Below are positions 1 to 64,000 of a DNA stretch of 64,000 nucleotides, one piece after another; position 1 is the stretch's first letter; every line of letters starts with the position of its first letter. The notes beneath the pieces were generated by a model that had not been told where the DNA came from, did no database searches, and saw only the letters and a list, made by a program, of their open reading frames with translations. The stretch is taken from NCBI GenBank assembly GCA_965219955.1, contig OZ244799.1, positions 4,192,001-4,256,000 on the forward strand. The letters are read 5' to 3'. The position numbers and the translations under genes are program-made. This DNA comes from a bacterium. Lineage in GTDB: Bacteria > UBA8248.

Positions 1-1203
<1,203 letters not shown>

Positions 1204-1251
1204 AAAGTGGTTTCGCCTTCGTGGTTGATAGGCGAGTTATGAAAATATCGA

Positions 1252-2055
1252 TCAGTCATGGCGGTGGATAAATTCCAGGATGGACTCATTGAATTCGACC
1301 GGTTTCTCGATATATACGAAATGCCCCCCTTCATCAAAAATTTTCAGTTCAGCTCCAGGAATGGCTTCACTCAACTGATGAGAATAATACGGCGGAGTGA
1401 CGACGTCGTCTCTTGCAACGGCCACCAGCACCGGACCTGTGATTTGACCCAGGCGGTCCAACTGGTCATGTGCAATAATGCAGTCGATTCTCTCGGCCAT
1501 AATCTCGGCGGGAGGCGCGTTTGCGATCGATTGGTTTTCCTGCAATTGGATTTCCTGAAAATTGTCGGTGAAAAACTTCGGGCTATGCAAGGTGAATGTC
1601 GAGAATCTCGTGTAAGGTTCCCATCCCATCTCGAGCAGGACTTCTTTGCGCACGCTGAACTGGCGGGTGAAATATGCGTCGCTCTTGGGCCAGGAACTTA
1701 CGATAGAGCCGCTTTTGACACGCTCGGGATAGTCGATACACATGACTTGAATAATGGCTCCCCCCGTTGAACTACCGACGAGATGCGCTTGTTCTATTTC
1801 AAGGTCATTCATGATGGCGATAATATCTTTTGCCATGTTGGGGACGCTATAAACCCCACTCGGTTTCGCGCTTTTTCCCGTTCCCCTATGGTCATGAAGG
1901 ATAAGCGGTCTCGTAGCAGAAAAGGCGTCGATTTGCTTGGCCCATATACCGCGAATGCCGCCCAGCCCGGTGATTAAGAATACGGGCGTATCGGTATGCT
2001 GGGGGTTAATGACCTCATAATCTATTGCAACACCATCGGAATTAACGGTTGGCAT
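1252..2055 (-). CDS. Alpha/beta hydrolase, RutD-like
   Basis: LITGLGG, DHRGTG, GSSTGG nucleophile elbow, D..GGH catalytic motifs. Confidence 0.85.
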   Translation of the reverse strand: MPTVNSDGVAIDYEVINPQHTDTPVFLITGLGGIRGIWAKQIDAFSATRPLILHDHRGTGKSAKPSGVYSVPNMAKDIIAIMNDLEIEQAHLVGSSTGGAIIQVMCIDYPERVKSGSIVSSWPKSDAYFTRQFSVRKEVLLEMGWEPYTRFSTFTLHSPKFFTDNFQEIQLQENQSIANAPPAEIMAERIDCIIAHDQLDRLGQITGPVLVAVARDDVVTPPYYSHQLSEAIPGAELKIFDEGGHFVYIEKPVEFNESILEFIHRHD

Positions 2056-2114
2056 CGGAAAATTGTCCCCTTTTTCGTAATTGGTTGAAAATTATGCACA
2101 CAGAAGGCTGAAGA

Positions 2115-3557
2115 TTACTTTGCGAATTCGTTGAGAATAGCGCCGAGCTGATTTATTTCCTCTTCTCTAATGCATCGCAGGTCTAGTATCACTTTATCCT
2201 CGTGAATGCGTGCCACGACAGGTGGAGTCGCATTACGCAACTTGGTTTCCAATGATTTGGCGGAAAAGATTTTGGGAGATAATGTCACGGCATAACTATC
2301 GAGTTTCGCCAGGGGCATGGCCCCGCCGCCTACCATCCCCGTAGTTTCTTCCACCTTGGCGCCGAACACGGAACAAGCATGTTCCCCCATCAGATTCATC
2401 AGGGATTCCGCCTGTTTATTTAGTTTTTCCCGGTTGGTGGACAACATTTGAAGGGTCGGGATCTGGTTGTGGGCGGCATCAGGATCAAGATATGCCCTGA
2501 GTGTCGCCTCCAAGGCGGCGAGCGTCAGCTTATCGAGCCTGAGGATGCGCATGAGCGGGTGTTTTTTCATTTTCTCTACCCATAATGCCTTGCCTACAAC
2601 AATGCCTGCCTGTGGGCCACCGAGAAGCTTGTCCCCGGAAAAGGTTACCACATCGATTCCTGCTTGAATTGATTCTATGGCGGTGGGTTCATGCGGCAGA
2701 CCATCAATTTGTAGAAGCGAACCGCTCCCGAGATCTTCCAGCGTGGGCACATTTGTATCCCTGCTGAGGTCTGAGAGTTCATCGCGAGATACTTCTTCCG
2801 TGAAGCCGACAATCCTGTAATTACTGGTATGCGCTTTCAGCAGCAAAGCCGTATCTTGGGTGATGGCGTTGCGGTAATCGAATATCCTCGTTTTGTTCGT
2901 CGTCCCTACTTCTACTAATTTTGCGCCGCTTTGGCGCATGATATCCGGTATCCGGAAAGAACCGCCTATTTCGACCAACTCGCCTCGTGAAACGATCACT
3001 TCAGCGGAATGGGCCATCGTATGAATCGCAAACATCACGGCTGCGGCATTGTTGTTGACGACCAGTGCCGCCTCCGCCCCTGTCAGTTGGCAAAGAAGAG
3101 ATTCCACGTCAGACCCTCTTTTCCCTCTCTGCCCGAGGTTCAAATCGAATTCCAGATTTGAATATCCTTGCGCTACCTCATCTAGTGCCGCCCTCGCTGC
3201 CTCACTTAACGGGGCTCGACCCAGATTTGTGTGCAGCACGATTCCTGTGGCGTTGATGACTTTTTTTAACCCAAGTTGTTTATTCGAGGTAAGGATTTGT
3301 TTTGCTTCATTTAGAACGATATCTCGAAGCGTTTGCTCGGACAGCGATGCGTTTTCCTCGGCATTCGGGGATTCCTGGTTCATTTGATCGAGCAGAAGCT
3401 GCCTATTCACGCCGATCGCTTTTCTGACGGCATCGGCCAGAGCAGCGTCTGATGAGCCATTGGCACCGTCATTTTTGAGACGGGTGACGATTTCATCCAC
3501 CGAGGGCAATAGTCGAAACAGCCTGGATTGAATATTTCGAGCGTTAGGAGAAGTCAT
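2115..3557 (-). CDS. selA: L-seryl-tRNA(Sec) selenium transferase
   Basis: VINATGIVLHTNLGRA, VNNNAAA, EIGGSFRIP, FSGDKLLGGPQAG (PLP Lys). Start chosen at ATG 3557 (AAGGGA upstream). Confidence 0.95.
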   Translation of the reverse strand: MTSPNARNIQSRLFRLLPSVDEIVTRLKNDGANGSSDAALADAVRKAIGVNRQLLLDQMNQESPNAEENASLSEQTLRDIVLNEAKQILTSNKQLGLKKVINATGIVLHTNLGRAPLSEAARAALDEVAQGYSNLEFDLNLGQRGKRGSDVESLLCQLTGAEAALVVNNNAAAVMFAIHTMAHSAEVIVSRGELVEIGGSFRIPDIMRQSGAKLVEVGTTNKTRIFDYRNAITQDTALLLKAHTSNYRIVGFTEEVSRDELSDLSRDTNVPTLEDLGSGSLLQIDGLPHEPTAIESIQAGIDVVTFSGDKLLGGPQAGIVVGKALWVEKMKKHPLMRILRLDKLTLAALEATLRAYLDPDAAHNQIPTLQMLSTNREKLNKQAESLMNLMGEHACSVFGAKVEETTGMVGGGAMPLAKLDSYAVTLSPKIFSAKSLETKLRNATPPVVARIHEDKVILDLRCIREEEINQLGAILNEFAK

Positions 3558-3714
3558 GCCGCATCCCTTATATGAATACGATGGATGACTATAAGATTGC
3601 AGGTTTTGAATGGTCAAGTCGCCAATATCAAGGTTGGCTCAGGAGTCATTATGTTATGAATATGGGTCAATTCTCGTGTGCCGGATGGAGGGATTTTATC
3701 GATTTGAACTCATC

Positions 3715-3743
3715 TTGACACCCGCCCGACCCCTTGCTAGTGT
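3715..3743 (+). promoter_or_regulatory. Sigma70-like promoter
   Basis: TTGACA-N17-TAGTGT about 100 bp upstream of the 3842 start. Confidence 0.55.
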
Positions 3744-3841
3744 TCGCGCACAAATCCCGGCAAGCCTATGAGATTTAACTAGCTGTTTACATTTCGTTCA
3801 ATTTGATTTGGCTTCTCCGAACTTCAAAAACAGGGTAGTAC

Positions 3842-4741
3842 ATGAACTCGCCCCAGAATCAGCCTTCCATTTTTGTTCCGGATAAAAATAAGGTTGTTAT
3901 TCCCTTTATGCGCGATGTTTTTACGATTCCCACGAATTCTCGCCATAAGCCCAAGCTCATCGGCTCTGTCTGCAAGGAATGCGAAGAATATTTTTTCCCG
4001 AAAACCGGTTCGAAAACGACTTGCGACAACCCGGTTTGTCCGCGCAGCACGAGCGAAGTGCTTTTAAGCGGGAAGGGCAAGCTTCTTTCGGCCACGATTA
4101 CGCGTTCCTCCGCAGATGGACACCTGGAACATGTTTCTGCCGTGATACTCCTGGATGAGGGAATAAAGATAAATTCCCACTTGATAGACTGGGAAGGCTA
4201 TCGGGACATGCTGGTTCCAGGTTCTCCGGTGGAACTCGTGTTGCAGGACCTCGGAGAGAATGAATGGCGTGAAACGCAGGTGGGGTATGCCTTTCGCCTG
4301 GTGACGGGACGCAAAAAACCCGTTTTCCCGCCCACCGAAGAAGAAAAACGAGCAGCCGAGGCGGCGCGGGCGGAAAGCGGGAAAAGGTCGAAGAGACAAC
4401 AGGCGCGGCGGAAAAAAGAAGCCCCCCAAAAAGCGGCGCCGGAGAAAAAGCGAACGCCAGCCAGGAAAACGGCGGCGGCGAAGAGTAAAGCGGCCGGCGC
4501 TAGAGCGAAAGCGCCTGCCGTTAAGAAGAAAGCGGCGACGACGCGGAAAACAGCGGCCAAAAAGAAAACGGGCGCCGCCAAGGCCGCGAATACGACGAAC
4601 AGGAGCGCCACAGCCAGCAAAGCCGCCGCAGGCAAGGCGGCCGGGGCGAAGGCACCGAAGAAAACTGCTGCGAAGACAACAACGGCGAAAAACACCACCC
4701 GGAAGAAAACGGCCTCCAAAACCACCAGAAAACGCCGCTAG
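3842..4741 (+). CDS. DUF35-like Zn-ribbon/OB-fold protein fused to Lys/Ala-rich histone H1-like tail
   Basis: CKEC...FP...CDNPVC zinc ribbon, LSGKGKL OB-fold start, VGYAFR end motif, then about 130 aa K/A/T/R low-complexity tail. Confidence 0.7.
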   Translation: MNSPQNQPSIFVPDKNKVVIPFMRDVFTIPTNSRHKPKLIGSVCKECEEYFFPKTGSKTTCDNPVCPRSTSEVLLSGKGKLLSATITRSSADGHLEHVSAVILLDEGIKINSHLIDWEGYRDMLVPGSPVELVLQDLGENEWRETQVGYAFRLVTGRKKPVFPPTEEEKRAAEAARAESGKRSKRQQARRKKEAPQKAAPEKKRTPARKTAAAKSKAAGARAKAPAVKKKAATTRKTAAKKKTGAAKAANTTNRSATASKAAAGKAAGAKAPKKTAAKTTTAKNTTRKKTASKTTRKRR

Positions 4742-4759
4742 AGAGCATTTTCCCATCCG

Positions 4760-5926
4760 ATGCCACTCCTCCAGGGTCTGAAGGTCATCGACGCCAGCCA
4801 GTTCAATGCCGGGCCCATCGTATCGCTCTATCTGGCGGGCTATGGCGCTGAGGTCATCAAGGTGGAGCGCCCCGGCGGGGAGGACAGCCGCGCCATCGGT
4901 CCTTTCAAGAACGGCGAGAGCAGCTACTTCATGAGCTTGAACCGCGGCAAACGCTCCATCACGCTGAATCTCAAAACCCCCGAAGGCGTCGAAGTTTTCA
5001 AGAAGCTCTGCCGGGAGGCGGACGTCGTGGTGGAAAACCTCCTCCCGGGCGTGATGGACCGTCTGGGCGTCGGCTGGGAGGTTCTCAAGGCCGAAAACCC
5101 CGGGCTCGTATACGGCGCGGTGTCCGGCTTCGGCCAGACCGGAAAAAACGCGAGACGCCCCGCTTTCGACAGCCTCTTGCAAGCCGCGGGCGGCCTCATC
5201 AGCGTGACAGGGCCCGTGGGCGGGGAGCCCGTGCGCGTCGGGGTATCGATCGTCGACGTGACGAGCGGCCTTTATCTTCTTTCCGGGATTCTCACCGCCC
5301 TTTGGAGAAGGGAGCGCACCGGAGAGGGCACCCGCGTCGACGCCTCGATGATGGGCGCGACCGTCAACATCATGGAGAATCCGGTGTCGCGCCACGCCTT
5401 CACCGGCCAGGTGCCTGAACCGGAAGGACTTTCCCATCCGGTGGTCTCTCCTTTCTCGGGCTACCGCACCAGGGACGGCCTCCTGTACGTTGCGATATCG
5501 AACACGAACCGCTACCGCGTATTCGTCGAAGCCCTTGAAAAGCCTGCGCTTGCGGACGATCCCCGCTTCCGGGAGAACAAGGACCGCGTGGCGAACGACG
5601 CCGCCCTGCGCGCGATCCTGGAGGAAATCCTCACCCGGAATACGACCGCCGAGTGGGAGGAACTCCTTGTTCCTCAAGGGGTTACGGTGAGCGCCATCAA
5701 CGACGTGGCGCAGGTGAAGGAGCGCTTCCCCGAGGCCTTCGTGGAGGTCGACCACCCCGCTGCGGGGCCGGGCCTCATGCCCGCCTCCCCGGTCGCCTTC
5801 GGCGGCGTAACGCCTGATTTATCAAGGCCTTCACCGATGCTGGGCGAGCACACCGAAGAGATCCTCGCCGAGGTCGGCTATGGCGCGGAGGAAATCGCCC
5901 GCCTGCGCGCCACAGGCGTCGTGTAA
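4760..5926 (+). CDS. Family III CoA transferase (CaiB/BaiF)
   Basis: GLKVIDASQ..AGP, GAEVIKVERP.GE, NRGKRSITLNLK, C-terminal PMLGEHT. Confidence 0.92.
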   Translation: MPLLQGLKVIDASQFNAGPIVSLYLAGYGAEVIKVERPGGEDSRAIGPFKNGESSYFMSLNRGKRSITLNLKTPEGVEVFKKLCREADVVVENLLPGVMDRLGVGWEVLKAENPGLVYGAVSGFGQTGKNARRPAFDSLLQAAGGLISVTGPVGGEPVRVGVSIVDVTSGLYLLSGILTALWRRERTGEGTRVDASMMGATVNIMENPVSRHAFTGQVPEPEGLSHPVVSPFSGYRTRDGLLYVAISNTNRYRVFVEALEKPALADDPRFRENKDRVANDAALRAILEEILTRNTTAEWEELLVPQGVTVSAINDVAQVKERFPEAFVEVDHPAAGPGLMPASPVAFGGVTPDLSRPSPMLGEHTEEILAEVGYGAEEIARLRATGVV

Positions 5927-6450
5927 CCGGGATAACCTGCTGTTATTCAACCATTTGTCGAAGAATAGCCTTGCTCCTGACGGGAGGGGGGGATCGGACT
6001 TGTCCGTGCACTTCACCCCCGCAATTGCGCGCATTTCCCCTCGTAAATTTGCGTGAATGTATCGAAAAACCCCGTGAATTTATCCAATTTTATCTGAATT
6101 TATCGAATTTTTCAGGAATTCCCGAGGGCCGCTGAGAGGCGTGCTCGTGCGCTGCGGCCGGAGCTCCGGGAATCGCCGGCCGGCGAAGCGCGCCGGATGA
6201 GAGACTCCGCGCGGGCGATGCGGCAGGTCTCTGGGCGACGCTGGGGATTCGAAACGTCTCATAGCCTTCTCCGTATTCTGAAACGATGCGCCGGGCGTGG
6301 CGTCTCGCGCCGGATATCCCTTCTCTTCCCGGCGTGAAAAACCCGGCCCTTTCACGCGGCGCGGGCCGTGGTGTATTCTGGGCGTTGGGCGGATTTCACC
6401 GGACGAGCAACTGCGGGCAAATGCGCGCGGGGTGGAACCGACCGGGGGGG

Positions 6451-6980
6451 GGGCTGTTCAGAAAGCCCTGAGCGGCGACCGTAGGGACAGGCCTCTGTGC
6501 CTGTCCGAGACCCTGACAAAGGACAACCACGGAGGGTTGTCCCTACGGGGCCATTGAAAAAGCCTCGTCGGGAGCGGGCGGCATTGGGGTTACGCGGCGG
6601 CACTCCTTCCTGCCGCGCAGGCGGCCATAAACCTCATCCTGAGTAGGCGCGCAAGCGCCGTATCGAAGGATGGGAGGCGTTTCCCGTCGTGCAGAGCAAT
6701 CGCCTTCCGCATTGGGCGCGATTGACTTTCGACATGCTCAGGACCGCCCTTCGATACGCGGCTTCGCCGCTACTCAGGGTGAGGGTGCCGGAAACTTCAC
6801 TCCCCCCTTGAGGGGGTCGGGCTTCCCGAGGGGAAAGCCCGACAGAAGCCGAGCGTTTTTTGCGAAGGCTGATGCGGTGGGGGGTAAAATGCACTTTATC
6901 GCCATTGCGAATTATACCCCCCACCGAATCGCTTGCGGGCTTACGCCCTTAGCTCTTTGACTCCCCCTCAAGGGGGGAGT
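6451..6980. repeat. Composite repeat cluster: GTAG-type REP, CTGAGTAG/TATCGAAGG-type REP doublet, CACTCCCCCCTTGAGGGG element
   Basis: GTAGGGACAGGCC.. at 6481; CTCATCCTGAGTAG..CGTATCGAAGG / CCTTCGATACG..CTACTCAGG at about 6633-6785; element 6798-6980. All recur elsewhere in the window. Confidence 0.85.
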
Positions 6981-7050
6981 TGATTCGAAATTCTGGTCGG
7001 TGGAGGGCGATCCTCAGAGCGGTAAAACCCAACCCCCCGGGAGTATTCAC

Positions 7051-7464
7051 ATGCTCATCGTGAACGAGAGGCTCAAAATCCCGCTGCGCGAAATCCACTT
7101 CCAGTTCGCGCGCGCGGGCGGCCCCGGCGGGCAGAACGTCAACAAGGTCTCGACCAAGGCGGTGCTGCGCTGGAACATGGCGGCTTCGAAGAGCGCGCCC
7201 GAGGGGGTGAAGGCGAGGCTCCGGGCGCGCCACCCGCGCCGCGTGACGCGGGAGGGAGAAGTCGTCATCGCGAGCAGCCGCTTCCGCGACCAGGGCCGGA
7301 ACGTCGCCGACTGCCTCGAAAAGCTGCGCGCCGCCCTGGCCGCCGCCGCCGACCCGCCCAAACCGCGCCGCCCCACGCGCCCCACCCGTCTTTCCAAAGA
7401 GAAACGCCTCAAGGACAAGCGCCAGCGCGCCGAGAAGAAGAGGATGAGGGGGAAGGTGGGGTAG
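7051..7464 (+). CDS. arfB: Alternative ribosome rescue peptidyl-tRNA hydrolase ArfB (YaeJ)
   Basis: RAGGPGGQNVNK GGQ motif; basic tail RRPTRPT..KEKRLKDKR. Confidence 0.93.
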   Translation: MLIVNERLKIPLREIHFQFARAGGPGGQNVNKVSTKAVLRWNMAASKSAPEGVKARLRARHPRRVTREGEVVIASSRFRDQGRNVADCLEKLRAALAAAADPPKPRRPTRPTRLSKEKRLKDKRQRAEKKRMRGKVG

Positions 7465-7485
7465 GGGGGCTACAAGTAGCGCAAG

Positions 7486-7929
7486 TTATTTGTCCGCTTC
7501 GGGCGACAAAAAGCCGGTGAGTCGGGATTCGAGTTTGGACTCGTCTTCCGTTTCGCACTCCCACACGACCAGCGCATTCCAGCCGAGTTGACGTAGGTCT
7601 TCTATCTTCCGACGATCACGAGCCATGTTCTGCCGGAATTTCTCTTCCCAGAAGTCGGTTCGTGTTTTCGGGGTGGTGGTGCGGCGGCATCCTTCGTGCC
7701 TGTGCCAGAAACAGCCGTGAACGAAAATCGCCTTTTGGCGTGAGATAAAACAGATGTCGGGTGTTCCAGGGAGGTCTTTTCTGTGCAGACGATAGCGGTA
7801 GCCGAGGCCGTGCAACAACTTTCGAACGATCAACTCCGGCTTGGTGTTCTTCTGGCCGACGCGCGCCATGAGCGCGCTGCGCTCCGGTGATGGTTCGGCC
7901 TCAATCGGCGGCTTCTTCATCAGATGCAA
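7486..7929 (-). CDS. vsr: Very short patch repair endonuclease
   Basis: RSALMARV..KNTKPEL, LPGTPDI, FVHGCFWH, VVWECE. Confidence 0.95.
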   Translation of the reverse strand: MHLMKKPPIEAEPSPERSALMARVGQKNTKPELIVRKLLHGLGYRYRLHRKDLPGTPDICFISRQKAIFVHGCFWHRHEGCRRTTTPKTRTDFWEEKFRQNMARDRRKIEDLRQLGWNALVVWECETEDESKLESRLTGFLSPEADK

Positions 7930-9886
7930 TTTTTTCCAGTAACTGTACCAGAGTGTTCCTCTTTTCCTCGGCTTTCAGGAAGTCTTTGTACGAATTTCTA
8001 GCTCGATCTAGCATTTCATCATAAGTCATCAGTCGGCCATTATTTGGGGCAAGAGACTCGTCAGCTCTTTTCCGACTTTCTGCGGATTGCAGAAAATCCT
8101 GTTCTGGTCCCACCAAACATACAATCTCGTGTGCATCGTATGGCTCATTGACTTTAGTGAGTCCACTTCGTAGAGCGTTCGAGTATTTTACGATCTGGTC
8201 GACCAGTTCTCCCACCGTGACCTTACGGTTATATCGTTTCAATTCGACTACGATATGCCGCGTTGCGCCCTTTCGATAGACGATGTCGAAACGGGCATCC
8301 CTTTCTTTTTGGGGAAGTTTCTCGGCAGCTTCAACCAGATATTTCTTGACGGTTTTTTCAGTCTCCACGGGCTCGGTCGCCATATCCCAGGATGGATCGA
8401 GCAACCAGAGATGTTTGGCTAGGTAATCGCGGATCAGCGCTTCAATTTCATTTTTGTGGAGATATCTTTCTTCGAGGGCTCTGATTACTTCGACCCGTCC
8501 TCTGGCTACGTCGTAGTACAACGCTGCTTCGTATTGATCGAATTCCTGGAAGGCCCGAAGCACGGTTTCAACATTGTCGGTTGCCAAACCCTCGAGTTCA
8601 CGCAGTCGGCCTCGCGCGTCGAAAATCTGGTGGGCAACTATAGCTTGCTTGAAATGTTCCCGTTTCTTGTCTTCCTCGTCTTCGTAGATATTGTTGATGG
8701 AGCCGAACAACTTTCTTGCGGCCTCCCGCCTGTCATGGTTCAACCCTTCCAGCCAATCTTCGAGTGCAGGAATGAGCCTGATGGCTTCTTCCTCGGCTTT
8801 CTCCCGTTTGAAGCGCGCACGATCATTGATGACTTTCCGAATGAGTCGCCCCAATACCTTGACGAGATATTCGTACCGTTCGTCTTCTTCGAGAAATCCT
8901 TGACGGCCACTCGTCGCAATGTCGTCTAAGGTGTCTTCGTCCATGAAATCGGCATGAATTTCACCGACAATGTATTTGGAAGCCAATTCCCGAACGCCGA
9001 GACTCGCTAACAGATCCGGACAAGCCATCTTTTCTCGCACCATCAGGACGATGTTATTCGCGTTGTTATCGTTCCGAGTGAGGTCTTGGCTTCGGTGGGC
9101 TGTTCCGATCCAGCCCTTGATTGCTGGTTCGTCGGACTCCAGTTCGAGTTCCTTGGTTTGCTTTGCTCTTTTCGAGATTTCGACTGCTTCCGTCCACTCG
9201 CCATCCGTTCCAATGGTCCAGAGGTATTCGACGAGTTCCAAATAACCTCGGTCTTGAATAGTTAATGGCTGGTTGGAAATTTTAACTTCGAACCCCATAT
9301 CTTGCCCAATCGTGAAAAAACGACGCGCCAGTCGTTTCCGTAATTCACTCCCGAACCGGACGCGATCTCTGTTGAGATCCATCAAGGTGATCCGGGTTCC
9401 TTTCGGGAAGTTCCAGTTCCCGTCGATATCATCCGGCCGATACCGAGCTCGGCCATCCGGCGCGTTTTCGATTTCCTCTTTTATCTTTTCCACATCCAAC
9501 AGAATGGCTGTTTTTTCACCGTCTTTGATGGTTTCGACCGTAACTTTATTTGCGATGGAAAAGAGGGATAACTTGCCGATTCCCTTTCGCCCCATCGGCT
9601 TGCGACCCCCTGGACTGCTCGTTCTACCCGCACGACGGCGTTTATGTCCGACCGTTAAGTAGAAACTCTGCATTTCTTTTCGGGTCATGCCGATTCCGTC
9701 ATCCGTAATGGTGAACTGTCGAGTTTCATCGTCATAATCGATGTTGACGAGATTGGCGTCCGCGTCCCAAGCGTTTGCGACGACTTCGGCAAGGACGGCG
9801 GGGACATTGCCGTATAGATTGATGCCGAGGTCCTCAAGGACGCTCATGCTGATCAGGAGTTCGAGTGGTTGTTTGTTATTCGACAC
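7901..9886 (-). CDS. GHKL (MORC-like) ATPase fused to PD-(D/E)xK nuclease; HgiDII/BbrUII-like restriction enzyme
   Basis: EVVANAWDADA, DDGIGM, GRKGIGK GHKL motifs; C-terminal RFDI..VVELKR; lies between a C5 methylase and vsr. Confidence 0.8.
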   Translation of the reverse strand: MSNNKQPLELLISMSVLEDLGINLYGNVPAVLAEVVANAWDADANLVNIDYDDETRQFTITDDGIGMTRKEMQSFYLTVGHKRRRAGRTSSPGGRKPMGRKGIGKLSLFSIANKVTVETIKDGEKTAILLDVEKIKEEIENAPDGRARYRPDDIDGNWNFPKGTRITLMDLNRDRVRFGSELRKRLARRFFTIGQDMGFEVKISNQPLTIQDRGYLELVEYLWTIGTDGEWTEAVEISKRAKQTKELELESDEPAIKGWIGTAHRSQDLTRNDNNANNIVLMVREKMACPDLLASLGVRELASKYIVGEIHADFMDEDTLDDIATSGRQGFLEEDERYEYLVKVLGRLIRKVINDRARFKREKAEEEAIRLIPALEDWLEGLNHDRREAARKLFGSINNIYEDEEDKKREHFKQAIVAHQIFDARGRLRELEGLATDNVETVLRAFQEFDQYEAALYYDVARGRVEVIRALEERYLHKNEIEALIRDYLAKHLWLLDPSWDMATEPVETEKTVKKYLVEAAEKLPQKERDARFDIVYRKGATRHIVVELKRYNRKVTVGELVDQIVKYSNALRSGLTKVNEPYDAHEIVCLVGPEQDFLQSAESRKRADESLAPNNGRLMTYDEMLDRARNSYKDFLKAEEKRNTLVQLLEKIASDEEAAD

Positions 9887-10950
9887 TAAGCGAATTCCTT
9901 CAAGTGCCGCTTGATTGACCGCGCGATAGCCCTCGCCAGCAGGACAGGCACGGCGTTCCCGATCATCCGGCCCAACTTCTTGAACTGCACGGGGTCTTCG
10001 GGTTTTACGAAAGCGTAATCGGATGGAAACGACTGGAGAATCGCGCCTTCACGTAACGATATCGCCCGGTCCTGTTCCGGGTGCCCGAATCTCCCGTTGC
10101 CGAACCCGAAGAACTGGGTCGTGATGGTCGGGGAAGGAGCTTCCCACTCCATTCGCCCGTAGACGGATGCGTACCCGCGCCCGGTCGTCGCCTTGTGGCA
10201 ATCCGCGACAAGTTCGTCTTCCCAATCACGCCAACTTCCCCCTGCTGTTGCCGCTTGAATGCGTTTCAGGTTGAGTGGCGATAGCCTGCTGCTGCGGTGA
10301 AGCGGGTCTTCGGGGTCCACGCCGCCCGCATTGAGTTTCGGGAGATTTTTGATGGCTTGGGAGACGGTTTCGTGTCGTGATGAATCGTGCGTGGGTTGTT
10401 CCAGTTCTATCTCGCCCAACAAGGATGCCAGAAGCACGAGGCGTGAGCGTTGCTGGGGTACGCCGTAATCGGGTGCGAACGCGATTCGCCAATCGACGTG
10501 ATAGCCTGCTCCTTCGAGAGTTTCGACGAAGCTCTCGAAAACTTCACCTTCTCTGAACCGTATCAAGCGCGGCACGTTCTCCATCGAGACCACCAATGGT
10601 TTCGTCTCGACGATGATCCGGGCGAATTCTCCCAATAGTTCCCATTGCGGATCCGAGTTCTTCTGGTTGTAGATGGAAAACGGCTGGCATGGCGCGCAAC
10701 CTACGAGTACCGAGGGCAGGTCGGGTGTGAAAAGCTCATCAAGCGTCTCGCCGTCGAGCGAGGCGATGTCCTTGCGTATGAAAGTCGCTTCGTTGTTGTG
10801 TTCGAAGGGATAGCGGCAATCTTCGTCCGTATCGACCCCTGCGGCGATCTCGAACCCTTCCTGCAAAAAGCCGTGTGAGAGTCCTCCCGCACCGCAGAAG
10901 AGGTCGACGACACTCCCGGCATACACATGAGTCACGCTTTGCTCGGCCAC
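9886..10950 (-). CDS. DNA (cytosine-5)-methyltransferase, M.HgiDII-like
   Basis: DLFCGAGG, CAPCQ, MENV, PQQRSR, GNAVP; variable region YGRMEW..PTITTQ..GNGRFGHPEQDRAISLRE resembles M.HgiDII as recalled. Confidence 0.93.
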   Translation of the reverse strand: MAEQSVTHVYAGSVVDLFCGAGGLSHGFLQEGFEIAAGVDTDEDCRYPFEHNNEATFIRKDIASLDGETLDELFTPDLPSVLVGCAPCQPFSIYNQKNSDPQWELLGEFARIIVETKPLVVSMENVPRLIRFREGEVFESFVETLEGAGYHVDWRIAFAPDYGVPQQRSRLVLLASLLGEIELEQPTHDSSRHETVSQAIKNLPKLNAGGVDPEDPLHRSSRLSPLNLKRIQAATAGGSWRDWEDELVADCHKATTGRGYASVYGRMEWEAPSPTITTQFFGFGNGRFGHPEQDRAISLREGAILQSFPSDYAFVKPEDPVQFKKLGRMIGNAVPVLLARAIARSIKRHLKEFA

Positions 10951-11123
10951 TTACTGTTCCTCTTGCGAGAACAACTCGATGCACGAGTCCCCGCCATGCA
11001 CCACCCCCCTTGAGTGTCTCGTGAGTCGCTTTTCCTGATTGAGATTACCACGCATGAATTGACCTCGCTAGTTCAAGGTTCCTTGATGCGATCTTTCTTG
11101 ACATATCTTCCCCAAACATGCGC

Positions 11124-11154
11124 TTGACAACATATGTATCTCAAAACATATTAT
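11124..11154 (+). promoter_or_regulatory. Promoter with palindromic operator upstream of XRE gene
   Basis: TTGACA at 11124 overlapping TATGT-N8-ACATA inverted repeat. Confidence 0.45.
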
Positions 11155-11177
11155 GCGCTCGCCCTGTCTTTTCGTGA

Positions 11178-11513
11178 GTGAAAACCATGCCCGCAAACGT
11201 AGACGACAAAATCAAAAAGCTGAGCGCCTCGCAACGCAAAAAAGTCAAAGCGCGGGCGGCGGCGTTGCTCGCCGAGGAGATGACGCTGCGCGATCTCAGA
11301 AAGGCGCGGGAGTTGACTCAGGCGCGCATGGCGGAGCAGTTGGGGATCACGCAGGACGGCGTATCGAGGCTCGAGAAGCGAAGCGACCTGTTGCTCTCCA
11401 CGCTCAGAAAAAGCGTCGAGGCGATGGGCGGGCGCCTCTCGCTCGTCGCCGAATTTCCCGACCGCGCCCCGGTCGTGCTCACGGGTATCGCGGGGGATGA
11501 GCCGCCTGGTTGA
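11178..11513 (+). CDS. XRE-family HTH protein (HigA-like antitoxin), no adjacent toxin
   Basis: LRDLRKARELTQ..LGITQDGVSRLEKRSDLLLSTLR..VEAMGG is typical of HigA partners of Gp49/HigB toxins. Confidence 0.85.
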   Translation: MKTMPANVDDKIKKLSASQRKKVKARAAALLAEEMTLRDLRKARELTQARMAEQLGITQDGVSRLEKRSDLLLSTLRKSVEAMGGRLSLVAEFPDRAPVVLTGIAGDEPPG

Positions 11514-11563
11514 TGGCTTAGGGCCGCTCGCGAGCAGCCCCTACGAAAGGCGTACTTTCCTGA

Positions 11564-11956
11564 TCACCCCAACCAATTCTCTACAGCCAGACCCTCCACC
11601 CTATTGAACTCGCGGGTGTTGCGCGTGATCAGGGTGAGGGAACGAGCGAGCACCTGCCCTGCGATGAGTACGTCATAGGGGCCGATGGGGGTTCTTTTGA
11701 CTGCCAGCGCGGCGCGGATTTCTCCCGCCCGTTCGGCGTCGGTCTGTGAGAGCGGCAACACTTCGAATTCCAGGGCGTGGACCATGCGCAGGTTTTCTTC
11801 TACCCGTTTGCTCTTGTATGCGCCGAAGCAGAGTTCGTGATGCGAAACGGCGGAGACGCCGAAATCGGCGGTCCGATGGTCACCAAGGCGGTCGATGAAC
11901 TTTTGGTTACCCCTGAGTAATTCAATCAGGGCGTTCGTGTCGAGCAGGAATCTCAC
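11564..11956 (-). CDS. vapC: VapC PIN-domain toxin
   Basis: LLDTNA, PIGPYDVLIAG, LITRNTREF. Confidence 0.93.
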   Translation of the reverse strand: MRFLLDTNALIELLRGNQKFIDRLGDHRTADFGVSAVSHHELCFGAYKSKRVEENLRMVHALEFEVLPLSQTDAERAGEIRAALAVKRTPIGPYDVLIAGQVLARSLTLITRNTREFNRVEGLAVENWLG

Positions 11957-12198
11957 TCAAAAAAATCCAGTTCCGGGCGGGCCTGTTCCCCCGGCCTCTC
12001 TGCGGCGGCTTTCAGGAAATCCTCATCGACCGGGCGCTTGATGGCGTCGAGCCACGACCAGTCATTTGAAAGCGGTTCCAGGATGACGGCTTCTCCTTCT
12101 TTTCGGATTCGCACCTCATCGCACTTGAACCGGAATTCCTTCGGAAGGCGAACGGCCTGCGAACGACCTGTCATGAATACCTTGGCTGTATTTGGCAT
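11953..12198 (-). CDS. vapB: VapB AbrB-type antitoxin
   Basis: TAKVFMTGRSQAVRLPKEFR; 4-nt overlap with vapC; AGGAG RBS. Confidence 0.92.
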   Translation of the reverse strand: MPNTAKVFMTGRSQAVRLPKEFRFKCDEVRIRKEGEAVILEPLSNDWSWLDAIKRPVDEDFLKAAAERPGEQARPELDFFE

Positions 12199-12210
12199 GT
12201 TGGGTCTCCT

Positions 12211-12233
12211 GATATATTGCAAAGATATATATC
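12211..12233. promoter_or_regulatory. vapBC autoregulatory operator (palindrome)
   Basis: GATATAT-N9-ATATATC just upstream of vapB. Confidence 0.5.
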
Positions 12234-12514
12234 ATGAGCGGCTGTATGAGTCAACCACAAAACGGATAAATCTCTCTACCACTCCCAACCCTTAATAACT
12301 CATCCCTTTATCCAACTTATCCCCGATAAAGCTGAATAACCTGCTCTGTAAGCCCATTTCCGAGCCACGCATCCCACTTCCCCCATCCCTGTTATTCATT
12401 TTTACGAATAAACGCTTAATAGCGTTTCCTTTTATTAAATTTTATGCTATATCTCTTAATAGTGGTTCGGCTTATTCAGCTTTCGCTTCATAACGCTTCA
12501 TCGGGAGGTTCGCC

Positions 12515-13675
12515 GTGAGACGCGCAGAGACGGGCGCATACGAGACGACGACGTTCGGCGGCGAGGCCGTGCGCGCGTTCGTGCCCGCCAGCCTGCCGCC
12601 CAGGCCGCCGCTCGACCTGGCCGCCCTGAACGCGCCGCTCGAGCGGGCGTCGCTCTCGCTGGGCCGCCTCGACGCCCTGGCCGCGCTGCTGCCCGACCCC
12701 CACGTCTTCCTCTACACCTACGTGCGCAAGGAGGCCGTGCTCTCCTCCCAGATCGAGGGAACGCAGTCCTCGCTCTCCGACCTCCTGCTCTACGAGGTGG
12801 AGGGGGCGCCGGGCGCGCCGGTTGACGACGTGGTCGAGGTCTCGAACTACGTGGCGGCGCTCGAACACGGCCTGGCGCGGATGCGGGGGGATGGTTTCCC
12901 GCTCTCGACGCGCCTCATCTGCGAGATCCACGGCCGGCTGCTCGCGCGGGGCCGCGGCGCGGGCAAGAGCCCGGGCGAGTTCCGGCGCTCCCAGAACTGG
13001 ATCGGCGGGAGCAGGCCGGCCGCGGCGCACTTCGTGCCGCCTCCGCCCCACCGGGTCGGCGAGTGCATGTCGGACCTCGAGCGCTTCTGGCACCGGGAGG
13101 ACTTGAGGCTATCGGCCTTGCTCCGCGCGGGTCTCGCGCACGTTCAGTTCGAGACCATCCACCCGTTCCTGGACGGGAACGGGCGCGTCGGGCGGCTGCT
13201 CATCACGCTCCTGCTCTGGCGCGAGGGCGCGCTCCGCGAGCCGATGCTTTACCTGAGCCTTTTCTTCAAGCAGCGCCGGGCGGATTACTACGCGCTCCTG
13301 GACGAGGTGCGCGAGAGCGGCGACTGGGAGGCGTGGCTCCTCTTCTTCCTGGAGGGCGTGGCCGAGACTTCCGATGCGGCCGTGGCGACCGCGCACCGGG
13401 TGCTGGCGCTGTTCGATGCGGATCAGCTCCGCGCCGCGCAGACGGGCCGCGTGGCCGGCTCCGCGCTCCGCGTCTACCGTGCGCTCAAGGAGCGGCCCAT
13501 CGCCTCGCTCGCGCACGCCGCCGGGCACTCGGGCCTCTCGTTCCCCGCGGCGTCCAGCGGGATGCGCGCGCTCGAGCGCCTCGGAATCGTCCGCGAGCTC
13601 ACGGGCAAGAAGCGCAACCGCCTGTTCGGCTACGAGGCGTACCTCTCGATCCTGAACGAGGGCACGGAGGTGTAG
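12515..13675 (+). CDS. Fic family protein (Fic_N + Fic + C-terminal HTH)
   Basis: SSQIEGT inhibitory motif; HPFLDGNGRVGR catalytic motif. Confidence 0.93.
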   Translation: MRRAETGAYETTTFGGEAVRAFVPASLPPRPPLDLAALNAPLERASLSLGRLDALAALLPDPHVFLYTYVRKEAVLSSQIEGTQSSLSDLLLYEVEGAPGAPVDDVVEVSNYVAALEHGLARMRGDGFPLSTRLICEIHGRLLARGRGAGKSPGEFRRSQNWIGGSRPAAAHFVPPPPHRVGECMSDLERFWHREDLRLSALLRAGLAHVQFETIHPFLDGNGRVGRLLITLLLWREGALREPMLYLSLFFKQRRADYYALLDEVRESGDWEAWLLFFLEGVAETSDAAVATAHRVLALFDADQLRAAQTGRVAGSALRVYRALKERPIASLAHAAGHSGLSFPAASSGMRALERLGIVRELTGKKRNRLFGYEAYLSILNEGTEV

Positions 13676-13680
13676 GTGGT

Positions 13681-13711
13681 AGGGGGGGGGGCGAAAGCCC
13701 CCCCTTTTTTT
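13681..13711 (+). terminator. Rho-independent terminator after fic
   Basis: G-run/GCGAAAGC/C-run hairpin followed by T-tract. Confidence 0.75.
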
Positions 13712-13715
13712 ATGT

Positions 13716-13789
13716 GTAGGGGCCGCATACATGCGGCCCTTGTAGTGGGTGAAAAAACCAGGGTCGCATGTATGTCGGACATATATGTC
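13716..13789. repeat. GTAG-type REP doublet, left part of the IS target
   Basis: GTAGGGGCCGCATACATGCGGCCC..GTCGGACATATATGTC. It continues as GACCTAC after the IS (15165); a related intact copy lies near 15591. Confidence 0.7.
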
Positions 13790-13849
13790 CTATATGGACG
13801 CCCACGAGAATGCAAGCGGTTTTTGGGGAGGGTTCGGCGCAAAGCGGTT

Positions 13850-14062
13850 CGGCTCAGTCGTATATCCGGCCTCTTCGTTGCGGCGCTTTACTCTGGCCGC
13901 GGGCCCGTATGGAGATAGGTGGACCGGGTCCAAATCGACCTGGTGAGCTCGGTGGCTCTGGACATATATCTGGTTTTCCCGGTCCCGTCTCGATGACCGT
14001 TTGCCCTTACCCTTCCTCCGGCCTGCTCACATTCCTCCCGGCTCTATCCGTGCGCCCGCCGC
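13850..14062 (-). ncRNA. Predicted IS1111 bridge/seek RNA (exact ends unknown)
   Basis: Stem GGACCGGG(13921)/CCCGGTCC(13978) encloses TCGACCT and GACATATAT, which match the insertion flanks; a second loop has partial matches to the element ends. Confidence 0.78.
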
Positions 14063-15088
14063 TCAGGCGAGGGGCGCTGGCTCCCTGTAGACATCCTTGT
14101 TCCGCATCAGCGCCCACGCGATGCGCGCCATCCGGTTCGCCAGCGCCACCGCCACCACCTTCCTCGGCTTGCGCGCCAGCATCCGCGCCAGCCACGGACA
14201 CGGCGGCTTCCGGCGACGCCCCGCCCAGCGTATCTCCGACATCGCGCCCGATATCAACAGACGCCTCACGTCGCGCTGGCCCATCTTCGATATTCCCCCC
14301 AGGCGGGGCTTGCCCCCCGTGGAGTGCTGCCGGGGAACCAGACCCAGCCAGGCCGAGAAGTCGCGGCCCCGACGGAAGCGCTCCACCGGCGGCGCGAACG
14401 CCCGGATCGCCGACGCCGTAATCGGGCCGACACCCGGGATGCTCATCAGCCGCCGCGCCTCCTCGTCCGCGTATGCGCTCGCCCGGAGCCGTCCGGTCAA
14501 CTCCCGGACCTTCGCATCGAGGCCGTCAATCTGGGCGAGCAGAATCCCGCCCAACTCGCGGACCTCCTCGGGCAGGCCCGATTCCGCTCCCCGAACCGCC
14601 GCCGCCAGCCGTGTGAGGCCCACGGGCCCTTGCCGCTCGACGACCCCGAACTCCGCCAGGTGGCTGCGCAGCGCGTTGCGCGCCTGCGTGCGCTGACCCA
14701 CCAGCAAATCCCGCGTGCGGTACTCCATCCCACACCCCTGCTGCGCTTCGCTCTTCACCGCCACGAAGCGCATCGTCGCCCGCGTGGCCGCCTCGCATAT
14801 CGCCTCCGCATCCGCCGCGTCGTTCTTGTGGCGCTTCACGTAGGGCTTCACGTAGACCGGCGGCATGAGCCGAACCTCATGGCCGAGCTTGCCGACCTCG
14901 CGCCCCCAGTAGTGCGCGCTCGCGCACGCCTCCATCGCCACCACGCATCGAGGCTGCGACGACAGAAACTCCAGCACCTTCGCGCGCGTCAGCTTCTTGC
15001 GGAACGCCACCCGCCCGTCCGCACCCGCGCCGTGGAGTTGAAAACTGTGTTTCGCCAAGTCGATGCCGATCATGTAGACTCCTTCCAT
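14063..15088 (-). CDS. IS110-family recombinase (IS1111 group)
   Basis: GIDLAK, AMEAC, KNDAADA (DEDD), SIPGVGPITA, RQHSTGG catalytic Ser; intact ORF with AAGGAG RBS. Confidence 0.95.
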   Translation of the reverse strand: MEGVYMIGIDLAKHSFQLHGAGADGRVAFRKKLTRAKVLEFLSSQPRCVVAMEACASAHYWGREVGKLGHEVRLMPPVYVKPYVKRHKNDAADAEAICEAATRATMRFVAVKSEAQQGCGMEYRTRDLLVGQRTQARNALRSHLAEFGVVERQGPVGLTRLAAAVRGAESGLPEEVRELGGILLAQIDGLDAKVRELTGRLRASAYADEEARRLMSIPGVGPITASAIRAFAPPVERFRRGRDFSAWLGLVPRQHSTGGKPRLGGISKMGQRDVRRLLISGAMSEIRWAGRRRKPPCPWLARMLARKPRKVVAVALANRMARIAWALMRNKDVYREPAPLA

Positions 15089-15201
15089 GGTCGTCTCCTT
15101 CCGGGCGGTGTGTGACGTCGTCTCGCCACATTCTAATCCGCCGGAAGGAGGCGTCCACCCCATCGACCTACACTCCCTTCGGCAAGACGGATTCCCATTG
15201 C

Positions 15202-15770
15202 CCTCATCCCGAGTAGGCGCGCTCGCGCGCCGTATCGAGGGAGCGCCCTTCGATACGCCGCCTCCGGCGGCTACTCAGGGTGAGGTCGATACGGCGGCCG
15301 ATGAGGGAGCAAGATAAACTCCTCCCTTGAGGGGGAAATCCCATAAGGGCAACCCCCCCTACCCCCCCTTGTCAGGGGTCAAACGCGAGTGATGAACGAG
15401 CGTTTGCATGAGCCATTGACGAGAAACACATCGTCTTGCAAAACCTCCCTCTTCGGTCGGTTTTGACCCCTGTCAAGGGGGGGTAGGGGGGGTTGTTTTT
15501 CCTGGCGAGAGCCTGCGCCGCCGCCTTTTGGGATTATCTATCCCGTCATTCCGTTATATGGCGGAGACAGAAAAACCGGGAGGATACACGGTCAGACATA
15601 TATGTCTGACCCCTACGTAAAACGTGATGGGTTTTGTAGGGACAGGCCTCCGTGCCTGTCCTGACGAAGGACAACCACGAAGAGCAGGACAGGCACGGAG
15701 GCCTGTCCCTACGATGAACAGTTCGGTGATCGGGATCCCCTCCCTCCTCAAGGGGGCCTTTTCAAGAATC
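15202..15770. repeat. Repeat cluster with four or five REP families
   Basis: CTGAGTAG-type doublet 15202-15285; about 32-bp IR CCCCCCTACCCCCCCTTGTCAGGGGTCAAA 15352-15494; GTCAGACATATATGTCTGAC near 15591; GTAGGGACAGGC doublet 15637-15713. Confidence 0.8.
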
Positions 15771-15927
15771 TCTTTATTAAGACTTAAATATTAACCCTTA
15801 ATAATGAAAATCCTTATTAAGTGTTCGCGCAATATAGCTGAAAAAAGGGCTTCTTTATTAAGTTTTTAGCATTAAATATTAATAGTGGTTTTTCTTATTC
15901 AGCTTTGGTGAATAACTCTTATTTCCC

Positions 15928-16818
15928 CTAATACCGCTCGGGTACGAAAGTCTGCTCGCTCAGGGGAGGGCGCACGTAGGCCTTGGAGTCGCGGCGCGGG
16001 GGGAGTTCGACGGGCGAGGGCGTGAGGTCCTCGTAGGGGATGAGGGAGAGCAGGTGGCTGATGCAGTTGAGCCGCGCGCGGCGCTTGGAATCCGCGTCCA
16101 CCACGTACCAGGGGGCCTGCTTGATGTCGGTGTGGGCGAACATCTCGTCCTTCGCCCTGGAATACTCCACCCAGCGGGTGCGCGATTCGAGGTCCATCGG
16201 CGAGAGCTTCCAGCGCCTCGTCCTGTCCTCGATGCGCGCGTGAAAGCGGCGCTCCTGCTCCTCGTCGCTCACCGAGAACCAGTACTTGATGAGTATTATC
16301 CCTGAGCGCACGAGCATCCGCTCGAACGTGGGGCAGGAGTGCAGGAACTCGCGGTATTCCTCATCCGTGCAGAAGCCCATCACCCGCTCGACGCCCGCGC
16401 GGTTGTACCAGGAGCGGTCGAAGAGCGCCATCTCGCCCGCGGCGGGCAGGTGCGGCACGTAGCGCTGGAAATACCACTGCGTCTGCTCGCGCTCGGTGGG
16501 CGCCGCGAGCGCCACGACGCGGCACACCCTCGGGTTGAGCCTGAGCGTGATGCGCTTGATGACGCCTCCCTTGCCGGCCGCGTCGCGCCCCTCGAAGATG
16601 ACGACGACTTTCAAGCCCTGGTGCTTTATCCACTCCTGGAGCTTCACGAGTTCTTCCTGGAGCCGCACGAGTTCCGCCTCGTACACCCTTTTGGTCAGCT
16701 TCCGGCGCGGGGCTTTCCGGGCGTCTCCCGCCCTGGTGAAAGCGGGGGCGGTATCGCCCCCGGGCGCGACGCCCTCGCTGTCAGGTGTGGTCGTATCGGA
16801 TGCGCCTTCCGGGTCCAT
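15928..16818 (-). CDS. ppk2: Polyphosphate kinase 2
   Basis: FEGRDAAGKGG Walker A, WYFQRY, FDRSWYNRAGVERVMGFC, WKLSPMD. Confidence 0.95.
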   Translation of the reverse strand: MDPEGASDTTTPDSEGVAPGGDTAPAFTRAGDARKAPRRKLTKRVYEAELVRLQEELVKLQEWIKHQGLKVVVIFEGRDAAGKGGVIKRITLRLNPRVCRVVALAAPTEREQTQWYFQRYVPHLPAAGEMALFDRSWYNRAGVERVMGFCTDEEYREFLHSCPTFERMLVRSGIILIKYWFSVSDEEQERRFHARIEDRTRRWKLSPMDLESRTRWVEYSRAKDEMFAHTDIKQAPWYVVDADSKRRARLNCISHLLSLIPYEDLTPSPVELPPRRDSKAYVRPPLSEQTFVPERY

Positions 16819-16997
16819 GACGCGCCTCCTCGTTTGTGTCGATTGTCACGATTATGAACGCAGGAGGGGGGCCGCGCAAGGGAAAAAGGGTTGTTGGAAA
16901 GGCCTTCCTTGTCAGAGGGGCCTTCTTTTTTTACCCCCCTGTCCCCCCTCTTCGGGGCTGTTGAGAAAGGCATCCTTGGTCGGAATTGACCACCGAC

Positions 16998-17210
16998 GTC
17001 ATTCCGGCGAAAGCCGGAATCCATTTTGACTTTTCACCGGGAGGGGCGGCCACGACCTTGCCGTCGCGCGGCGTCCAGATGCGGGATTCAGAGAATTCGA
17101 CTTTCGTTTTTGTGTTCGATTCCGATCCTCCTCGTCCGGGAGTAAAGACGGCTGAACGAAGGGGCGAAAAGGCAAAGGCGAAAATGGATTCCGGCTTTCG
17201 CCGGAATGAC
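16998..17210. repeat. GTCATTCCGGCGAAAGCCGGAATCCA inverted doublet
   Basis: 26-bp unit and its reverse complement; same family at 20730, 21414 and 36088. Confidence 0.85.
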
Positions 17211-17420
17211 GGCCAAACCCCGAAACCGGGTGGAGGCGCAGGGCGCCGTTCTTGTCGTGTTTCCGGTGCGGTTTCCCCCGCCCGAAAACGAGACGTTGCC
17301 CGCCCGGATTCCGTCTGTTATTTTTAAGGACAGAGGTATAGGTTACCGTCCGCCGCCCGTCTCACCGGGATGCTGCAGTATTCCGCCGACTTCATAGCAA
17401 GGGAAAGGGGGGTAGATGCG

Positions 17421-18782
17421 ATGGATTGGCTGAATTCGATGATCAGTTCCGTGAACGCCTTCGCCTGGGGGCCGCCGATGCTCGGCATGCTTGGGGTGAC
17501 GGGCGTGCTCCTCACGCTGGGGATGGTCTTCATGCCCTGGCGCAAGGTGGGCTACGGCTTCCAGCTGCTCTACGACAAGGACGGGGCCGTAGGCGAGGGC
17601 GAGGTCAAGCCCTTCAACGCGCTGATGACGGCGCTCTCCGCCACCGTCGGCACCGGGAACATCGCCGGCGTCGCCACCGCCATCGCCCTGGGGGGTCCGG
17701 GGGCCATCTTCTACATGTGGCTCATCGCGCTCTTCGGCATGGCGACCAAATACGCCGAAGCCGTCTGCGCGGTGACCTACCGCGAGGTGGACGCGGCGGG
17801 CAAGTACGTGGGCGGGCCCATGTATTATCTCAGAAACGGCGTGGGCGAATTCGCGCCCGAACTCGCCAAGTGGCTGGGGCTCGCGTTCGCCGTGTTCGGC
17901 GCGGTGGCGGCCTTCGGCATCGGCAACGCCGTGCAGGTGAACTCGATGGCGACCGCGCTTCAGGACAGCTTCCTGGTTCCCACCTGGATCACGGGAGTCG
18001 TCGTGGCCGCGCTGGTGGGCTTCGTCATCCTGGGCGGCATCCAGCGGATCGGCGAGGTGGCGGGCAAGCTCGTGCCCGCGATGATCGCCCTCTACGTGGG
18101 CGCCGCGCTCATCATCATCCTCATCAACATCGCCTCGGTGCCCGCGGCCATCGGCCTCATCTTCACCCACGCCTTCACCCCGGCGGCGGCGGCGGGCGGT
18201 TTCGCGGGCGCGGCGGTGGTGGCGGCGGTCCGCTTCGGCGTCGCGCGCGGCGTGTTCTCGAACGAATCGGGGCTGGGCTCCGCGGCCATCGCGCACGCGG
18301 CGGCGCAGACGAACAGCCCGGTGCGCCAGGGCATCATCGCCATGCTGGGCACCTTCATCGACACCATCGTGGTCTGCACGATGACGGCGCTGGTCATCCT
18401 CACTTCCGGCGCGTGGGTGATGAAGGGCGGCGACGGCGCGGGCCTGACGGGCGTCGTGCTCACCTCGGCGGGCTTCCAGAGCACCATCGCGGGCGGGAAG
18501 TACATCGTCACCATCGCGCTGGCCGTCTTCGCCTTCACCACCATCCTGGGCTGGTCGTACTACGGCGAGCGGTGCTGGCAGTATCTCTTCTCAGAGAACA
18601 GCCTCATGGTCTACCGGGGTCTCTGGGTGCTGGCGGCGCTCGGCTTCGCGAACGTGAAGGTGGACTTCGTCTGGAACTTGTCTGACACGCTGAACGGGCT
18701 GATGGCGGTGCCCAACCTCATCGGCCTGCTCCTGCTCGCGCCGATGGTCTTCAAGGTCACGCGCGAGTATTTCGACGCGTAA
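17421..18782 (+). CDS. Sodium:alanine/glycine symporter (AGCS family)
   Basis: ATVGTGNIAGVA, GGPGAIF, GGPMYY, RGVFSNESGLGS, FAFTTILGWSYYGE. Confidence 0.95.
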   Translation: MDWLNSMISSVNAFAWGPPMLGMLGVTGVLLTLGMVFMPWRKVGYGFQLLYDKDGAVGEGEVKPFNALMTALSATVGTGNIAGVATAIALGGPGAIFYMWLIALFGMATKYAEAVCAVTYREVDAAGKYVGGPMYYLRNGVGEFAPELAKWLGLAFAVFGAVAAFGIGNAVQVNSMATALQDSFLVPTWITGVVVAALVGFVILGGIQRIGEVAGKLVPAMIALYVGAALIIILINIASVPAAIGLIFTHAFTPAAAAGGFAGAAVVAAVRFGVARGVFSNESGLGSAAIAHAAAQTNSPVRQGIIAMLGTFIDTIVVCTMTALVILTSGAWVMKGGDGAGLTGVVLTSAGFQSTIAGGKYIVTIALAVFAFTTILGWSYYGERCWQYLFSENSLMVYRGLWVLAALGFANVKVDFVWNLSDTLNGLMAVPNLIGLLLLAPMVFKVTREYFDA

Positions 18783-18792
18783 CAGCTTCACC

Positions 18793-18848
18793 AACCAGGG
18801 GCCGTCCTTGCGGGTGCGAAACCGCTTGCAAGGGCGGCCCTTGGTTTT
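18793..18848 (+). terminator. Hairpin/terminator after the symporter
   Basis: GGGCCGTCCTTGC..GCAAGGGCGGCCC stem followed by TTGGTTTT. Confidence 0.55.
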
Positions 18849-18890
18849 ATGAGGCAAATGCCTCTGACTTGGTGGTGAGAACGAAGAATT

Positions 18891-19218
18891 CACTCCCCCT
18901 TGAGGGGGCTGTTGAAAAAGTCCTGTCCGACCTTCGAGATTGTTCGCCGTAGCGGACGGGCCCCTGCGCCTGTCCGTGGCCTCCGTGCCTGTCCTGCTGT
19001 TCGTGGTTGTCCTTCGTCAGGACAGGCACGGAGGCCTGTCCCTACAAAACCATCACGTCTGCGCCGCATGAACCTCCTTGCCGCCGATCCCGAAACAGGT
19101 TTTTTCAACAGCCCCTCATCAGTCGCGATTGACCCTCCACCGATTCAGCCTTCACAGAAAACGCCCGGCTTCACCGTCTGGCTTTCCCCTCGGGAAGCCA
19201 GTCCCTCAGGGGGGAGTG
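18891..19218. mobile_element. MITE (GGGGCTGTTGAAAAA TIRs, 18905-19115, GTAG-REP cargo) nested in a CACTCCCCCTTGAG element
   Basis: Perfect 15-bp TIRs; close copy at 46400-46591. Confidence 0.75.
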
Positions 19219-19309
19219 AATCGGGTTACGACCTGCTCCTCCGTTCCTCCCGCCCCATGCTATACTGCTCCTGTACCGACATTCCCCCTCCCGTTCATGA
19301 AGGCCGCCA

Positions 19310-20536
19310 TTGGAATATCTCTCCTTCGCGTGGAACAACCGCCGGTTTCTGGCATTCGGCCTCCTGCTCACGTTTTTCTCGTGCTTCGGGCAGTCCTATT
19401 ACATCGCCGTGTTCAACACCGACATCCGGGCCGCCTTCTCCCTCTCCCACGGGGAGTTCGGCCTGGCCTACGCCGTCGCCACCGTATCGAGCGCGTTGTG
19501 CCTGATATGGATAGGCCGGATGATCGACAAGACGAGGCTGAAGCGCTTCGCCCTGTGCGTCTGCCTGGGGCTCGTCGCCTCGTGCGTCCTGATGGCGGCG
19601 GCGCCCGTTTTCCCGGCGCTGCTCTTCGCGTTGTTCGCCCTCAGGCTCACGGGGCAGGGATTGATGGTCCACACCTCGGTGACGAGCATCGGCCGGCATT
19701 TCGCAGCGGAGCGCGGGCGCGCCGTCAGCATCATCTCGATGGGCGGACCCTCGGGCCAGGCGGTGATGGCGCTCGCGGCGGTGGGCTTGAGCGCGTGGCT
19801 CTCCTGGCGGCACATCTGGCTGGTGATGGCGGCCGTTTCGGCCCTCGTGCTGATTCCCGCCGTCGCCTGGCTGCTTGCGGAGCATCAAGACGAGCATCTG
19901 GCCCGAAAGACGCGCGCGGAGGAATCGGCTTCTGTTTCCGGCCCCCAGGGGGTGTGGGGGAGAAGGGAGGTGCTGAAGGACCTGCGCTTCTACTTCATCA
20001 TGCCCGTTTCCCTTGCCCCCTCGTTCATCGCCACGGGCTTTTTCTTCCACATGGGGCACCTGGTGGAGGCCAAGGGGTGGACCCTCGCCTTCTTCACGGG
20101 CGCGTACACGCTCTACACCCTTTTCTCCGTCTCGTTGACGCTGCTCACCGGCCCCGTCGTGGACCGCATCGGCGCGGTCCGGATTCTCCCCTGGCATCTC
20201 GCGCCTCTGTGCGCCGGGCTTCTGGCGCTGGCGAGTTCCGACCACTGGTCCGCGGCGGTTCTCTACATGGGCCTGACGGGGATCACCGTCGGCGTGCGCA
20301 TCACCATCGGCGGGGCCATCTGGGCGGAGATCTACGGGGTGGAGAACCTCGGCGCCATCCGCTCCCTCGCCACCTCGTTCATGGTGGTGTCGACGGCGCT
20401 CTCGCCCGTCGTCTTCGGCTGGATGATCGACTACGGCGTGAGCGTGGAGGCCCTCGCCCTCATGTGCCTGGCCTACGGCGTCGGGTCGTCCGTCCTGAGC
20501 GGCGCGTCGCTCGGGGTGCGGCGCAATCGCGGGTGA
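19310..20536 (+). CDS. MFS transporter
   Basis: About 12 hydrophobic segments; GRMIDKTR and GPVVDRIG motif-A-like loops. Confidence 0.88.
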   Translation: MEYLSFAWNNRRFLAFGLLLTFFSCFGQSYYIAVFNTDIRAAFSLSHGEFGLAYAVATVSSALCLIWIGRMIDKTRLKRFALCVCLGLVASCVLMAAAPVFPALLFALFALRLTGQGLMVHTSVTSIGRHFAAERGRAVSIISMGGPSGQAVMALAAVGLSAWLSWRHIWLVMAAVSALVLIPAVAWLLAEHQDEHLARKTRAEESASVSGPQGVWGRREVLKDLRFYFIMPVSLAPSFIATGFFFHMGHLVEAKGWTLAFFTGAYTLYTLFSVSLTLLTGPVVDRIGAVRILPWHLAPLCAGLLALASSDHWSAAVLYMGLTGITVGVRITIGGAIWAEIYGVENLGAIRSLATSFMVVSTALSPVVFGWMIDYGVSVEALALMCLAYGVGSSVLSGASLGVRRNRG

Positions 20537-20604
20537 AGCGGGAGGTTTTTTATTTCTCCCCCATTGAGGTGGTGTGGTTTTTGTATTTGAGAGGGTGTTT
20601 TTCT

Positions 20605-20865
20605 GTAGGGACAGGCCCCCGTGCCTGTCCTGCCCTCCGTGGTTGTCCTTTGTCAGGACGGGCGCGGGGGTAGGGCGACCACAGGGGGTCGCCCCGACGG
20701 GAACATTCCTTTGAGAGATCACAATGCCCGTCATTCCGGCGAAAGCCGGAATCCATTTTTACGCCTTTTGCCTTTCGTCAGGGTTCCTGCGCATCGGCGG
20801 GGAAGGAAACGCCACTGTTCATTCATCCGCATCCGCAAATGGATTCCGGCTTTCGCCGGAATGAC
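20605..20865. repeat. GTAG REP plus GTCATTCCGGCG doublet
   Basis: Copies of families seen elsewhere in the window. Confidence 0.8.
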
Positions 20866-20907
20866 GACAAGACCGAACCGCCCCTACGCGATCCCGGGGC
20901 TCACGCC

Positions 20908-21237
20908 TCAGCGGTCTTTGCGCTTCGTAGGCGCGAAGCGGCGCCGCCAGCTCGCCGTCTGGGAGCGCGTGATGCGGTAGAGCATGAAGCCGCCGGCCGT
21001 CACCGAGACGAGGATGAGCGCGAAGCCTATCGTCATCGTCTTCTGGAACGGCGTGGCGCGCCTGGTTTTCTTGTCCACAGCCTCCCCGGAAGTTTTCTGC
21101 GCGGCGGGAGGCTTCTTCGGCGGGGCGACGTCGGGCAGCCAGACGAAGGGAATCGCCACCATCCCCGCCACGAAGAGGATGGGCAGTATCAGGCGCGTGA
21201 AGTAGAGTCGGAACACGATCCGGCAAACCTCCATCAT
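20908..21237 (-). CDS. Small two-TM membrane protein (start uncertain)
   Basis: Two hydrophobic segments flanking a Pro/Lys-rich linker; GC-rich codon usage. Confidence 0.5.
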   Translation of the reverse strand: MMEVCRIVFRLYFTRLILPILFVAGMVAIPFVWLPDVAPPKKPPAAQKTSGEAVDKKTRRATPFQKTMTIGFALILVSVTAGGFMLYRITRSQTASWRRRFAPTKRKDR

Positions 21238-21370
21238 CGCCACGAAGCGCGTGGCCGGCGCCGGGAGCGTGAGATACGGAAGAAGCGAAACCCCGTCAAA
21301 CTCCCGATTCGGACTATAAAGGGCGAAGGCGCGTGAATCCACCCCTGCGCCGCCCGGCGGCGGCGTACCT

Positions 21371-21820
21371 GGGATTCTTGGAAAACCCTCCTCGCTCGGG
21401 ATTGAGCACCGCCGTCATTCCGGCAATCAATGCCGACCGAGGAGGGAGGGATTGCCCGGAATCCATTTTCAAGCAGAATGACGGTACTCCGGTTTTTCAT
21501 CTCCTCGTCATTGGCGAGAATCAATCAGAAAAAAACAAAAGCAAAACAAATGGATTCCGTCGAACCCTCCCGCATTGGTCGGTTCCGACACCGGAATGAC
21601 GAACAAAGCGGCCTCGGACAGATCGCGACCTGTCCCTACAGACCCTTCTACCTAGCCAATCGGGCGACCACAGGGGGCAGGACAACCACAGAGGGTGTCC
21701 CTACGCATCTCCTGCGTTTTGAATCGAAATCGTAGGGACAGGCCTCCGTGCCTGTCCTGAACGGCCTCCCCGGTCGGCTCCATCCACCGAATCACGAAAT
21801 CAGGACTTTTTCAACAACCC
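21371..21820. repeat. Composite REP/MITE cluster
   Basis: GTCATTCCGG doublet 21414-21600 plus GTAG REPs; about 21595-21820 is an inverted copy of about 40265-40495. Confidence 0.8.
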
Positions 21821-21965
21821 GTCTTTTTCGCCTCATGGGCGCGCGCGGTTTTCGTTTCGCCCTAAATGTGGTGATATGGATTATTCACCTGAAGTAAGCG
21901 AGCGGGAAGTTTTTTAAGCGTTTTCATTTGGTTTTTTACGTTTTAGGCAAGGGAGGCAGGGACGG

Positions 21966-22721
21966 ATGAAACGGCCGAGAATCGGAATCACCTGCGACGT
22001 GGGCAAGCGGAATTTCCCCGAAGAACCCAAGGTGCGCCCGCGCCACGTACTCATGGACGCCTATGTGGAGTCCGTCATCAAGGCGGGCGGCGCGCCCCTG
22101 CTGCTCCCCGCGGTGGAAGACGAGCAGGCGAGCGTCTCCTTGCTGCTCGGCATCGACGGGCTGATCATCTCGGGCGGCGGGCACGACATCGACCCCATGC
22201 TCTACGGCGAGGAGCGCTTGCCCGAGTGCAGCCCCACGAACCCCAAGCGCGAGACGGCGGAGATGGCGGCCTGCCGGGGCGCCATGTCGCGCGACATGCC
22301 CGTGCTCGGCATCTGCGGCGGCATGCAGGTCATCAACATCGCGGCGGGCGGCACGCTCTATCAGGACATCCCCTCCCAGGTGCCGGGCGCGCTCACGCAC
22401 CGGCCAGAGAACACGGACGAGAACACCTACACGTTCCACGAGATAGAGATCGGCGATTCCATCCTGGGCGAGGTGCTGGGCGCTTCGTCGGTGGTGAACA
22501 GCCACCACCACCAGAGCGCGCGCGAGGTGGGGCCGGGCGTACGCGTTTCGGCCAAGACCGAAGACGGGGTCATCGAGGCCATCGAGTCCCCCTCGCACCA
22601 GTTCGTCGTGGGCGTGCAGTGGCATCCCGAATCCATGTCGGCCTACGGCTACGCCGACATGGACGGGGCGGCGCAGCTCTTCTCCCGCTTCGTGGACGAG
22701 GCCCGCATCTATTCGGACTAG
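21966..22721 (+). CDS. Peptidase C26 / gamma-glutamyl-gamma-aminobutyrate hydrolase family
   Basis: PVLGICGGMQ, VNSHHHQ, GVQWHPE class I GATase triad. Confidence 0.92.
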   Translation: MKRPRIGITCDVGKRNFPEEPKVRPRHVLMDAYVESVIKAGGAPLLLPAVEDEQASVSLLLGIDGLIISGGGHDIDPMLYGEERLPECSPTNPKRETAEMAACRGAMSRDMPVLGICGGMQVINIAAGGTLYQDIPSQVPGALTHRPENTDENTYTFHEIEIGDSILGEVLGASSVVNSHHHQSAREVGPGVRVSAKTEDGVIEAIESPSHQFVVGVQWHPESMSAYGYADMDGAAQLFSRFVDEARIYSD

Positions 22722-22769
22722 GGCCGCGTGAGGCCTTCTTTTTTCGCATAAGCCAAAGGAACCCTCCTG

Positions 22770-24995
22770 ATGGACAAGCGACTGGACCCCTACCGCTTCG
22801 ATGTGGGAAGCGCCCGCGTGGAGCCCGAAACCCCCATCGTGGCGGGGGCGTTCTTCACCCGGCGTGTCATCTTCACGGCGGGCAAATACGGGGTGGACGA
22901 GGGCGCGCAGATACTGGTCTGCAAGCGCCTGTCGAGCGACATGGAGATCCCCCAGTTCACCGACCCCGCGGCGTCGGGCTACGTGAGCGTAACGTGTTCG
23001 AACCCCGAGGTGGGCCTCGCGCTCTCCTATCAGGAACAGGGCTATCTCGACGACTGGCGCTCGGGCGTCGCCATACGGGTCGCGAAGGGGTTTTTATGCC
23101 AGGGCGATGAGGTCACGCTCGTCTTGGGCGACCCCGCGGGCGGAGGGCCGGGCATCCGCGCGCAGACGTTTCCCGAGACGCGCCACACCTTCAAGATCGT
23201 GGTGGACACCTTCAACCGCAAGCATTTCTATGAGCTGGAAAACGACCCCGAAATCCGCGTCCTGGGCGGCGCGCCCGAGACCTGGCATCTCGCGTGTCCC
23301 CAGACGCCACCGCGCGGGGAGGCGTTCTCCGCCATCGTGCGCGGCGTGGACAGCTGGGGGAACCCGGCGGAAGAGTTTATCGGCGAGGTCTCGGTCAGCA
23401 AGAGTCTCAGGAGTTGGCGCGAGGAGGATGAGGCGCCGGGCCGGGTGGAATTTTCAGCTGATGACGGCGGCGTGAAGCGCACAGGCGGCGCGCGGCTCAC
23501 GGGCGAGGGGCCTTACCGCCTGCGGCTCGAGGACCCGGCGGGGCTGGTGTCTTTGAGTCCGCCGATTCTGCCGAAAGCCCCCGATGATCCCTATTCCCTC
23601 TTCTGGGGGGACATCCACGGCCAGACGCGCTCCACGGTCGGCACGGGCACGGTGGAGGAATACTTCCGCTTCGCGCGCGACAAGGCGGGTGTCGATATCG
23701 CCGCGTGGCAGGGCAACGATTTCCGCGTCCGCAGGGAAGACTGGGCGGAGGTCGTGCGCGAGTGCAAGGCGTTCAACGAGCCGGGCCGCTTCGTCACGCT
23801 CCTGGGCTACGAGTGGTCGGGTACGCGTTCAGGCGGCGGCGATTACAACATCTACTACGCGGGCGATGCGGGAACCATCCACAGGAGTTCGCACGCCGGA
23901 GTAGACGATCTCTCGGACGTCGATGACGACAGGTTCCCCATCTCGGCGCTCTGGGAGACCTTCCGGGGCCGGACGGACGTGATGAGCGTCGCCCACGTGG
24001 GCGGACGCGCGTGCAACCTCGATTTCTTCGACCCCGAATTCGTCCATCTGGCGGAAATCCATTCCCACCACGGCACCTTCGAGTGGTTCGCCGAGGAAGT
24101 GCTCGCGCGCGGCTTCCGCGTCGGCTTCATCGGCGGGAGCGACGACCACACGGGCCGCCAGGGACTCGTCTACCCCAACCGTCGCTCGAACAACGTCGTC
24201 ACCTTCGACGTGAAGGGCGGCTTGATGGGCCTGTATGCCAGGGAACTCACGCGCGAGGCCGTCTGGGAGGCGATGCGCGCGCGCAGGACCTACGCCACGA
24301 ACGGCGAGCGCATTTACTTGAAGACCGCCTGCGGGGAGGCCCTGATGGGCGAGGAGGTGGAGGCGCAAGGCTCGCCGACCATCAAGGTCGAGGTCCACGG
24401 CACGGCGCCTCTTCTGGACGTGGAACTCAAGCGCGGCGCGGAGACCATCCACCGCCATCCGGTGAGCGCACCGGAAAACAGCGGCCGCGTTCGGCGCATC
24501 CGCGTGCAGTGGAGCGGGGTGACGCAGAAAAGCGGGCGCGACAAGAAGGTCGAGTGGCGCGGCGGCATCGCGCTGGATAGGGGTGCGATGCTCGCGCACA
24601 CGCCCTACGCGCTCGATCAGTACGACGACGCGATCACCCGCGTTTCGAACAAGCTGCTCCGCTTCGCCACCGCCACCTCGGGCGACCCGGACGGCGTGCT
24701 CATCGACGTGGACGCCCCCGGCGACGCGCGGCTTTCCTTCTTCAGCAACGTCAGGAGTTTCGAGATTCCCCTCTCAGACATTTCGGCAGAACCCACCATC
24801 ATCGAGGCCGGCGGCGTGAACATCCGCGTTCTCGTCGCCGAAGCCGCGCCGACCCTCAAGGACTGGAGCGCGCGCTTCCAGTTCACCGACGAGGACGCTT
24901 CCCCCGACGCCGTCAACCCCTACTGGGTGCGCGTCCTGCAAGTCGACGGCGGCCAGGCCTGGTCGAGTCCTGTGTATGTGAACAGGGTGGGGTGA
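22770..24995 (+). CDS. DUF3604 / PHP-like metallo-hydrolase
   Basis: WGDIHGQT, GYEWS, SDDH, RRTYATNG, AWSSPVYV. Confidence 0.75.
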   Translation: MDKRLDPYRFDVGSARVEPETPIVAGAFFTRRVIFTAGKYGVDEGAQILVCKRLSSDMEIPQFTDPAASGYVSVTCSNPEVGLALSYQEQGYLDDWRSGVAIRVAKGFLCQGDEVTLVLGDPAGGGPGIRAQTFPETRHTFKIVVDTFNRKHFYELENDPEIRVLGGAPETWHLACPQTPPRGEAFSAIVRGVDSWGNPAEEFIGEVSVSKSLRSWREEDEAPGRVEFSADDGGVKRTGGARLTGEGPYRLRLEDPAGLVSLSPPILPKAPDDPYSLFWGDIHGQTRSTVGTGTVEEYFRFARDKAGVDIAAWQGNDFRVRREDWAEVVRECKAFNEPGRFVTLLGYEWSGTRSGGGDYNIYYAGDAGTIHRSSHAGVDDLSDVDDDRFPISALWETFRGRTDVMSVAHVGGRACNLDFFDPEFVHLAEIHSHHGTFEWFAEEVLARGFRVGFIGGSDDHTGRQGLVYPNRRSNNVVTFDVKGGLMGLYARELTREAVWEAMRARRTYATNGERIYLKTACGEALMGEEVEAQGSPTIKVEVHGTAPLLDVELKRGAETIHRHPVSAPENSGRVRRIRVQWSGVTQKSGRDKKVEWRGGIALDRGAMLAHTPYALDQYDDAITRVSNKLLRFATATSGDPDGVLIDVDAPGDARLSFFSNVRSFEIPLSDISAEPTIIEAGGVNIRVLVAEAAPTLKDWSARFQFTDEDASPDAVNPYWVRVLQVDGGQAWSSPVYVNRVG

Positions 24996-25066
24996 GGGGG
25001 TGTTTTCAGATTGACGCGCATGTGAAGTCCATTCCAGAAAGTCGATTGACGGAGGTAACGAGTTAG

Positions 25067-25792
25067 ATGGTTGATGATGAATTCAAGATTGTCGAAATCT
25101 TGCGTTGTTTTGAGGAGAGTGCCCAGTCAAGGGTAAAAGCTTTAAACGAAAGACATAACAAAATATGGACGTGGATATGGAAGATGTGGACTGCGCGGGA
25201 AACGATGCTTTTCAGTGCAATTATTTCCTTTTCTATAGTTGTGGGGTTGGCAACGAATGTTTGGTTGCAAGATATTGATTCTCCGGTAGGCATGCTTGTC
25301 TTGTTGCTGGTTGTCGTAGGAATATTTTTTCTAACTGCATCTGTTGGCATGATTGTTCTTGCCAGTTGGACAGCCCCAGGGTTTGAGATTGAAAGAGTGA
25401 GATCGATTGGCCTCACGTATCTTATGACGGGACATCCTCAAGCTGCCATTACAGCTTACGACGAAGTTCTCCGTCTTGACCGGAACCTAGGCGAGGCCAA
25501 CAGAAATCGTGGTCTCGCTGAGGCCATGATGGGTGAATTCGAAGCTGCTGTTGAGGATTTCGATAGAGCGATTTCTAGCTATAGAAACAAGAAACGCTCA
25601 TATAAAGACCTTTGGATGATTCATTGTGTCGAAACCTGCTACATCAGCCGGGGTATATCGAAAGCCGAGTTGGGTTTTGTAGATGAAGCGCGGGAAGATT
25701 TAACGACCGCGCTTGACTTGGCTGGCGATGCCGGTGATGAAAGCCTAATTTCCTTGGCGGAGCAGGAGCTTCAAAAACTCAGCCAAAAATAA
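25067..25792 (+). CDS. Membrane-anchored TPR protein
   Basis: Two TM segments then TPR-like repeats (AITAYDEVLRL, AVEDFDRAI); AT-richer codons. Confidence 0.7.
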   Translation: MVDDEFKIVEILRCFEESAQSRVKALNERHNKIWTWIWKMWTARETMLFSAIISFSIVVGLATNVWLQDIDSPVGMLVLLLVVVGIFFLTASVGMIVLASWTAPGFEIERVRSIGLTYLMTGHPQAAITAYDEVLRLDRNLGEANRNRGLAEAMMGEFEAAVEDFDRAISSYRNKKRSYKDLWMIHCVETCYISRGISKAELGFVDEAREDLTTALDLAGDAGDESLISLAEQELQKLSQK

Positions 25793-25900
25793 TCCAACCA
25801 AAGCCGCATAACAAAATCCGCCCCATCAATACCCCTTTCTCGGCTAGAGCAATCTCTCCCTCTTCGAGAAACCTGACGGCAAGGCGAGTCAACCAAGAAC

Positions 25901-26440
25901 CACTCCCCCCTTGAGGGGATTGTTGAAAAAGTTTGGTCTGCCCCTCTGCAAACCGCCAACGCCTCTTTCCTCACCCTGAGTAGCCGCCGAAGGCGGCGTA
26001 TCGAAGGGCGCGGGGAGTCGAACGCCTCGCGCCGGGCGAGAGGGCATCCTTCGATACGCGGCTCCGCCGCTACTCAGGATGAGGCGGATAGGGGTTTTTC
26101 AACAGCCCCTTGAGGATTTGGCTTCCCGAGGGGAAAGCCAGACGAGGAAGCCGAGCGTTTTGTGCGAAGGCTGACTCGGTGGGGGGTAAAATGCGTTTTA
26201 TCGCCAGTCCGAATTATACCCCCCACCGAATCGCTTTCGGGCATACGCCCTCAGCTCTTCGTCGGTCTTCCCGAGGAGGAAAGACCGACCCTCAAGGGGG
26301 GAGTTAATTTCAAAATAACGTTCGTTGTAGAGATAACCCTTTTGGGGTTGTTCGGCACACTGTTCTGCACATTCAGCCCGTAGGGGCGACCCCCCTTGGT
26401 CGCCCTTTGTCGGACAGGCGCGGGGGCCTGTCCCTACAAA
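25901..26440. mobile_element. MITE 25916-26109 with TTGAG duplication nested in CACTCCCCCC element, then a GTAG REP
   Basis: TTGAG at 25911-15 and 26110-14; TIRs GGGATTGTTGAAAAA / TTTTTCAACAGCCCC. Confidence 0.8.
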
Positions 26441-26581
26441 CCCCATACCCCTACACGGCCGGCAACCTCTCCGCCCTCGGTAGGCTTTGCCCGTAATTCC
26501 TTTTCTCTTTTGACCTCTTGCCTCTGTTCTCCTACACTCCCGCGCGTTTGTTCGTTCATGGTCTATTCAGGAGCGTAATAC

Positions 26582-27637
26582 GTGAAAATAGGCATCATCG
26601 GCCCCGCCGCCGCTGGCAAGACGACGCTGTTCAACGCGCTCACGGGCGGCGCGGCCACTACTGGTGGATACGGCGCGGCGCGGGTGAACATCGGCGCGGC
26701 TGCCGTGGCGGACGCCCGGGTGGACGCCCTGAGCGGCGTCTTCAAGCCGAAAAAGATGACTTATGCGGGCGTCAACTTCGTGGACGCGGGCGTGGGCGAT
26801 GCGGGCGCGGCGAAAAGCGCCGAGGCCATCCCGCAGGCGCTGGAGGGCGCGGACGCGCTCCTGGTGGTGGTGCGCGCCTTCGAGGACGCGGGCGTCCCGC
26901 ATCCCAGGGAGAGCGTCGACCCCGCGCGCGATCTGGCCGACGTGCGCTTCGACCTGATGCTGCGCGACCTCGACGTCGTCGAGCGCCGGGTGGAGCGGCT
27001 GGAGAAGCTGGTGCGCGTCAAGAAAGACCCGGCCGAGGCGGCGGAGTTCGCGCTCCTGGGGCGCATCCGCGAGACGCTCGAAGAGGGCCGCCCCGTTCGC
27101 TCACTTGATATGAGCGAAGAAGAAACGCGCATTATCAAAGGGTTCGGGTTTCTCTCCGCCAAGCCGCTTCTGGTGGTGGTGAACATCGGCGAGGATCAGC
27201 TGGGGGAGGCGGACGCGTTCGCGAAGCTGAACGGGGAGACGCCCGTCGTCCTGGCGGCGCGTCTGGAAGAGGAACTCGCGCAGTTGCCCGCCGATGAGCG
27301 GGCTGCGTTTCTCGCCGATTACGACCTCGAATCCTCGGCGCTCGACAAGGTGGTTCAGGCGTCGTTCGCTCTTCTCGACCTCCGGTGTTTCTTCACCGTG
27401 GGGGAGGACGAGGTGCGCGCCTGGCCGGTGCGCGCGGGCACTGTCGCGCTCCATGCGGCGGGGACGATTCACTCCGATCTGGAGCGCGGCTTCATCCGCG
27501 CGGAGGTGATCTCGTTCCCCGACTTCATGGCGGCGGGTTCGCTCTCAGCGGCGCGGGACAGGGGAACCTTGAGATTGGAAGGCAAGGACTACGTCGTCAA
27601 GGACGGCGACATCTTCCACGTGCGGTTCAACGTGTAA
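26582..27637 (+). CDS. YchF-like ATPase (divergent paralog, DUF933/TGS C-terminus)
   Basis: GKTTLFNALT, FFTVGEDEVRAW, AAGTIHSDLERGFIRAEV, RLEGKDYVVKDGD. Confidence 0.9.
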   Translation: MKIGIIGPAAAGKTTLFNALTGGAATTGGYGAARVNIGAAAVADARVDALSGVFKPKKMTYAGVNFVDAGVGDAGAAKSAEAIPQALEGADALLVVVRAFEDAGVPHPRESVDPARDLADVRFDLMLRDLDVVERRVERLEKLVRVKKDPAEAAEFALLGRIRETLEEGRPVRSLDMSEEETRIIKGFGFLSAKPLLVVVNIGEDQLGEADAFAKLNGETPVVLAARLEEELAQLPADERAAFLADYDLESSALDKVVQASFALLDLRCFFTVGEDEVRAWPVRAGTVALHAAGTIHSDLERGFIRAEVISFPDFMAAGSLSAARDRGTLRLEGKDYVVKDGDIFHVRFNV

Positions 27638-27816
27638 TTTTTCACAAGCGCAAAGCAAGCCACTTGACATCTGCTCCGATTTCCGGTTCAATGAAATAGA
27701 AGTTTGGTTCACCAAATCATTTCCTGGAAGTTCTGTTTCAACGCCTTGTCATCACGTTCTTGACCCGTTTTCTGATGAAGAGCTTTTCTGCCGTTTCAAA
27801 ACGAACAGGAGGGTGG

Positions 27817-28476
27817 ATGATGAAACTCCGAGTGGTGTTGGCTATGTGCTTGCTCGTTTCATTGCTCGCGGTCCCCGCTTCGGCGAAAGAAGCGAAGTTG
27901 GAAGACAAGGGGAATGCGAAACTCGAAGCGCTGCCGAAAAAAGTAGCTCCGAATCCACACCGAATAAGCAAAAGGGTGACCCCCCTCCACGACGCAGTGA
28001 TTTTTAGAAAACTCAAGAGGGCTGAGTTGTTGATTCGCGAGGGCGCAGACGTAAACGCCCGTGATGAATACGGACTGACGCCGCTTCATCTGGCGCTCGA
28101 TAAATTCGGCCCAAAGGGTATCGTGAAAGAAGACGATTTTTGGATGGTCAAGATTCTCGACAAGGCGCGCGCCGATTGGCGGGCTAGAGACAATCAAGGC
28201 AATAGGCCATGCTTCTACGTCGATGAAAAGTATTCGCTTCCAATCGATTACATCAAAGACCCTTGGAGACCGCTACCCGACAACGTGCTCAAACACTACA
28301 AGATGATTTCCTGGACGACCGGTTATCCGGAAGCAAGGTCATCTAAGCGGATATTACTGAAACTATTGACTTGCCGGCGTGGAATCCCCGTTTCTCAATA
28401 TGAGTTGTGGAAAATGTGCCGTGAAGACCATTATTTCCGGAATGCGATAGAAACGGGAATATGCAAATTTATGTAG
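27817..28476 (+). CDS. Secreted ankyrin-repeat protein
   Basis: Signal peptide (..VPASA); TPLHDA, GADVNARDEYGLTPLHLA. Confidence 0.8.
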   Translation: MMKLRVVLAMCLLVSLLAVPASAKEAKLEDKGNAKLEALPKKVAPNPHRISKRVTPLHDAVIFRKLKRAELLIREGADVNARDEYGLTPLHLALDKFGPKGIVKEDDFWMVKILDKARADWRARDNQGNRPCFYVDEKYSLPIDYIKDPWRPLPDNVLKHYKMISWTTGYPEARSSKRILLKLLTCRRGIPVSQYELWKMCREDHYFRNAIETGICKFM

Positions 28477-28570
28477 TTTTGCTGAGCGCCTCGAGGAAGC
28501 CTCATCCCGCTTCGGGGGGAGGCTACGAATTGACGAATTTTCCGTTGACTCACTTTTGGGGGGACTCGAC

Positions 28571-29275
28571 ATGAATATCCGAATCGCAGTCGCAACCATT
28601 TTCATCGTTTTGTCGATCGTGGCGACGCCCGCCTCGGCGAAGAGGGTTACGTGCGATGATTGGAACACAAAGGAATTTTTCCAGAGCGCGTCGATGAGAG
28701 AAGTTTCCCACTGCTTGAAAGCCGGCGCGATGAAGTACCCGCTGAGTTGGGGAATGACGCCTCTGCACAATGCGGGGAGATTCAGCAAGCATCCGGGCGT
28801 GATGACAGCCCTCGTGAAGGCCGGATACAAAATCTATGCTACCAATGGATACGGATTTACGCCCCTCCACATCGTATCGGCATACAATAAAGATCCAAGG
28901 TTTGTGAGAGCCCTTGTGAAAGCAGGAGCCAAAGTCAACGCGCAGCAGGCAATCGGGGGTGACTTTGATTCCGTATATGGGTTGACGCCATTACTCGTGG
29001 CTCTGATTTACGGGAACGAATCAGATGCGGTGATCATCGCTTTGTTAAAGGCCGGTGCGGAGCCGAACGCCCAAGCTCGCGACGGGCAGACCGCTCTTCA
29101 TTTCGCTCTAAAAAAAGGAAGGAGCCTAGCGGTCGTAGAGGCTTTATTGGATGCGGGGGCGCTTCCTAATATGCCGAGTTTGGCGAATATCCCGGCTTGC
29201 TATTACGCGGAAAGGAATCGCAACATAAAGGGGACGGATGTTTACCGGCGGCTGGTAAAGGGTTGTTACCGCTAA
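28571..29275 (+). CDS. Secreted ankyrin-repeat protein
   Basis: Signal peptide (..ATPASA); about four repeats GMTPLH, GFTPLH, GLTPLL, GQTALH. Confidence 0.85.
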   Translation: MNIRIAVATIFIVLSIVATPASAKRVTCDDWNTKEFFQSASMREVSHCLKAGAMKYPLSWGMTPLHNAGRFSKHPGVMTALVKAGYKIYATNGYGFTPLHIVSAYNKDPRFVRALVKAGAKVNAQQAIGGDFDSVYGLTPLLVALIYGNESDAVIIALLKAGAEPNAQARDGQTALHFALKKGRSLAVVEALLDAGALPNMPSLANIPACYYAERNRNIKGTDVYRRLVKGCYR

Positions 29276-29281
29276 GCCGAT

Positions 29282-30388
29282 TCATGAATTCGATCGCTTG
29301 GCTGCGGATATGCCGTCGAGGATTCTCGAGTGCGCTCTTCGGTGCTCCGCACACCCGATAACCTCGAGCATCTCCTTCCGCCAGTTCGGGCGGCAGTAGC
29401 TCTCTTTCAATCTGCGTATCCGGTCCGATGACGCCTCCTCCTGTTCGGGGGGGAGGTGTTCGTCTGCGATTGCGCGCGCAATGTTCTCGACCGCGCGTTC
29501 CTGCGCGTCTTCAGAATGACAGATGAGGGCGATGTCGGCCCCGGCGAGGATGGCGCGCAGGGCCGCCTCTGCCGGGTCTTCTATCGCGCCCATGTCCAGG
29601 TCGTCGGTGACGGCGACGCCCCGGAAACCGAGTTCTCCGCGCAGGATATCTTGAAGAAAGACAGGAGAGAGGCTCGCAGGAGTCGTTTCGTCTATCGCCT
29701 CGAAAACGGCGTGGGCGGCCATGACGCAGGCGGGAGGCGCGCGGCGGATGAGATGCCGGAACGGCTCCAGTTCGCGCTCTCTCAGGTCTTGGAGCGTTAG
29801 GCGTGAGGTCGGCAGTTCCTCGTGTGGGTCGGGGGCCATGTCGCCGATGCCGGGGAAATGCTTGGCGCACGCGGCGACGCCCGTTTCCTGAAGGCCCTGC
29901 GTTGCGGCCTCACCCATTCGGGCGACGACTTGGGATGATTCGCCATACGCGCGATCGCCGATGACGGCGCATTCGGGGTTCGTCAGGATGTCGGCGACGG
30001 GCGCGAAGTTGACGTTTACGCCAACCGCTTCGAGTTCCGCCCCGGTGACCCTTGCCGCTTCCCGCGCGAGGGCGGCGTCGCCCGCGTCGCCGAAGCCCCG
30101 CGCCGCCGGGAAGAGCGTGAAGTCATCGGAGAGCCTGCTCACGCGCCCGCCCTCCTGGTCGATTCCCACGAGGAGCGGAGCTTCGAGCGGGGAGGCGAGG
30201 GCGGCCTCTTGCAAAGAGGCGATGAGCGCGGCGGTCTGCCCGGCGGTTTCGATGTTTCGCCTGAACAGGATGACGCCGCCGATCCTGCCCGCGCGGACGC
30301 GAGCGAGGAGCGAGGCCGGGGGGGCGGTTCCCTCGAAGCCGGCCATGATGCGCTGCCCGGCCCGGACCTCGGGCGCCTGTTCGCTCAT
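29282..30388 (-). CDS. nagZ: Beta-N-acetylhexosaminidase (GH3)
   Basis: GGVILFRRN, IDQEGGRVSR, AKHFPG.G..DPH, TDDLDMGA. Confidence 0.9.
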   Translation of the reverse strand: MSEQAPEVRAGQRIMAGFEGTAPPASLLARVRAGRIGGVILFRRNIETAGQTAALIASLQEAALASPLEAPLLVGIDQEGGRVSRLSDDFTLFPAARGFGDAGDAALAREAARVTGAELEAVGVNVNFAPVADILTNPECAVIGDRAYGESSQVVARMGEAATQGLQETGVAACAKHFPGIGDMAPDPHEELPTSRLTLQDLRERELEPFRHLIRRAPPACVMAAHAVFEAIDETTPASLSPVFLQDILRGELGFRGVAVTDDLDMGAIEDPAEAALRAILAGADIALICHSEDAQERAVENIARAIADEHLPPEQEEASSDRIRRLKESYCRPNWRKEMLEVIGCAEHRRAHSRILDGISAAKRSNS

Positions 30389-30395
30389 GCGCGCC

Positions 30396-31088
30396 CTAGC
30401 CTTCGCGCATCCGCGTGATGACGAACGACTCCGCTACCGGGAAACCCGCCGCGCGGCCTGCGTCTTCGAGCCGCTGGCGCGTGCGCTTCTCGAACGCTTC
30501 GGGGTTCTTGATCTGGCACTTGTGCGCGCACACCGCGCGGACTTTCGTGTCGAACGTGTCGGTGATGTCCACGAAGAAATTCGGCTCGCGCGTGTTCAGG
30601 AACAAGAGGTTCTTCGTGTGGTGCGCGCCGATGCCTGCGTAGGTGAGTTCGGGGAGGAAGTGGTGGTCCCGCGCATAGACCACCGCCTTGAACGTGGCGT
30701 GGCCGATGGCCTGGTGGTCGGGGTGCTGGTAGTAGGTGCGCCAGGGGTCGTGGGTGAGGATGGTGTCCGGCTTCAAGTGGCGGATCAGGAAGGCGATCTG
30801 GTTCCTGAAAGCGCGCGTGTCCTCGAGCTCCCCGTCGCGGTGGCGCAGGAACAGCGTCTCCTTGACGCCCAGGATGCGGGAGGCTTCGAGCTGTTCCGCC
30901 TCGCGAATCCTGGCGAGGTCGAAGGGGCTGATGTCGTCCTTCGTGCCCTTGTCCCCGTTCGTGCAGACGACCGTCCGCACGGCGGCGCCCTCCCGCGTCC
31001 AGCGGGCGATGCTGCCCCCCGCGGACAGTTCCGCGTCGTCGGGGTGGGCGACGACGACGAGTATGTTTCTGAACTCTTCTTGACTCAC
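30396..31088 (-). CDS. PIG-L family deacetylase (BshB/MshB-like)
   Basis: AHPDDAE and HPDH metal-binding motifs. Confidence 0.9.
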   Translation of the reverse strand: MSQEEFRNILVVVAHPDDAELSAGGSIARWTREGAAVRTVVCTNGDKGTKDDISPFDLARIREAEQLEASRILGVKETLFLRHRDGELEDTRAFRNQIAFLIRHLKPDTILTHDPWRTYYQHPDHQAIGHATFKAVVYARDHHFLPELTYAGIGAHHTKNLLFLNTREPNFFVDITDTFDTKVRAVCAHKCQIKNPEAFEKRTRQRLEDAGRAAGFPVAESFVITRMREG

Positions 31089-31106
31089 TGGCGTTTCCTT
31101 CCGTGT

Positions 31107-32411
31107 CTATGAAATGTGTGGTGATGAGAGCGCAGCCGTATCTCGCAGGCGCGCCCAGATATCGAGTTCCGCCTCCGCGATGCGCCTCCAGGCGAAAGAT
31201 TCCGCCCATCGGGTAGCCGCCCGGCAGGGACGCTCACGGGGGTTTTCGAGGGTTTGGATCATCTTCCGCGCGTAGGCGTTCGTGTCGCCGTCCGCGATGA
31301 GGTGTCCGCTTTTGCCCTCACTCACCGCCTGGGAGATTCCCCCCACGTCGAAGGCGAGCGTTGGCAGTCCGCACGCGGCCGCCTCGATTGCCGTCATGCC
31401 GAAGCTCTCATAGCGCGACGGCAGGGCGAAGAGGTCGGCAGCGGAATAATAAAGAGGCAAATCTTCCTGCGGCTTCGCTCCTGCGAAGATCAGGTTCTCC
31501 GCCACGCCGAGTCTGCCTGCCAGGTCTTCCAGACGCGCGACTTCCGCTCCCTGCGCGGGCGAGGCGAAATCCGTTGCGCCGTAGCTTTCTCCGGTTCTCG
31601 CCGCGCCTTCTCTTGTCTCGCCGCCTAAATGCAGAAGACGCGCATCCAGCTCCGGGCGTTCCTTGCGCATGTGGGCGAAGGCCTCGATCAGGCGGTCGAG
31701 TCCCTTCACGCGCTCGATGCGGCCCACGCTCAGGATATAGGCGGGGTCCGGCTTGAGGCCCAGACGCGCGCGCGCCTCGTTCTTCGGATGGGGCCTGAAG
31801 GTCTCCAGGTCCACGCCGCAGGGGACGACGTGGACTTCTGAACCGCCCGATATTTCGCTGATTGCGCGCGCCTCGGCGGGCGATGAGGCCAGAACTGCGT
31901 CCGCCGTCTGCGCGAGCCGGGGTTCGCTCGCCAGCCGCGTGTCGGACTCCCGCCTCGTGTCGCGCGGCAGGGCGTCGTTCTTGAGCGCGGCCAGGGTGTG
32001 GAAGCGGAGGGCGAGGGGAGCGCCCCACGTTTTGGCGAGCGTCTCTCCCGCAAGGCCCGAGAGCCAGTAGTGGGCGGAAACGCCGTCATAGTGCGCGCCG
32101 TCTTTCTCAGCGAACGCTGCGACGCCCCGCGCGAAGGCGTCGGCGTGTTCGACTTGCGCGTCCTTGTCGAGTCTTATCCTGGGCCCCGCCTCGACGCGGA
32201 TGAGGCGCGCCCCCGCCGCGATGGAGACCTCTCTGGCGGCCGAGGCCGATTCCAGTCGCGTGAAGACGTCCGCACCGACGCCGAGGCTTGCGAGCGCCTT
32301 CGCTACCTCGCGGGCGTAGACGTTCATCCCGCCCGTGAAGTCGCCCCCCAGGGGAGCGAGAGGGTCGGTGTGCATCGAGAGGATGGCGAGACGGGTGGCC
32401 TCTGCTCTCAT
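31107..32411 (-). CDS. GT4 glycosyltransferase, MshA-like
   Basis: LSMHTDPL..GGMNVY, AHYWLSG, FHTLA, PSRYESFG..AIEAAACG. Confidence 0.88.
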   Translation of the reverse strand: MRAEATRLAILSMHTDPLAPLGGDFTGGMNVYAREVAKALASLGVGADVFTRLESASAAREVSIAAGARLIRVEAGPRIRLDKDAQVEHADAFARGVAAFAEKDGAHYDGVSAHYWLSGLAGETLAKTWGAPLALRFHTLAALKNDALPRDTRRESDTRLASEPRLAQTADAVLASSPAEARAISEISGGSEVHVVPCGVDLETFRPHPKNEARARLGLKPDPAYILSVGRIERVKGLDRLIEAFAHMRKERPELDARLLHLGGETREGAARTGESYGATDFASPAQGAEVARLEDLAGRLGVAENLIFAGAKPQEDLPLYYSAADLFALPSRYESFGMTAIEAAACGLPTLAFDVGGISQAVSEGKSGHLIADGDTNAYARKMIQTLENPRERPCRAATRWAESFAWRRIAEAELDIWARLRDTAALSSPHIS

Positions 32412-33427
32412 CTGGCGTCCCTCTCGATTTGGATGCGCATCACGCGCTCATCCTGCGCGCCGAAGCGGTATTTGTAGGCCTCATCGCCCCTCAGGAGATC
32501 GAAGCTGGAACGTCCCGCCTGAATCGCTTCTTCCACGTTGTGGGCGAGCAGCACCAGGCCCCCGCTCAGTTCGTGCTCCACCGGGTCGAAGCCCGAGTTG
32601 TAGAGATAGATTCTGTCGCCGTAATCGAACGAGAGGTTGGCCGCGACGGGGTGGCCGTCCACCCGCATGATCGACAAATCCAGACAACCGAGTTCGAGCA
32701 TCGCCTTGGTCACGTCTCCGAAAAAAGCCCTCCTGTCGGCGTTCCAGAAATCCGCCTTCTCCGGCTGGCTCAGCGCGTGGAGGGTGATGAAATCCTCCAG
32801 ATCGGAGGCCAGCGCGTCCGCCGATTCCGTCCGCTCGTACGCCAGCCCCGCCTCCATGTTGGCCTTGCGAATCTTGCGCCTCAGGTCGCGTTCGTCCCGC
32901 GGCGCGAGCATCCCGGTGTATTCATCCCAAGAGTCGGGAAGGGCGATGACGGGGCAGACCTCTTCTTCGGATATCGAGGCGGCCCCGCCCGTCAACTCCT
33001 CTATCGCCGCGACCGTCGGGGAAGCTTCGGGAATCCCGCGCAGGGAGAGTTCACACCATGCGGGCGCGTCCGGCTCGTCCAGGGCGGAGAGAACCGCCCG
33101 CCAGCAGGCGAGGTGCGCTCCGTCGGCGGCGATGATGTCCAAGTAGTCCGAGAGGTCGTCCCCGCCCGTCAGGCGCAGCCGCCCGCCCTCGCTCAGCACG
33201 AAGGGCGCCACGCCCGTGAGCGCGCCGCCCTCGTCTCGCATGGCGTATAGATGCAGTTCGCCCGCGCCGAAGTTCCGCCACCACGCAGCGTGCCACGCGG
33301 GGTCGTAGAACGGGTGCGCGTGGGCGGAGCGGGCCATCAGCGCGCGCCATTCGGTTTCCAGGCCCGTGAACGCCTCGGGCGAGGTGAAGGCTTCTATCTG
33401 CAATGAGGAACAAGAACTTTGCGACAT
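32408..33427 (-). CDS. GNAT-fold protein (Acetyltransf_6, CelD/BcsL/Fem-like)
   Basis: SDYLD, YLYNSGFD, FDLLRGDEAYKYRFG. True start ATG 33427; the longer track ORF overlaps the upstream gene. Confidence 0.85.
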   Translation of the reverse strand: MSQSSCSSLQIEAFTSPEAFTGLETEWRALMARSAHAHPFYDPAWHAAWWRNFGAGELHLYAMRDEGGALTGVAPFVLSEGGRLRLTGGDDLSDYLDIIAADGAHLACWRAVLSALDEPDAPAWCELSLRGIPEASPTVAAIEELTGGAASISEEEVCPVIALPDSWDEYTGMLAPRDERDLRRKIRKANMEAGLAYERTESADALASDLEDFITLHALSQPEKADFWNADRRAFFGDVTKAMLELGCLDLSIMRVDGHPVAANLSFDYGDRIYLYNSGFDPVEHELSGGLVLLAHNVEEAIQAGRSSFDLLRGDEAYKYRFGAQDERVMRIQIERDAR

Positions 33428-33477
33428 CGGGATTCCTTCGCATCCATCGCGCCCGCGGGCGCGCGTTGATTCCGCCG

Positions 33478-34071
33478 CTACGCGAACTCCAGGCCTACGA
33501 ACGTGGCCGCCGGGTGTCCCTCCAGCGGGTCCGAGAGGCGCGAGCTGGTGAAGACGAAAAACCGGTTGTGGTAGAGCGTCTGGAACTGGATGAAGCCCGC
33601 CTTGTCCACGCCGCGCCTCGACGGGGTGTTCTTCGCCTCCACGAAGATGAGCGAGCGCGTGAGGCCCAGCTTCTCCCCGTATTCGAGCGCGCGCCTGAGC
33701 ACGGCGGGGTAGAGGTTCCGCCCCCGCCAGGGCTCCAGCGTGAAGGCGTCGTAGAGATAGATTTCCTTGGGTCCGGGCTTCACGGCCTTGTCGATCTCCT
33801 CCACGCCCACCACGCCGCGCGCGCCCCAGATGTAGCTCACCGCCTTGCCGTCTTCGAGCGCGACGAAGCACTTCTCGCCCCGCTCGAAGCGCCGCGCCGT
33901 CAGGCTCTCGCCCTGGACGTCGGTGATGAGGTGGCGGTTCTCCGAAGCGGCTTCGAGGATGATGTGCTCCACCTCAATTCTCGCCTCGCTCGGCGGTATT
34001 TCTTCTGTGTGCAGAAAATCATACAGGCAAAGCTCCACCGACGTGAGGAATGTGTTTTTGAGGAAATCCAA
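33478..34071 (-). CDS. GNAT acetyltransferase
   Basis: YDAFTLEPWRGRNLY motif A; NTPSRR..KAGF motif B. Confidence 0.8.
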   Translation of the reverse strand: MDFLKNTFLTSVELCLYDFLHTEEIPPSEARIEVEHIILEAASENRHLITDVQGESLTARRFERGEKCFVALEDGKAVSYIWGARGVVGVEEIDKAVKPGPKEIYLYDAFTLEPWRGRNLYPAVLRRALEYGEKLGLTRSLIFVEAKNTPSRRGVDKAGFIQFQTLYHNRFFVFTSSRLSDPLEGHPAATFVGLEFA

Positions 34072-34086
34072 AAGGGGATGACTCCT

Positions 34087-35109
34087 TTACTTGAGAAGCG
34101 CGTCCAGGAAGGGCTCGAGCGAAGCATGAAGAGGCCCCAGGTCCCTCCTTTTTTCGAAATGCTCCTGCACCATCCGGACGGTATGCGGAATGCTCGCCAG
34201 GTAGCGCTCCGCCCCGCGGGCCGCCTTTTGATAGGCGAACGTGCCGATGGCCTTCAGGTTTCGCTGTATGGCTGTCCCGCGCAGGGCGCGTTCGTATTCT
34301 TCTTTAGCCGAGAAGAGGCGGTGGCCGCAAGTCTCCCAGTAGCGCGTGACGAGGTATTCCCGCTGTTCGTCCCCCAGGTCGACGTAGCTGTCGAAGACGA
34401 GAGAGGCCAAATCATAGGTGGCCGGCCCCATGCGCGCGTCCTGAAAATCGATGGCGATCACCGCCTCATCCAGCACCATCAGGTTCCTGCTGTGGTAGTC
34501 GCGGTGGGTGAGGCGGAAGGGAATCCGGCAGATTTCCCCGCACAATTCGCCAAAAACCGCATCGAGCGCGCGCTCATCCGTCTCCATGCCCAGAAGGCTC
34601 TCGAAGGCGTATTTGCGCGTGTGGTGGAGTTCGTTCGTGAAGAATTCCGCGTCGAAGCGCCGCGTAAGCGCAACTCTCTCGCTTGCGGGCGCGCTCGGAG
34701 TTTCCTGCATGGCGGCCATCATGTCGAGCGCGGCGTCGTAGTGCGGCCTGGCTTCCTCCCATCCACCGCGCCGCCATGCGTCTTCGAGCGATTCATCGCC
34801 GCAGTCTTCCAGGAGGATGACGCCCGCCGCCTCGTCCATCCCGAAAATCTCAGGCACCCTTATGCCGATCTCACTAAAATGCGCCTGCACGTCGATGAAG
34901 GGGAGCGTCTCTTTCGTGAAGGACTCGGGCATGATCATGCCGACAGAACTTGGCCGCCCGCCGCCTGCGTGCGTGAGGCGGGCGTAGTCGCGCGTCGAGG
35001 CGTCGCCGGCAAGCGGCGTGAGCGAGGAGACATCCGCGCCGAAATGCTCCTGCGCCAGTGTTTTCAGTCGCTCGTGCGCACGGGTCTGCTCCGCGAGGTG
35101 CGCCTTCAT
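34087..35109 (-). CDS. AmgK-like MurNAc/GlcNAc kinase (APH family)
   Basis: LAGDASTRDY, LLEDCG, HRDYHSRNLM, IDFQDARMGP..YDL.SL, QRNLKAIGTF. Confidence 0.85.
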   Translation of the reverse strand: MKAHLAEQTRAHERLKTLAQEHFGADVSSLTPLAGDASTRDYARLTHAGGGRPSSVGMIMPESFTKETLPFIDVQAHFSEIGIRVPEIFGMDEAAGVILLEDCGDESLEDAWRRGGWEEARPHYDAALDMMAAMQETPSAPASERVALTRRFDAEFFTNELHHTRKYAFESLLGMETDERALDAVFGELCGEICRIPFRLTHRDYHSRNLMVLDEAVIAIDFQDARMGPATYDLASLVFDSYVDLGDEQREYLVTRYWETCGHRLFSAKEEYERALRGTAIQRNLKAIGTFAYQKAARGAERYLASIPHTVRMVQEHFEKRRDLGPLHASLEPFLDALLK

Positions 35110-35957
35110 GCGGGACTCGTCTTGACCTGTGAGGCGAGGGCTTTTATGGCGCGCCCCGCGGCGGCCAGCGTCTCGGCGTAAGGTTCGTCTTTTCTTCTGA
35201 GTTCGAGCGCGAGCGTTCCCGGGTAGTCTCGCGCGTCGAGCGCAGCGAAGAAAGAGGGCCACTCGAACGCGCCCTCGCCGGGTATCAGGTGCGCGTCGTT
35301 TCTTCCGTCGTTGTCGTGCAGGTGCGTCGCGGCGCAGAGGGGCGCCAGCCGCTCGATGGCGTTTTGCGTTTTTTCCCCCTCGGTGATGAGGGCGTGGCCG
35401 GTGTCGATGCAGATTTTGAGTCTTGGATGATCGAGGCGTGCCACGAACCCGGCCAAAGGCTCCGCGCGGCCCAGAGCGGAGGGGATGTTCTCGAGCGCCA
35501 AAACCGCGTCCAACGCTTCGGCCAAGGGGAGAAGACGTGCAATGCTTTCCTCCAGCGCCTCGCAGGTGTCCCCGTCTCCCGCCTTGCCCGGCGCGCTCGG
35601 GTGGAGCACGGCGATTCTCGCGCCCAGCGGGCGGAAGGCGCGTATCGCCTGAATCGTTTTCTGGAGCGCATCTGCGCGCGCATCTGCATCTGGAGCGGCG
35701 AGAGAGAGCCATCGTCCTTGTCTCGCATCGCTCAGATCGGCGTAAAAAGGCGCATGGAAGGTGGATGTCGTGAGGGAGAGGTCCGCCATCCAGCCCTTGA
35801 GGCTTTCAAGCCTGCCCTCATCGCCCGCGTCGAAATTGGGCGTCATCGCCCAAAGCTCGATTTTCCCGAAACCGGCTTCGGCCGCCTCTTTCAAGTGCTC
35901 GAAGCGGAGAGATTCATAGGCGAACAGGTGCGCGGAGAGGGCGTAGTCGCGTGCCAA
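35106..35957 (-). CDS. Sugar phosphate isomerase/epimerase (AP_endonuc_2 TIM barrel)
   Basis: FHAPF, LALEN, CIDTGH, HLHDNDG..DAHL.PG; TTG start assumed. Confidence 0.85.
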   Translation of the reverse strand: MARDYALSAHLFAYESLRFEHLKEAAEAGFGKIELWAMTPNFDAGDEGRLESLKGWMADLSLTTSTFHAPFYADLSDARQGRWLSLAAPDADARADALQKTIQAIRAFRPLGARIAVLHPSAPGKAGDGDTCEALEESIARLLPLAEALDAVLALENIPSALGRAEPLAGFVARLDHPRLKICIDTGHALITEGEKTQNAIERLAPLCAATHLHDNDGRNDAHLIPGEGAFEWPSFFAALDARDYPGTLALELRRKDEPYAETLAAAGRAIKALASQVKTSPA

Positions 35958-36048
35958 GGGTTTTCCTTCGGTGAGGGGGCGGTGAAGCGCGCTTGATGGC
36001 CCGTGATTATACGCACCGAAACGAAGCAGCGGCAACGCGAACTTGTGC

Positions 36049-36460
36049 GGGGTTGTTTAAAAAGCCCCCCGATGTGGGAAACCCACCGTCATTCCGGCGA
36101 AAGCCGGAATCCATTTTATGATTTTGCTTTTGTTTTCGCATTTGATTGTGACTCGCGGAAGGGAACGCCGCGCCCGAATCCGGAACGGATGAGGCGGATA
36201 TATATGGCGGCGTCCGTATCTTCCCCAGTCGGGAGAGAGGACGGCTGGGCGAAAGGCCAAAGACAAAGGCGAAAATGGATTCCGGCTTTCGCCGGAATGA
36301 CGAACAAAATCACATCGCCTCTTGTAGGGACAGGCCTCCGTGCCTGTCCTTCCCTCCGTGGTTGTCCTTTGTCAGGACAGGCACGGAGGCCTGTCCCTAC
36401 GATGAACAATTCGATGATCGGGATTCCCTCCCTCTCCAGGAGGACTTTTTCCACAACCCC
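36049..36460. mobile_element. MITE-like composite carrying GTCATTCC and GTAG REP doublets
   Basis: Degenerate TIRs GGGGTTGTTTAAAAA / TTTTTCCACAACCCC enclosing both REP families. Confidence 0.7.
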
Positions 36461-36500
36461 ATGCGCGCGGCTCACAAGATGAAAAATCCCCTCACACCTG

Positions 36501-36546
36501 TTGACAAGGGCGGGTGCGGGCTGGTAGTGGTCATACCATCTGACCA
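36501..36546 (+). promoter_or_regulatory. Promoter and FadR-type operator
   Basis: TTGACA at 36501; TGGTCA-taccatc-TGACCA palindrome at 36528-36546. Confidence 0.65.
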
Positions 36547-36612
36547 GGAAGTTTTCAGGTTGATAAAAACAGTGATAATCCCCGTTCGGTTTCCCTCATC
36601 GCTCGGGATGGC

Positions 36613-37371
36613 TTGCGTCCCCAGGGAGGCGGTTTCTTGCTCAGGCCGGTGAGAAAAACGAGGCTCTACGAAGACGTGGTCGAGCAGATCCAGCAGCTCA
36701 TCCGCAAGCGCAAGCTCACGCCCGGCGACAGGCTGCCCTCTGAGCGCGAACTCGCGGTGACGCTCGGCATCGGGCGGCCCTCGGTGCGCGAAGCCCTGCG
36801 CGCCCTCGACACCACGGGGCTGATTGAAGTCAGGAGCGGGCAGGGCGCGTATCTCCGCAACCTCACGGTCGACCCCTATCTCGCCACGGTGCGCGAGAGC
36901 CTCGCGTTTCTGCTCGACGTGAAGGAAGACACCCTGCTCGAACTCTGGGAGGTGCGGCAGGGGCTGGAGGAACAGATCGCGCGCCTGACGGCGGAGCGCC
37001 GGACGCAAGCGCAGATCGAGCGCCTGCGCGGCCACACCGAGGAGATGCGAAAGCGCATCGACAGGCCCGAAGCCTTCGTGCGCGCGGGCGTCGCCTGGCA
37101 CCGCGCGCTCTGCGAAGCGGCGGAAAACGCCGTTTTGCGGACGGTGTGGGAAGCCATCGCGGGGCTGATTGAGAAGAGCCAGCGGCGGATCATCGGAACG
37201 CCCGGCCAGCCGGTCGAGGCGCTGCGCCAGCACGAGAAGCTGCTTGCGGCCGTCGAGGCGGGTGACTCGGAGAAAGCCGCGCTCGCCATGCGCGAGCACA
37301 TGGCGGCCGAAGGCGCGCGGCTGAAAGAAGCGCTGGCCGTATCCCGAAACGGAGGTGCAGTGCGCGTCTGA
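36613..37371 (+). CDS. GntR/FadR family transcriptional regulator
   Basis: PGDRLPSERELA..GRPSVREAL wHTH plus FCD domain. Confidence 0.93.
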   Translation: MRPQGGGFLLRPVRKTRLYEDVVEQIQQLIRKRKLTPGDRLPSERELAVTLGIGRPSVREALRALDTTGLIEVRSGQGAYLRNLTVDPYLATVRESLAFLLDVKEDTLLELWEVRQGLEEQIARLTAERRTQAQIERLRGHTEEMRKRIDRPEAFVRAGVAWHRALCEAAENAVLRTVWEAIAGLIEKSQRRIIGTPGQPVEALRQHEKLLAAVEAGDSEKAALAMREHMAAEGARLKEALAVSRNGGAVRV

Positions 37372-37467
37372 GGAATGAGCGGGCGCGCTTTATGGTTGTC
37401 GTAATTTTCGGACGTTTTTTGCTGTTGTTTTTGTAACGCTTCACCCAAATTTCTAGGAGGAATTTTC

Positions 37468-38817
37468 ATGGTGGAAATGAGCAAACAGGGCATGCCGATG
37501 GACTTTCTGCAGAAAGAGCACTACCAGTCCCCCCGGCGCGTCTATAGCCAGACGGGCAGCGACTGGCAGCGCCGCGTCGACTTCGACCAGATGCGCAAAG
37601 ATCGTCTCGCCCGCGCCAAGGCGATGATGGAAAAGCACGACATGGACGCCATCATCATGTACAAGGGCGAGAACGTCCGCTACACCGCGTCGGTCTTCCA
37701 GGGCAACTGGAAGAACAACATCTTCATCCGCTACGCCGTGCTCTGCCGGGGTGCGGACACGCCGGTGCTTTTCGAGACGGCCGGCTCCGACTATGAGTGC
37801 GCCAAGATCGACGCGCCCTGGCTCGAGGGCAACATCCGCCCCGCCATCACCTGGAAGTGGTCCGAGACCGCCGAGCAGATGATGGTGAACCGCATGGCGG
37901 ATTCGGTCATCGACGTTCTCAAGGAGAACGACATTCCGCTCAACGGCCGGATCGGCATCGACATCATGGACATGCAGGCCTACAGCGCCTTCACCGAGAA
38001 GGGCGTGAACCTGGTGAACGCGTGGCCGGCGATGAGCGAGGCGCGCGTCATCAAGACGCCCGAGGAGATCGAGTGCCTGAAGATAAGCTCGACCATCGGC
38101 GACACCTGCATGTGGAAGATCAGGAACGAGTGGCTCAAGCCCGGCATCCGCGAGTGCGACCTCACCGCGTGGGTGAACAACCTGCTCTATGAAGAGGGCT
38201 TCGACTTCGTCTACGACATCATCGTCGCCTCGGGCGGCAACACGAGCCCCTACCGCCGCTGGCACACCGACAAGATGATCAGGGACGGCGACCTCGTCGT
38301 CGTCGACATCAACGCCATCGGCCCCGGCGGCTACTTCGTCGACTACGTGCGCTGCTTCAAGTGCGGCGGCGGCTGGACGAAGAAGGAAAAAGAGCTCTAC
38401 AGAGAGGTCTACGACACGATGTACGCGGGCATGACCCAGCTCGTGCCGGGCAAGACGTCGAAGGACGTGGCCGAGCAGTTCCCCGTCTACGCCGATGACA
38501 AGTACGGCACGGTGACGCTCCAGCAGTTCGCGCACTCCATCGGCCTCGACCTTTACGAGGGCATGTGGATCAGCCGCGCCTACAGCCTGGATTACCCGGT
38601 CGAGATCAAGGAGAACATGTACTTCGCCATCGAGACGTTCGCAGGGCATCCGGGACTCCCCCAGACGGTGCGCCTGGAAGAGAACGTGCTCGTCGGCCCC
38701 GACGGCCCCATCGTCTTCACGGGCTCCTCGCACTACGACGAGTGCATCGAGGATTCGCCCTACTTCGACTTCTCGGCGAAGTCGCGCGGCGAGCCCCGCT
38801 TCGAGCTGCCCGAATAG
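37468..38817 (+). CDS. M24 (Xaa-Pro peptidase/creatinase fold) metalloenzyme
   Basis: ENVRY, ARVIKTPEEI, D..D, HSIG, E, E metal ligands. Confidence 0.88.
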   Translation: MVEMSKQGMPMDFLQKEHYQSPRRVYSQTGSDWQRRVDFDQMRKDRLARAKAMMEKHDMDAIIMYKGENVRYTASVFQGNWKNNIFIRYAVLCRGADTPVLFETAGSDYECAKIDAPWLEGNIRPAITWKWSETAEQMMVNRMADSVIDVLKENDIPLNGRIGIDIMDMQAYSAFTEKGVNLVNAWPAMSEARVIKTPEEIECLKISSTIGDTCMWKIRNEWLKPGIRECDLTAWVNNLLYEEGFDFVYDIIVASGGNTSPYRRWHTDKMIRDGDLVVVDINAIGPGGYFVDYVRCFKCGGGWTKKEKELYREVYDTMYAGMTQLVPGKTSKDVAEQFPVYADDKYGTVTLQQFAHSIGLDLYEGMWISRAYSLDYPVEIKENMYFAIETFAGHPGLPQTVRLEENVLVGPDGPIVFTGSSHYDECIEDSPYFDFSAKSRGEPRFELPE

Positions 38818-38931
38818 CGGTTGTTGCCTCCCGTCCGTGTCCCCGCCGCCTGGGGCGCGGGCGGGAGCGTTTTTCATATTCGAAATGCAGGGGAATCGCC
38901 TCCCGAAAAAGGCGAATAGGAGAATCATGAG

Positions 38932-40152
38932 ATGAGCGAACCCTGGAACACCGATATGTGGTTCACCAGCCCGTGGAACTTCGAGGGCGAGGTGACCTCC
39001 GGCATCAATTTCGACCCCAACCCCAAGGTCCACGACGTGACGCTCCGGGACGGGGAGCAGCAGGCGGGCGTCATGTTCAACAAGGACGAGAAGATCCGCA
39101 TCGCCGAGGCCCTGGCCGAGACGGGCGTGCACCGCATCGAGGCCGGCATGCCGGTGGTCTCGCCGTCGGACGAGGCGGCGATCCGCGAGATCGTCAAGCG
39201 CCTCGAAGGCACGGATACGGAAGTCTTCAGCTTCGCGCGCTGCATGGCGGACGACGTGAAGCGCTCTGCCGACACGGGCGTCAAGGGCGTCGTGATGGAA
39301 GTGCCGAGTTCCACGCACATGATCGAGCGCGCCTACAAGTGGGAACTGGATAAAGCCATCGACACCTCCGTCAAGGCGACGCAGGTGGCGAAGGAATGCG
39401 GCCTCTACACCGTGTTCTTCCCCATCGACTTCTCCCGCGCCCCGCTCGACTGGGTGCTGGGCCTGCTCAAGAAAGTGGCGACCGAGGGCCACATGGACGC
39501 GCTGGCCATCGTGGACACGTTCGGCGTGCTCAGCCCCCACACCGTGCCCTACGTCATCAAGAAGATGCGCGAGGTCTTCCCGGACGAGCCCTTCGAGCCC
39601 CACTTCCACGACGATTACGGGATGGGCGTGGCGAATACGCTCATGGCGATGGCCGAGGGCTGCCAGGTGGCGCAGACTTCCGTGAGCGGCATCGGCGAGC
39701 GCGCGGGCAACGCGGCGTATGAGGAACTCGCTCTCGCCATGCTCACCATGTACGACGTGGATATGGGTCTCAAGACCGAGAAGTTCACCGAGGTCTCGCG
39801 CCTCGTGCAGGAGTGCGGGCGCATCAGCCTGGCGCCCAACCGCTGCGTCGTGGGCGACAACCTCTACGACATCGAGAGCGGCATCATCGTGAGCTGGCTC
39901 AAGAACTGCGAGAAGGACTTCCCGACCGAACTCGTGCCCTTCCGCGCCGGCCTGGTCGGCCAGAGCGAACCCGAGCCCGTCATCGGCAAGGGGAGCGGCA
40001 TCGATTCCATCAACCTCTTCCTGGAGCAGCTGGGCATCACGGCGTCCGAAGAAGAGAAGATGGCGCTCCTGATGGATGTCAAGGAGAAATCCCTGAGCCT
40101 CCATCGCCTCCTCACGATGGACGAGTTCAAGGAACTGGCTGGAGCGAAGTAG
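38932..40152 (+). CDS. DRE-TIM metallolyase (HMGL-like / homocitrate synthase-like)
   Basis: DVTLRDGEQ, HFHDDYG, GIGERAGN. Confidence 0.88.
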   Translation: MSEPWNTDMWFTSPWNFEGEVTSGINFDPNPKVHDVTLRDGEQQAGVMFNKDEKIRIAEALAETGVHRIEAGMPVVSPSDEAAIREIVKRLEGTDTEVFSFARCMADDVKRSADTGVKGVVMEVPSSTHMIERAYKWELDKAIDTSVKATQVAKECGLYTVFFPIDFSRAPLDWVLGLLKKVATEGHMDALAIVDTFGVLSPHTVPYVIKKMREVFPDEPFEPHFHDDYGMGVANTLMAMAEGCQVAQTSVSGIGERAGNAAYEELALAMLTMYDVDMGLKTEKFTEVSRLVQECGRISLAPNRCVVGDNLYDIESGIIVSWLKNCEKDFPTELVPFRAGLVGQSEPEPVIGKGSGIDSINLFLEQLGITASEEEKMALLMDVKEKSLSLHRLLTMDEFKELAGAK

Positions 40153-40212
40153 GATTCCCGCTTCCGCAGGCGCGGGCTGGTTTTCTTCCCGCGCACGGCA
40201 TCAAACGAAACG

Positions 40213-40245
40213 AAAAGGGCGGCTCGCGAGGGCCGCCCTTTTTTT
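40213..40245 (+). terminator. Rho-independent terminator
   Basis: AAAAGGGCGGC..GCCGCCCTTTTTTT. Confidence 0.8.
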
Positions 40246-40263
40246 CGCGGCCAGACCTGAGGA

Positions 40264-40779
40264 GCCGTTGGAAAAATCCTGATTCTGTGATTCTGTGTAT
40301 GGAGCCGACCGGGGAGGCCGCTCAGGACAGGCACGGAGGCCTGTCCCTACGATTTCGATTCAAAACGCAGGAGATTGTGTAGGGACAACCCTCTGTGGTT
40401 GTCCTGCCCCCTGTGGTCGCCCGATTGGCTGGGTAGAAGGGTCTGTAGGGACAGGTCGTGACCTGTCCGAGGCCGCTTTGATCGTCATTCCGGCGGACAT
40501 TGCCCTTGAACGGCATCGCCAACCAACGAGAGAGAAGAAAACCACTCCCCCCTTATTTTCCACTCCGTCTGAGTGTGTAAAATCACTCCCCCCTTGAGGG
40601 GGAGTCGCAGAAGCCGAGCGTTTTTTGCGAAGGCTGATGCGGTGGGGGGTAAAATGCGTTTTACCGCCATTCCGAATTATACCCCCCACCGAATCGCTTT
40701 CGGGCTTACGCCCTTAGCTCTTCGACTCCCCCTCAAGGGGGGAGTGGTTCCTCTCTCCTCGGACTTTTTCAACAACTCC
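40264..40779. repeat. Composite cluster including an intact 163-bp CACTCCCCCCTTGAGGGGGAGT element (40584-40746)
   Basis: GTAG REP triplet plus an element nearly identical to the inverted copy at 54542-54704. Confidence 0.85.
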
Positions 40780-40879
40780 GTCGCGGGACGTGTTCCAAGA
40801 CGATAGACTTGTCATCCCTCCTTCCTTTATCATTTCCCCATCGAACGGATTCCGACTCCCCGCACCGGAGGACATTCCC

Positions 40880-41602
40880 ATGACGGACTGGAAGAAAAAG
40901 CTCGGCTTCATCGTTCCATCCTGGAACACGGTGATGGAGTACGAATGCCAGCGCATGGCGCCTGCGGGCGTATCGGTCCACTTCACCCGCATCGCCCACA
41001 CCGACGATGAGGAGGAGACCCTCCTGCACATGATCGAGGTGGTGCCCGAACTCGCCGACCTGCTCGGCCACGCGAGTCTCGACGCCATCTGCTTCGGCTG
41101 CACCGGCGGCAGCTTCGTGCGGCCGGGCATGGATGAGGACATCATCGCGGTCATCGAGGAGCGGACGGGCATCCCCGCCACGACGACCTCCACCGCCCTC
41201 ACCGAGGCCATGCGCGAGATGGGCGTCGCCAAGGTGGCGCTCGCTTCTCCCTATCCGCAATGGCTGAACGAGCGGCTCACCACTTTCCTGAAAGATAAAG
41301 GGATCGAGGTGGTGGCCGAGCGGGGCCAGAACGTCGAGTGCCCCGCCTTCCTGCCGCCCGAGAACTCGGAAGCCCTGGCGCGCGAGGTGGATTGTCCCGA
41401 AGCCGACGGGGTCTTCATCAGCTGCACGAACTTCCGCTCGCTCGAATCGGTCGATAAGCTCGAAGCCGCGCTCGGAAAGCCCGTGCTCACGAGCAACACC
41501 ACGGCCATGTGGCACACGCTCAGGGCCGCGGGTTTCGATGAAGCGGCCACCGCCGGCGGTGCGCTCATGCGCGAGCATCTGGCGCCCGCCCGCCGCGCTT
41601 AG
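40880..41602 (+). CDS. Maleate isomerase / Asp-Glu racemase family
   Basis: PSWNTVME, FGCTGGS and ISCTN catalytic cysteines, LGKPVLTSN. Confidence 0.9.
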   Translation: MTDWKKKLGFIVPSWNTVMEYECQRMAPAGVSVHFTRIAHTDDEEETLLHMIEVVPELADLLGHASLDAICFGCTGGSFVRPGMDEDIIAVIEERTGIPATTTSTALTEAMREMGVAKVALASPYPQWLNERLTTFLKDKGIEVVAERGQNVECPAFLPPENSEALAREVDCPEADGVFISCTNFRSLESVDKLEAALGKPVLTSNTTAMWHTLRAAGFDEAATAGGALMREHLAPARRA

Positions 41603-41609
41603 GTTCTAT

Positions 41610-42773
41610 ATGAGCGACAGGAGCCGCCGCGGCCAGCAGTGGGTGACGGAGGAGTTCTACAAGGTCCACGACGTCTACGCCTTCCGCTCGGTGATGTACG
41701 TGGAGTGGGGCTTCCGGCCTGCCGACGTGAGGAGGACCACCGAGCGCATCAAGTTGCCCGGCTCCGTGCCCAAGGAGTGGGCGCGCACCGCCGCTCAGGA
41801 AGAAGCGCTCGCGAGAGAGGCCGAGGCCGCCGGCCACAGGGAATCGGCGGCGGAGTTCTATCACCGCGCCGCGCTCTATTACGGCCCCGCCTGCGGCGTC
41901 ATCCACAAGAACACGCCCCAGAAGCTCGAACTCTACGCCAGGATGATCGCCTGCTACGAGAAGTTCATCGAGTTGTTCGACGAAGCGCCCGTCGAGCGCG
42001 TGGAGGTTCCCTTCGAGAACGGGAAGACGATTCCGGGTATTTTGCAAACAGTCCCCGGGGTTCCGAGCGCCCCATGCGTCATCATCGTGCCGGGGATGGA
42101 CACCATCAAGGAGTTTCTTCCCAATCCCTACCACAACCATTTCAGGCGGCGCGGCCTCGCCACGCTCAGCATCGACGGCCCCGGCCAGGGGGAGAGCAAC
42201 ACGCGCGAGACCTGGGTGACGCTGGACAACTTCGAGCGCGCGGGTTCCGCCGCCATCGACTATCTCGAATCACGCCCCGAGGTGGACGGCGAGCGAATCG
42301 GCCTCTACGGCTGGAGCATGGGCAGCTACTGGGGGCCGCGCGTGGCGGCGCATGATAAGCGACTGAAAGCCTGCGTGGGCGCGATGGGCGTCTATCTCCA
42401 GAAAGACTCCATCTTCAAGGGCGGAAAGCCCGCCTACCGGGCGAACTACCAGTACATGTCCAACACGTATGACGAGGATGAGTTCGACGCCATGGCGGAG
42501 CAGATGACGCTCGAGGGCATCTCGGGGGACATCAGGTGCCCGACGCTTCTGGCGATGGGCGAGTTCGACGAGCTTTGCCCGCTGGAGGACGCCGAGCGGC
42601 TCTTCGACCTCCTGGGCGGCCCGAAGGAGCTTTGGGTGTATGAGAACGAGGCTCACACGATGGGCGGACGCCTGCCCGATTTCTACCTCATGGTGGCCGA
42701 CTGGCTCCGCGACGCCATAAGCGGCGAATTCGCCGCAGACCACGCCGTGCGCCGCTTCTTCGAGGCGCGTTGA
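41610..42773 (+). CDS. Alpha/beta hydrolase, 2,6-dihydroxypseudooxynicotine hydrolase/FrsA-like
   Basis: PGMDTIKE, DGPGQGES, GWSMG nucleophile. Confidence 0.82.
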   Translation: MSDRSRRGQQWVTEEFYKVHDVYAFRSVMYVEWGFRPADVRRTTERIKLPGSVPKEWARTAAQEEALAREAEAAGHRESAAEFYHRAALYYGPACGVIHKNTPQKLELYARMIACYEKFIELFDEAPVERVEVPFENGKTIPGILQTVPGVPSAPCVIIVPGMDTIKEFLPNPYHNHFRRRGLATLSIDGPGQGESNTRETWVTLDNFERAGSAAIDYLESRPEVDGERIGLYGWSMGSYWGPRVAAHDKRLKACVGAMGVYLQKDSIFKGGKPAYRANYQYMSNTYDEDEFDAMAEQMTLEGISGDIRCPTLLAMGEFDELCPLEDAERLFDLLGGPKELWVYENEAHTMGGRLPDFYLMVADWLRDAISGEFAADHAVRRFFEAR

Positions 42774-42883
42774 GAACGGTATTTCTTTGACGCCGCCCGG
42801 CGGGTTTTACGCCATCCCATGAATCCTGGAGAGCACTTCTCAAAAGAGGGTTGTTGAAAAAGCCCTGGCGAGGCAGCAGACAT

Positions 42884-43269
42884 CACTCCCCCCTTGAGGG
42901 TCTGGCTTCCCGAGGGGAAAGCCAGACGAGGAAGCCGAGCGGTTTGTGCGAAGGCTGACTCGGTGGGGGGTAAAATGCGCTTTATCGCCAGTCCGAATTA
43001 TACCCCCCACCGAATCGCTTTCGGGCTTACGCCCTCAGCTCTTCGACTCCCCCTCAAGGGCCTGTTGAAAAAGCCTGACCTGCTCCACCCCCGCAAACCG
43101 CCAACGTCTTTTCCCTCACCCTGAGTAGCCGCCGAAGGCGGCGTATCGAAGGGCGAGGGGTGCCGAACACCTCGCGCCGGGCGAGAGGGCATCCTTCGAT
43201 ACGCGGCTCCGCCGCTACTCAGGATGAGGCGAGAAGGGGTTTTTCAACAGGCCCCTCAAGGGGGGAGTG
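42884..43269. mobile_element. CACTCCCCCC element with MITE 43058-43254 inserted in its right IR (CTCAA duplication)
   Basis: Perfect TIR GGGCCTGTTGAAAAA; CTCAA at 43053-57 and 43255-59; removing the MITE restores the canonical IR. Confidence 0.85.
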
Positions 43270-43414
43270 ATCCATTTTTTCCGCTTTTTTCAACAACCTC
43301 AAACGCCCGGCTTTCCCCGGCCGCGCTTTTCCATATCGGCGCGATGCCGTATTCTTGGGTTTTTGCGATTCCAATTTTCCCTGAAACCTATCTCATGTTC
43401 CGACGGAGAATTTC

Positions 43415-44443
43415 ATGAAAGCGGCTTTGCTTGAGAAAACGCGGGTGATGAGCGTGGGCGATCAGCCCGATCCCGGCCTGCCCGCCGATCACGCGCTGGT
43501 GCGGGTGGCGACTTCGGCCATCTGCGGCACCGACGTATCCATCTGGGCGGGGAAGATGCCCGCGCGCATCCCGCTCATTCCGGGCCACGAGTGCACGGGC
43601 ACGGTGGAGCAGGTCGGCGAGAGCGTCACGAGGCTCAAAGTCGGCGACCGGGTGGTGCTGAACCCGCTTTCGAGTTGCGGGACGTGCTTTTACTGCGTGC
43701 GCGGGCTGACGAACATCTGCCTGCACGGCGGCCTGCGCGGCCGCGAGGTGCCGGGCACCTTCGCCGAGTACATCGCCGTGCGCGAGACCGAAGCGTTCGC
43801 CTTCCCCGAACAGGTGAGCTTCGCCGCGGCGACGAACTTCGTGGGCCTCTACACGGTGGTCTACAGCCAGAGGAAAGCGCCCTACATCGCGGGCGCGCGC
43901 GTGGCCGTCCTGGGGCAGGGGAGCAGCGGCCTGCTCCACACGCAGCTGGCGAAGGTCTCGGGCGCGGCGTCCGTCATCGCCGTGACGAGGAGCAAGTGGA
44001 AGCTCGAGGTGGCGAAGGAGATGGGCGCGGATGAAATCGTGCCCGCGGGCGAGGTGGACCCCGTCGAAGCCGTGCGCGACCTCACCGACGGCCTGGGAGC
44101 GGATATCGTGATCGAGACGGCGGGCGCGGCCGAGACGATGGTGCAGGCCTACGACATGGTGCGGCCAGGCGGCGCGATTCTCCAGTTTGGCATCGGGCCG
44201 GCTGCGGTCGACGGGGTGCCGGGCCAGGCCTATTACTTCAAGGACCTGACCGTCATCGGCTCGCGGGCGGGCCTGCCGGAGGATTTCGAGAGCGCCATCC
44301 GCCTCGTGGCGACCGGGCAAATCGACCTGGAGCCCCTCGTCACCCACCACTTCGCGCTCGATGAGATTCAGGCGGGCTTCGAGTTCGTCGACGCGGGCGG
44401 AGACGGCGGCACGCTCCGGGCGGTGATCGAGATAGCGAACTGA
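43415..44443 (+). CDS. Zn-dependent alcohol dehydrogenase (MDR)
   Basis: ICGTD, GHE, CGTCFYC..C structural Zn site. Confidence 0.92.
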   Translation: MKAALLEKTRVMSVGDQPDPGLPADHALVRVATSAICGTDVSIWAGKMPARIPLIPGHECTGTVEQVGESVTRLKVGDRVVLNPLSSCGTCFYCVRGLTNICLHGGLRGREVPGTFAEYIAVRETEAFAFPEQVSFAAATNFVGLYTVVYSQRKAPYIAGARVAVLGQGSSGLLHTQLAKVSGAASVIAVTRSKWKLEVAKEMGADEIVPAGEVDPVEAVRDLTDGLGADIVIETAGAAETMVQAYDMVRPGGAILQFGIGPAAVDGVPGQAYYFKDLTVIGSRAGLPEDFESAIRLVATGQIDLEPLVTHHFALDEIQAGFEFVDAGGDGGTLRAVIEIAN

Positions 44444-44491
44444 CGCCCGCAGACCACCGCGGGCTTGACTCCAGCAGACAAGGAGGCCGGC

Positions 44492-45364
44492 ATGGCTTTT
44501 GAACACCCATTCATTCGTATCGCAGGCGTCACGCCCGAGAAACTGGACGAGAAAGAGGGCTGGAACGTCTCCGATTTCAGGGTCGTCGTCAGCGGGAAGG
44601 AGGGTTCCTCCTCCATCATGTACCACGCCACCCTGGCCCCCGGCGACCGCCACCACAAGCACCGCTACGAGAACTGCCAGATGCAGTATTACGTCGTGAG
44701 CGGCCACGGCCTGGCGGGGGCGGGGGAGGACCGCGTGGAGGTGCACGCGGGCCACTTCCACCTGATCCCCAAGGGCGTGGAGCACTGGCTCGTGAACCTG
44801 GGCAGGCACGACCCGCTCGTCATCATCGGGTTCTACGACCGGGTACCCTATTTCAGGGACACCGGCCGCGTCTATCTCGGCGACATCACCGAGGCCGACA
44901 TCGCCGCCCCGCGTACGCTCAGCGCGCAGGCTCTCAAGCATCCGCTCGTGCACAACGACGAGGTTCCCCACGTCAAGGTGTCGCATGAGGAGGGCTGGAC
45001 GCAGGATTACTTCAACGAGCCGCTGAACCGCAGCGTCGGCGCGGGCTCGTGCTGGATGCAGGGCTACTTCGGCCCCAAAACCGTGCACATGAAGCACCGC
45101 CACAACAACTGCGAGGAGATTTGCTACATCCTGAAGGGCCGCGGCCTGGCGGGCATCGGGCGCGATCGCGGAGAAGTGTTCGCGGGCGACGTGAACTACA
45201 TCCCTGCCGGGGCGGAGCACTGGCTCGCGAACATCGACGACACCGAAGACCTCTCTGCGCCCGGCTGGTACATCGGTGTGGGCGGGCTGGACGAGAGCGG
45301 CTTCGAGTACCTGGGGCCGGTGACGGACGAGGACCTGAAACAGCGGACGGGCGTGATCGAGTAG
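44492..45364 (+). CDS. Bicupin protein
   Basis: Two cupin motifs (HHKHRYENC; HMKHRHNNCEE; IP.G.EHWL.N); AAGGAGG RBS. Confidence 0.85.
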   Translation: MAFEHPFIRIAGVTPEKLDEKEGWNVSDFRVVVSGKEGSSSIMYHATLAPGDRHHKHRYENCQMQYYVVSGHGLAGAGEDRVEVHAGHFHLIPKGVEHWLVNLGRHDPLVIIGFYDRVPYFRDTGRVYLGDITEADIAAPRTLSAQALKHPLVHNDEVPHVKVSHEEGWTQDYFNEPLNRSVGAGSCWMQGYFGPKTVHMKHRHNNCEEICYILKGRGLAGIGRDRGEVFAGDVNYIPAGAEHWLANIDDTEDLSAPGWYIGVGGLDESGFEYLGPVTDEDLKQRTGVIE

Positions 45365-45412
45365 TTCAGCCCCGCCCCCTGAGAAGTACAACCATTATGT
45401 GAGGAAAAATTC

Positions 45413-46270
45413 ATGCCGCTTCAATACCCCCTGGTTCATATCGACGACATCGCGCCCGAGAAGATGGAGGAAAAAGAAGGCTGGGCGATCTCGGAGTTCC
45501 GCCTCCCCATCACCGGCGCGCACGGGAGCTCGACGACGGCCTTTCACTCCATCTTCCGGCCCGGCTCCACGCACGCGAAGCACGCACATTCCGAGTGCGA
45601 GGAAATCGCGGTGTATCTCAAGGGCCACGGCGTGGTCGGCCAGGGTGAGGAGCGCGCCGAGGTGCGCGAGGGCCACTGCCGCCTCATGCCGAAGGGCTCG
45701 ACGCATTTCTTCTACAACGAGACGCGCGATGAGGAGGCGATGGTGGTCGGGTTCTACCTCGGCGCGCCGAGCGTGGCGGGCACGGGCTATGAATTTCACG
45801 GCGACGTGGCGCAAGCGGACCTCGAGGTGCCGCGCGAGGGAATCACCGACGGCATCCTGGTGCATCTGGACGACGTGCGGCCCGAGAACATGAACGAGGG
45901 CGAGGGCTGGTCGATCACCGACTTCAGGCTCCCTCTGGGCAGGCACAACGGCAGCGATACGACGCTGTTCCGCGCGCGCTTTTTCCCGGGGGCGGTGCAC
46001 AAGAAGCACAGGCACGACAACTGCGAGGAGATCTACTACATCATCAGCGGCCACGGGCTGGCGGGGGCGGGCCCCGACCGCGTCGAGGTGCGCGGCGGCC
46101 ACTTCCACTACATCCCCAAAGGGGTCGAGCACTGGCTCCACAACCTGAGCGATACCGAACCCATCGAGGCGGTGGGCATCTACATCGGCAGCGGGAGCGT
46201 GGCGGAGACGGGCTACGTCTACATGGGCGACGTGACCGAAGCGGACATCCAGGCGCGCACGCCGCTCTAG
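45413..46270 (+). CDS. Bicupin protein (paralog of preceding gene)
   Basis: HAKHAHSECEE, HKKHRHDNCEE, IPKGVEHWLHN. Confidence 0.85.
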   Translation: MPLQYPLVHIDDIAPEKMEEKEGWAISEFRLPITGAHGSSTTAFHSIFRPGSTHAKHAHSECEEIAVYLKGHGVVGQGEERAEVREGHCRLMPKGSTHFFYNETRDEEAMVVGFYLGAPSVAGTGYEFHGDVAQADLEVPREGITDGILVHLDDVRPENMNEGEGWSITDFRLPLGRHNGSDTTLFRARFFPGAVHKKHRHDNCEEIYYIISGHGLAGAGPDRVEVRGGHFHYIPKGVEHWLHNLSDTEPIEAVGIYIGSGSVAETGYVYMGDVTEADIQARTPL

Positions 46271-46399
46271 CGGCGCATCGACTTGAAGCGGTGTGCGGCC
46301 CCGGCCGGGGGCGGCGTCGCAGGGACAGGCCCCCGTGCCTGTCCGACGCGGGACAACCCGGAAGGATTGCCCCTGCGAGTCAAATTTTCTTTCCTCTCC

Positions 46400-46591
46400 G
46401 GGGCTGTTGAAAAAGCCCTGTCCGACCTTCGAGATTGTTCGCTGTAGGGACAGGCCTCCGTGCCTGTCCTGCTCTTCGTGGTTGTCCTTCGTCAGGACAG
46501 GCACGGAGGCCTGTCCCTACAAAACCATCACGTCTGCGCCGCGTGAACCTCCTTGCCGCCGATCTCGCATCAGGGCTTTTTCAACAACCCC
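46400..46591. mobile_element. MITE with GTAG-REP cargo
   Basis: Same TIRs and body as 18905-19115. Confidence 0.75.
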
Positions 46592-46754
46592 CTCCAGGGA
46601 GGGATTATGTCATTCCCCTTCACGCCCGGAACCACGGGACCCCATGAAGATGATTCTCTTTTCTTTCTTTTGCCTTTCGGGCGCGGCGTGATATGCTTGA
46701 GAGGCGTGTGGGAACAATAGGCATTTCAGGACAAAAAAATTATGGAGCAAAGCC

Positions 46755-47303
46755 ATGAAGATAACCGAGGCGGCGGCGGATAAGGTCAAGGAAATCATGG
46801 AGCAAAACGGCGGCGGTTTCGCCGGAATCCTCATCAGCTTCGAGGGCGGCTACAAGCTCGACCTGGTGAAGGATGAGGATGCGGCTGAATACATCCGGGT
46901 GGAGAATCCCCTGCTGGGCGTCTTCGCCTCGCCCGAGCACGTCGACAGGGCGGAGAAGGCCCAGATCGAGTTCGTCACCGAAGGCCCGACGAGCGGGTTC
47001 AAGGTGACGCGCGAGATGACCGACGGCGATACGTCCCTCCTCGAGCAGATTCAGGAGATCATCGACACGGAGATCAACCCGGCCGTGGCGTCCCACGGCG
47101 GCTACATCAGCCTGCTGGACGTGGAGGAAAAGCGCGTGTTCGTGCAGATGGGGGGCGGCTGCGCGGGCTGCGGCATGGCGGACGTGACGCTCAAATCCGG
47201 CGTCGAGGCGCGGCTGCAGCAGCTCGACCCCGAGATACAGGTGGTCGACACCACCGACCACGCGGCGGGCACGAACCCCTACTACGCGCCGACGCAAAAA
47301 TAG
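46755..47303 (+). CDS. nfuA: NfuA-like Fe-S biogenesis protein
   Basis: Degenerate A-type N-terminus; INPAVASHGG, GGGCAGC, TDHAAGTNPYY. Confidence 0.85.
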   Translation: MKITEAAADKVKEIMEQNGGGFAGILISFEGGYKLDLVKDEDAAEYIRVENPLLGVFASPEHVDRAEKAQIEFVTEGPTSGFKVTREMTDGDTSLLEQIQEIIDTEINPAVASHGGYISLLDVEEKRVFVQMGGGCAGCGMADVTLKSGVEARLQQLDPEIQVVDTTDHAAGTNPYYAPTQK

Positions 47304-47322
47304 GTTTCAAGCTGAAAGCATG

Positions 47323-47352
47323 AAGGGCCGGCCGTCTGGCCGGCCTTTTTTC
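47323..47352 (+). terminator. Terminator between convergent genes
   Basis: GGCCGGCC..GGCCGGCC hairpin followed by T-tract. Confidence 0.7.
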
Positions 47353-47358
47353 TTGGGG

Positions 47359-48612
47359 CTATTCCCCGATCTCGAAGCGCAGTTTCGCGTGCGCCGCGCG
47401 CAGGGCGGCCTCCGCCTCTTCGGGCCGCTCCCCCTTGGCGAAGATGAAGCCCAGATATCTCTCTCCCTCGGGCAGCGGCACGACGCGCCCGCCGACGTGG
47501 ATGGATATGTCGACCTCCACGACGCCGGGCACGGCCAGGGCCTCCTCTTTGCCGTCGACCCCCCTCAGGACCCCCTCGCCGGGGATGGGGATCATCATGA
47601 CGCCGGAAGCCTTTTTCTCGCGCTCCAGCGATGGAGGCGCCACGCCCAGCGCCTGGGAGAGGATGAGGTGTTCGAGCGAGGCGCCGCCCCCGAACTCGAG
47701 CGCGCCCGAGCATTTCCCGCCGATGGCGCGGCTCGCCACGTCGATCACCCGGATTTCGCCCGCGTCGTTGATTCTGAGCTCCGCGTGGAGGGGGCCCTCG
47801 CGCAGGCGTATGGCCCGCGCGGCGCGGGTGGTTTCCTCGCGGATTTTCTCCTGCATCTCATCGGGCAGCCTTGAGGGCGTGACGTAGATGGTTTCCTCGA
47901 AAAAGGGGCCTTCGAGCGGGTCGGGCTTGTCGAAGATGGCGAGAATGTGCGCCTCGCCGCGCACGACAAGACCCTCCACCGCCACTTCGACGCCTTCGAG
48001 ATAATCCTCCACCAGGATCATCCGCGCCTCGGCGCCGCCCCGGGCGATGGTGTCGGGGTCATCCAGTATCGCGCCGACCCGCCTGTAGGCCTCCGCGAAT
48101 TCCGCTTCATCGTTCGCGCGAATCACGCCCCGGCTGGCTGCGAGAAAGGTGGGTTTCAACACGCAGGGATAGCGTAGCCCTTGGGCGATTTTCTCAGGCT
48201 CTTCCTGGGCGGAGACGAGCCGGAACGAGGGCGAGGGCAGGCCCTCTTCGGAGAGCACCTTTCTCAGTTCGTACTTGCTCCGCGTCGTGCGGGAGGCCTC
48301 TACGGGGTGGTAGGGCAGCCCCAGCGCTTCGGCGGCCATCGCGCCCAGGACGAGCGTGTCGTCGTCCACGGGCGCGATAGCGTCGATGGGAAATTCCTTC
48401 GCGAACGAACGGATGAGGGCAGCGCCCGCTTCGGGCTGGTTGTAATCGAGCGTGACGGAGCCGCCCGGGTTCAGTTCGGCGAGCAGGTCGGGCCGGTCGG
48501 TCCCCACCGTGACGCGGACGCCCATCTCCCCCGCCGCCGCCATGTAGGCGGAGGCGCGGTAGGTGGCCGTCGTCATGAGCAGGAGAACGCGTCTCCCTTC
48601 TTCAGGTGGCAT
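47359..48612 (-). CDS. ATP-grasp domain protein
   Basis: PCVLKP..ASRGV, VEDYLEG.E, HAELR, RAIGG. Confidence 0.85.
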   Translation of the reverse strand: MPPEEGRRVLLLMTTATYRASAYMAAAGEMGVRVTVGTDRPDLLAELNPGGSVTLDYNQPEAGAALIRSFAKEFPIDAIAPVDDDTLVLGAMAAEALGLPYHPVEASRTTRSKYELRKVLSEEGLPSPSFRLVSAQEEPEKIAQGLRYPCVLKPTFLAASRGVIRANDEAEFAEAYRRVGAILDDPDTIARGGAEARMILVEDYLEGVEVAVEGLVVRGEAHILAIFDKPDPLEGPFFEETIYVTPSRLPDEMQEKIREETTRAARAIRLREGPLHAELRINDAGEIRVIDVASRAIGGKCSGALEFGGGASLEHLILSQALGVAPPSLEREKKASGVMMIPIPGEGVLRGVDGKEEALAVPGVVEVDISIHVGGRVVPLPEGERYLGFIFAKGERPEEAEAALRAAHAKLRFEIGE

Positions 48613-49381
48613 ACCATCCGCCGTCCACCAGGAGCGACGTGCCCGTGACGAGACTGCTCGCCTCGGAAGCGAGGAAGATGGCCGGGCCCACCAGTTCGCT
48701 CATCTGCCCGAAGCGGCCCATCGGCGTTCTCTCGCAGATGGCGTCGTAGATGAGTTCGTCTTCCTGCAGGGAGGCGGTGAGCTCCGTTTCGATGAAGGTG
48801 GGACAGATGGCGTTCACCTGGATGTTGTCCGTCGCATACTCGCGAGCGAAAACGCGCGTCAGGCCGATGAGGCCGCTTTTGGAGGACGTATAAGGCCCGT
48901 AGCACTGCTGCCTGGGGTTTCTGAAGACCGACCAGCCCATCAGGGATGAGATGTTGATCACCTTGCCGCCGCCCGCTTTTTTCATCTCCTCGCCCGCGCG
49001 CCGCGTGATGAAGAAGATGCTCTTCAAGTTCAGGTCGAGGATCCTGTCCCAGTCGGCCTCGCTGATGTCCCAGAGTGTTTTCCGCACGTTCGTGCCCGCG
49101 TTGTTCACCAGAATGGTGAGGCCGCCGAGTGCGGCGGCGGCTTCCACCACCATGCGCTCGGCGGATTCCATGTCGGTCACGTCGGCCTGGATGAGCGCGC
49201 ATTTGCGGCCCATGCCCTCGATGGCTTCCTTGGCCTCGCCGGCGGGTTCGATGTCGATGTCCGCGATGACGACGTCAGCGCCCGCAGCGGCGAAGCCCTC
49301 GGCCAGCGTGCGCCCGATGCCGCGCGCAGCGCCCGTAACGAGCGCCTTCGCTCCGCTCAGGTCGAAAAGGGATTGACTCAT
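48602..49381 (-). CDS. SDR oxidoreductase (KduD/IdnO-like)
   Basis: TGAARGIG, NNAG, YTSSK. Confidence 0.9.
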   Translation of the reverse strand: MSQSLFDLSGAKALVTGAARGIGRTLAEGFAAAGADVVIADIDIEPAGEAKEAIEGMGRKCALIQADVTDMESAERMVVEAAAALGGLTILVNNAGTNVRKTLWDISEADWDRILDLNLKSIFFITRRAGEEMKKAGGGKVINISSLMGWSVFRNPRQQCYGPYTSSKSGLIGLTRVFAREYATDNIQVNAICPTFIETELTASLQEDELIYDAICERTPMGRFGQMSELVGPAIFLASEASSLVTGTSLLVDGGWYAT

Positions 49382-49567
49382 GTGTGGTTCTCCTTTTTGG
49401 GGTGTCGGGTTTTTCCCGATTCTCTCCGCCGGAGCGTTCGGGGTCAATGGGCGCAGGGCCTTCTCGTTGGCCTTGGGAAGAGAGTGTGATAATCAATAGG
49501 GAGAATTTCTACTATTTTCCGTTCTCATTTGAGAGTGGTTTTCGGGTTCCTTGAGCGGGAGTGAGCG

Positions 49568-51217
49568 ATGGCGAAGCCCAGGGATAACGGCGCGAAAAAA
49601 GAGCGCTCCGTCCGCGAGGCGGCCTACAATTCGGGCAAACCCGTGCCCGTGGTCTACGGGCCGGACTCACCCGATGAGTCGTACCGGGAAAAGCTCGGCG
49701 CGCCGGGGGAATACCCCTACACGCGGGGCATCTACCCCACGATGTACCGGGGCTCGCTCTGGACGATGCGCCAGTACGCGGGCTTTTCCACCTCGGCGGA
49801 CACCAACGCGCGGTTCCATTTTCTGCTCGGAAACGGCCAGACGGGCCTCTCGATGGCCTACGATCTGCCCACGCAGCTCGGCCTCGACTCGGACGACGAG
49901 GCCGCACAGGACGACGTGGGACGCCTGGGCGTCGCCGTGGACACCGCCCAGGACATGGCGGACGTCTTCGAGGGGATACCGCTCGACAGGGTGAGCGTCT
50001 CGCATACCATCAACTCCACCGCCGCCATCATCCAGGCGTTCTGGCTCATCGCCGCCGAACGCCAGGGGGTCGCGCTGGAGAAACTGCGCGGCACCTTCCA
50101 GAACGACATGCTCAAGGAATACATCGGCCGGGGCACGTGGATATTCCCCCCGCGGCCCTCCATGCGCCTGGTGGCCGACATCATCGAGTACAACGCGAAG
50201 CATTGCCCGCGCGTGAACGCCGTCAGCGTCTCGGCTACCCACATCGCCGAAACGGGCGCGACCCTCGCGCAGGACGTCGCCTTCCCCATCCTGAACGCGC
50301 TGGCCTACATACGCGAACTCACCGGGCGCGGCCTCCACGTGGATGACTTCGTGCCCACGATGTCGTTTCACCTCTCGGTCGGCGGCGGCGTGGGGCCGTT
50401 CAACCTGCTCGAATCGATCGGCAAGCTGCGCGCGGCGCGGCGCATCTGGGCGCGCACGATGAAGGAGAAATACGGCGCGAAAAACCCCAAGACCATGCAG
50501 CTCAAGTTCTCGACGGGCAACTGCGGCAGCCGCATGGCGGCGCGCGAGCCGCTCAACAACATCGTGCGCCAGACGCTCTACACCCTGGCTGCCGTGCTGG
50601 GCGGCACGCGCTCGGTCAACATGGCGTGTTTCGACGAGGCGTTCGAGATTCCCTCGGACGAGTCCATCCGCACGGCGCTCCGGATCCAGCAGGTCATCGC
50701 CCATGAGAGCGGCGTGGCCGACACGGTGGACCCGCTGGCGGGCGGCTACGCGGTGGAAGCCGTGACGGATCAGGTGGAGGAGGAGATTCAGGCCATCGTG
50801 GACGATTACGAATCGCGCGGCGGCATCGTTCCCTTCATCGAGAGCGGCGAGATTCAAAGACTCCTCGCGCGGCAGGCCTATGAACACCAGCGGAAGATCG
50901 CGGAAGGCGAGCAGGTGTGGGTGGGCGTGAACAAGTTCACCTCCGAGGAGGAAGACCGCATGAGCGCGGGCGAGGGCCTCTACGAGGCGGACGATTCCGC
51001 GCTCGAGAAACAAATGGCGCGGCTCGCGAAGGTGAAGGCCGCCCGCGATGAGGGCGAGGTGGCCGATCAACTGGAAAAGCTGGCGAGGGCGTGCGAGTCG
51101 AAGGAAAACCTCGTGCCTTATCTGATGGACGCCGCCCGCGCGCGCCTCACGGTGGGGGAGATGACCGGGGTGATGCGCGGCGTATTCGGCGCCTACGTGG
51201 AGCCGTCGGTCGTCTGA
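49568..51217 (+). CDS. B12-dependent acyl-CoA mutase, large subunit (divergent)
   Basis: PYTRGIYPTMY, WTMRQYAGF, QNDMLKEY, DPLAGGY. Confidence 0.92.
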   Translation: MAKPRDNGAKKERSVREAAYNSGKPVPVVYGPDSPDESYREKLGAPGEYPYTRGIYPTMYRGSLWTMRQYAGFSTSADTNARFHFLLGNGQTGLSMAYDLPTQLGLDSDDEAAQDDVGRLGVAVDTAQDMADVFEGIPLDRVSVSHTINSTAAIIQAFWLIAAERQGVALEKLRGTFQNDMLKEYIGRGTWIFPPRPSMRLVADIIEYNAKHCPRVNAVSVSATHIAETGATLAQDVAFPILNALAYIRELTGRGLHVDDFVPTMSFHLSVGGGVGPFNLLESIGKLRAARRIWARTMKEKYGAKNPKTMQLKFSTGNCGSRMAAREPLNNIVRQTLYTLAAVLGGTRSVNMACFDEAFEIPSDESIRTALRIQQVIAHESGVADTVDPLAGGYAVEAVTDQVEEEIQAIVDDYESRGGIVPFIESGEIQRLLARQAYEHQRKIAEGEQVWVGVNKFTSEEEDRMSAGEGLYEADDSALEKQMARLAKVKAARDEGEVADQLEKLARACESKENLVPYLMDAARARLTVGEMTGVMRGVFGAYVEPSVV

Positions 51218-51630
51218 TGGCGAGCGGGACCAGGCGCATACGGGTGCTGATGGCGAAGCCGGGCCTCGACGGGCACGACCGGGGCGTCAAGGTCATCATC
51301 CACGCGCTGAGAGACGCCGGCATGGAGGTTATCTATTCAGGATTAAGACAGACGGTCGAGCAGATCGTCTCCGTCGCGATCCAGGAGAACGTGGACGTGA
51401 TCGGCCTGAGCATCCTCTCGGGCTCCTACATGGGGATTGCGCGCAGGCTCATGGCGAGAGTCGAGGAAGAAGGCCTCGATGATTGCCTCGTCATCCTGGG
51501 CGGAAACATCCTGGAGCGCGACGTGGCGGGGCTCAAATCCCTAGGCGTCGCCGAAGTCTTCAATCACCATGCGGAGATGGCCGAAGTCGTCTCCTATATC
51601 AGGAACAACGCAGCAGCCGGCGCGGCCTGA
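51217..51630 (+). CDS. Acyl-CoA mutase cobalamin-binding small subunit
   Basis: KPGLDGHDRG (DxHxxG), GLSILSG; TGATG coupling to the large subunit. Confidence 0.93.
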   Translation: MASGTRRIRVLMAKPGLDGHDRGVKVIIHALRDAGMEVIYSGLRQTVEQIVSVAIQENVDVIGLSILSGSYMGIARRLMARVEEEGLDDCLVILGGNILERDVAGLKSLGVAEVFNHHAEMAEVVSYIRNNAAAGAA

Positions 51631-51645
51631 CGGCGGCGCATTTTC

Positions 51646-52854
51646 GTGGGGGAACAAGTTTTGGAAAAGCCGCTGGAGGGCGTGCGCATACTCGATCTTT
51701 CCGCCCTGCTCGCAGGCCCGTACGGCAGCATGGTGCTGGCCGATCTGGGCGCGGACGTCATCAAGATAGAGGTGCCGGGCCGGGGAGACCTCGTCCGCAC
51801 CATGCCGCCGCACTACGTGGGCGAGACGAGCGCCTACTTCATCGCGCTCAACAGGAACAAGCGGGGCATTTTCCTGAACCTGAAGGACGAGGAGGGCTAC
51901 CGCGTCTTCTGCGAGATGGTGAAGCGCTCCGACGTCGTCTATGACAACTACCGCCCCGGCGTCCTCGAGCGGCTGGGCGCGGACTACGAGACGCTTAAAG
52001 CAGTGAACCCGCGCATCATCAGCGCCTCCGTCACCGGCTACGGCCTCACCGGCCCACAGAAGGACAAGCCCGCGCTCGACCTCATCATCCAGGGGCGCGG
52101 CGGCATCATGAGCTTCACCGGCGAGCCGGGCCGGCCGCCCGTGCGCCTGGGCGTGCCCATGGGGGACATGGGAGGCGGCATGTTCGCCGCCCACGGGATT
52201 CTGGCGGCGCTCTACAAGCGCGAGCGGACGGGCGTGGGCCAGAAGGTGGACGTCTCGCTCCTCGACAGCCAGCTCTATCTCGCGAGCTACCGCGCGCAGT
52301 ACTACCTGACGGCGGGCGACGTGGCCGAGCCGATGGGCACGGGCCACGCATCCGCCGTTCCCATCGGCGCGTACCAGTGCGGCGACGGCAAGTGGCTCGT
52401 GCTCGACGCCATACTGGATCATTTCTTCGAGAGCCTCTGCGACGCGCTGGGTCACCCGGAGTGGAAGGACGACCCCCGGATGAAGGATCGCCCCACCCGC
52501 CTCGAGAACCGCGAATACGTGGACGCCAAGCTCTCGGAAGTCTACAAGACGGACACCGCCGCGCACTGGATCGAGAGAATCGAGGCGCACGGCGTTCCCT
52601 GCGGGCCGATCCAGAGCATCGAAGAGGCGCTGAACGACCCCCAGACGCGCTCGCGCGAGATGGTGGTGGAGATGAAGCACCCCGACCTCGGCGATATGAA
52701 CACGTTCAACACGCCCATCAAGATGGAGGGCACGTGGGGGTCCACCCCCTCGCCGCCTCCCCTGATGGGCGAGCACACCGAAGAAGTGCTCAGGGAAGTG
52801 CTCGATCTGGGCGATGCGGAAATCGAAAGGTTGAAAGAGCGCAAGGCGATTTGA
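51646..52854 (+). CDS. Family III CoA transferase
   Basis: LAGPY..LADLGADVIKIE, NRNKRG, PLMGEHT. Confidence 0.92.
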   Translation: MGEQVLEKPLEGVRILDLSALLAGPYGSMVLADLGADVIKIEVPGRGDLVRTMPPHYVGETSAYFIALNRNKRGIFLNLKDEEGYRVFCEMVKRSDVVYDNYRPGVLERLGADYETLKAVNPRIISASVTGYGLTGPQKDKPALDLIIQGRGGIMSFTGEPGRPPVRLGVPMGDMGGGMFAAHGILAALYKRERTGVGQKVDVSLLDSQLYLASYRAQYYLTAGDVAEPMGTGHASAVPIGAYQCGDGKWLVLDAILDHFFESLCDALGHPEWKDDPRMKDRPTRLENREYVDAKLSEVYKTDTAAHWIERIEAHGVPCGPIQSIEEALNDPQTRSREMVVEMKHPDLGDMNTFNTPIKMEGTWGSTPSPPPLMGEHTEEVLREVLDLGDAEIERLKERKAI

Positions 52855-52864
52855 GGGGCCTGTC

Positions 52865-53653
52865 ATGTTCCATGACAAGAAGGCTTTCGTGTTCGACCTG
52901 GAAGGGGTTTTCTTCGCCGGAGACGAGGTGATGCCCGGCGGACGGGAGTTGATGCGCGCCATCAAGGCGAGGAACCTCCCCCATCGCTTCATCACGAACA
53001 TCAGCCGCAGCACGGCGGCGGAGATTCGCGCCCACATGGCGGGCATCGGCCTGGACCCGGGGGAGAACCTCATCGTGGCCGCGCTGGACCGGGTCGGCTC
53101 TTTCCTGAGAAAGAACTTCGGATCGGGCCGCGCCTATGTGCTGGGGACGGATTCGCTGAAACGCGCCGTCGAATCGGGCGGTTTCGAGATACTGGGGCCG
53201 GAGGAGGAAGAGGGGGCCGACGTCGTCCTCGTCGGTCTGGATGAGGACCTCACCTACCGGACGCTGAGCGCCGCCGCGCGGGCGGTGAGCCTGGGGGCGC
53301 GCTTCGTCGCCATGAACCCCGACGTGCGCCTGCCGAGCGAGGACGGCTCGTTCTCGCTCGGCGGAGGCGCCATCATGGCGTCGGTGCGGGCGGCGGCGGG
53401 CCGGGAGCCTGTGTTTTTCGGGAAGCCCGAGCCTTTTCTCTTCGAGGAAGCGCTGAAAGAACTGGGCGTGGAGGCGGACCACGCCGTCATGGTGGGGGAC
53501 AACCTGAGGACGGACATCGCGGGCGGCCAGAAGGTGGGCATGGCCACCGTGTGGGTGAACCGCTGGGGCGTGATTGCCGGGGACCCGGACGTGACGGCGG
53601 ACCTGGAAGTCAAGACGCTCGACGAACTGATGCCGCATCTGCCCGGCGGCTAG
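52865..53653 (+). CDS. HAD-IIA (NagD-like) hydrolase
   Basis: FDLEG (DxE variant), ITN, GKP, MVGDNLRTDI. Confidence 0.88.
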   Translation: MFHDKKAFVFDLEGVFFAGDEVMPGGRELMRAIKARNLPHRFITNISRSTAAEIRAHMAGIGLDPGENLIVAALDRVGSFLRKNFGSGRAYVLGTDSLKRAVESGGFEILGPEEEEGADVVLVGLDEDLTYRTLSAAARAVSLGARFVAMNPDVRLPSEDGSFSLGGGAIMASVRAAAGREPVFFGKPEPFLFEEALKELGVEADHAVMVGDNLRTDIAGGQKVGMATVWVNRWGVIAGDPDVTADLEVKTLDELMPHLPGG

Positions 53654-53676
53654 ACTTGTGAGATAGAGAGGACGAC

Positions 53677-54432
53677 ATGGCGCTGGTGGAATACGAGGTG
53701 AGGGACAAGCTGGCCTGCATCACGCTGAACAGGCCCGAGAAGATGAACGCGATCAACCACGAGATGAGCGAGCGCATCTTCGCGCTCTTCGACGAGATGG
53801 AGCGCGACCCCGGCGTGTGGGGCTGCCTGATAACGGGCGAGGGAAGGGCCTTTTCGAGCGGACACGACCTCACCGAGCCGCCGCCCGAGGACAGGGAAGT
53901 CAAACCCGTCTCCGACCTCTATCAGGTCATCATGGAGTTGTTTAAGCCCTGCTTCGCGGCGATCAACGGGTTCTGCCTGGCGGGCGGTGCGGGCATCGCG
54001 CTCTCCTGCGACGTGCGCGTGATGGCCGAGGATACCCAACTCGGCTGGCCGCAGGTGATGCGCGGCATATCTTCCGTCAGCGGGCCGATTCTGCTGGCGA
54101 AGCAACTGCCCTTCAACCTCGCGCACTATCACCTGTTCACGGGCGAGCCCATCGACGCCGAAACCGCGCTCAGGCTCGGCCTCGTCAACAAGGTCGTCCC
54201 CAAGGAAAAAGTTCTGGAGGAGACCGAAAAGATCGCGCGGCAGGTGCTGGCGAACGCGCCTCTGGCGGTGCGCGCCATCAAGGAGATCACCGTCCGCGCG
54301 CGCGACATGACGATGGAAGACGCCCTGCGCTTCGGCGACGTGATCCTGAAGCGCCTCCTGGAGACGCAGGACGCCGAAGAGGGCGTGCGCGCCTTCAAGG
54401 AGAAAAGATCGCCGCGCTTTACGGGGAGATAG
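53677..54432 (+). CDS. Enoyl-CoA hydratase/isomerase family
   Basis: TLNRPEKMNA, AFSSGHDL, AINGFCLAGG. Confidence 0.9.
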   Translation: MALVEYEVRDKLACITLNRPEKMNAINHEMSERIFALFDEMERDPGVWGCLITGEGRAFSSGHDLTEPPPEDREVKPVSDLYQVIMELFKPCFAAINGFCLAGGAGIALSCDVRVMAEDTQLGWPQVMRGISSVSGPILLAKQLPFNLAHYHLFTGEPIDAETALRLGLVNKVVPKEKVLEETEKIARQVLANAPLAVRAIKEITVRARDMTMEDALRFGDVILKRLLETQDAEEGVRAFKEKRSPRFTGR

Positions 54433-54470
54433 GAGGCGGGGCGAGGTTGCTCACCTTGTAAGGGTTATTA

Positions 54471-54704
54471 CCACTCCCCCTTGAGGGTCTGTTGAAAAAG
54501 TCCCGTGGAGCGATTTTGATTGAGCGCACGTTTTTGAAGTTCACTCCCCCCTTGAGGGGGAGTCGAAGAGCTAAGGGCGTAAGCCCGCAAGCGATTCGGT
54601 GGGGGGTATAATTCGGAATGGCGATAAAATGCATTTTACCCCCCACCGCATCAGCCTTCGCAAAAAACGCTCGGCTTCTGCGACTCCCCCTCAAGGGGGG
54701 AGTG
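54471..54704. repeat. CACTCCCCCC element (54542-54704) plus partial element and MITE end
   Basis: Inverted copy of 40584-40746; a MITE end GGTCTGTTGAAAAAG follows TTGAG near 54486. Confidence 0.85.
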
Positions 54705-54833
54705 ATAAAATCTCAAAGGCAGTTGTTACATCCCTCATCAGTTCGTATTGCTCCCCACCTTGCGCGCCCGTGCGAGTCGTTGCATAACGGAATCTCGCAA
54801 GCTACCTCCACTCTCACCTGAAAGGAGGCCGCG

Positions 54834-55994
54834 GTGGACTTCGACCTCACCGACTCTCAGCGGGAAATCCGGCAAAAAGCCCGCGAAATCGCAGAGAGCA
54901 AAATAGCGCCCAAGGCGGCGCATTGGGACAAGACCGAGGAATACCCCTGGGAGAACGCCCGTATACTCGCGGATGCGGGCTTCATGGGCATGAACATCCC
55001 CGGGGAATTCGGCGGACCCGAGCGCCCGCTCATCGAGGCCGTTCTGGTGGTCGAGGAGATGGCCAGGGTCTGCGGCATCACGGGGCGCATCGTGGTGGAC
55101 TCCAACATGGGCGTGGTGGGGGCGATCATCAAGTACGGCACCGAGGAGCAGAAGAAAAAGTACCTGCCCATGGTGCTGGCAGGCGACAAGCCCGCCATCG
55201 TCATCACCGAGCCCGAGGCCGGGAGCGCCGCCACCGACATGACGACGCGCGCCGTGCTCGACGGCGGTGAATATATCCTGAACGGAAAGAAGAAGTGGAT
55301 CACCGGCGCGGGCGTCTCGCACATCAACCTCGTCTTCGCCCGCGTGGTGCACGGCGGGGACGAGCAGGGAATCGGCGCGCTGATCGTGGAGTTGGGCGCG
55401 GAGGGCTTCCGCATCGGGGAGCGCGCCTTCATGATGGGCTTGCGGGGGATTCCCGAGAGCGAGGAGATTTTCGAGAACTGCCGCGTGCCGGGTGAAAACC
55501 TGGTGACGGTGGGCTTCGGCCGCCTGATGGCCGCCTACAACGCCCAGCGCGTGGGAGCCGGCACGGTGGCCCTGGGGCTCGCCGAGGGCGCCTTTGCGCA
55601 GGCAGTGGAATACGCGAAAAAGCGCGAACAGTTCGGCCGCCCGATATCGGAGTTCCAGGGGCTTCAGTGGATTCTGGCGGATGCGCGCATTCAACTCGAC
55701 GCCGCGCGGCTCCTGCTCCACCGGGCGGCGGTGCAGGAAGACCCCAAGACGGGCTTTCCCGACATGAACCTCGCCGCCATCGCCAAGACGTTTTCGGCGG
55801 AAGCCTCGATCAAGGTGACGAACGACGCGCTCCAGATTTTCGGAGCCGCGGGCTATTCGCGTGATTTGCCGATAGAGCGCATGGCGCGCGACGTGCGGAT
55901 GTTCACCATCGGCGGGGGCACCACCCAGGCGCAGCGAAACGTCATCGCCTCAGGCATTTTCGGGAGAAAATTCTCGCAGCGCCGGGGAGGGTGA
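54834..55994 (+). CDS. Acyl-CoA dehydrogenase-like, 3-sulfinopropionyl-CoA desulfinase family
   Basis: GRIVVDSN.G, LAGDKPAI, GIPE, YNAQRVGAG (Gln in place of catalytic Glu), RMFTIGGGT resemble Advenella AcdDPN7 as recalled. Confidence 0.8.
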   Translation: MDFDLTDSQREIRQKAREIAESKIAPKAAHWDKTEEYPWENARILADAGFMGMNIPGEFGGPERPLIEAVLVVEEMARVCGITGRIVVDSNMGVVGAIIKYGTEEQKKKYLPMVLAGDKPAIVITEPEAGSAATDMTTRAVLDGGEYILNGKKKWITGAGVSHINLVFARVVHGGDEQGIGALIVELGAEGFRIGERAFMMGLRGIPESEEIFENCRVPGENLVTVGFGRLMAAYNAQRVGAGTVALGLAEGAFAQAVEYAKKREQFGRPISEFQGLQWILADARIQLDAARLLLHRAAVQEDPKTGFPDMNLAAIAKTFSAEASIKVTNDALQIFGAAGYSRDLPIERMARDVRMFTIGGGTTQAQRNVIASGIFGRKFSQRRGG

Positions 55995-56070
55995 GAAGAC
56001 CACCGACTACGTGGCTTTTGACGTCGTTACCCAGAGAGCGGATAAACCCAGGCCGTATTGCAAAGGAACC

Positions 56071-56415
56071 ATGATGGCTATCTTTACCTTGCAGGAAGCC
56101 CGTGACCTGCTGCCGCAGGTCAGGGAAGTGACGCAGCATTATCACGATGTCGTCGAGGAGATGCGCGAACAGCTGGAAAGCCTCGAAGAGTCAAGCGATA
56201 TCAAGCGCCTCGAAGGACTCATGAATGACGCGGTCGGCGAGTGGGTCGAGGCCGTCAGAAACCTGGGCGTGGAAGTCAAAGGCTTGTGGCTGGCGGATTT
56301 CGATTCGGGAGACGGCTATTACTACTGCTGGAAGCTCGGCGAGGAGGACATCGAGCATTTTCACAGCTACGATGGCGGGTTCGCCGGCCGCCGGCCCATT
56401 TCGTTGCTGGAGTAA
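56071..56415 (+). CDS. DUF2203 family protein
   Basis: FTLQEAR.LLP, GVEVKG..L.DF, CWKLGE..I..FH..GF.GRRP. Confidence 0.85.
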   Translation: MMAIFTLQEARDLLPQVREVTQHYHDVVEEMREQLESLEESSDIKRLEGLMNDAVGEWVEAVRNLGVEVKGLWLADFDSGDGYYYCWKLGEEDIEHFHSYDGGFAGRRPISLLE

Positions 56416-56486
56416 GGCTTGTTATTCCAGTGCGCAGCGACGTGTCGGTTCCCGCCGGACAGCGCTGCGGTGGAACAAATGACCCC

Positions 56487-57707
56487 CTAGCCGTATTGCA
56501 GGACCATGCCCTGCAGGCCCAGTTCGATGCAGCCGGCCACCTCGATGCAGCGCGAGTTCGCAGGCGGCATGACGACGCCGGTAATGCCCTCTCTGTAGAA
56601 TCGCTCGAAGGGATAGCGCCGCGCGATGGAGCGGCCCCCCACGAGCCGCATCGCGTGCTGCACCACCTTGGCGCAGACCTCGCACGAGACGTATTTGGAC
56701 TGCATGACGGTTTTTACCGTGTCCTGGTTCGCCATGCCGTCCCCTTGTTCCTTCACGTGAGACGCCTCGTAGAGGAGCATTCGCGCGGCTCGGATCTCGG
56801 AGCTCAACTCGCCGACCGTGGTCTGGTACATCTCGTTGTGGCTCAAGGGCTCGGGATTGGGCGGGTACTGCGTCGTTCTCACGTATTCGACCAGGTGATT
56901 GTAGGCCCCTTCCGCGATGCCGAGGTAGGCGGCGGCAAAGCCCAGGTGGAACATGGTGATGTCGATTTTCCCGAGCGCGCCGATGAAGTTCTCTCCCCCC
57001 AGGATGTCCTCGTTCGGCACGAAAGTGTCCTCGAAGATGATGTCGTCGCTCGCCGTTCCCCGCATCGACATGGTGTCCCACACCACCTGTACGGATGAAC
57101 CCCCGTAATCCTTGTGGAGCACGGCGGTCATGATGGCCTCCGCGGCGGTTTTCTTCCCCTCCAGGAACCCGGTGGTGAAGTAGTAATCGGCGTGTTCGCC
57201 TATCGAAGCGGAAATCTTCCTGCCGCTCAGGCGGTAGCCGCCCTCGACGGGAGAGAAGATGGTCTTGAGCGTAACGAGATGGCGGAAGCTCATGCCGCGC
57301 TCCGCCGTGACGGAGGAGAAAAGCTTTCCGTTCTCGACGATGTCGGGGAGCACGCGCTTTTTCTGCTCATCGTTCGCCAGGGCGAAAAAGAGGCTCACGC
57401 AGGTCTGGTGCATGTTCCAGGTCAGCGCCGTGGAGGCGCAAACCTTGCCCAGTTCGGCGAGCGCCATGTTGTAGGTGAGGGAATTGGCCCCCGAACCGCC
57501 CCATTCCTCGGGGATGCACAGGGCGTTCAGGCCCGCGTCGTTGAGCAGTTTGTAGTTCTCGGTGGGGAAGCGGCCCTCGCGGTCGATCTCGGCCGCCAGC
57601 TCTTCCATCTGCGGCGCGAGGGCTTTTATTTTGTCGATGACCTCTTTGTCGTATTTCAGATCCATCAGCGTTTCGTATGACTCACTCGCCGCGGTTGTGG
57701 GACCCAT
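56487..57707 (-). CDS. Acyl-CoA dehydrogenase family flavoprotein
   Basis: IPEEWGG.G, CASTAL..NMH, WDTMSMRGTASD, FERFYRE. Confidence 0.88.
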   Translation of the reverse strand: MGPTTAASESYETLMDLKYDKEVIDKIKALAPQMEELAAEIDREGRFPTENYKLLNDAGLNALCIPEEWGGSGANSLTYNMALAELGKVCASTALTWNMHQTCVSLFFALANDEQKKRVLPDIVENGKLFSSVTAERGMSFRHLVTLKTIFSPVEGGYRLSGRKISASIGEHADYYFTTGFLEGKKTAAEAIMTAVLHKDYGGSSVQVVWDTMSMRGTASDDIIFEDTFVPNEDILGGENFIGALGKIDITMFHLGFAAAYLGIAEGAYNHLVEYVRTTQYPPNPEPLSHNEMYQTTVGELSSEIRAARMLLYEASHVKEQGDGMANQDTVKTVMQSKYVSCEVCAKVVQHAMRLVGGRSIARRYPFERFYREGITGVVMPPANSRCIEVAGCIELGLQGMVLQYG

Positions 57708-58076
57708 TTTTTCCTCCTGTTCATCGAGGTGAAAAGCGCCACGCCTCGATCATCCAGACGGCGTTCTGCTCAAGGGTCGAGCGGGAGGACATGCCCGACG
57801 CATCTATTGGTCAACCCATTTCTATCTCCACATCCCGGTTTCGGATATTGCTCCATACGCTCGCTGTTCGGCGCAACCACGTCACATGCCTGGAGCGCCG
57901 CTTGTCGCCAAGTGTGTGAATGCCGATTCTATCAGATGCCTCTCCGAGTTTGACAGCGCTTCATCGAGGCATGTAATCTCCGCTGGGTTTTTCATACTTT
58001 AACCCATTGCGATAATTCTTGCACCAGCCGCAAATCGGCTCTGGTTTCATCACTCGTGTTTTTCGGGAGATTTAAC

Positions 58077-59078
58077 GTGCCTCCCCGCATACTCGTCTCC
58101 ACCACGCCGTTCGGTGAGATCGACCCCAGGCCCGTCGAGATGCTCGAAAGCGCAGGGGTGGAGTACGTGCGCAACACGCTGGGCAAGCGGCCGAACGAGG
58201 AGGAATTCGCCGGGATGATCCGCGGCGGCTTCGACGCCGTCATCGCGGGTCTGGAGCCCTTCACGCCGAGGATTCTGGATTTGGCGGAAGGGCTGCGGTT
58301 CATCTCGCGCGCCACGGTGGGTCTCGAGACGGTGGACCTGAACGCGGCGAGGGAGAGAAACATTCTCGTCGCGAACACCCCCGGGGCCAACTCGGAGGCC
58401 GTGGCGGAACTGACGCTGAGTTATCTGCTCTCGCTCCTGCGGGGCGTTCATCGCTCCCACGACGCGCTCCTGCGCGGCGAGTGGCTCCAGTACATGGGCC
58501 GCACGCTCGATGAAATCACCCTGGGCGTCATCGGCGTGGGGCGCATCGGCAAGCGGGTGGTTCGCCACGTCTCGGGCTTCGGCGCGAAAATCATCGCGAA
58601 CGACCTGGCGCCCGATGCGGAATTCGGCGAGCGCTACGGCGTGGAATGGGCCGGGAAAGAAGAAGTCTACCGGCGCGCCGACGCCGTCTCCCTGCACGTT
58701 CCCGCCACGCCGGCGACGATCCACATGGTGGGGGAAGACGAGATCGCGATGATGAAAAAGGGCGCTTTCCTCATCAACACGGCGCGGGGCGTCATCGTGG
58801 ACGATGAGGCGCTCGCTCGCGCGCTGCGCTCGGGCCACCTGGGGGGTGCGGGGATCGACGTTTTCCCCGAAGAGCCTTACCGGGGCGTCCTCGTGGGCGC
58901 GCCCAACTGCATTCTCACCGCGCATCTCGGCGCGAGAGCGCGCTCCTCGCGCTTGCAGATGGAGCTCGACGCGACGGAAAACGTCCTGTGCTTCCTGGCG
59001 GGGGAGCCGATTCCGGGACTCGTGCCGGATGAGGAATACGAGATGCAGCGCATCATCACCGCCGACGCGAACGCGTGA
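58077..59078 (+). CDS. D-2-hydroxyacid (phosphoglycerate) dehydrogenase family
   Basis: AVAEL, GVGRIG, LINTARG, DVF..EP, TAHLG. Confidence 0.9.
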   Translation: MPPRILVSTTPFGEIDPRPVEMLESAGVEYVRNTLGKRPNEEEFAGMIRGGFDAVIAGLEPFTPRILDLAEGLRFISRATVGLETVDLNAARERNILVANTPGANSEAVAELTLSYLLSLLRGVHRSHDALLRGEWLQYMGRTLDEITLGVIGVGRIGKRVVRHVSGFGAKIIANDLAPDAEFGERYGVEWAGKEEVYRRADAVSLHVPATPATIHMVGEDEIAMMKKGAFLINTARGVIVDDEALARALRSGHLGGAGIDVFPEEPYRGVLVGAPNCILTAHLGARARSSRLQMELDATENVLCFLAGEPIPGLVPDEEYEMQRIITADANA

Positions 59079-59117
59079 ACCGGAAAACCATACCCTCCCA
59101 GACATTGGAGTCATTCG

Positions 59118-59882
59118 ATGCCCAGGACACCTGATTATTTCGCGGGAAAAACCATCATCGTCACCGGCGCGGCCAGCGGCATCGGCAAGGAGACCTCCCT
59201 TATCTTCGGGCGCGAGGGGGCCAACGTCTTCTGCGCGGACCTGGATGAGGAAGGCGCCGCCGATGTGGCCGAACGCGTTACGGAGAACGGGGGCCGGGGC
59301 GTTCACATGAAGGTGGACGTCACCTCGCGCGAGGAGGCGTTCGCCATGACGAGGCGCGCGAAGGAGAGGTTCGGCCGGGTTGATTTCTCGCTCAACTCCG
59401 CAGGCGCCGCGCTCAAGCGTTCGGATTTTCTGGGTATTGACGACGACCTGTGGGAGCGGACGTTCGACCTGAACGTCAAGGGTGTTTTCTACTGCATGCA
59501 GGCCGCGATTCCCGAAATGCTCGAAAACGGCAAGGGCGTCATCGTCAACATCGGCAGCATGGCGCACAAGCGCGGCGGGCCGGGCCACTCGGTGCACTAC
59601 GCGGCGGCCAAGGGCGCGGTGGTGACGATGAGCATGGGCGTGGGCCGCGAGTACGCGGATAAGGGAATCCGGTGCATGTCCATATCGCCGGGACCCATCG
59701 ACACGCCGTTTCACGACGTCTCCTCGGAGGAACTCAGGGAGTCGATGCGCGCTCAGATACCGATGGGCCGCTTCGGCACGCCGGAGGAAATCGGCGAACT
59801 GGTGCTGTTCATGTGTTCGGATGCGTGCGAGTTCATGACGGCGGATACCGTGTACGCAAACGGCGGCGGGGGCTGGAAGTAA
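59118..59882 (+). CDS. SDR oxidoreductase
   Basis: TGAASGIG, YAAAK, PMGRFG.PEE. Confidence 0.9.
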   Translation: MPRTPDYFAGKTIIVTGAASGIGKETSLIFGREGANVFCADLDEEGAADVAERVTENGGRGVHMKVDVTSREEAFAMTRRAKERFGRVDFSLNSAGAALKRSDFLGIDDDLWERTFDLNVKGVFYCMQAAIPEMLENGKGVIVNIGSMAHKRGGPGHSVHYAAAKGAVVTMSMGVGREYADKGIRCMSISPGPIDTPFHDVSSEELRESMRAQIPMGRFGTPEEIGELVLFMCSDACEFMTADTVYANGGGGWK

Positions 59883-59891
59883 AGCGCCGGG

Positions 59892-60116
59892 TCACCTTCT
59901 CGAAAAAAGGTTCAGGAGCAGCGTCAGCACGATGCTGATCACGATGCAGGTCACCACCGGGAAGGAAAAACTCCAGTTCTTGCCCTTCAGGTGAATGTCG
60001 CCCGGCAGTTTCCCCAGAAACGGGATCTTGGGCGCCAGGACGAACACCACGCCTAAGACCATCAGAACCGCGCCGAGCAGAACCAGCGTTTTACCGAAAC
60101 CGCCGAAAGGCTCCAT
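59892..60116 (-). CDS. DUF2905 membrane protein
   Basis: LGKLPGDI..FPVVTCIVIS; typical neighbour of ruvB. Confidence 0.85.
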   Translation of the reverse strand: MEPFGGFGKTLVLLGAVLMVLGVVFVLAPKIPFLGKLPGDIHLKGKNWSFSFPVVTCIVISIVLTLLLNLFSRR

Positions 60117-60130
60117 CTGCCTTTTCCCTC

Positions 60131-61195
60131 TTAAGCGGACGTATCCGCTTCCTCATCCTTCGCGCTTGCGTCCCAAAGCTCCCGCTGAACCCCCTGGGGC
60201 AGCGCGACGCCCAGGAGCGCATACGCCGCCGATGGCGCGCGCCTGCCGCCGCGCGTGCGCTGTACGAAACCCGCCCGCAGCAGGAACGGCTCCACCATGT
60301 CCACCAGGGTGTCCGACTCCTCGTTCATGGTGGCGGCGATGGCCTCCACCCCCACGGGGCCGCCGCCGTATTGGTCGATGATCGTCCGCAGATATTTTCT
60401 GTCCAGCGCGTCGAGGCCCAGTTCGTCCACGCCCTCCATGGCGAGCGCCTCGCGCGTCGAGGAGAGGCTGATGGCGCCGTCGCCCCGCGCCTGGCAGAAA
60501 TCGCGCGTCCAGAGCAGGAGCCGGTTCGCCGTCCGGGGCGTGCCACGGCTTCTTTGGGCGAGTTCGCGCGCCGCCTCCTCTTCTATCGGGGCGTCGAGGC
60601 GCACGGCGCTCCTGAGGAGGATCTGCACGAGTTCCTCCTCGGAATAGAAATCCACGTGATAGACGAGATAGAAGCGCTCTCTCAAGGCGGCTGTCAGGGC
60701 GCCGGGGCGCGTTGTGGCGCCCACGCCCGTGAATATCTTGAGCGGGAAGTTGATGGTGCGGGCCATGGGGCCGCGGTCGACGACGAAATCCACGCGGTAG
60801 TCCTCCATCGCGGGGTAGAGGAATTCCTCCACCGCGCTGGGCATCCGGTGGATCTCGTCGATGAACAGCACGTCGCCCTGCTGTAAGCCCGTGAGGATTC
60901 CCATGAGGTCGGCCGGTCTGGAGAGGGAGGGGCCGGAGGTCTTGACGAGGCGCGTGCCCATCTCTTCCGAGATGATGTGCGAGAGCGTGGTTTTCCCCAG
61001 ACCCGGCGGTCCGTGGAAGAGGATGTGGCCCAGGGGTTCGTTTCTCCTGCGCGAGGCTTCGAGCGCAATCCGCAGCTTGGCCACCAGGTCGGTCTGGCCC
61101 ACGTATTCTTCGAGCCTCGTGGGCCTGAGCGAGGTGAAGGTTCGCTCCTCCGCCGGGCTCGCCGCCTTGGCGCTCACGCGCCGCTCGATGACCAT
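60131..61195 (-). CDS. ruvB: Holliday junction helicase RuvB
   Basis: LRP..EYVGQ, GPPGLGKTT, LFIDEIHR, SRGTPR. Confidence 0.97.
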   Translation of the reverse strand: MVIERRVSAKAASPAEERTFTSLRPTRLEEYVGQTDLVAKLRIALEASRRRNEPLGHILFHGPPGLGKTTLSHIISEEMGTRLVKTSGPSLSRPADLMGILTGLQQGDVLFIDEIHRMPSAVEEFLYPAMEDYRVDFVVDRGPMARTINFPLKIFTGVGATTRPGALTAALRERFYLVYHVDFYSEEELVQILLRSAVRLDAPIEEEAARELAQRSRGTPRTANRLLLWTRDFCQARGDGAISLSSTREALAMEGVDELGLDALDRKYLRTIIDQYGGGPVGVEAIAATMNEESDTLVDMVEPFLLRAGFVQRTRGGRRAPSAAYALLGVALPQGVQRELWDASAKDEEADTSA

Positions 61196-61205
61196 GTTTT
61201 TCTCC

Positions 61206-61841
61206 CTACCGGCTCAGCCGGAACACTTCCTGCAGGATGGCTTCTGCCTCCGCGTCCGTTCCCAGCGAGGCGACGGCGCGCTCCACGAGGTTCTCCGCCT
61301 CGGGCGTGCGGTAGCCCAGCTGCCCCACCAGCACGGCCATGACGTCCCCGTACAGGGGCGCGGCCTCTTGACGCTCCGCGGCCGGGAGCGCGACCCCTCC
61401 CATCAGTTGAAGCTCCGCGATCTCCTCTCTGAGCGTCGAGATCACCTGTTCGGCCTTTTTCCTGCCGATGCCGGGCAGCTTGGTGAGCATGGTGGCGTTC
61501 GCCGCCGCGATGGCTTCCGCGATCTGGAGGGGGGGCAGGCTCATCGCCCGCACCCCGCTCTTGGGGCTGATGCCGGGCACCTTGATGAAAGAGAGGAAAA
61601 AGGCTCTTTCTTCCGCGGAGAGGAAACCCACCAGCCGGGGCAGGAGCTGGCCCGTGGCCACGTTTCCCTCCAGGTAGTGATGGGTGTGGAGTTCCACCGC
61701 CTCGCGCGCGCCCATGAGGGCCTGGAGCTCATGCACCGCGTATCCGCCCACCTGTATTTCGTAGGCGACCCCGGTCGGCGTCTTCAGGATGACGCATTCA
61801 GCCTGAACGTCGATGATCTCTCCCGATATCTGCCGGATCAT
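61206..61841 (-). CDS. ruvA: Holliday junction protein RuvA
   Basis: HhH motifs VPGISPK and LPGIGRKKAE; lies between ruvC and ruvB. Confidence 0.93.
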   Translation of the reverse strand: MIRQISGEIIDVQAECVILKTPTGVAYEIQVGGYAVHELQALMGAREAVELHTHHYLEGNVATGQLLPRLVGFLSAEERAFFLSFIKVPGISPKSGVRAMSLPPLQIAEAIAAANATMLTKLPGIGRKKAEQVISTLREEIAELQLMGGVALPAAERQEAAPLYGDVMAVLVGQLGYRTPEAENLVERAVASLGTDAEAEAILQEVFRLSR

Positions 61842-62371
61842 GCGCTGCTCCCGACCGCCTGTTCGCGCCTCAGGTGGCTTCGGTCGATGTGGCAGTAGGC
61901 GGCGGCGATGGCGTCGGCCACGTCGGCGGGTTCGGGCAGATCGTGCAATCGGAGCCGCTGCCGGACCATGTGCTGCACCTGCGACTTCGTGGCGCGCCCG
62001 GCGCCGACGAGCGATTTCTTGATCTCCGTGGCCGCGTAGCTGGCCACCTCTACGCCCGCCTGCGATGCGGCGAGGAAGATCACCCCTCGCGCGTGTCCCA
62101 TGATGATGGAGGTGCGGGGGTGTTTGTAGTGGCTGTAGAGGTTTTCCACGGCCATGACGTCTGGTCCGTGCGTCTCGATGATGTGGGCGAGGTCCTTGTG
62201 CAGTTCATAGAGGCGCTTCTCGATGGGCGCGCTCGGGTCGTTTTTGAGGATGCCGCCGTCCACCAGGCATGGTTCGTATTCGCCCTCATCGAGGCGCAAG
62301 ACGGCGTAGCCCGTCACGCCAAGGCCGGGGTCCACGCCCAGCACGCGGAATGTCTTTTCAGGTTGCGTCAA
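61838..62371 (-). CDS. ruvC: Holliday junction resolvase RuvC
   Basis: LGVDPG, AVE, HARGV, G.GRATK.QV, DVADA. Confidence 0.96.
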   Translation of the reverse strand: MTQPEKTFRVLGVDPGLGVTGYAVLRLDEGEYEPCLVDGGILKNDPSAPIEKRLYELHKDLAHIIETHGPDVMAVENLYSHYKHPRTSIIMGHARGVIFLAASQAGVEVASYAATEIKKSLVGAGRATKSQVQHMVRQRLRLHDLPEPADVADAIAAAYCHIDRSHLRREQAVGSSA

Positions 62372-62402
62372 GAGAAAACCCCACGGGCGGTGGGTTGTGC
62401 GT

Positions 62403-63152
62403 TTATGCGGATGCTTCCGCCATCTGTTCTTCTGAGATGTCGAAGTTCGCGTAGACGTTCTGCACGTCGTCGTTGTCCTCGAGCGCCTCCATGAGGCGGA
62501 GCATCTGCTCCGCTTCCTTGCCCTCGAGCTTCACCGTCGATTTGGGCAGCATGGCGAGTTCGGCCGATTCCGCCGGTATTTCGCTTTGCTCGAGCGCCTC
62601 GCGCACGGTCTCGAACGCATCCGGCGAGGTGTGGATTTCGAACAGATCGTCGGTGGATTCGAAGTCCTCCGCCCCCGCTTCGAGGGCGAGTTCCATGAGC
62701 GTTTCCTCGTCCACGCTCTCCTGGAGGACGAGGAACAGGCCCTTTTTCTCAAAATTCCACGCCACGGCGTTCGGCTCGGCCATGGTGCCGTTGTTCTTCG
62801 TCAGGATGTGGCGGATTTCGGCGCCGGTCCGGTTGCGGTTGTCGGTGAGCACAGAGATGAGAATCGCCACCCCGTTGGGGCCGTAGCCCTCATAGGCGCA
62901 TTCCTCGTAGTTCACGCCTTCGAGGTCGCCCGTTCCCTTGGCGATGGCGCGCGCGATGTTGTCCTGGGGCATGTTGGCCCCTTTCGCCGTCTGAATCGCC
63001 GTGCGCAGCCGGGGGTTGCCGTCGGGGTCTCCCCCGCCGAGCCGGGCCGCGATGGTGATTTCCTTGATGAGTTTGGTGAAAATCTTGCCGCGCTTGGCGT
63101 CGAGTGCGCCTTTTTTCCGCTTGATGGTGCTCCATTTGGAATGACCGGACAT
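62403..63152 (-). CDS. yebC: YebC/PmpR family protein
   Basis: MSGHSKW..IKRKK, YEGYGP.G, DDVQNVY.N. Confidence 0.96.
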
Positions 63153-63398
63153 GACGGGTACTCCTGCGATTCTCCTGCGGTGGGTTCTATCCCTCTCCAG
63201 CCGAAGGGCATTCGTCTTCATGAGGCATTCTGACTATAATTTCTAGCATGAGGGGCGGTGGGAGTAAAGACTTGAATGATCGGGTGCCGGTTCCCACCAG
63301 AAACATTTCGCGTGGACACTCGTGTGCTGAGGTGATATTTTTCCGCCAGACGTTTCCGGGGAGGATGGGTCCTGAGTGCTCAAAAAACAGTATCATCG

Positions 63399-64000
63399 AT
63401 GAATCCCGTCGAAAGGGGCGTGCGGACCCTCCGGATCGAGGCCGAGGCGCTCGCAGGGCTCATCACCCGGCTGGATGAGGGGTTCATCCGGGCGGTCGAT
63501 ATCGTTCTGGGGTGCAAGGGCAAGGTCGCTGTCACCGGCATGGGGAAGAGCGGTCTGATCGGGCAGAAGATCTCCGCCACACTCGCGAGCACGGGCACGC
63601 CCTCTTATTTTCTGCACGCCGCCGAGGGCGTTCACGGCGATTTGGGCATGGTGACGAAAGACGACGCCGTCGTCGCGCTCTCCTACAGCGGCGAGACGGA
63701 CGAGGTGGTGCGCATACTGCCCGTCTTCGCCCGTCTGGGGGCGCCGCTCATCGCCATCACCGGAACAAAGAACTCCACCCTCTGGCGCGCGGCGCAGGCC
63801 GTACTGAACATTCACGTGAAAGAAGAGGCCTGCCCGATTCAACTCGCGCCCACGGCGAGCAGCACCGCCGCCCTGGCGATGGGCGATGCGCTGGCGATGG
63901 CCGTTCTGGAGGCCCGCGGGTTTCAGCCCGAGGATTTCGCCCGCTTTCATCCCGGAGGTTCAATCGGGAAGAAGCTCATTCGCGTGAAGGAGTTGATGGT
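63399..64000 (+). CDS. kdsD: Arabinose-5-phosphate isomerase KdsD/KpsF (runs off window)
   Basis: Not in track. Manual translation gives VTGMGKSG.IG.KI.ATLASTGTP..FLH.AE..HGDLG, SYSGET, EACP..LAPT, FHPGG. Confidence 0.92.
   Translation, partial: MNPVERGVRTLRIEAEALAGLITRLDEGFIRAVDIVLGCKGKVAVTGMGKSGLIGQKISATLASTGTPSYFLHAAEGVHGDLGMVTKDDAVVALSYSGETDEVVRILPVFARLGAPLIAITGTKNSTLWRAAQAVLNIHVKEEACPIQLAPTASSTAALAMGDALAMAVLEARGFQPEDFARFHPGGSIGKKLIRVKELM

Follow-up and report, generated by a model that had tools for sequence, protein, structure and literature searches.

An IS1111-group element with a probable bridge RNA whose guides match a GTAG-type REP palindrome

Our analysis of a 64,000-nucleotide stretch of bacterial DNA (contig OZ244799.1, positions 4,192,001 to 4,256,000; hereafter the window) indicates, with a probability that we put at about 0.9, that it carries an IS1111-group copy combining a DEDD recombinase of 341 amino acids with a bridge (seek) RNA issued from the 272-nt non-coding end downstream of the recombinase gene. 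According to the mechanism proposed here, this RNA would display two internal loops, one for the target and one for the donor. In the target loop, AUAUAUGUCC would pair with one strand of GGACATATAT and AGGUCGAU with the other strand of AGGT-CG, both guides together defining GTAGGT-CG-GACATATATGTCCGACCTAC, which is a REP palindrome of the GTAG type. The donor loop would use AUAUACGA and CUCCAU to recognise the ends as joined in the excised circle (...CCATATA-CG-ATGGGG...), and recombination might take place at the shared CG dinucleotide, which would then be found on both sides of the inserted element. By analogy with published family members, we infer that it is the RNA which acts, that the intermediate is a circle and that strands are exchanged at the core.

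The element and its family

The part common to eight genomic copies, with ends aligned across relatives, comprises 1375 nt (13791..15165, minus strand) including one copy of the CG core (15164-15165); the limits of 13781-15170 proposed by a previous reading of the bare letters (the sequence-only reading) had to be corrected to these positions, that is, the element plus one CG. Its transposase (recombinase) gene (14063..15088, minus strand) was assigned the ATG that aligns with the start of relative c8, and a second in-frame ATG occurs upstream, at 15163, within the element end. The 341-residue product joins an N-terminal DEDD RuvC-like domain to a C-terminal Transposase_20 domain (PF01548, DEDD_Tnp_IS110, 52.7 bits; PF02371, 83 bits), scores 310.6 bits against a cut-off of 140 with the NCBIfam model NF033542 ('IS110 family RNA-guided transposase') and has relatives of known structure in ISCro4 (E 2.4e-10) and IS621 (E 2.1e-9). 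With both domains present, the element is a member of the IS110 family.

Several features place it, on sequence grounds, in the IS1111 group. The GLVPRQHSTG motif of the C-terminal domain agrees with the GL-P----S(t)G signature of IS1111 transposases (PMC11187229), and the non-coding DNA amounts to 272 nt (13791-14062) downstream of the gene versus 75 nt (15089-15163) upstream, IS1111 elements being described as carrying a long non-coding end 3' of tnp (PMC11187229, PMC11208160). An 8-bp inverted repeat, found independently by a repeat search, joins the right end TGGACGCC (13795..13802), also recovered by alignment, to the left end GGCGTCCA (15150..15157), which is kept in relatives (both in plus-strand letters). 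Such subterminal repeats measure 7-17 bp according to PMC11208160 and usually 11-13 bp according to PMC11187229, hence those of the window element lie at the short end of the range and below the usual length. Outward of them the element extends by six nucleotides on the left (CCCCAT, 15158-15163) and four on the right (TATA, 13791-13794), plus CG, versus the 7 + 3 quoted for IS1111. The protein profiles, the non-coding end 3' of tnp and the subterminal repeats thus agree with the IS1111-type assignment made by the sequence-only reading.

A sigma-70-like promoter match, by consensus only, appeared in the left end (15130..15157, minus strand; TGGACG, 16-nt spacer, TAGAAT; 9 of 12 positions). When the joined ends were scanned for a circle-junction promoter, this resident match was the only one returned and no consensus-grade Pjunc was detected; a candidate picked by eye (TTGCAT, 17-nt spacer, TACGAT) matched at 7 of 12 positions, under the scan threshold, and was discarded.

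Guides, fold and covariation in the non-coding end

The conserved bridge/seek RNA region extends over 13812..14011 (minus strand) as judged from the consensus fold and pair counts, its ends being approximate, and is closed by GUAAG(G) (14005-14011) with (C)CUUGC (13812-13817), a stem without two-sided changes. Within it, the predicted target-binding loop (13921..13985, minus strand) consists of an 8-bp stem, GGACCGGG (13921-28) with CCCGGTCC (13978-85), an inner hairpin, GAGC (13945-48) with GCTC (13955-58), and two internal-loop strands; compensatory changes were observed at four pairs of the stem. The 5' strand of the target guide (13960..13969, minus strand; RNA AUAUAUGUCC) is complementary to the right target GGACATATAT on its top strand, and an alternative allele, AUGCGUGUCC, occupies this position in four other copies. 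The 3' strand (13934..13941, minus strand; RNA AGGUCGAU) equals the left target AGGT plus the core CG plus AT of the left end, and its core turns into UG in lineages with TG junctions. Both were located by repeat search and covariation, the search returning a perfect inverted match of 10 nt (between 13781-90 and 13960-69) and an 8-nt direct match, ATCGACCT (13934-41 with 15162-69). By arithmetic, a given 10-mer is expected about 3e-4 times by chance in a 270-nt stretch. The guide order is that of IS1111 seekRNAs, in which the match to the top strand precedes the match to the bottom strand (PMC11187229): AUAUAUGUCC, pairing with the top strand, lies 5' of AGGUCGAU, which has the same sense as the top strand.

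As regards the donor, the 3' guide strand (13858..13865, minus strand; RNA AUAUACGA) reproduces ATATA of the right end, the core CG and the first A of the left end, i.e. the circle junction, and the 5' strand (13909..13914, minus strand; RNA CUCCAU) pairs with ATGGGG at the start of the left end via one G-U. Relatives with ends ATGGAG, ATGGAA or ATGGGA have either CUCCAU or UUCCAU at this place, the combinations compensating in part. The sequence-only reading had called the donor match imperfect, which holds for CUCCAU, in need of its G-U, but not for the other donor guide, an exact 8-mer across ATATA-CG-A. The motifs that it had listed (the stem, the hairpin, GACATATAT at 13961-69, TCGACCT at 13935-41, TCGTATAT at 13858-65 and TATGGAG at 13908-14) were all found at the positions indicated.

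These assignments were examined across relatives. An end-motif filter (both ends with at most two mismatches, spacing of 1330-1400 nt) was passed by 57 of 108 loci (L032-L140 without L050), those failing it including most Vicinamibacterales-labelled loci and cut contigs. After dropping L055, the 56 remaining loci and nine own copies made a set of 65 elements with 30 guide types, in which the two target guides and the donor guide covary with flanks and element ends. For the target guides (30 guide types, 56 element/site combinations), the left-target guide matched at 5.14 of 7 positions in cognate pairs versus 2.14 in non-cognate ones, the uninterrupted run of the right-target guide was 5.79 nt versus 1.94, and none of 5000 permutations reached the observed sum. 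The donor 8-mer (right end, core and first left-end base) was present verbatim in 59 of the 65 elements, spanning eight distinct end/core variants, and of 160 variant-by-guide pairs 18 match; a switch of the core from CG to TG is visible in step in the guides and both junctions. The matches between guides and flanks exceed chance, and the covariation tests are decisive in this respect. The anatomy of the element, its multi-copy and site-specific distribution, the empty site described below and the covariation of all four guide strands are thus matters of observation.

Certain observations fit our explanation less well: the register of the 5' target guide relative to the core shifts by 0-2 nt from one lineage to another, and also within the family (c4 versus c5), which leaves the pairing at the core approximate, the 5' donor guide is short and needs G-U, and seven elements with ATGGGA ends (L033, L052, L054, L057, L062, L066 and L067) keep CUCCAU, at the cost of an A-C mismatch. 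In some relatives the guides point to the bridge-RNA gene of a rival element, a kind of target for which no account was found in the cited IS110/IS1111 papers as far as consulted.

The consensus fold was obtained from a 28-row alignment containing the window copy, c6, c8 and 25 of 29 distinct RNA regions; L055 (a false end-motif match), L076 and L091 (near-copies of L071) and L128 were omitted. L128 shows an internal duplication in the hairpin. The fold comprises 32 pairs, with 98.4% of 894 cells paired versus 24.8-40.2% when the partners were slid, and five pairs changed on both sides versus 1.6 +/- 0.9 in shuffles, none of 500 shuffles reaching five. In it, the guides lie unpaired in internal loops, the opposite of what would have spoken against the sequence-only reading, whose two loops with target and donor guides are borne out by this conserved fold and by the covariation in relatives. 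The single-sequence fold of 13781-14065 (minus strand) reached -104.1 kcal/mol, an unremarkable value that is uninformative by itself (z = -1.47; 18 of 200 shuffles fold as well), and a scan of 13300-15600 against Rfam 15 at E up to 10 returned seven unrelated matches that all fell short of the gathering score, with no bridge-RNA family among them. Contigs over 13760-14100, 90-99% alike, were found in three RNA libraries from two studies, where DNA carry-over is possible; since depth and absence over the gene are unreadable from contigs, they constitute a weak hint only.

Given that the examination here is one of sequence and that the RNA-library contigs are weak, it could be argued that the matches between the flanks and the non-coding end act as DNA, or are carried-over REP remnants, with no RNA guide involved; guide DNA and flank do form an inverted repeat able to pair as DNA. 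We regard this as extremely improbable. The matches keep fixed places in a conserved scaffold of stem-loops whose stems show compensatory changes, they vary with the target across 30 guide types whose targets have no relation to REPs, and in published members the RNA co-purifies with the enzyme and its reprogramming moves the target (PMC11187229, PMC11208160).

Insertion site, core dinucleotide and genomic copies

The insertion lies between two genes, in a repeated palindrome whose halves flank the element: GTCGGACATATATGTCC (13774..13790, plus strand), the 'right target' in element orientation, and ACCTACAC (15166..15173, plus strand), the 'left target'. Both were delimited by the empty site of L144, and the former also by free paralogous sites. 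The target is, as had been proposed from the letters, a GTAG...CTAC palindromic repeat (REP). The orthologous uninterrupted site in a sister species (L144) reads GGACATATATGTC-CG-ACCTACACTCCC, i.e. ATATATGTC-CG-ACCTAC, and orthologous empty sites of the window copy (L144, L146) and of copy c4 (L148-L151) indicate exact insertion at CG. Six of the eight copies display CG at both junctions (...GTC-CG followed by TATATGG on one side, CCCCAT-CG followed by ACC on the other). Insertion is thus site-specific, at a shared core dinucleotide and with no other duplication, the window copy itself being one base short. At position 13790 it retains the C of the target CG, the next G being absent, and the same short right-end junction (CCATATA-G-GACAT versus CCATATA-CG-GACAT) occurs only in this copy (c0) and in c3.

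This missing base accounts for the TC dinucleotide common to both junctions of the window copy, from which the sequence-only reading had derived a TC core, an empty site ATATATG-TC-GACCT and a fully intact mobile copy. TC is indeed the sole dinucleotide shared by the two junctions, in that copy alone; besides, when the 5' target guide is set in the register of most relatives (core, 2 nt, GAG hairpin), the core position falls on UC, and a relative in genome G011 (L032) sits at CG-CATATAT, in agreement with that register. We consider a TC core very improbable nonetheless, since the orthologous empty site is GTC-CG-ACC, the sequence ATATATGTCGAC occurs 0 times in the genome versus 7 times for ATATATGTCCGAC, CG is found on both sides in six of eight copies, the donor guide reads ATATA-CG-A here, as does its equivalent in 59 of the 65 elements, and the 3' target guide reads AGGU-CG-AU. 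On this evidence the core is CG.

For the same reason, the description of the window copy as intact is doubtful as far as excision is concerned, one base of its right-end junction core being missing. The recombinase frame is open, with seven amino-acid changes for 22 base differences relative to c1, and the RNA region is identical to that of c1, so the copy probably still supplies protein and RNA in trans, whereas its own excision is probably impaired. A stronger form of this idea, in which the missing base spoils the core and locks the copy in place, with no excision and continued supply of recombinase and RNA, seems to us evenly balanced between right and wrong. In its favour, c0 and c3 are the sole copies that lack the base; run X1, possibly the source sample, has a DNA contig that covers 13720-13820 without difference, so a local assembly slip is probably not responsible; excision of IS621 proceeds by recombination of two junctions at the core (PMC13626964); and the open frame and unchanged RNA region would allow supply in trans. 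On the other side, the same short junction in two copies at unrelated loci could have arisen at insertion or be tolerated, and need not be damage acquired later, and the junction cores of L045, L054 and L057 also differ (CG versus CA) in families that still have several copies.

Eight copies in the genome share 97-100% identity, and one relative there reaches 79%. Seven of the eight are inserted in REPs of two related subtypes; the remaining one, c4, occupies a look-alike, non-REP coding site, where it interrupts a cobW-family gene. Copies scattered over unrelated targets would have told against the sequence-only reading and are not what was found; its notion of REPs as a safe harbour does not hold absolutely, c4 having split a gene.

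Six copies are identical at 1369 positions and differ at six, all of them in the target-binding loop. Two guide alleles among the copies fit the two REP subtypes: three adjacent changes, AUA to GCG, shift the fit from REP type A (ACATATATGTCC) to type B (CCTGCGTGTCC), and one copy has two more changes, by which the other guide fits type B better. Three different backbones carry both alleles, as does a sister species. Comparison of each guide with its own site showed a fit in six of eight copies, the exceptions being c3 (guide B, site A) and c4 (guide A, B-like site); as a 6:2 split with n = 8 does not differ significantly from random pairing (Fisher two-sided about 0.49, by arithmetic), no cis-preference of the guides is claimed.

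It would be tempting to view the guide segments as exchangeable cassettes being re-aimed within one genome, an idea that we think unlikely at present. Very recent de novo retargeting was considered as well and is weakened by the occurrence of guide alleles A and B both in the sister genome G011 and on two diverged backbones, c0 and c7. Guide DNA and adjacent flank form inverted repeats about 170 nt apart, hence insertion off target leaves an imperfect inverted repeat, as in copy c4. Template switching at replication could 'correct' such an imperfect repeat, rewriting the guide to the new site; if true, this would represent a built-in route to natural reprogramming.

Relation to published RNA-guided elements

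The closest parallels concern elements that also reside in REPs or similar repeats. ISPa11, an IS1111-family member of Pseudomonas aeruginosa, targets REP, and its seekRNA, which originates from the non-coding region 3' of tnp, is recovered together with the purified transposase and contains two short matches to the two target strands, the top-strand match coming first (PMC11187229). The window element resembles it in type, REP target, position of the RNA and guide order, but belongs to another host lineage and faces another REP sequence; the likeness is drawn from the published description, and our evidence on the window element is comparative. IS621 of Escherichia coli, from the IS110 group, combines a DEDD recombinase with a two-loop bridge RNA and inserts in REP, with a core dinucleotide at both boundaries and 'handshake' bases adjoining the core (PMC11208160, PMC13626964). 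Recombinase type, target and donor loops, core at both boundaries and REP target are common to both. IS621, however, encodes its RNA upstream of the gene, in the left end, uses a CT core and has subterminal repeats of only 2-3 bp, whereas the window element has its RNA downstream, a CG core, 8-bp repeats and a reversed guide order, and the protein match is restricted to the C-terminal domain (E 2.1e-9). ISPpu10 of Pseudomonas putida, named in the legend to Extended Data Fig. 10 of PMC11208160, is a bridge-RNA element reported only from copies of one conserved intergenic palindromic repeat; its recombinase acts in trans, and a stem-loop in its target is reported to add specificity (10.64898/2026.03.19.712850). 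The window element likewise occupies a palindromic repeat but, unlike ISPpu10, has one copy (c4) in a coding, non-REP site.

Changes of target on a kept scaffold have precedents too. ISEc11 and ISXne4 retain the RNA stems and differ in target-matching segments and targets (PMC11187229); their transposases are 72% identical, whereas here guide alleles differ on otherwise identical copies (1369 positions). IS4321, IS5075 and the attC-targeting IS1111 members use a repeated target belonging to other mobile DNA (PMC11187229), in their case transposon inverted repeats or attC, versus the bridge-RNA gene of another IS among relatives of the window element.

The sequence-only reading had supposed that the specificity may be new. 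Each member does have its own target, but targeting of REPs by RNA-guided IS1111/IS110 elements has been published for ISPa11 (PMC11187229) and for IS621 and ISPpu10 (PMC11208160; 10.64898/2026.03.19.712850), and bridge RNAs close to that of the window element may already appear in the supplementary figures of PMC11187229 or the tables of PMC11208160. The window element belongs to a known RNA-guided kind and is no new system; the class being known, it leaves the picture of RNA-guided recombination unchanged.

Its value lies rather in a clean natural data set from uncultured marine or sponge-associated bacteria, in which all four guide strands are readable by covariation and the core switch from CG to TG is seen in step, and in which one genome offers both a series of target-guide alleles on a backbone that is otherwise the same and an off-target insertion in a gene. 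These data bear on natural re-aiming and on the real specificity of such elements, and are relevant to those who engineer bridge recombinases.

The element and its CG core

The compact element common to the genomic copies occupies 13791-15165 on the minus strand, narrower limits than the 13781-15170 of the sequence-only reading. Its transposase ORF of 341 aa (14063-15088, minus strand; Pfam DEDD_Tnp_IS110 and Transposase_20) scored 310.6 bits as NCBIfam 'IS110 family RNA-guided transposase' (cut-off 140), with the ISCro4 and IS621 transposases as the sole solved relatives of the recombinase by sequence. In published descriptions, IS1111 is told apart from the IS110 group by a long 3' non-coding end, subterminal repeats and a GL-P----(S/T)G motif (PMC11187229, PMC11208160), and all three features are present: a non-coding right end of 272 nt downstream of the transposase gene, inverted repeats of 8 bp set slightly inward from the two termini (13795-802 and 15150-57), and GLVPRQHSTG in the C-terminal domain. 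The 75-nt left end contains a promoter-like TGGACG-16-TAGAAT (consensus match). The element lies between a Fic-family gene (12515-13675; terminator hairpin 13681-13708) and a PPK2 gene (15928-16818, minus strand). Palindromic repeats beyond the target also surround it, namely GTAGGGGCCGCATACATGCGGCCC (13709-13740), an unoccupied TCAGACATATATGTCTGA-type REP with two mismatches to the target (15589-15612), and G/C-run repeats (CCCCCCCTACCCCCCC...GGGGGGTAGGGGGGG; 15340-15500).

The genome, a single contig of 4.28 Mb, contains eight copies with 97-100% identity (c0, in the window, and c1-c7) and a relative at 79%. When junctions were aligned, six of the eight copies read ...GTC-CG|TATATGG... and ...CCCCAT-CG|ACC..., and c0 and c3 were one base short: on the plus strand the left-hand CG lacks its G, and read along the element a lone G stands in place of the expected CG. 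The orthologous site is uninterrupted in a sister species and reads GTCGGACATATATGTC-CG-ACCTACACTCCCTTCGGCAAG (L144; L146 is similar), and the empty site earlier proposed around a TC core, ATATATGTCGAC, does not occur in the whole genome, against seven occurrences of ATATATGTCCGAC. Given the CG-flanked copies, the CG empty site and the absence of the TC version, the core is CG; TC is shared at the window junctions because one base is missing there. A perfect free target site lies near 450,380 of the genome. Unequal cores at the two junctions (CG versus CA) occur in three related lineages.

The description of the window copy as intact holds in that its recombinase gene is open (7 amino-acid changes for 22 base differences relative to c1) and its RNA region is identical to that of other copies, but not at the junction, where one core base is missing. 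IS621 is reported to excise by recombining its junctions with each other at the core (PMC13626964); by analogy, excision of the window copy may be impossible.

Other loci showed further rearrangements. In c7 (G000:C1:4139890-4140040, outside the window) the last ~70 nt of the element are duplicated in tandem and bounded by ATATACG, which corresponds both to the right end plus core and to donor-guide DNA; slippage between these 7-nt repeats would produce the duplication, as would recombination at the donor mimic. The left flank of c3 (L004/L152; G000 ~693,760-694,010) is a repeat of ~250 bp that terminates in the REP, with 29 matches in the genome and many in the genus, and may be a larger composite repeat or MITE-like unit. 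Two partial, diverged copies (74-75%) of the bridge-RNA region were found at G000:C1:1860727-1860986 and 3812420-3812614.

Bridge-RNA scaffold and guide covariation

Related elements were collected from 16 of 22 same-genus genomes, from two of seven genomes of one other family, and from public MAG records labelled Alphaproteobacteria, Vicinamibacterales, Nitrospinota and Gemmatimonadetes, where 539 of 590 candidate stretches encoded a relative and 80 were kept. An end-motif filter was passed by 57 of 108 loci, one of them a false hit, which together with the nine own copies gave 65 elements. A 28-row alignment of distinct RNA regions yielded a common scaffold of 32 pairs, comprising a closing stem, a small hairpin, a target loop whose two strands are framed by an 8-bp stem and a GAG/CUC hairpin, and a donor loop whose strands are framed by GGCC/GGCC and a GCGGC/GCCGC hairpin. 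Pairing was retained in 98.4% of 894 cells, compared with 25-40% with slid partners, and five pairs showed two-sided changes against 1.6 +/- 0.9 in shuffles (0/500 as high). Four of these five belong to the target-loop stem; the other helices say little, because they hardly vary. The guides are located in internal loops of this consensus fold and are unpaired there. The sequence also occurs in sponge and marine metagenome runs, and contigs in three RNA libraries from two studies cover 13760-14100, which agrees with the non-coding end being transcribed without demonstrating it.

Near the right end, GCTTGCAT (13812-13819) is almost invariant among the 28 relatives in the alignment. One possible partner is GUAAG, located at the 5' end of the RNA region, a pairing in which no two-sided changes occur. 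The segment also resembles a weak -35, with 17 nt separating it from TACGAT across the circle junction (7/12, below the scan threshold).

In the window, 13960-69 is a perfect inverted match to the right-hand-target flank ATATATGTCC (13781-90), and ATCGACCT at 13934-41 is found again at 15162-69, spanning the other junction; all motifs named by the sequence-only reading were found at their positions. Across 30 guide types in 56 element/site combinations, the target 3' strand agreed with 5.14 of the 7 bases to the left of the core for cognate pairs and with 2.14 for non-cognate pairs, and the uninterrupted run of the 5' strand was 5.79 versus 1.94 nt. None of 5000 permutations reached the cognate sum, a figure that overstates the case somewhat because related guide types are not independent. 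The core covaries as well, TG at both junctions being accompanied by UG in the target 3' strand, CA in the target 5' strand and UG in the donor strand. In all lineages, the AU following the core in the target 3' strand equals the start of the left end and may be likened to the 'handshake' bases of IS621 (PMC13626964); the two target matches come in the order described for IS1111 seekRNAs (PMC11187229). Lineages differ by 0-2 nt in the spacing of the 5' target guide from the hairpin, and within this family the same guide is used in two registers, CG-GACACGCAGG (c5, c6) and CG-ACACGCAGG (c4). We infer that the core position seems to be set by the target 3' strand, the 5' strand tolerating a one-base shift.

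The donor guides follow the element ends. For the donor-loop 3' strand, joining the final five bases of the right end to the core and to the opening base of the left end gives an 8-mer that 59 of the 65 elements carry unchanged across eight end variants (ATATA, ATGTA, ATGCA, ATACA, ACATA, ATAGA and ACACA with CG; ACAGA with TG), and the remaining six mismatch at the last base only. In the 5' strand, CUCCAU needs one G-U to pair with ATGGGG and is a perfect complement of the ATGGAG ends found in other lineages; UUCCAU accompanies ATGGAA and ATGGGA ends, and an A-C mismatch is retained in seven elements. The guides thus covary with both target DNA and ends, and the reading as an RNA-guided, REP-directed IS1111 element was right in kind.

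Guide alleles and their targets

Copies c1-c6 are identical over the element save six positions, all within 13938-13982. A block of three changes separates allele A, AUAUAUGUCC (c0, c1, c2, c4), from allele B, AUGCGUGUCC (c3, c5, c6, c7); c6 alone carries two changes in the target 3' strand and one in the stem, where G-C becomes G-U. The fitting sites are REP type A, GTAGGT-CG-GACATATATGTCC, for allele A and REP type B, GTAGGGG-CG-GACACGCAGGTCC, for allele B; type B has 13 genomic sites (counted as GGACCTGCGTGTCC). The allele fits the copy's own REP type in six of eight copies, c3 and c4 being swapped, a number of copies that cannot prove any guide-to-site preference. RNA acting in trans, as published for ISPpu10 (10.64898/2026.03.19.712850), would explain the swaps. 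Both alleles also occur on the diverged backbones of c0 and c7 and in the sister genome G011; therefore, they are older than the present copies and have been shuffled between backbones.

The idea of REPs as a safe harbour needs qualifying, since c4 falls within a 448-aa cobW-family GTPase gene. Its empty site, recovered from four relatives (three TGCGTGT-CG-ACCTCC, one variant), identifies it as an off-target insertion at a look-alike of REP type B. At the locus orthologous to that of the window, the repeat cluster is altogether absent in L142 and L143, and L145 (G017:C318) has a different family member (ends ATGGGATGGACGCC) in the adjacent palindrome GTAGGGGC-CG-CATATATGCGG. Within the same genus, lineages of the family differ in the REP subtype at which they are aimed.

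Relatives in RNA genes and known systems

At L042/L060 (G005:C139), L037/L059 (G018:C139) and L069, a whole family member is inserted within the bridge-RNA gene of another, at the point that encodes the donor-loop 3' strand (...GAAAGGC-CG-GATACACGAATGCGCC). The L042 target guides match this site (GUGUAUC-CG and AGGC-CG), and L042 appears aimed at its relative's guide gene. L070 and L088 (Alphaproteobacteria MAG records) are located in the conserved 5' portion of an L082-like bridge RNA, at GGGCAAA-CG-GTCAATCGAGACGG, and carry guides that match it (GCAAACG; GUCAA). In their own RNA gene the C of the targeted CG is missing, so that self-targeting would be avoided.

RNA guidance of IS1111 and IS110 elements is established (PMC11187229, PMC11208160), and REP targeting is documented for ISPa11, IS621 and ISPpu10 (PMC11187229, PMC11208160, 10.64898/2026.03.19.712850). 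For ISPa11 the seekRNA co-purifies and target matches were located, and natural re-direction between relatives is documented for ISEc11/ISXne4 (PMC11187229). In the parts of the IS1111, bridge RNA, seekRNA and REP literature covered, we found no description of the window element or of guide alleles on identical backbones in one genome, which is not proof of absence. An allelic series of guides on an otherwise known kind of element is modestly interesting.
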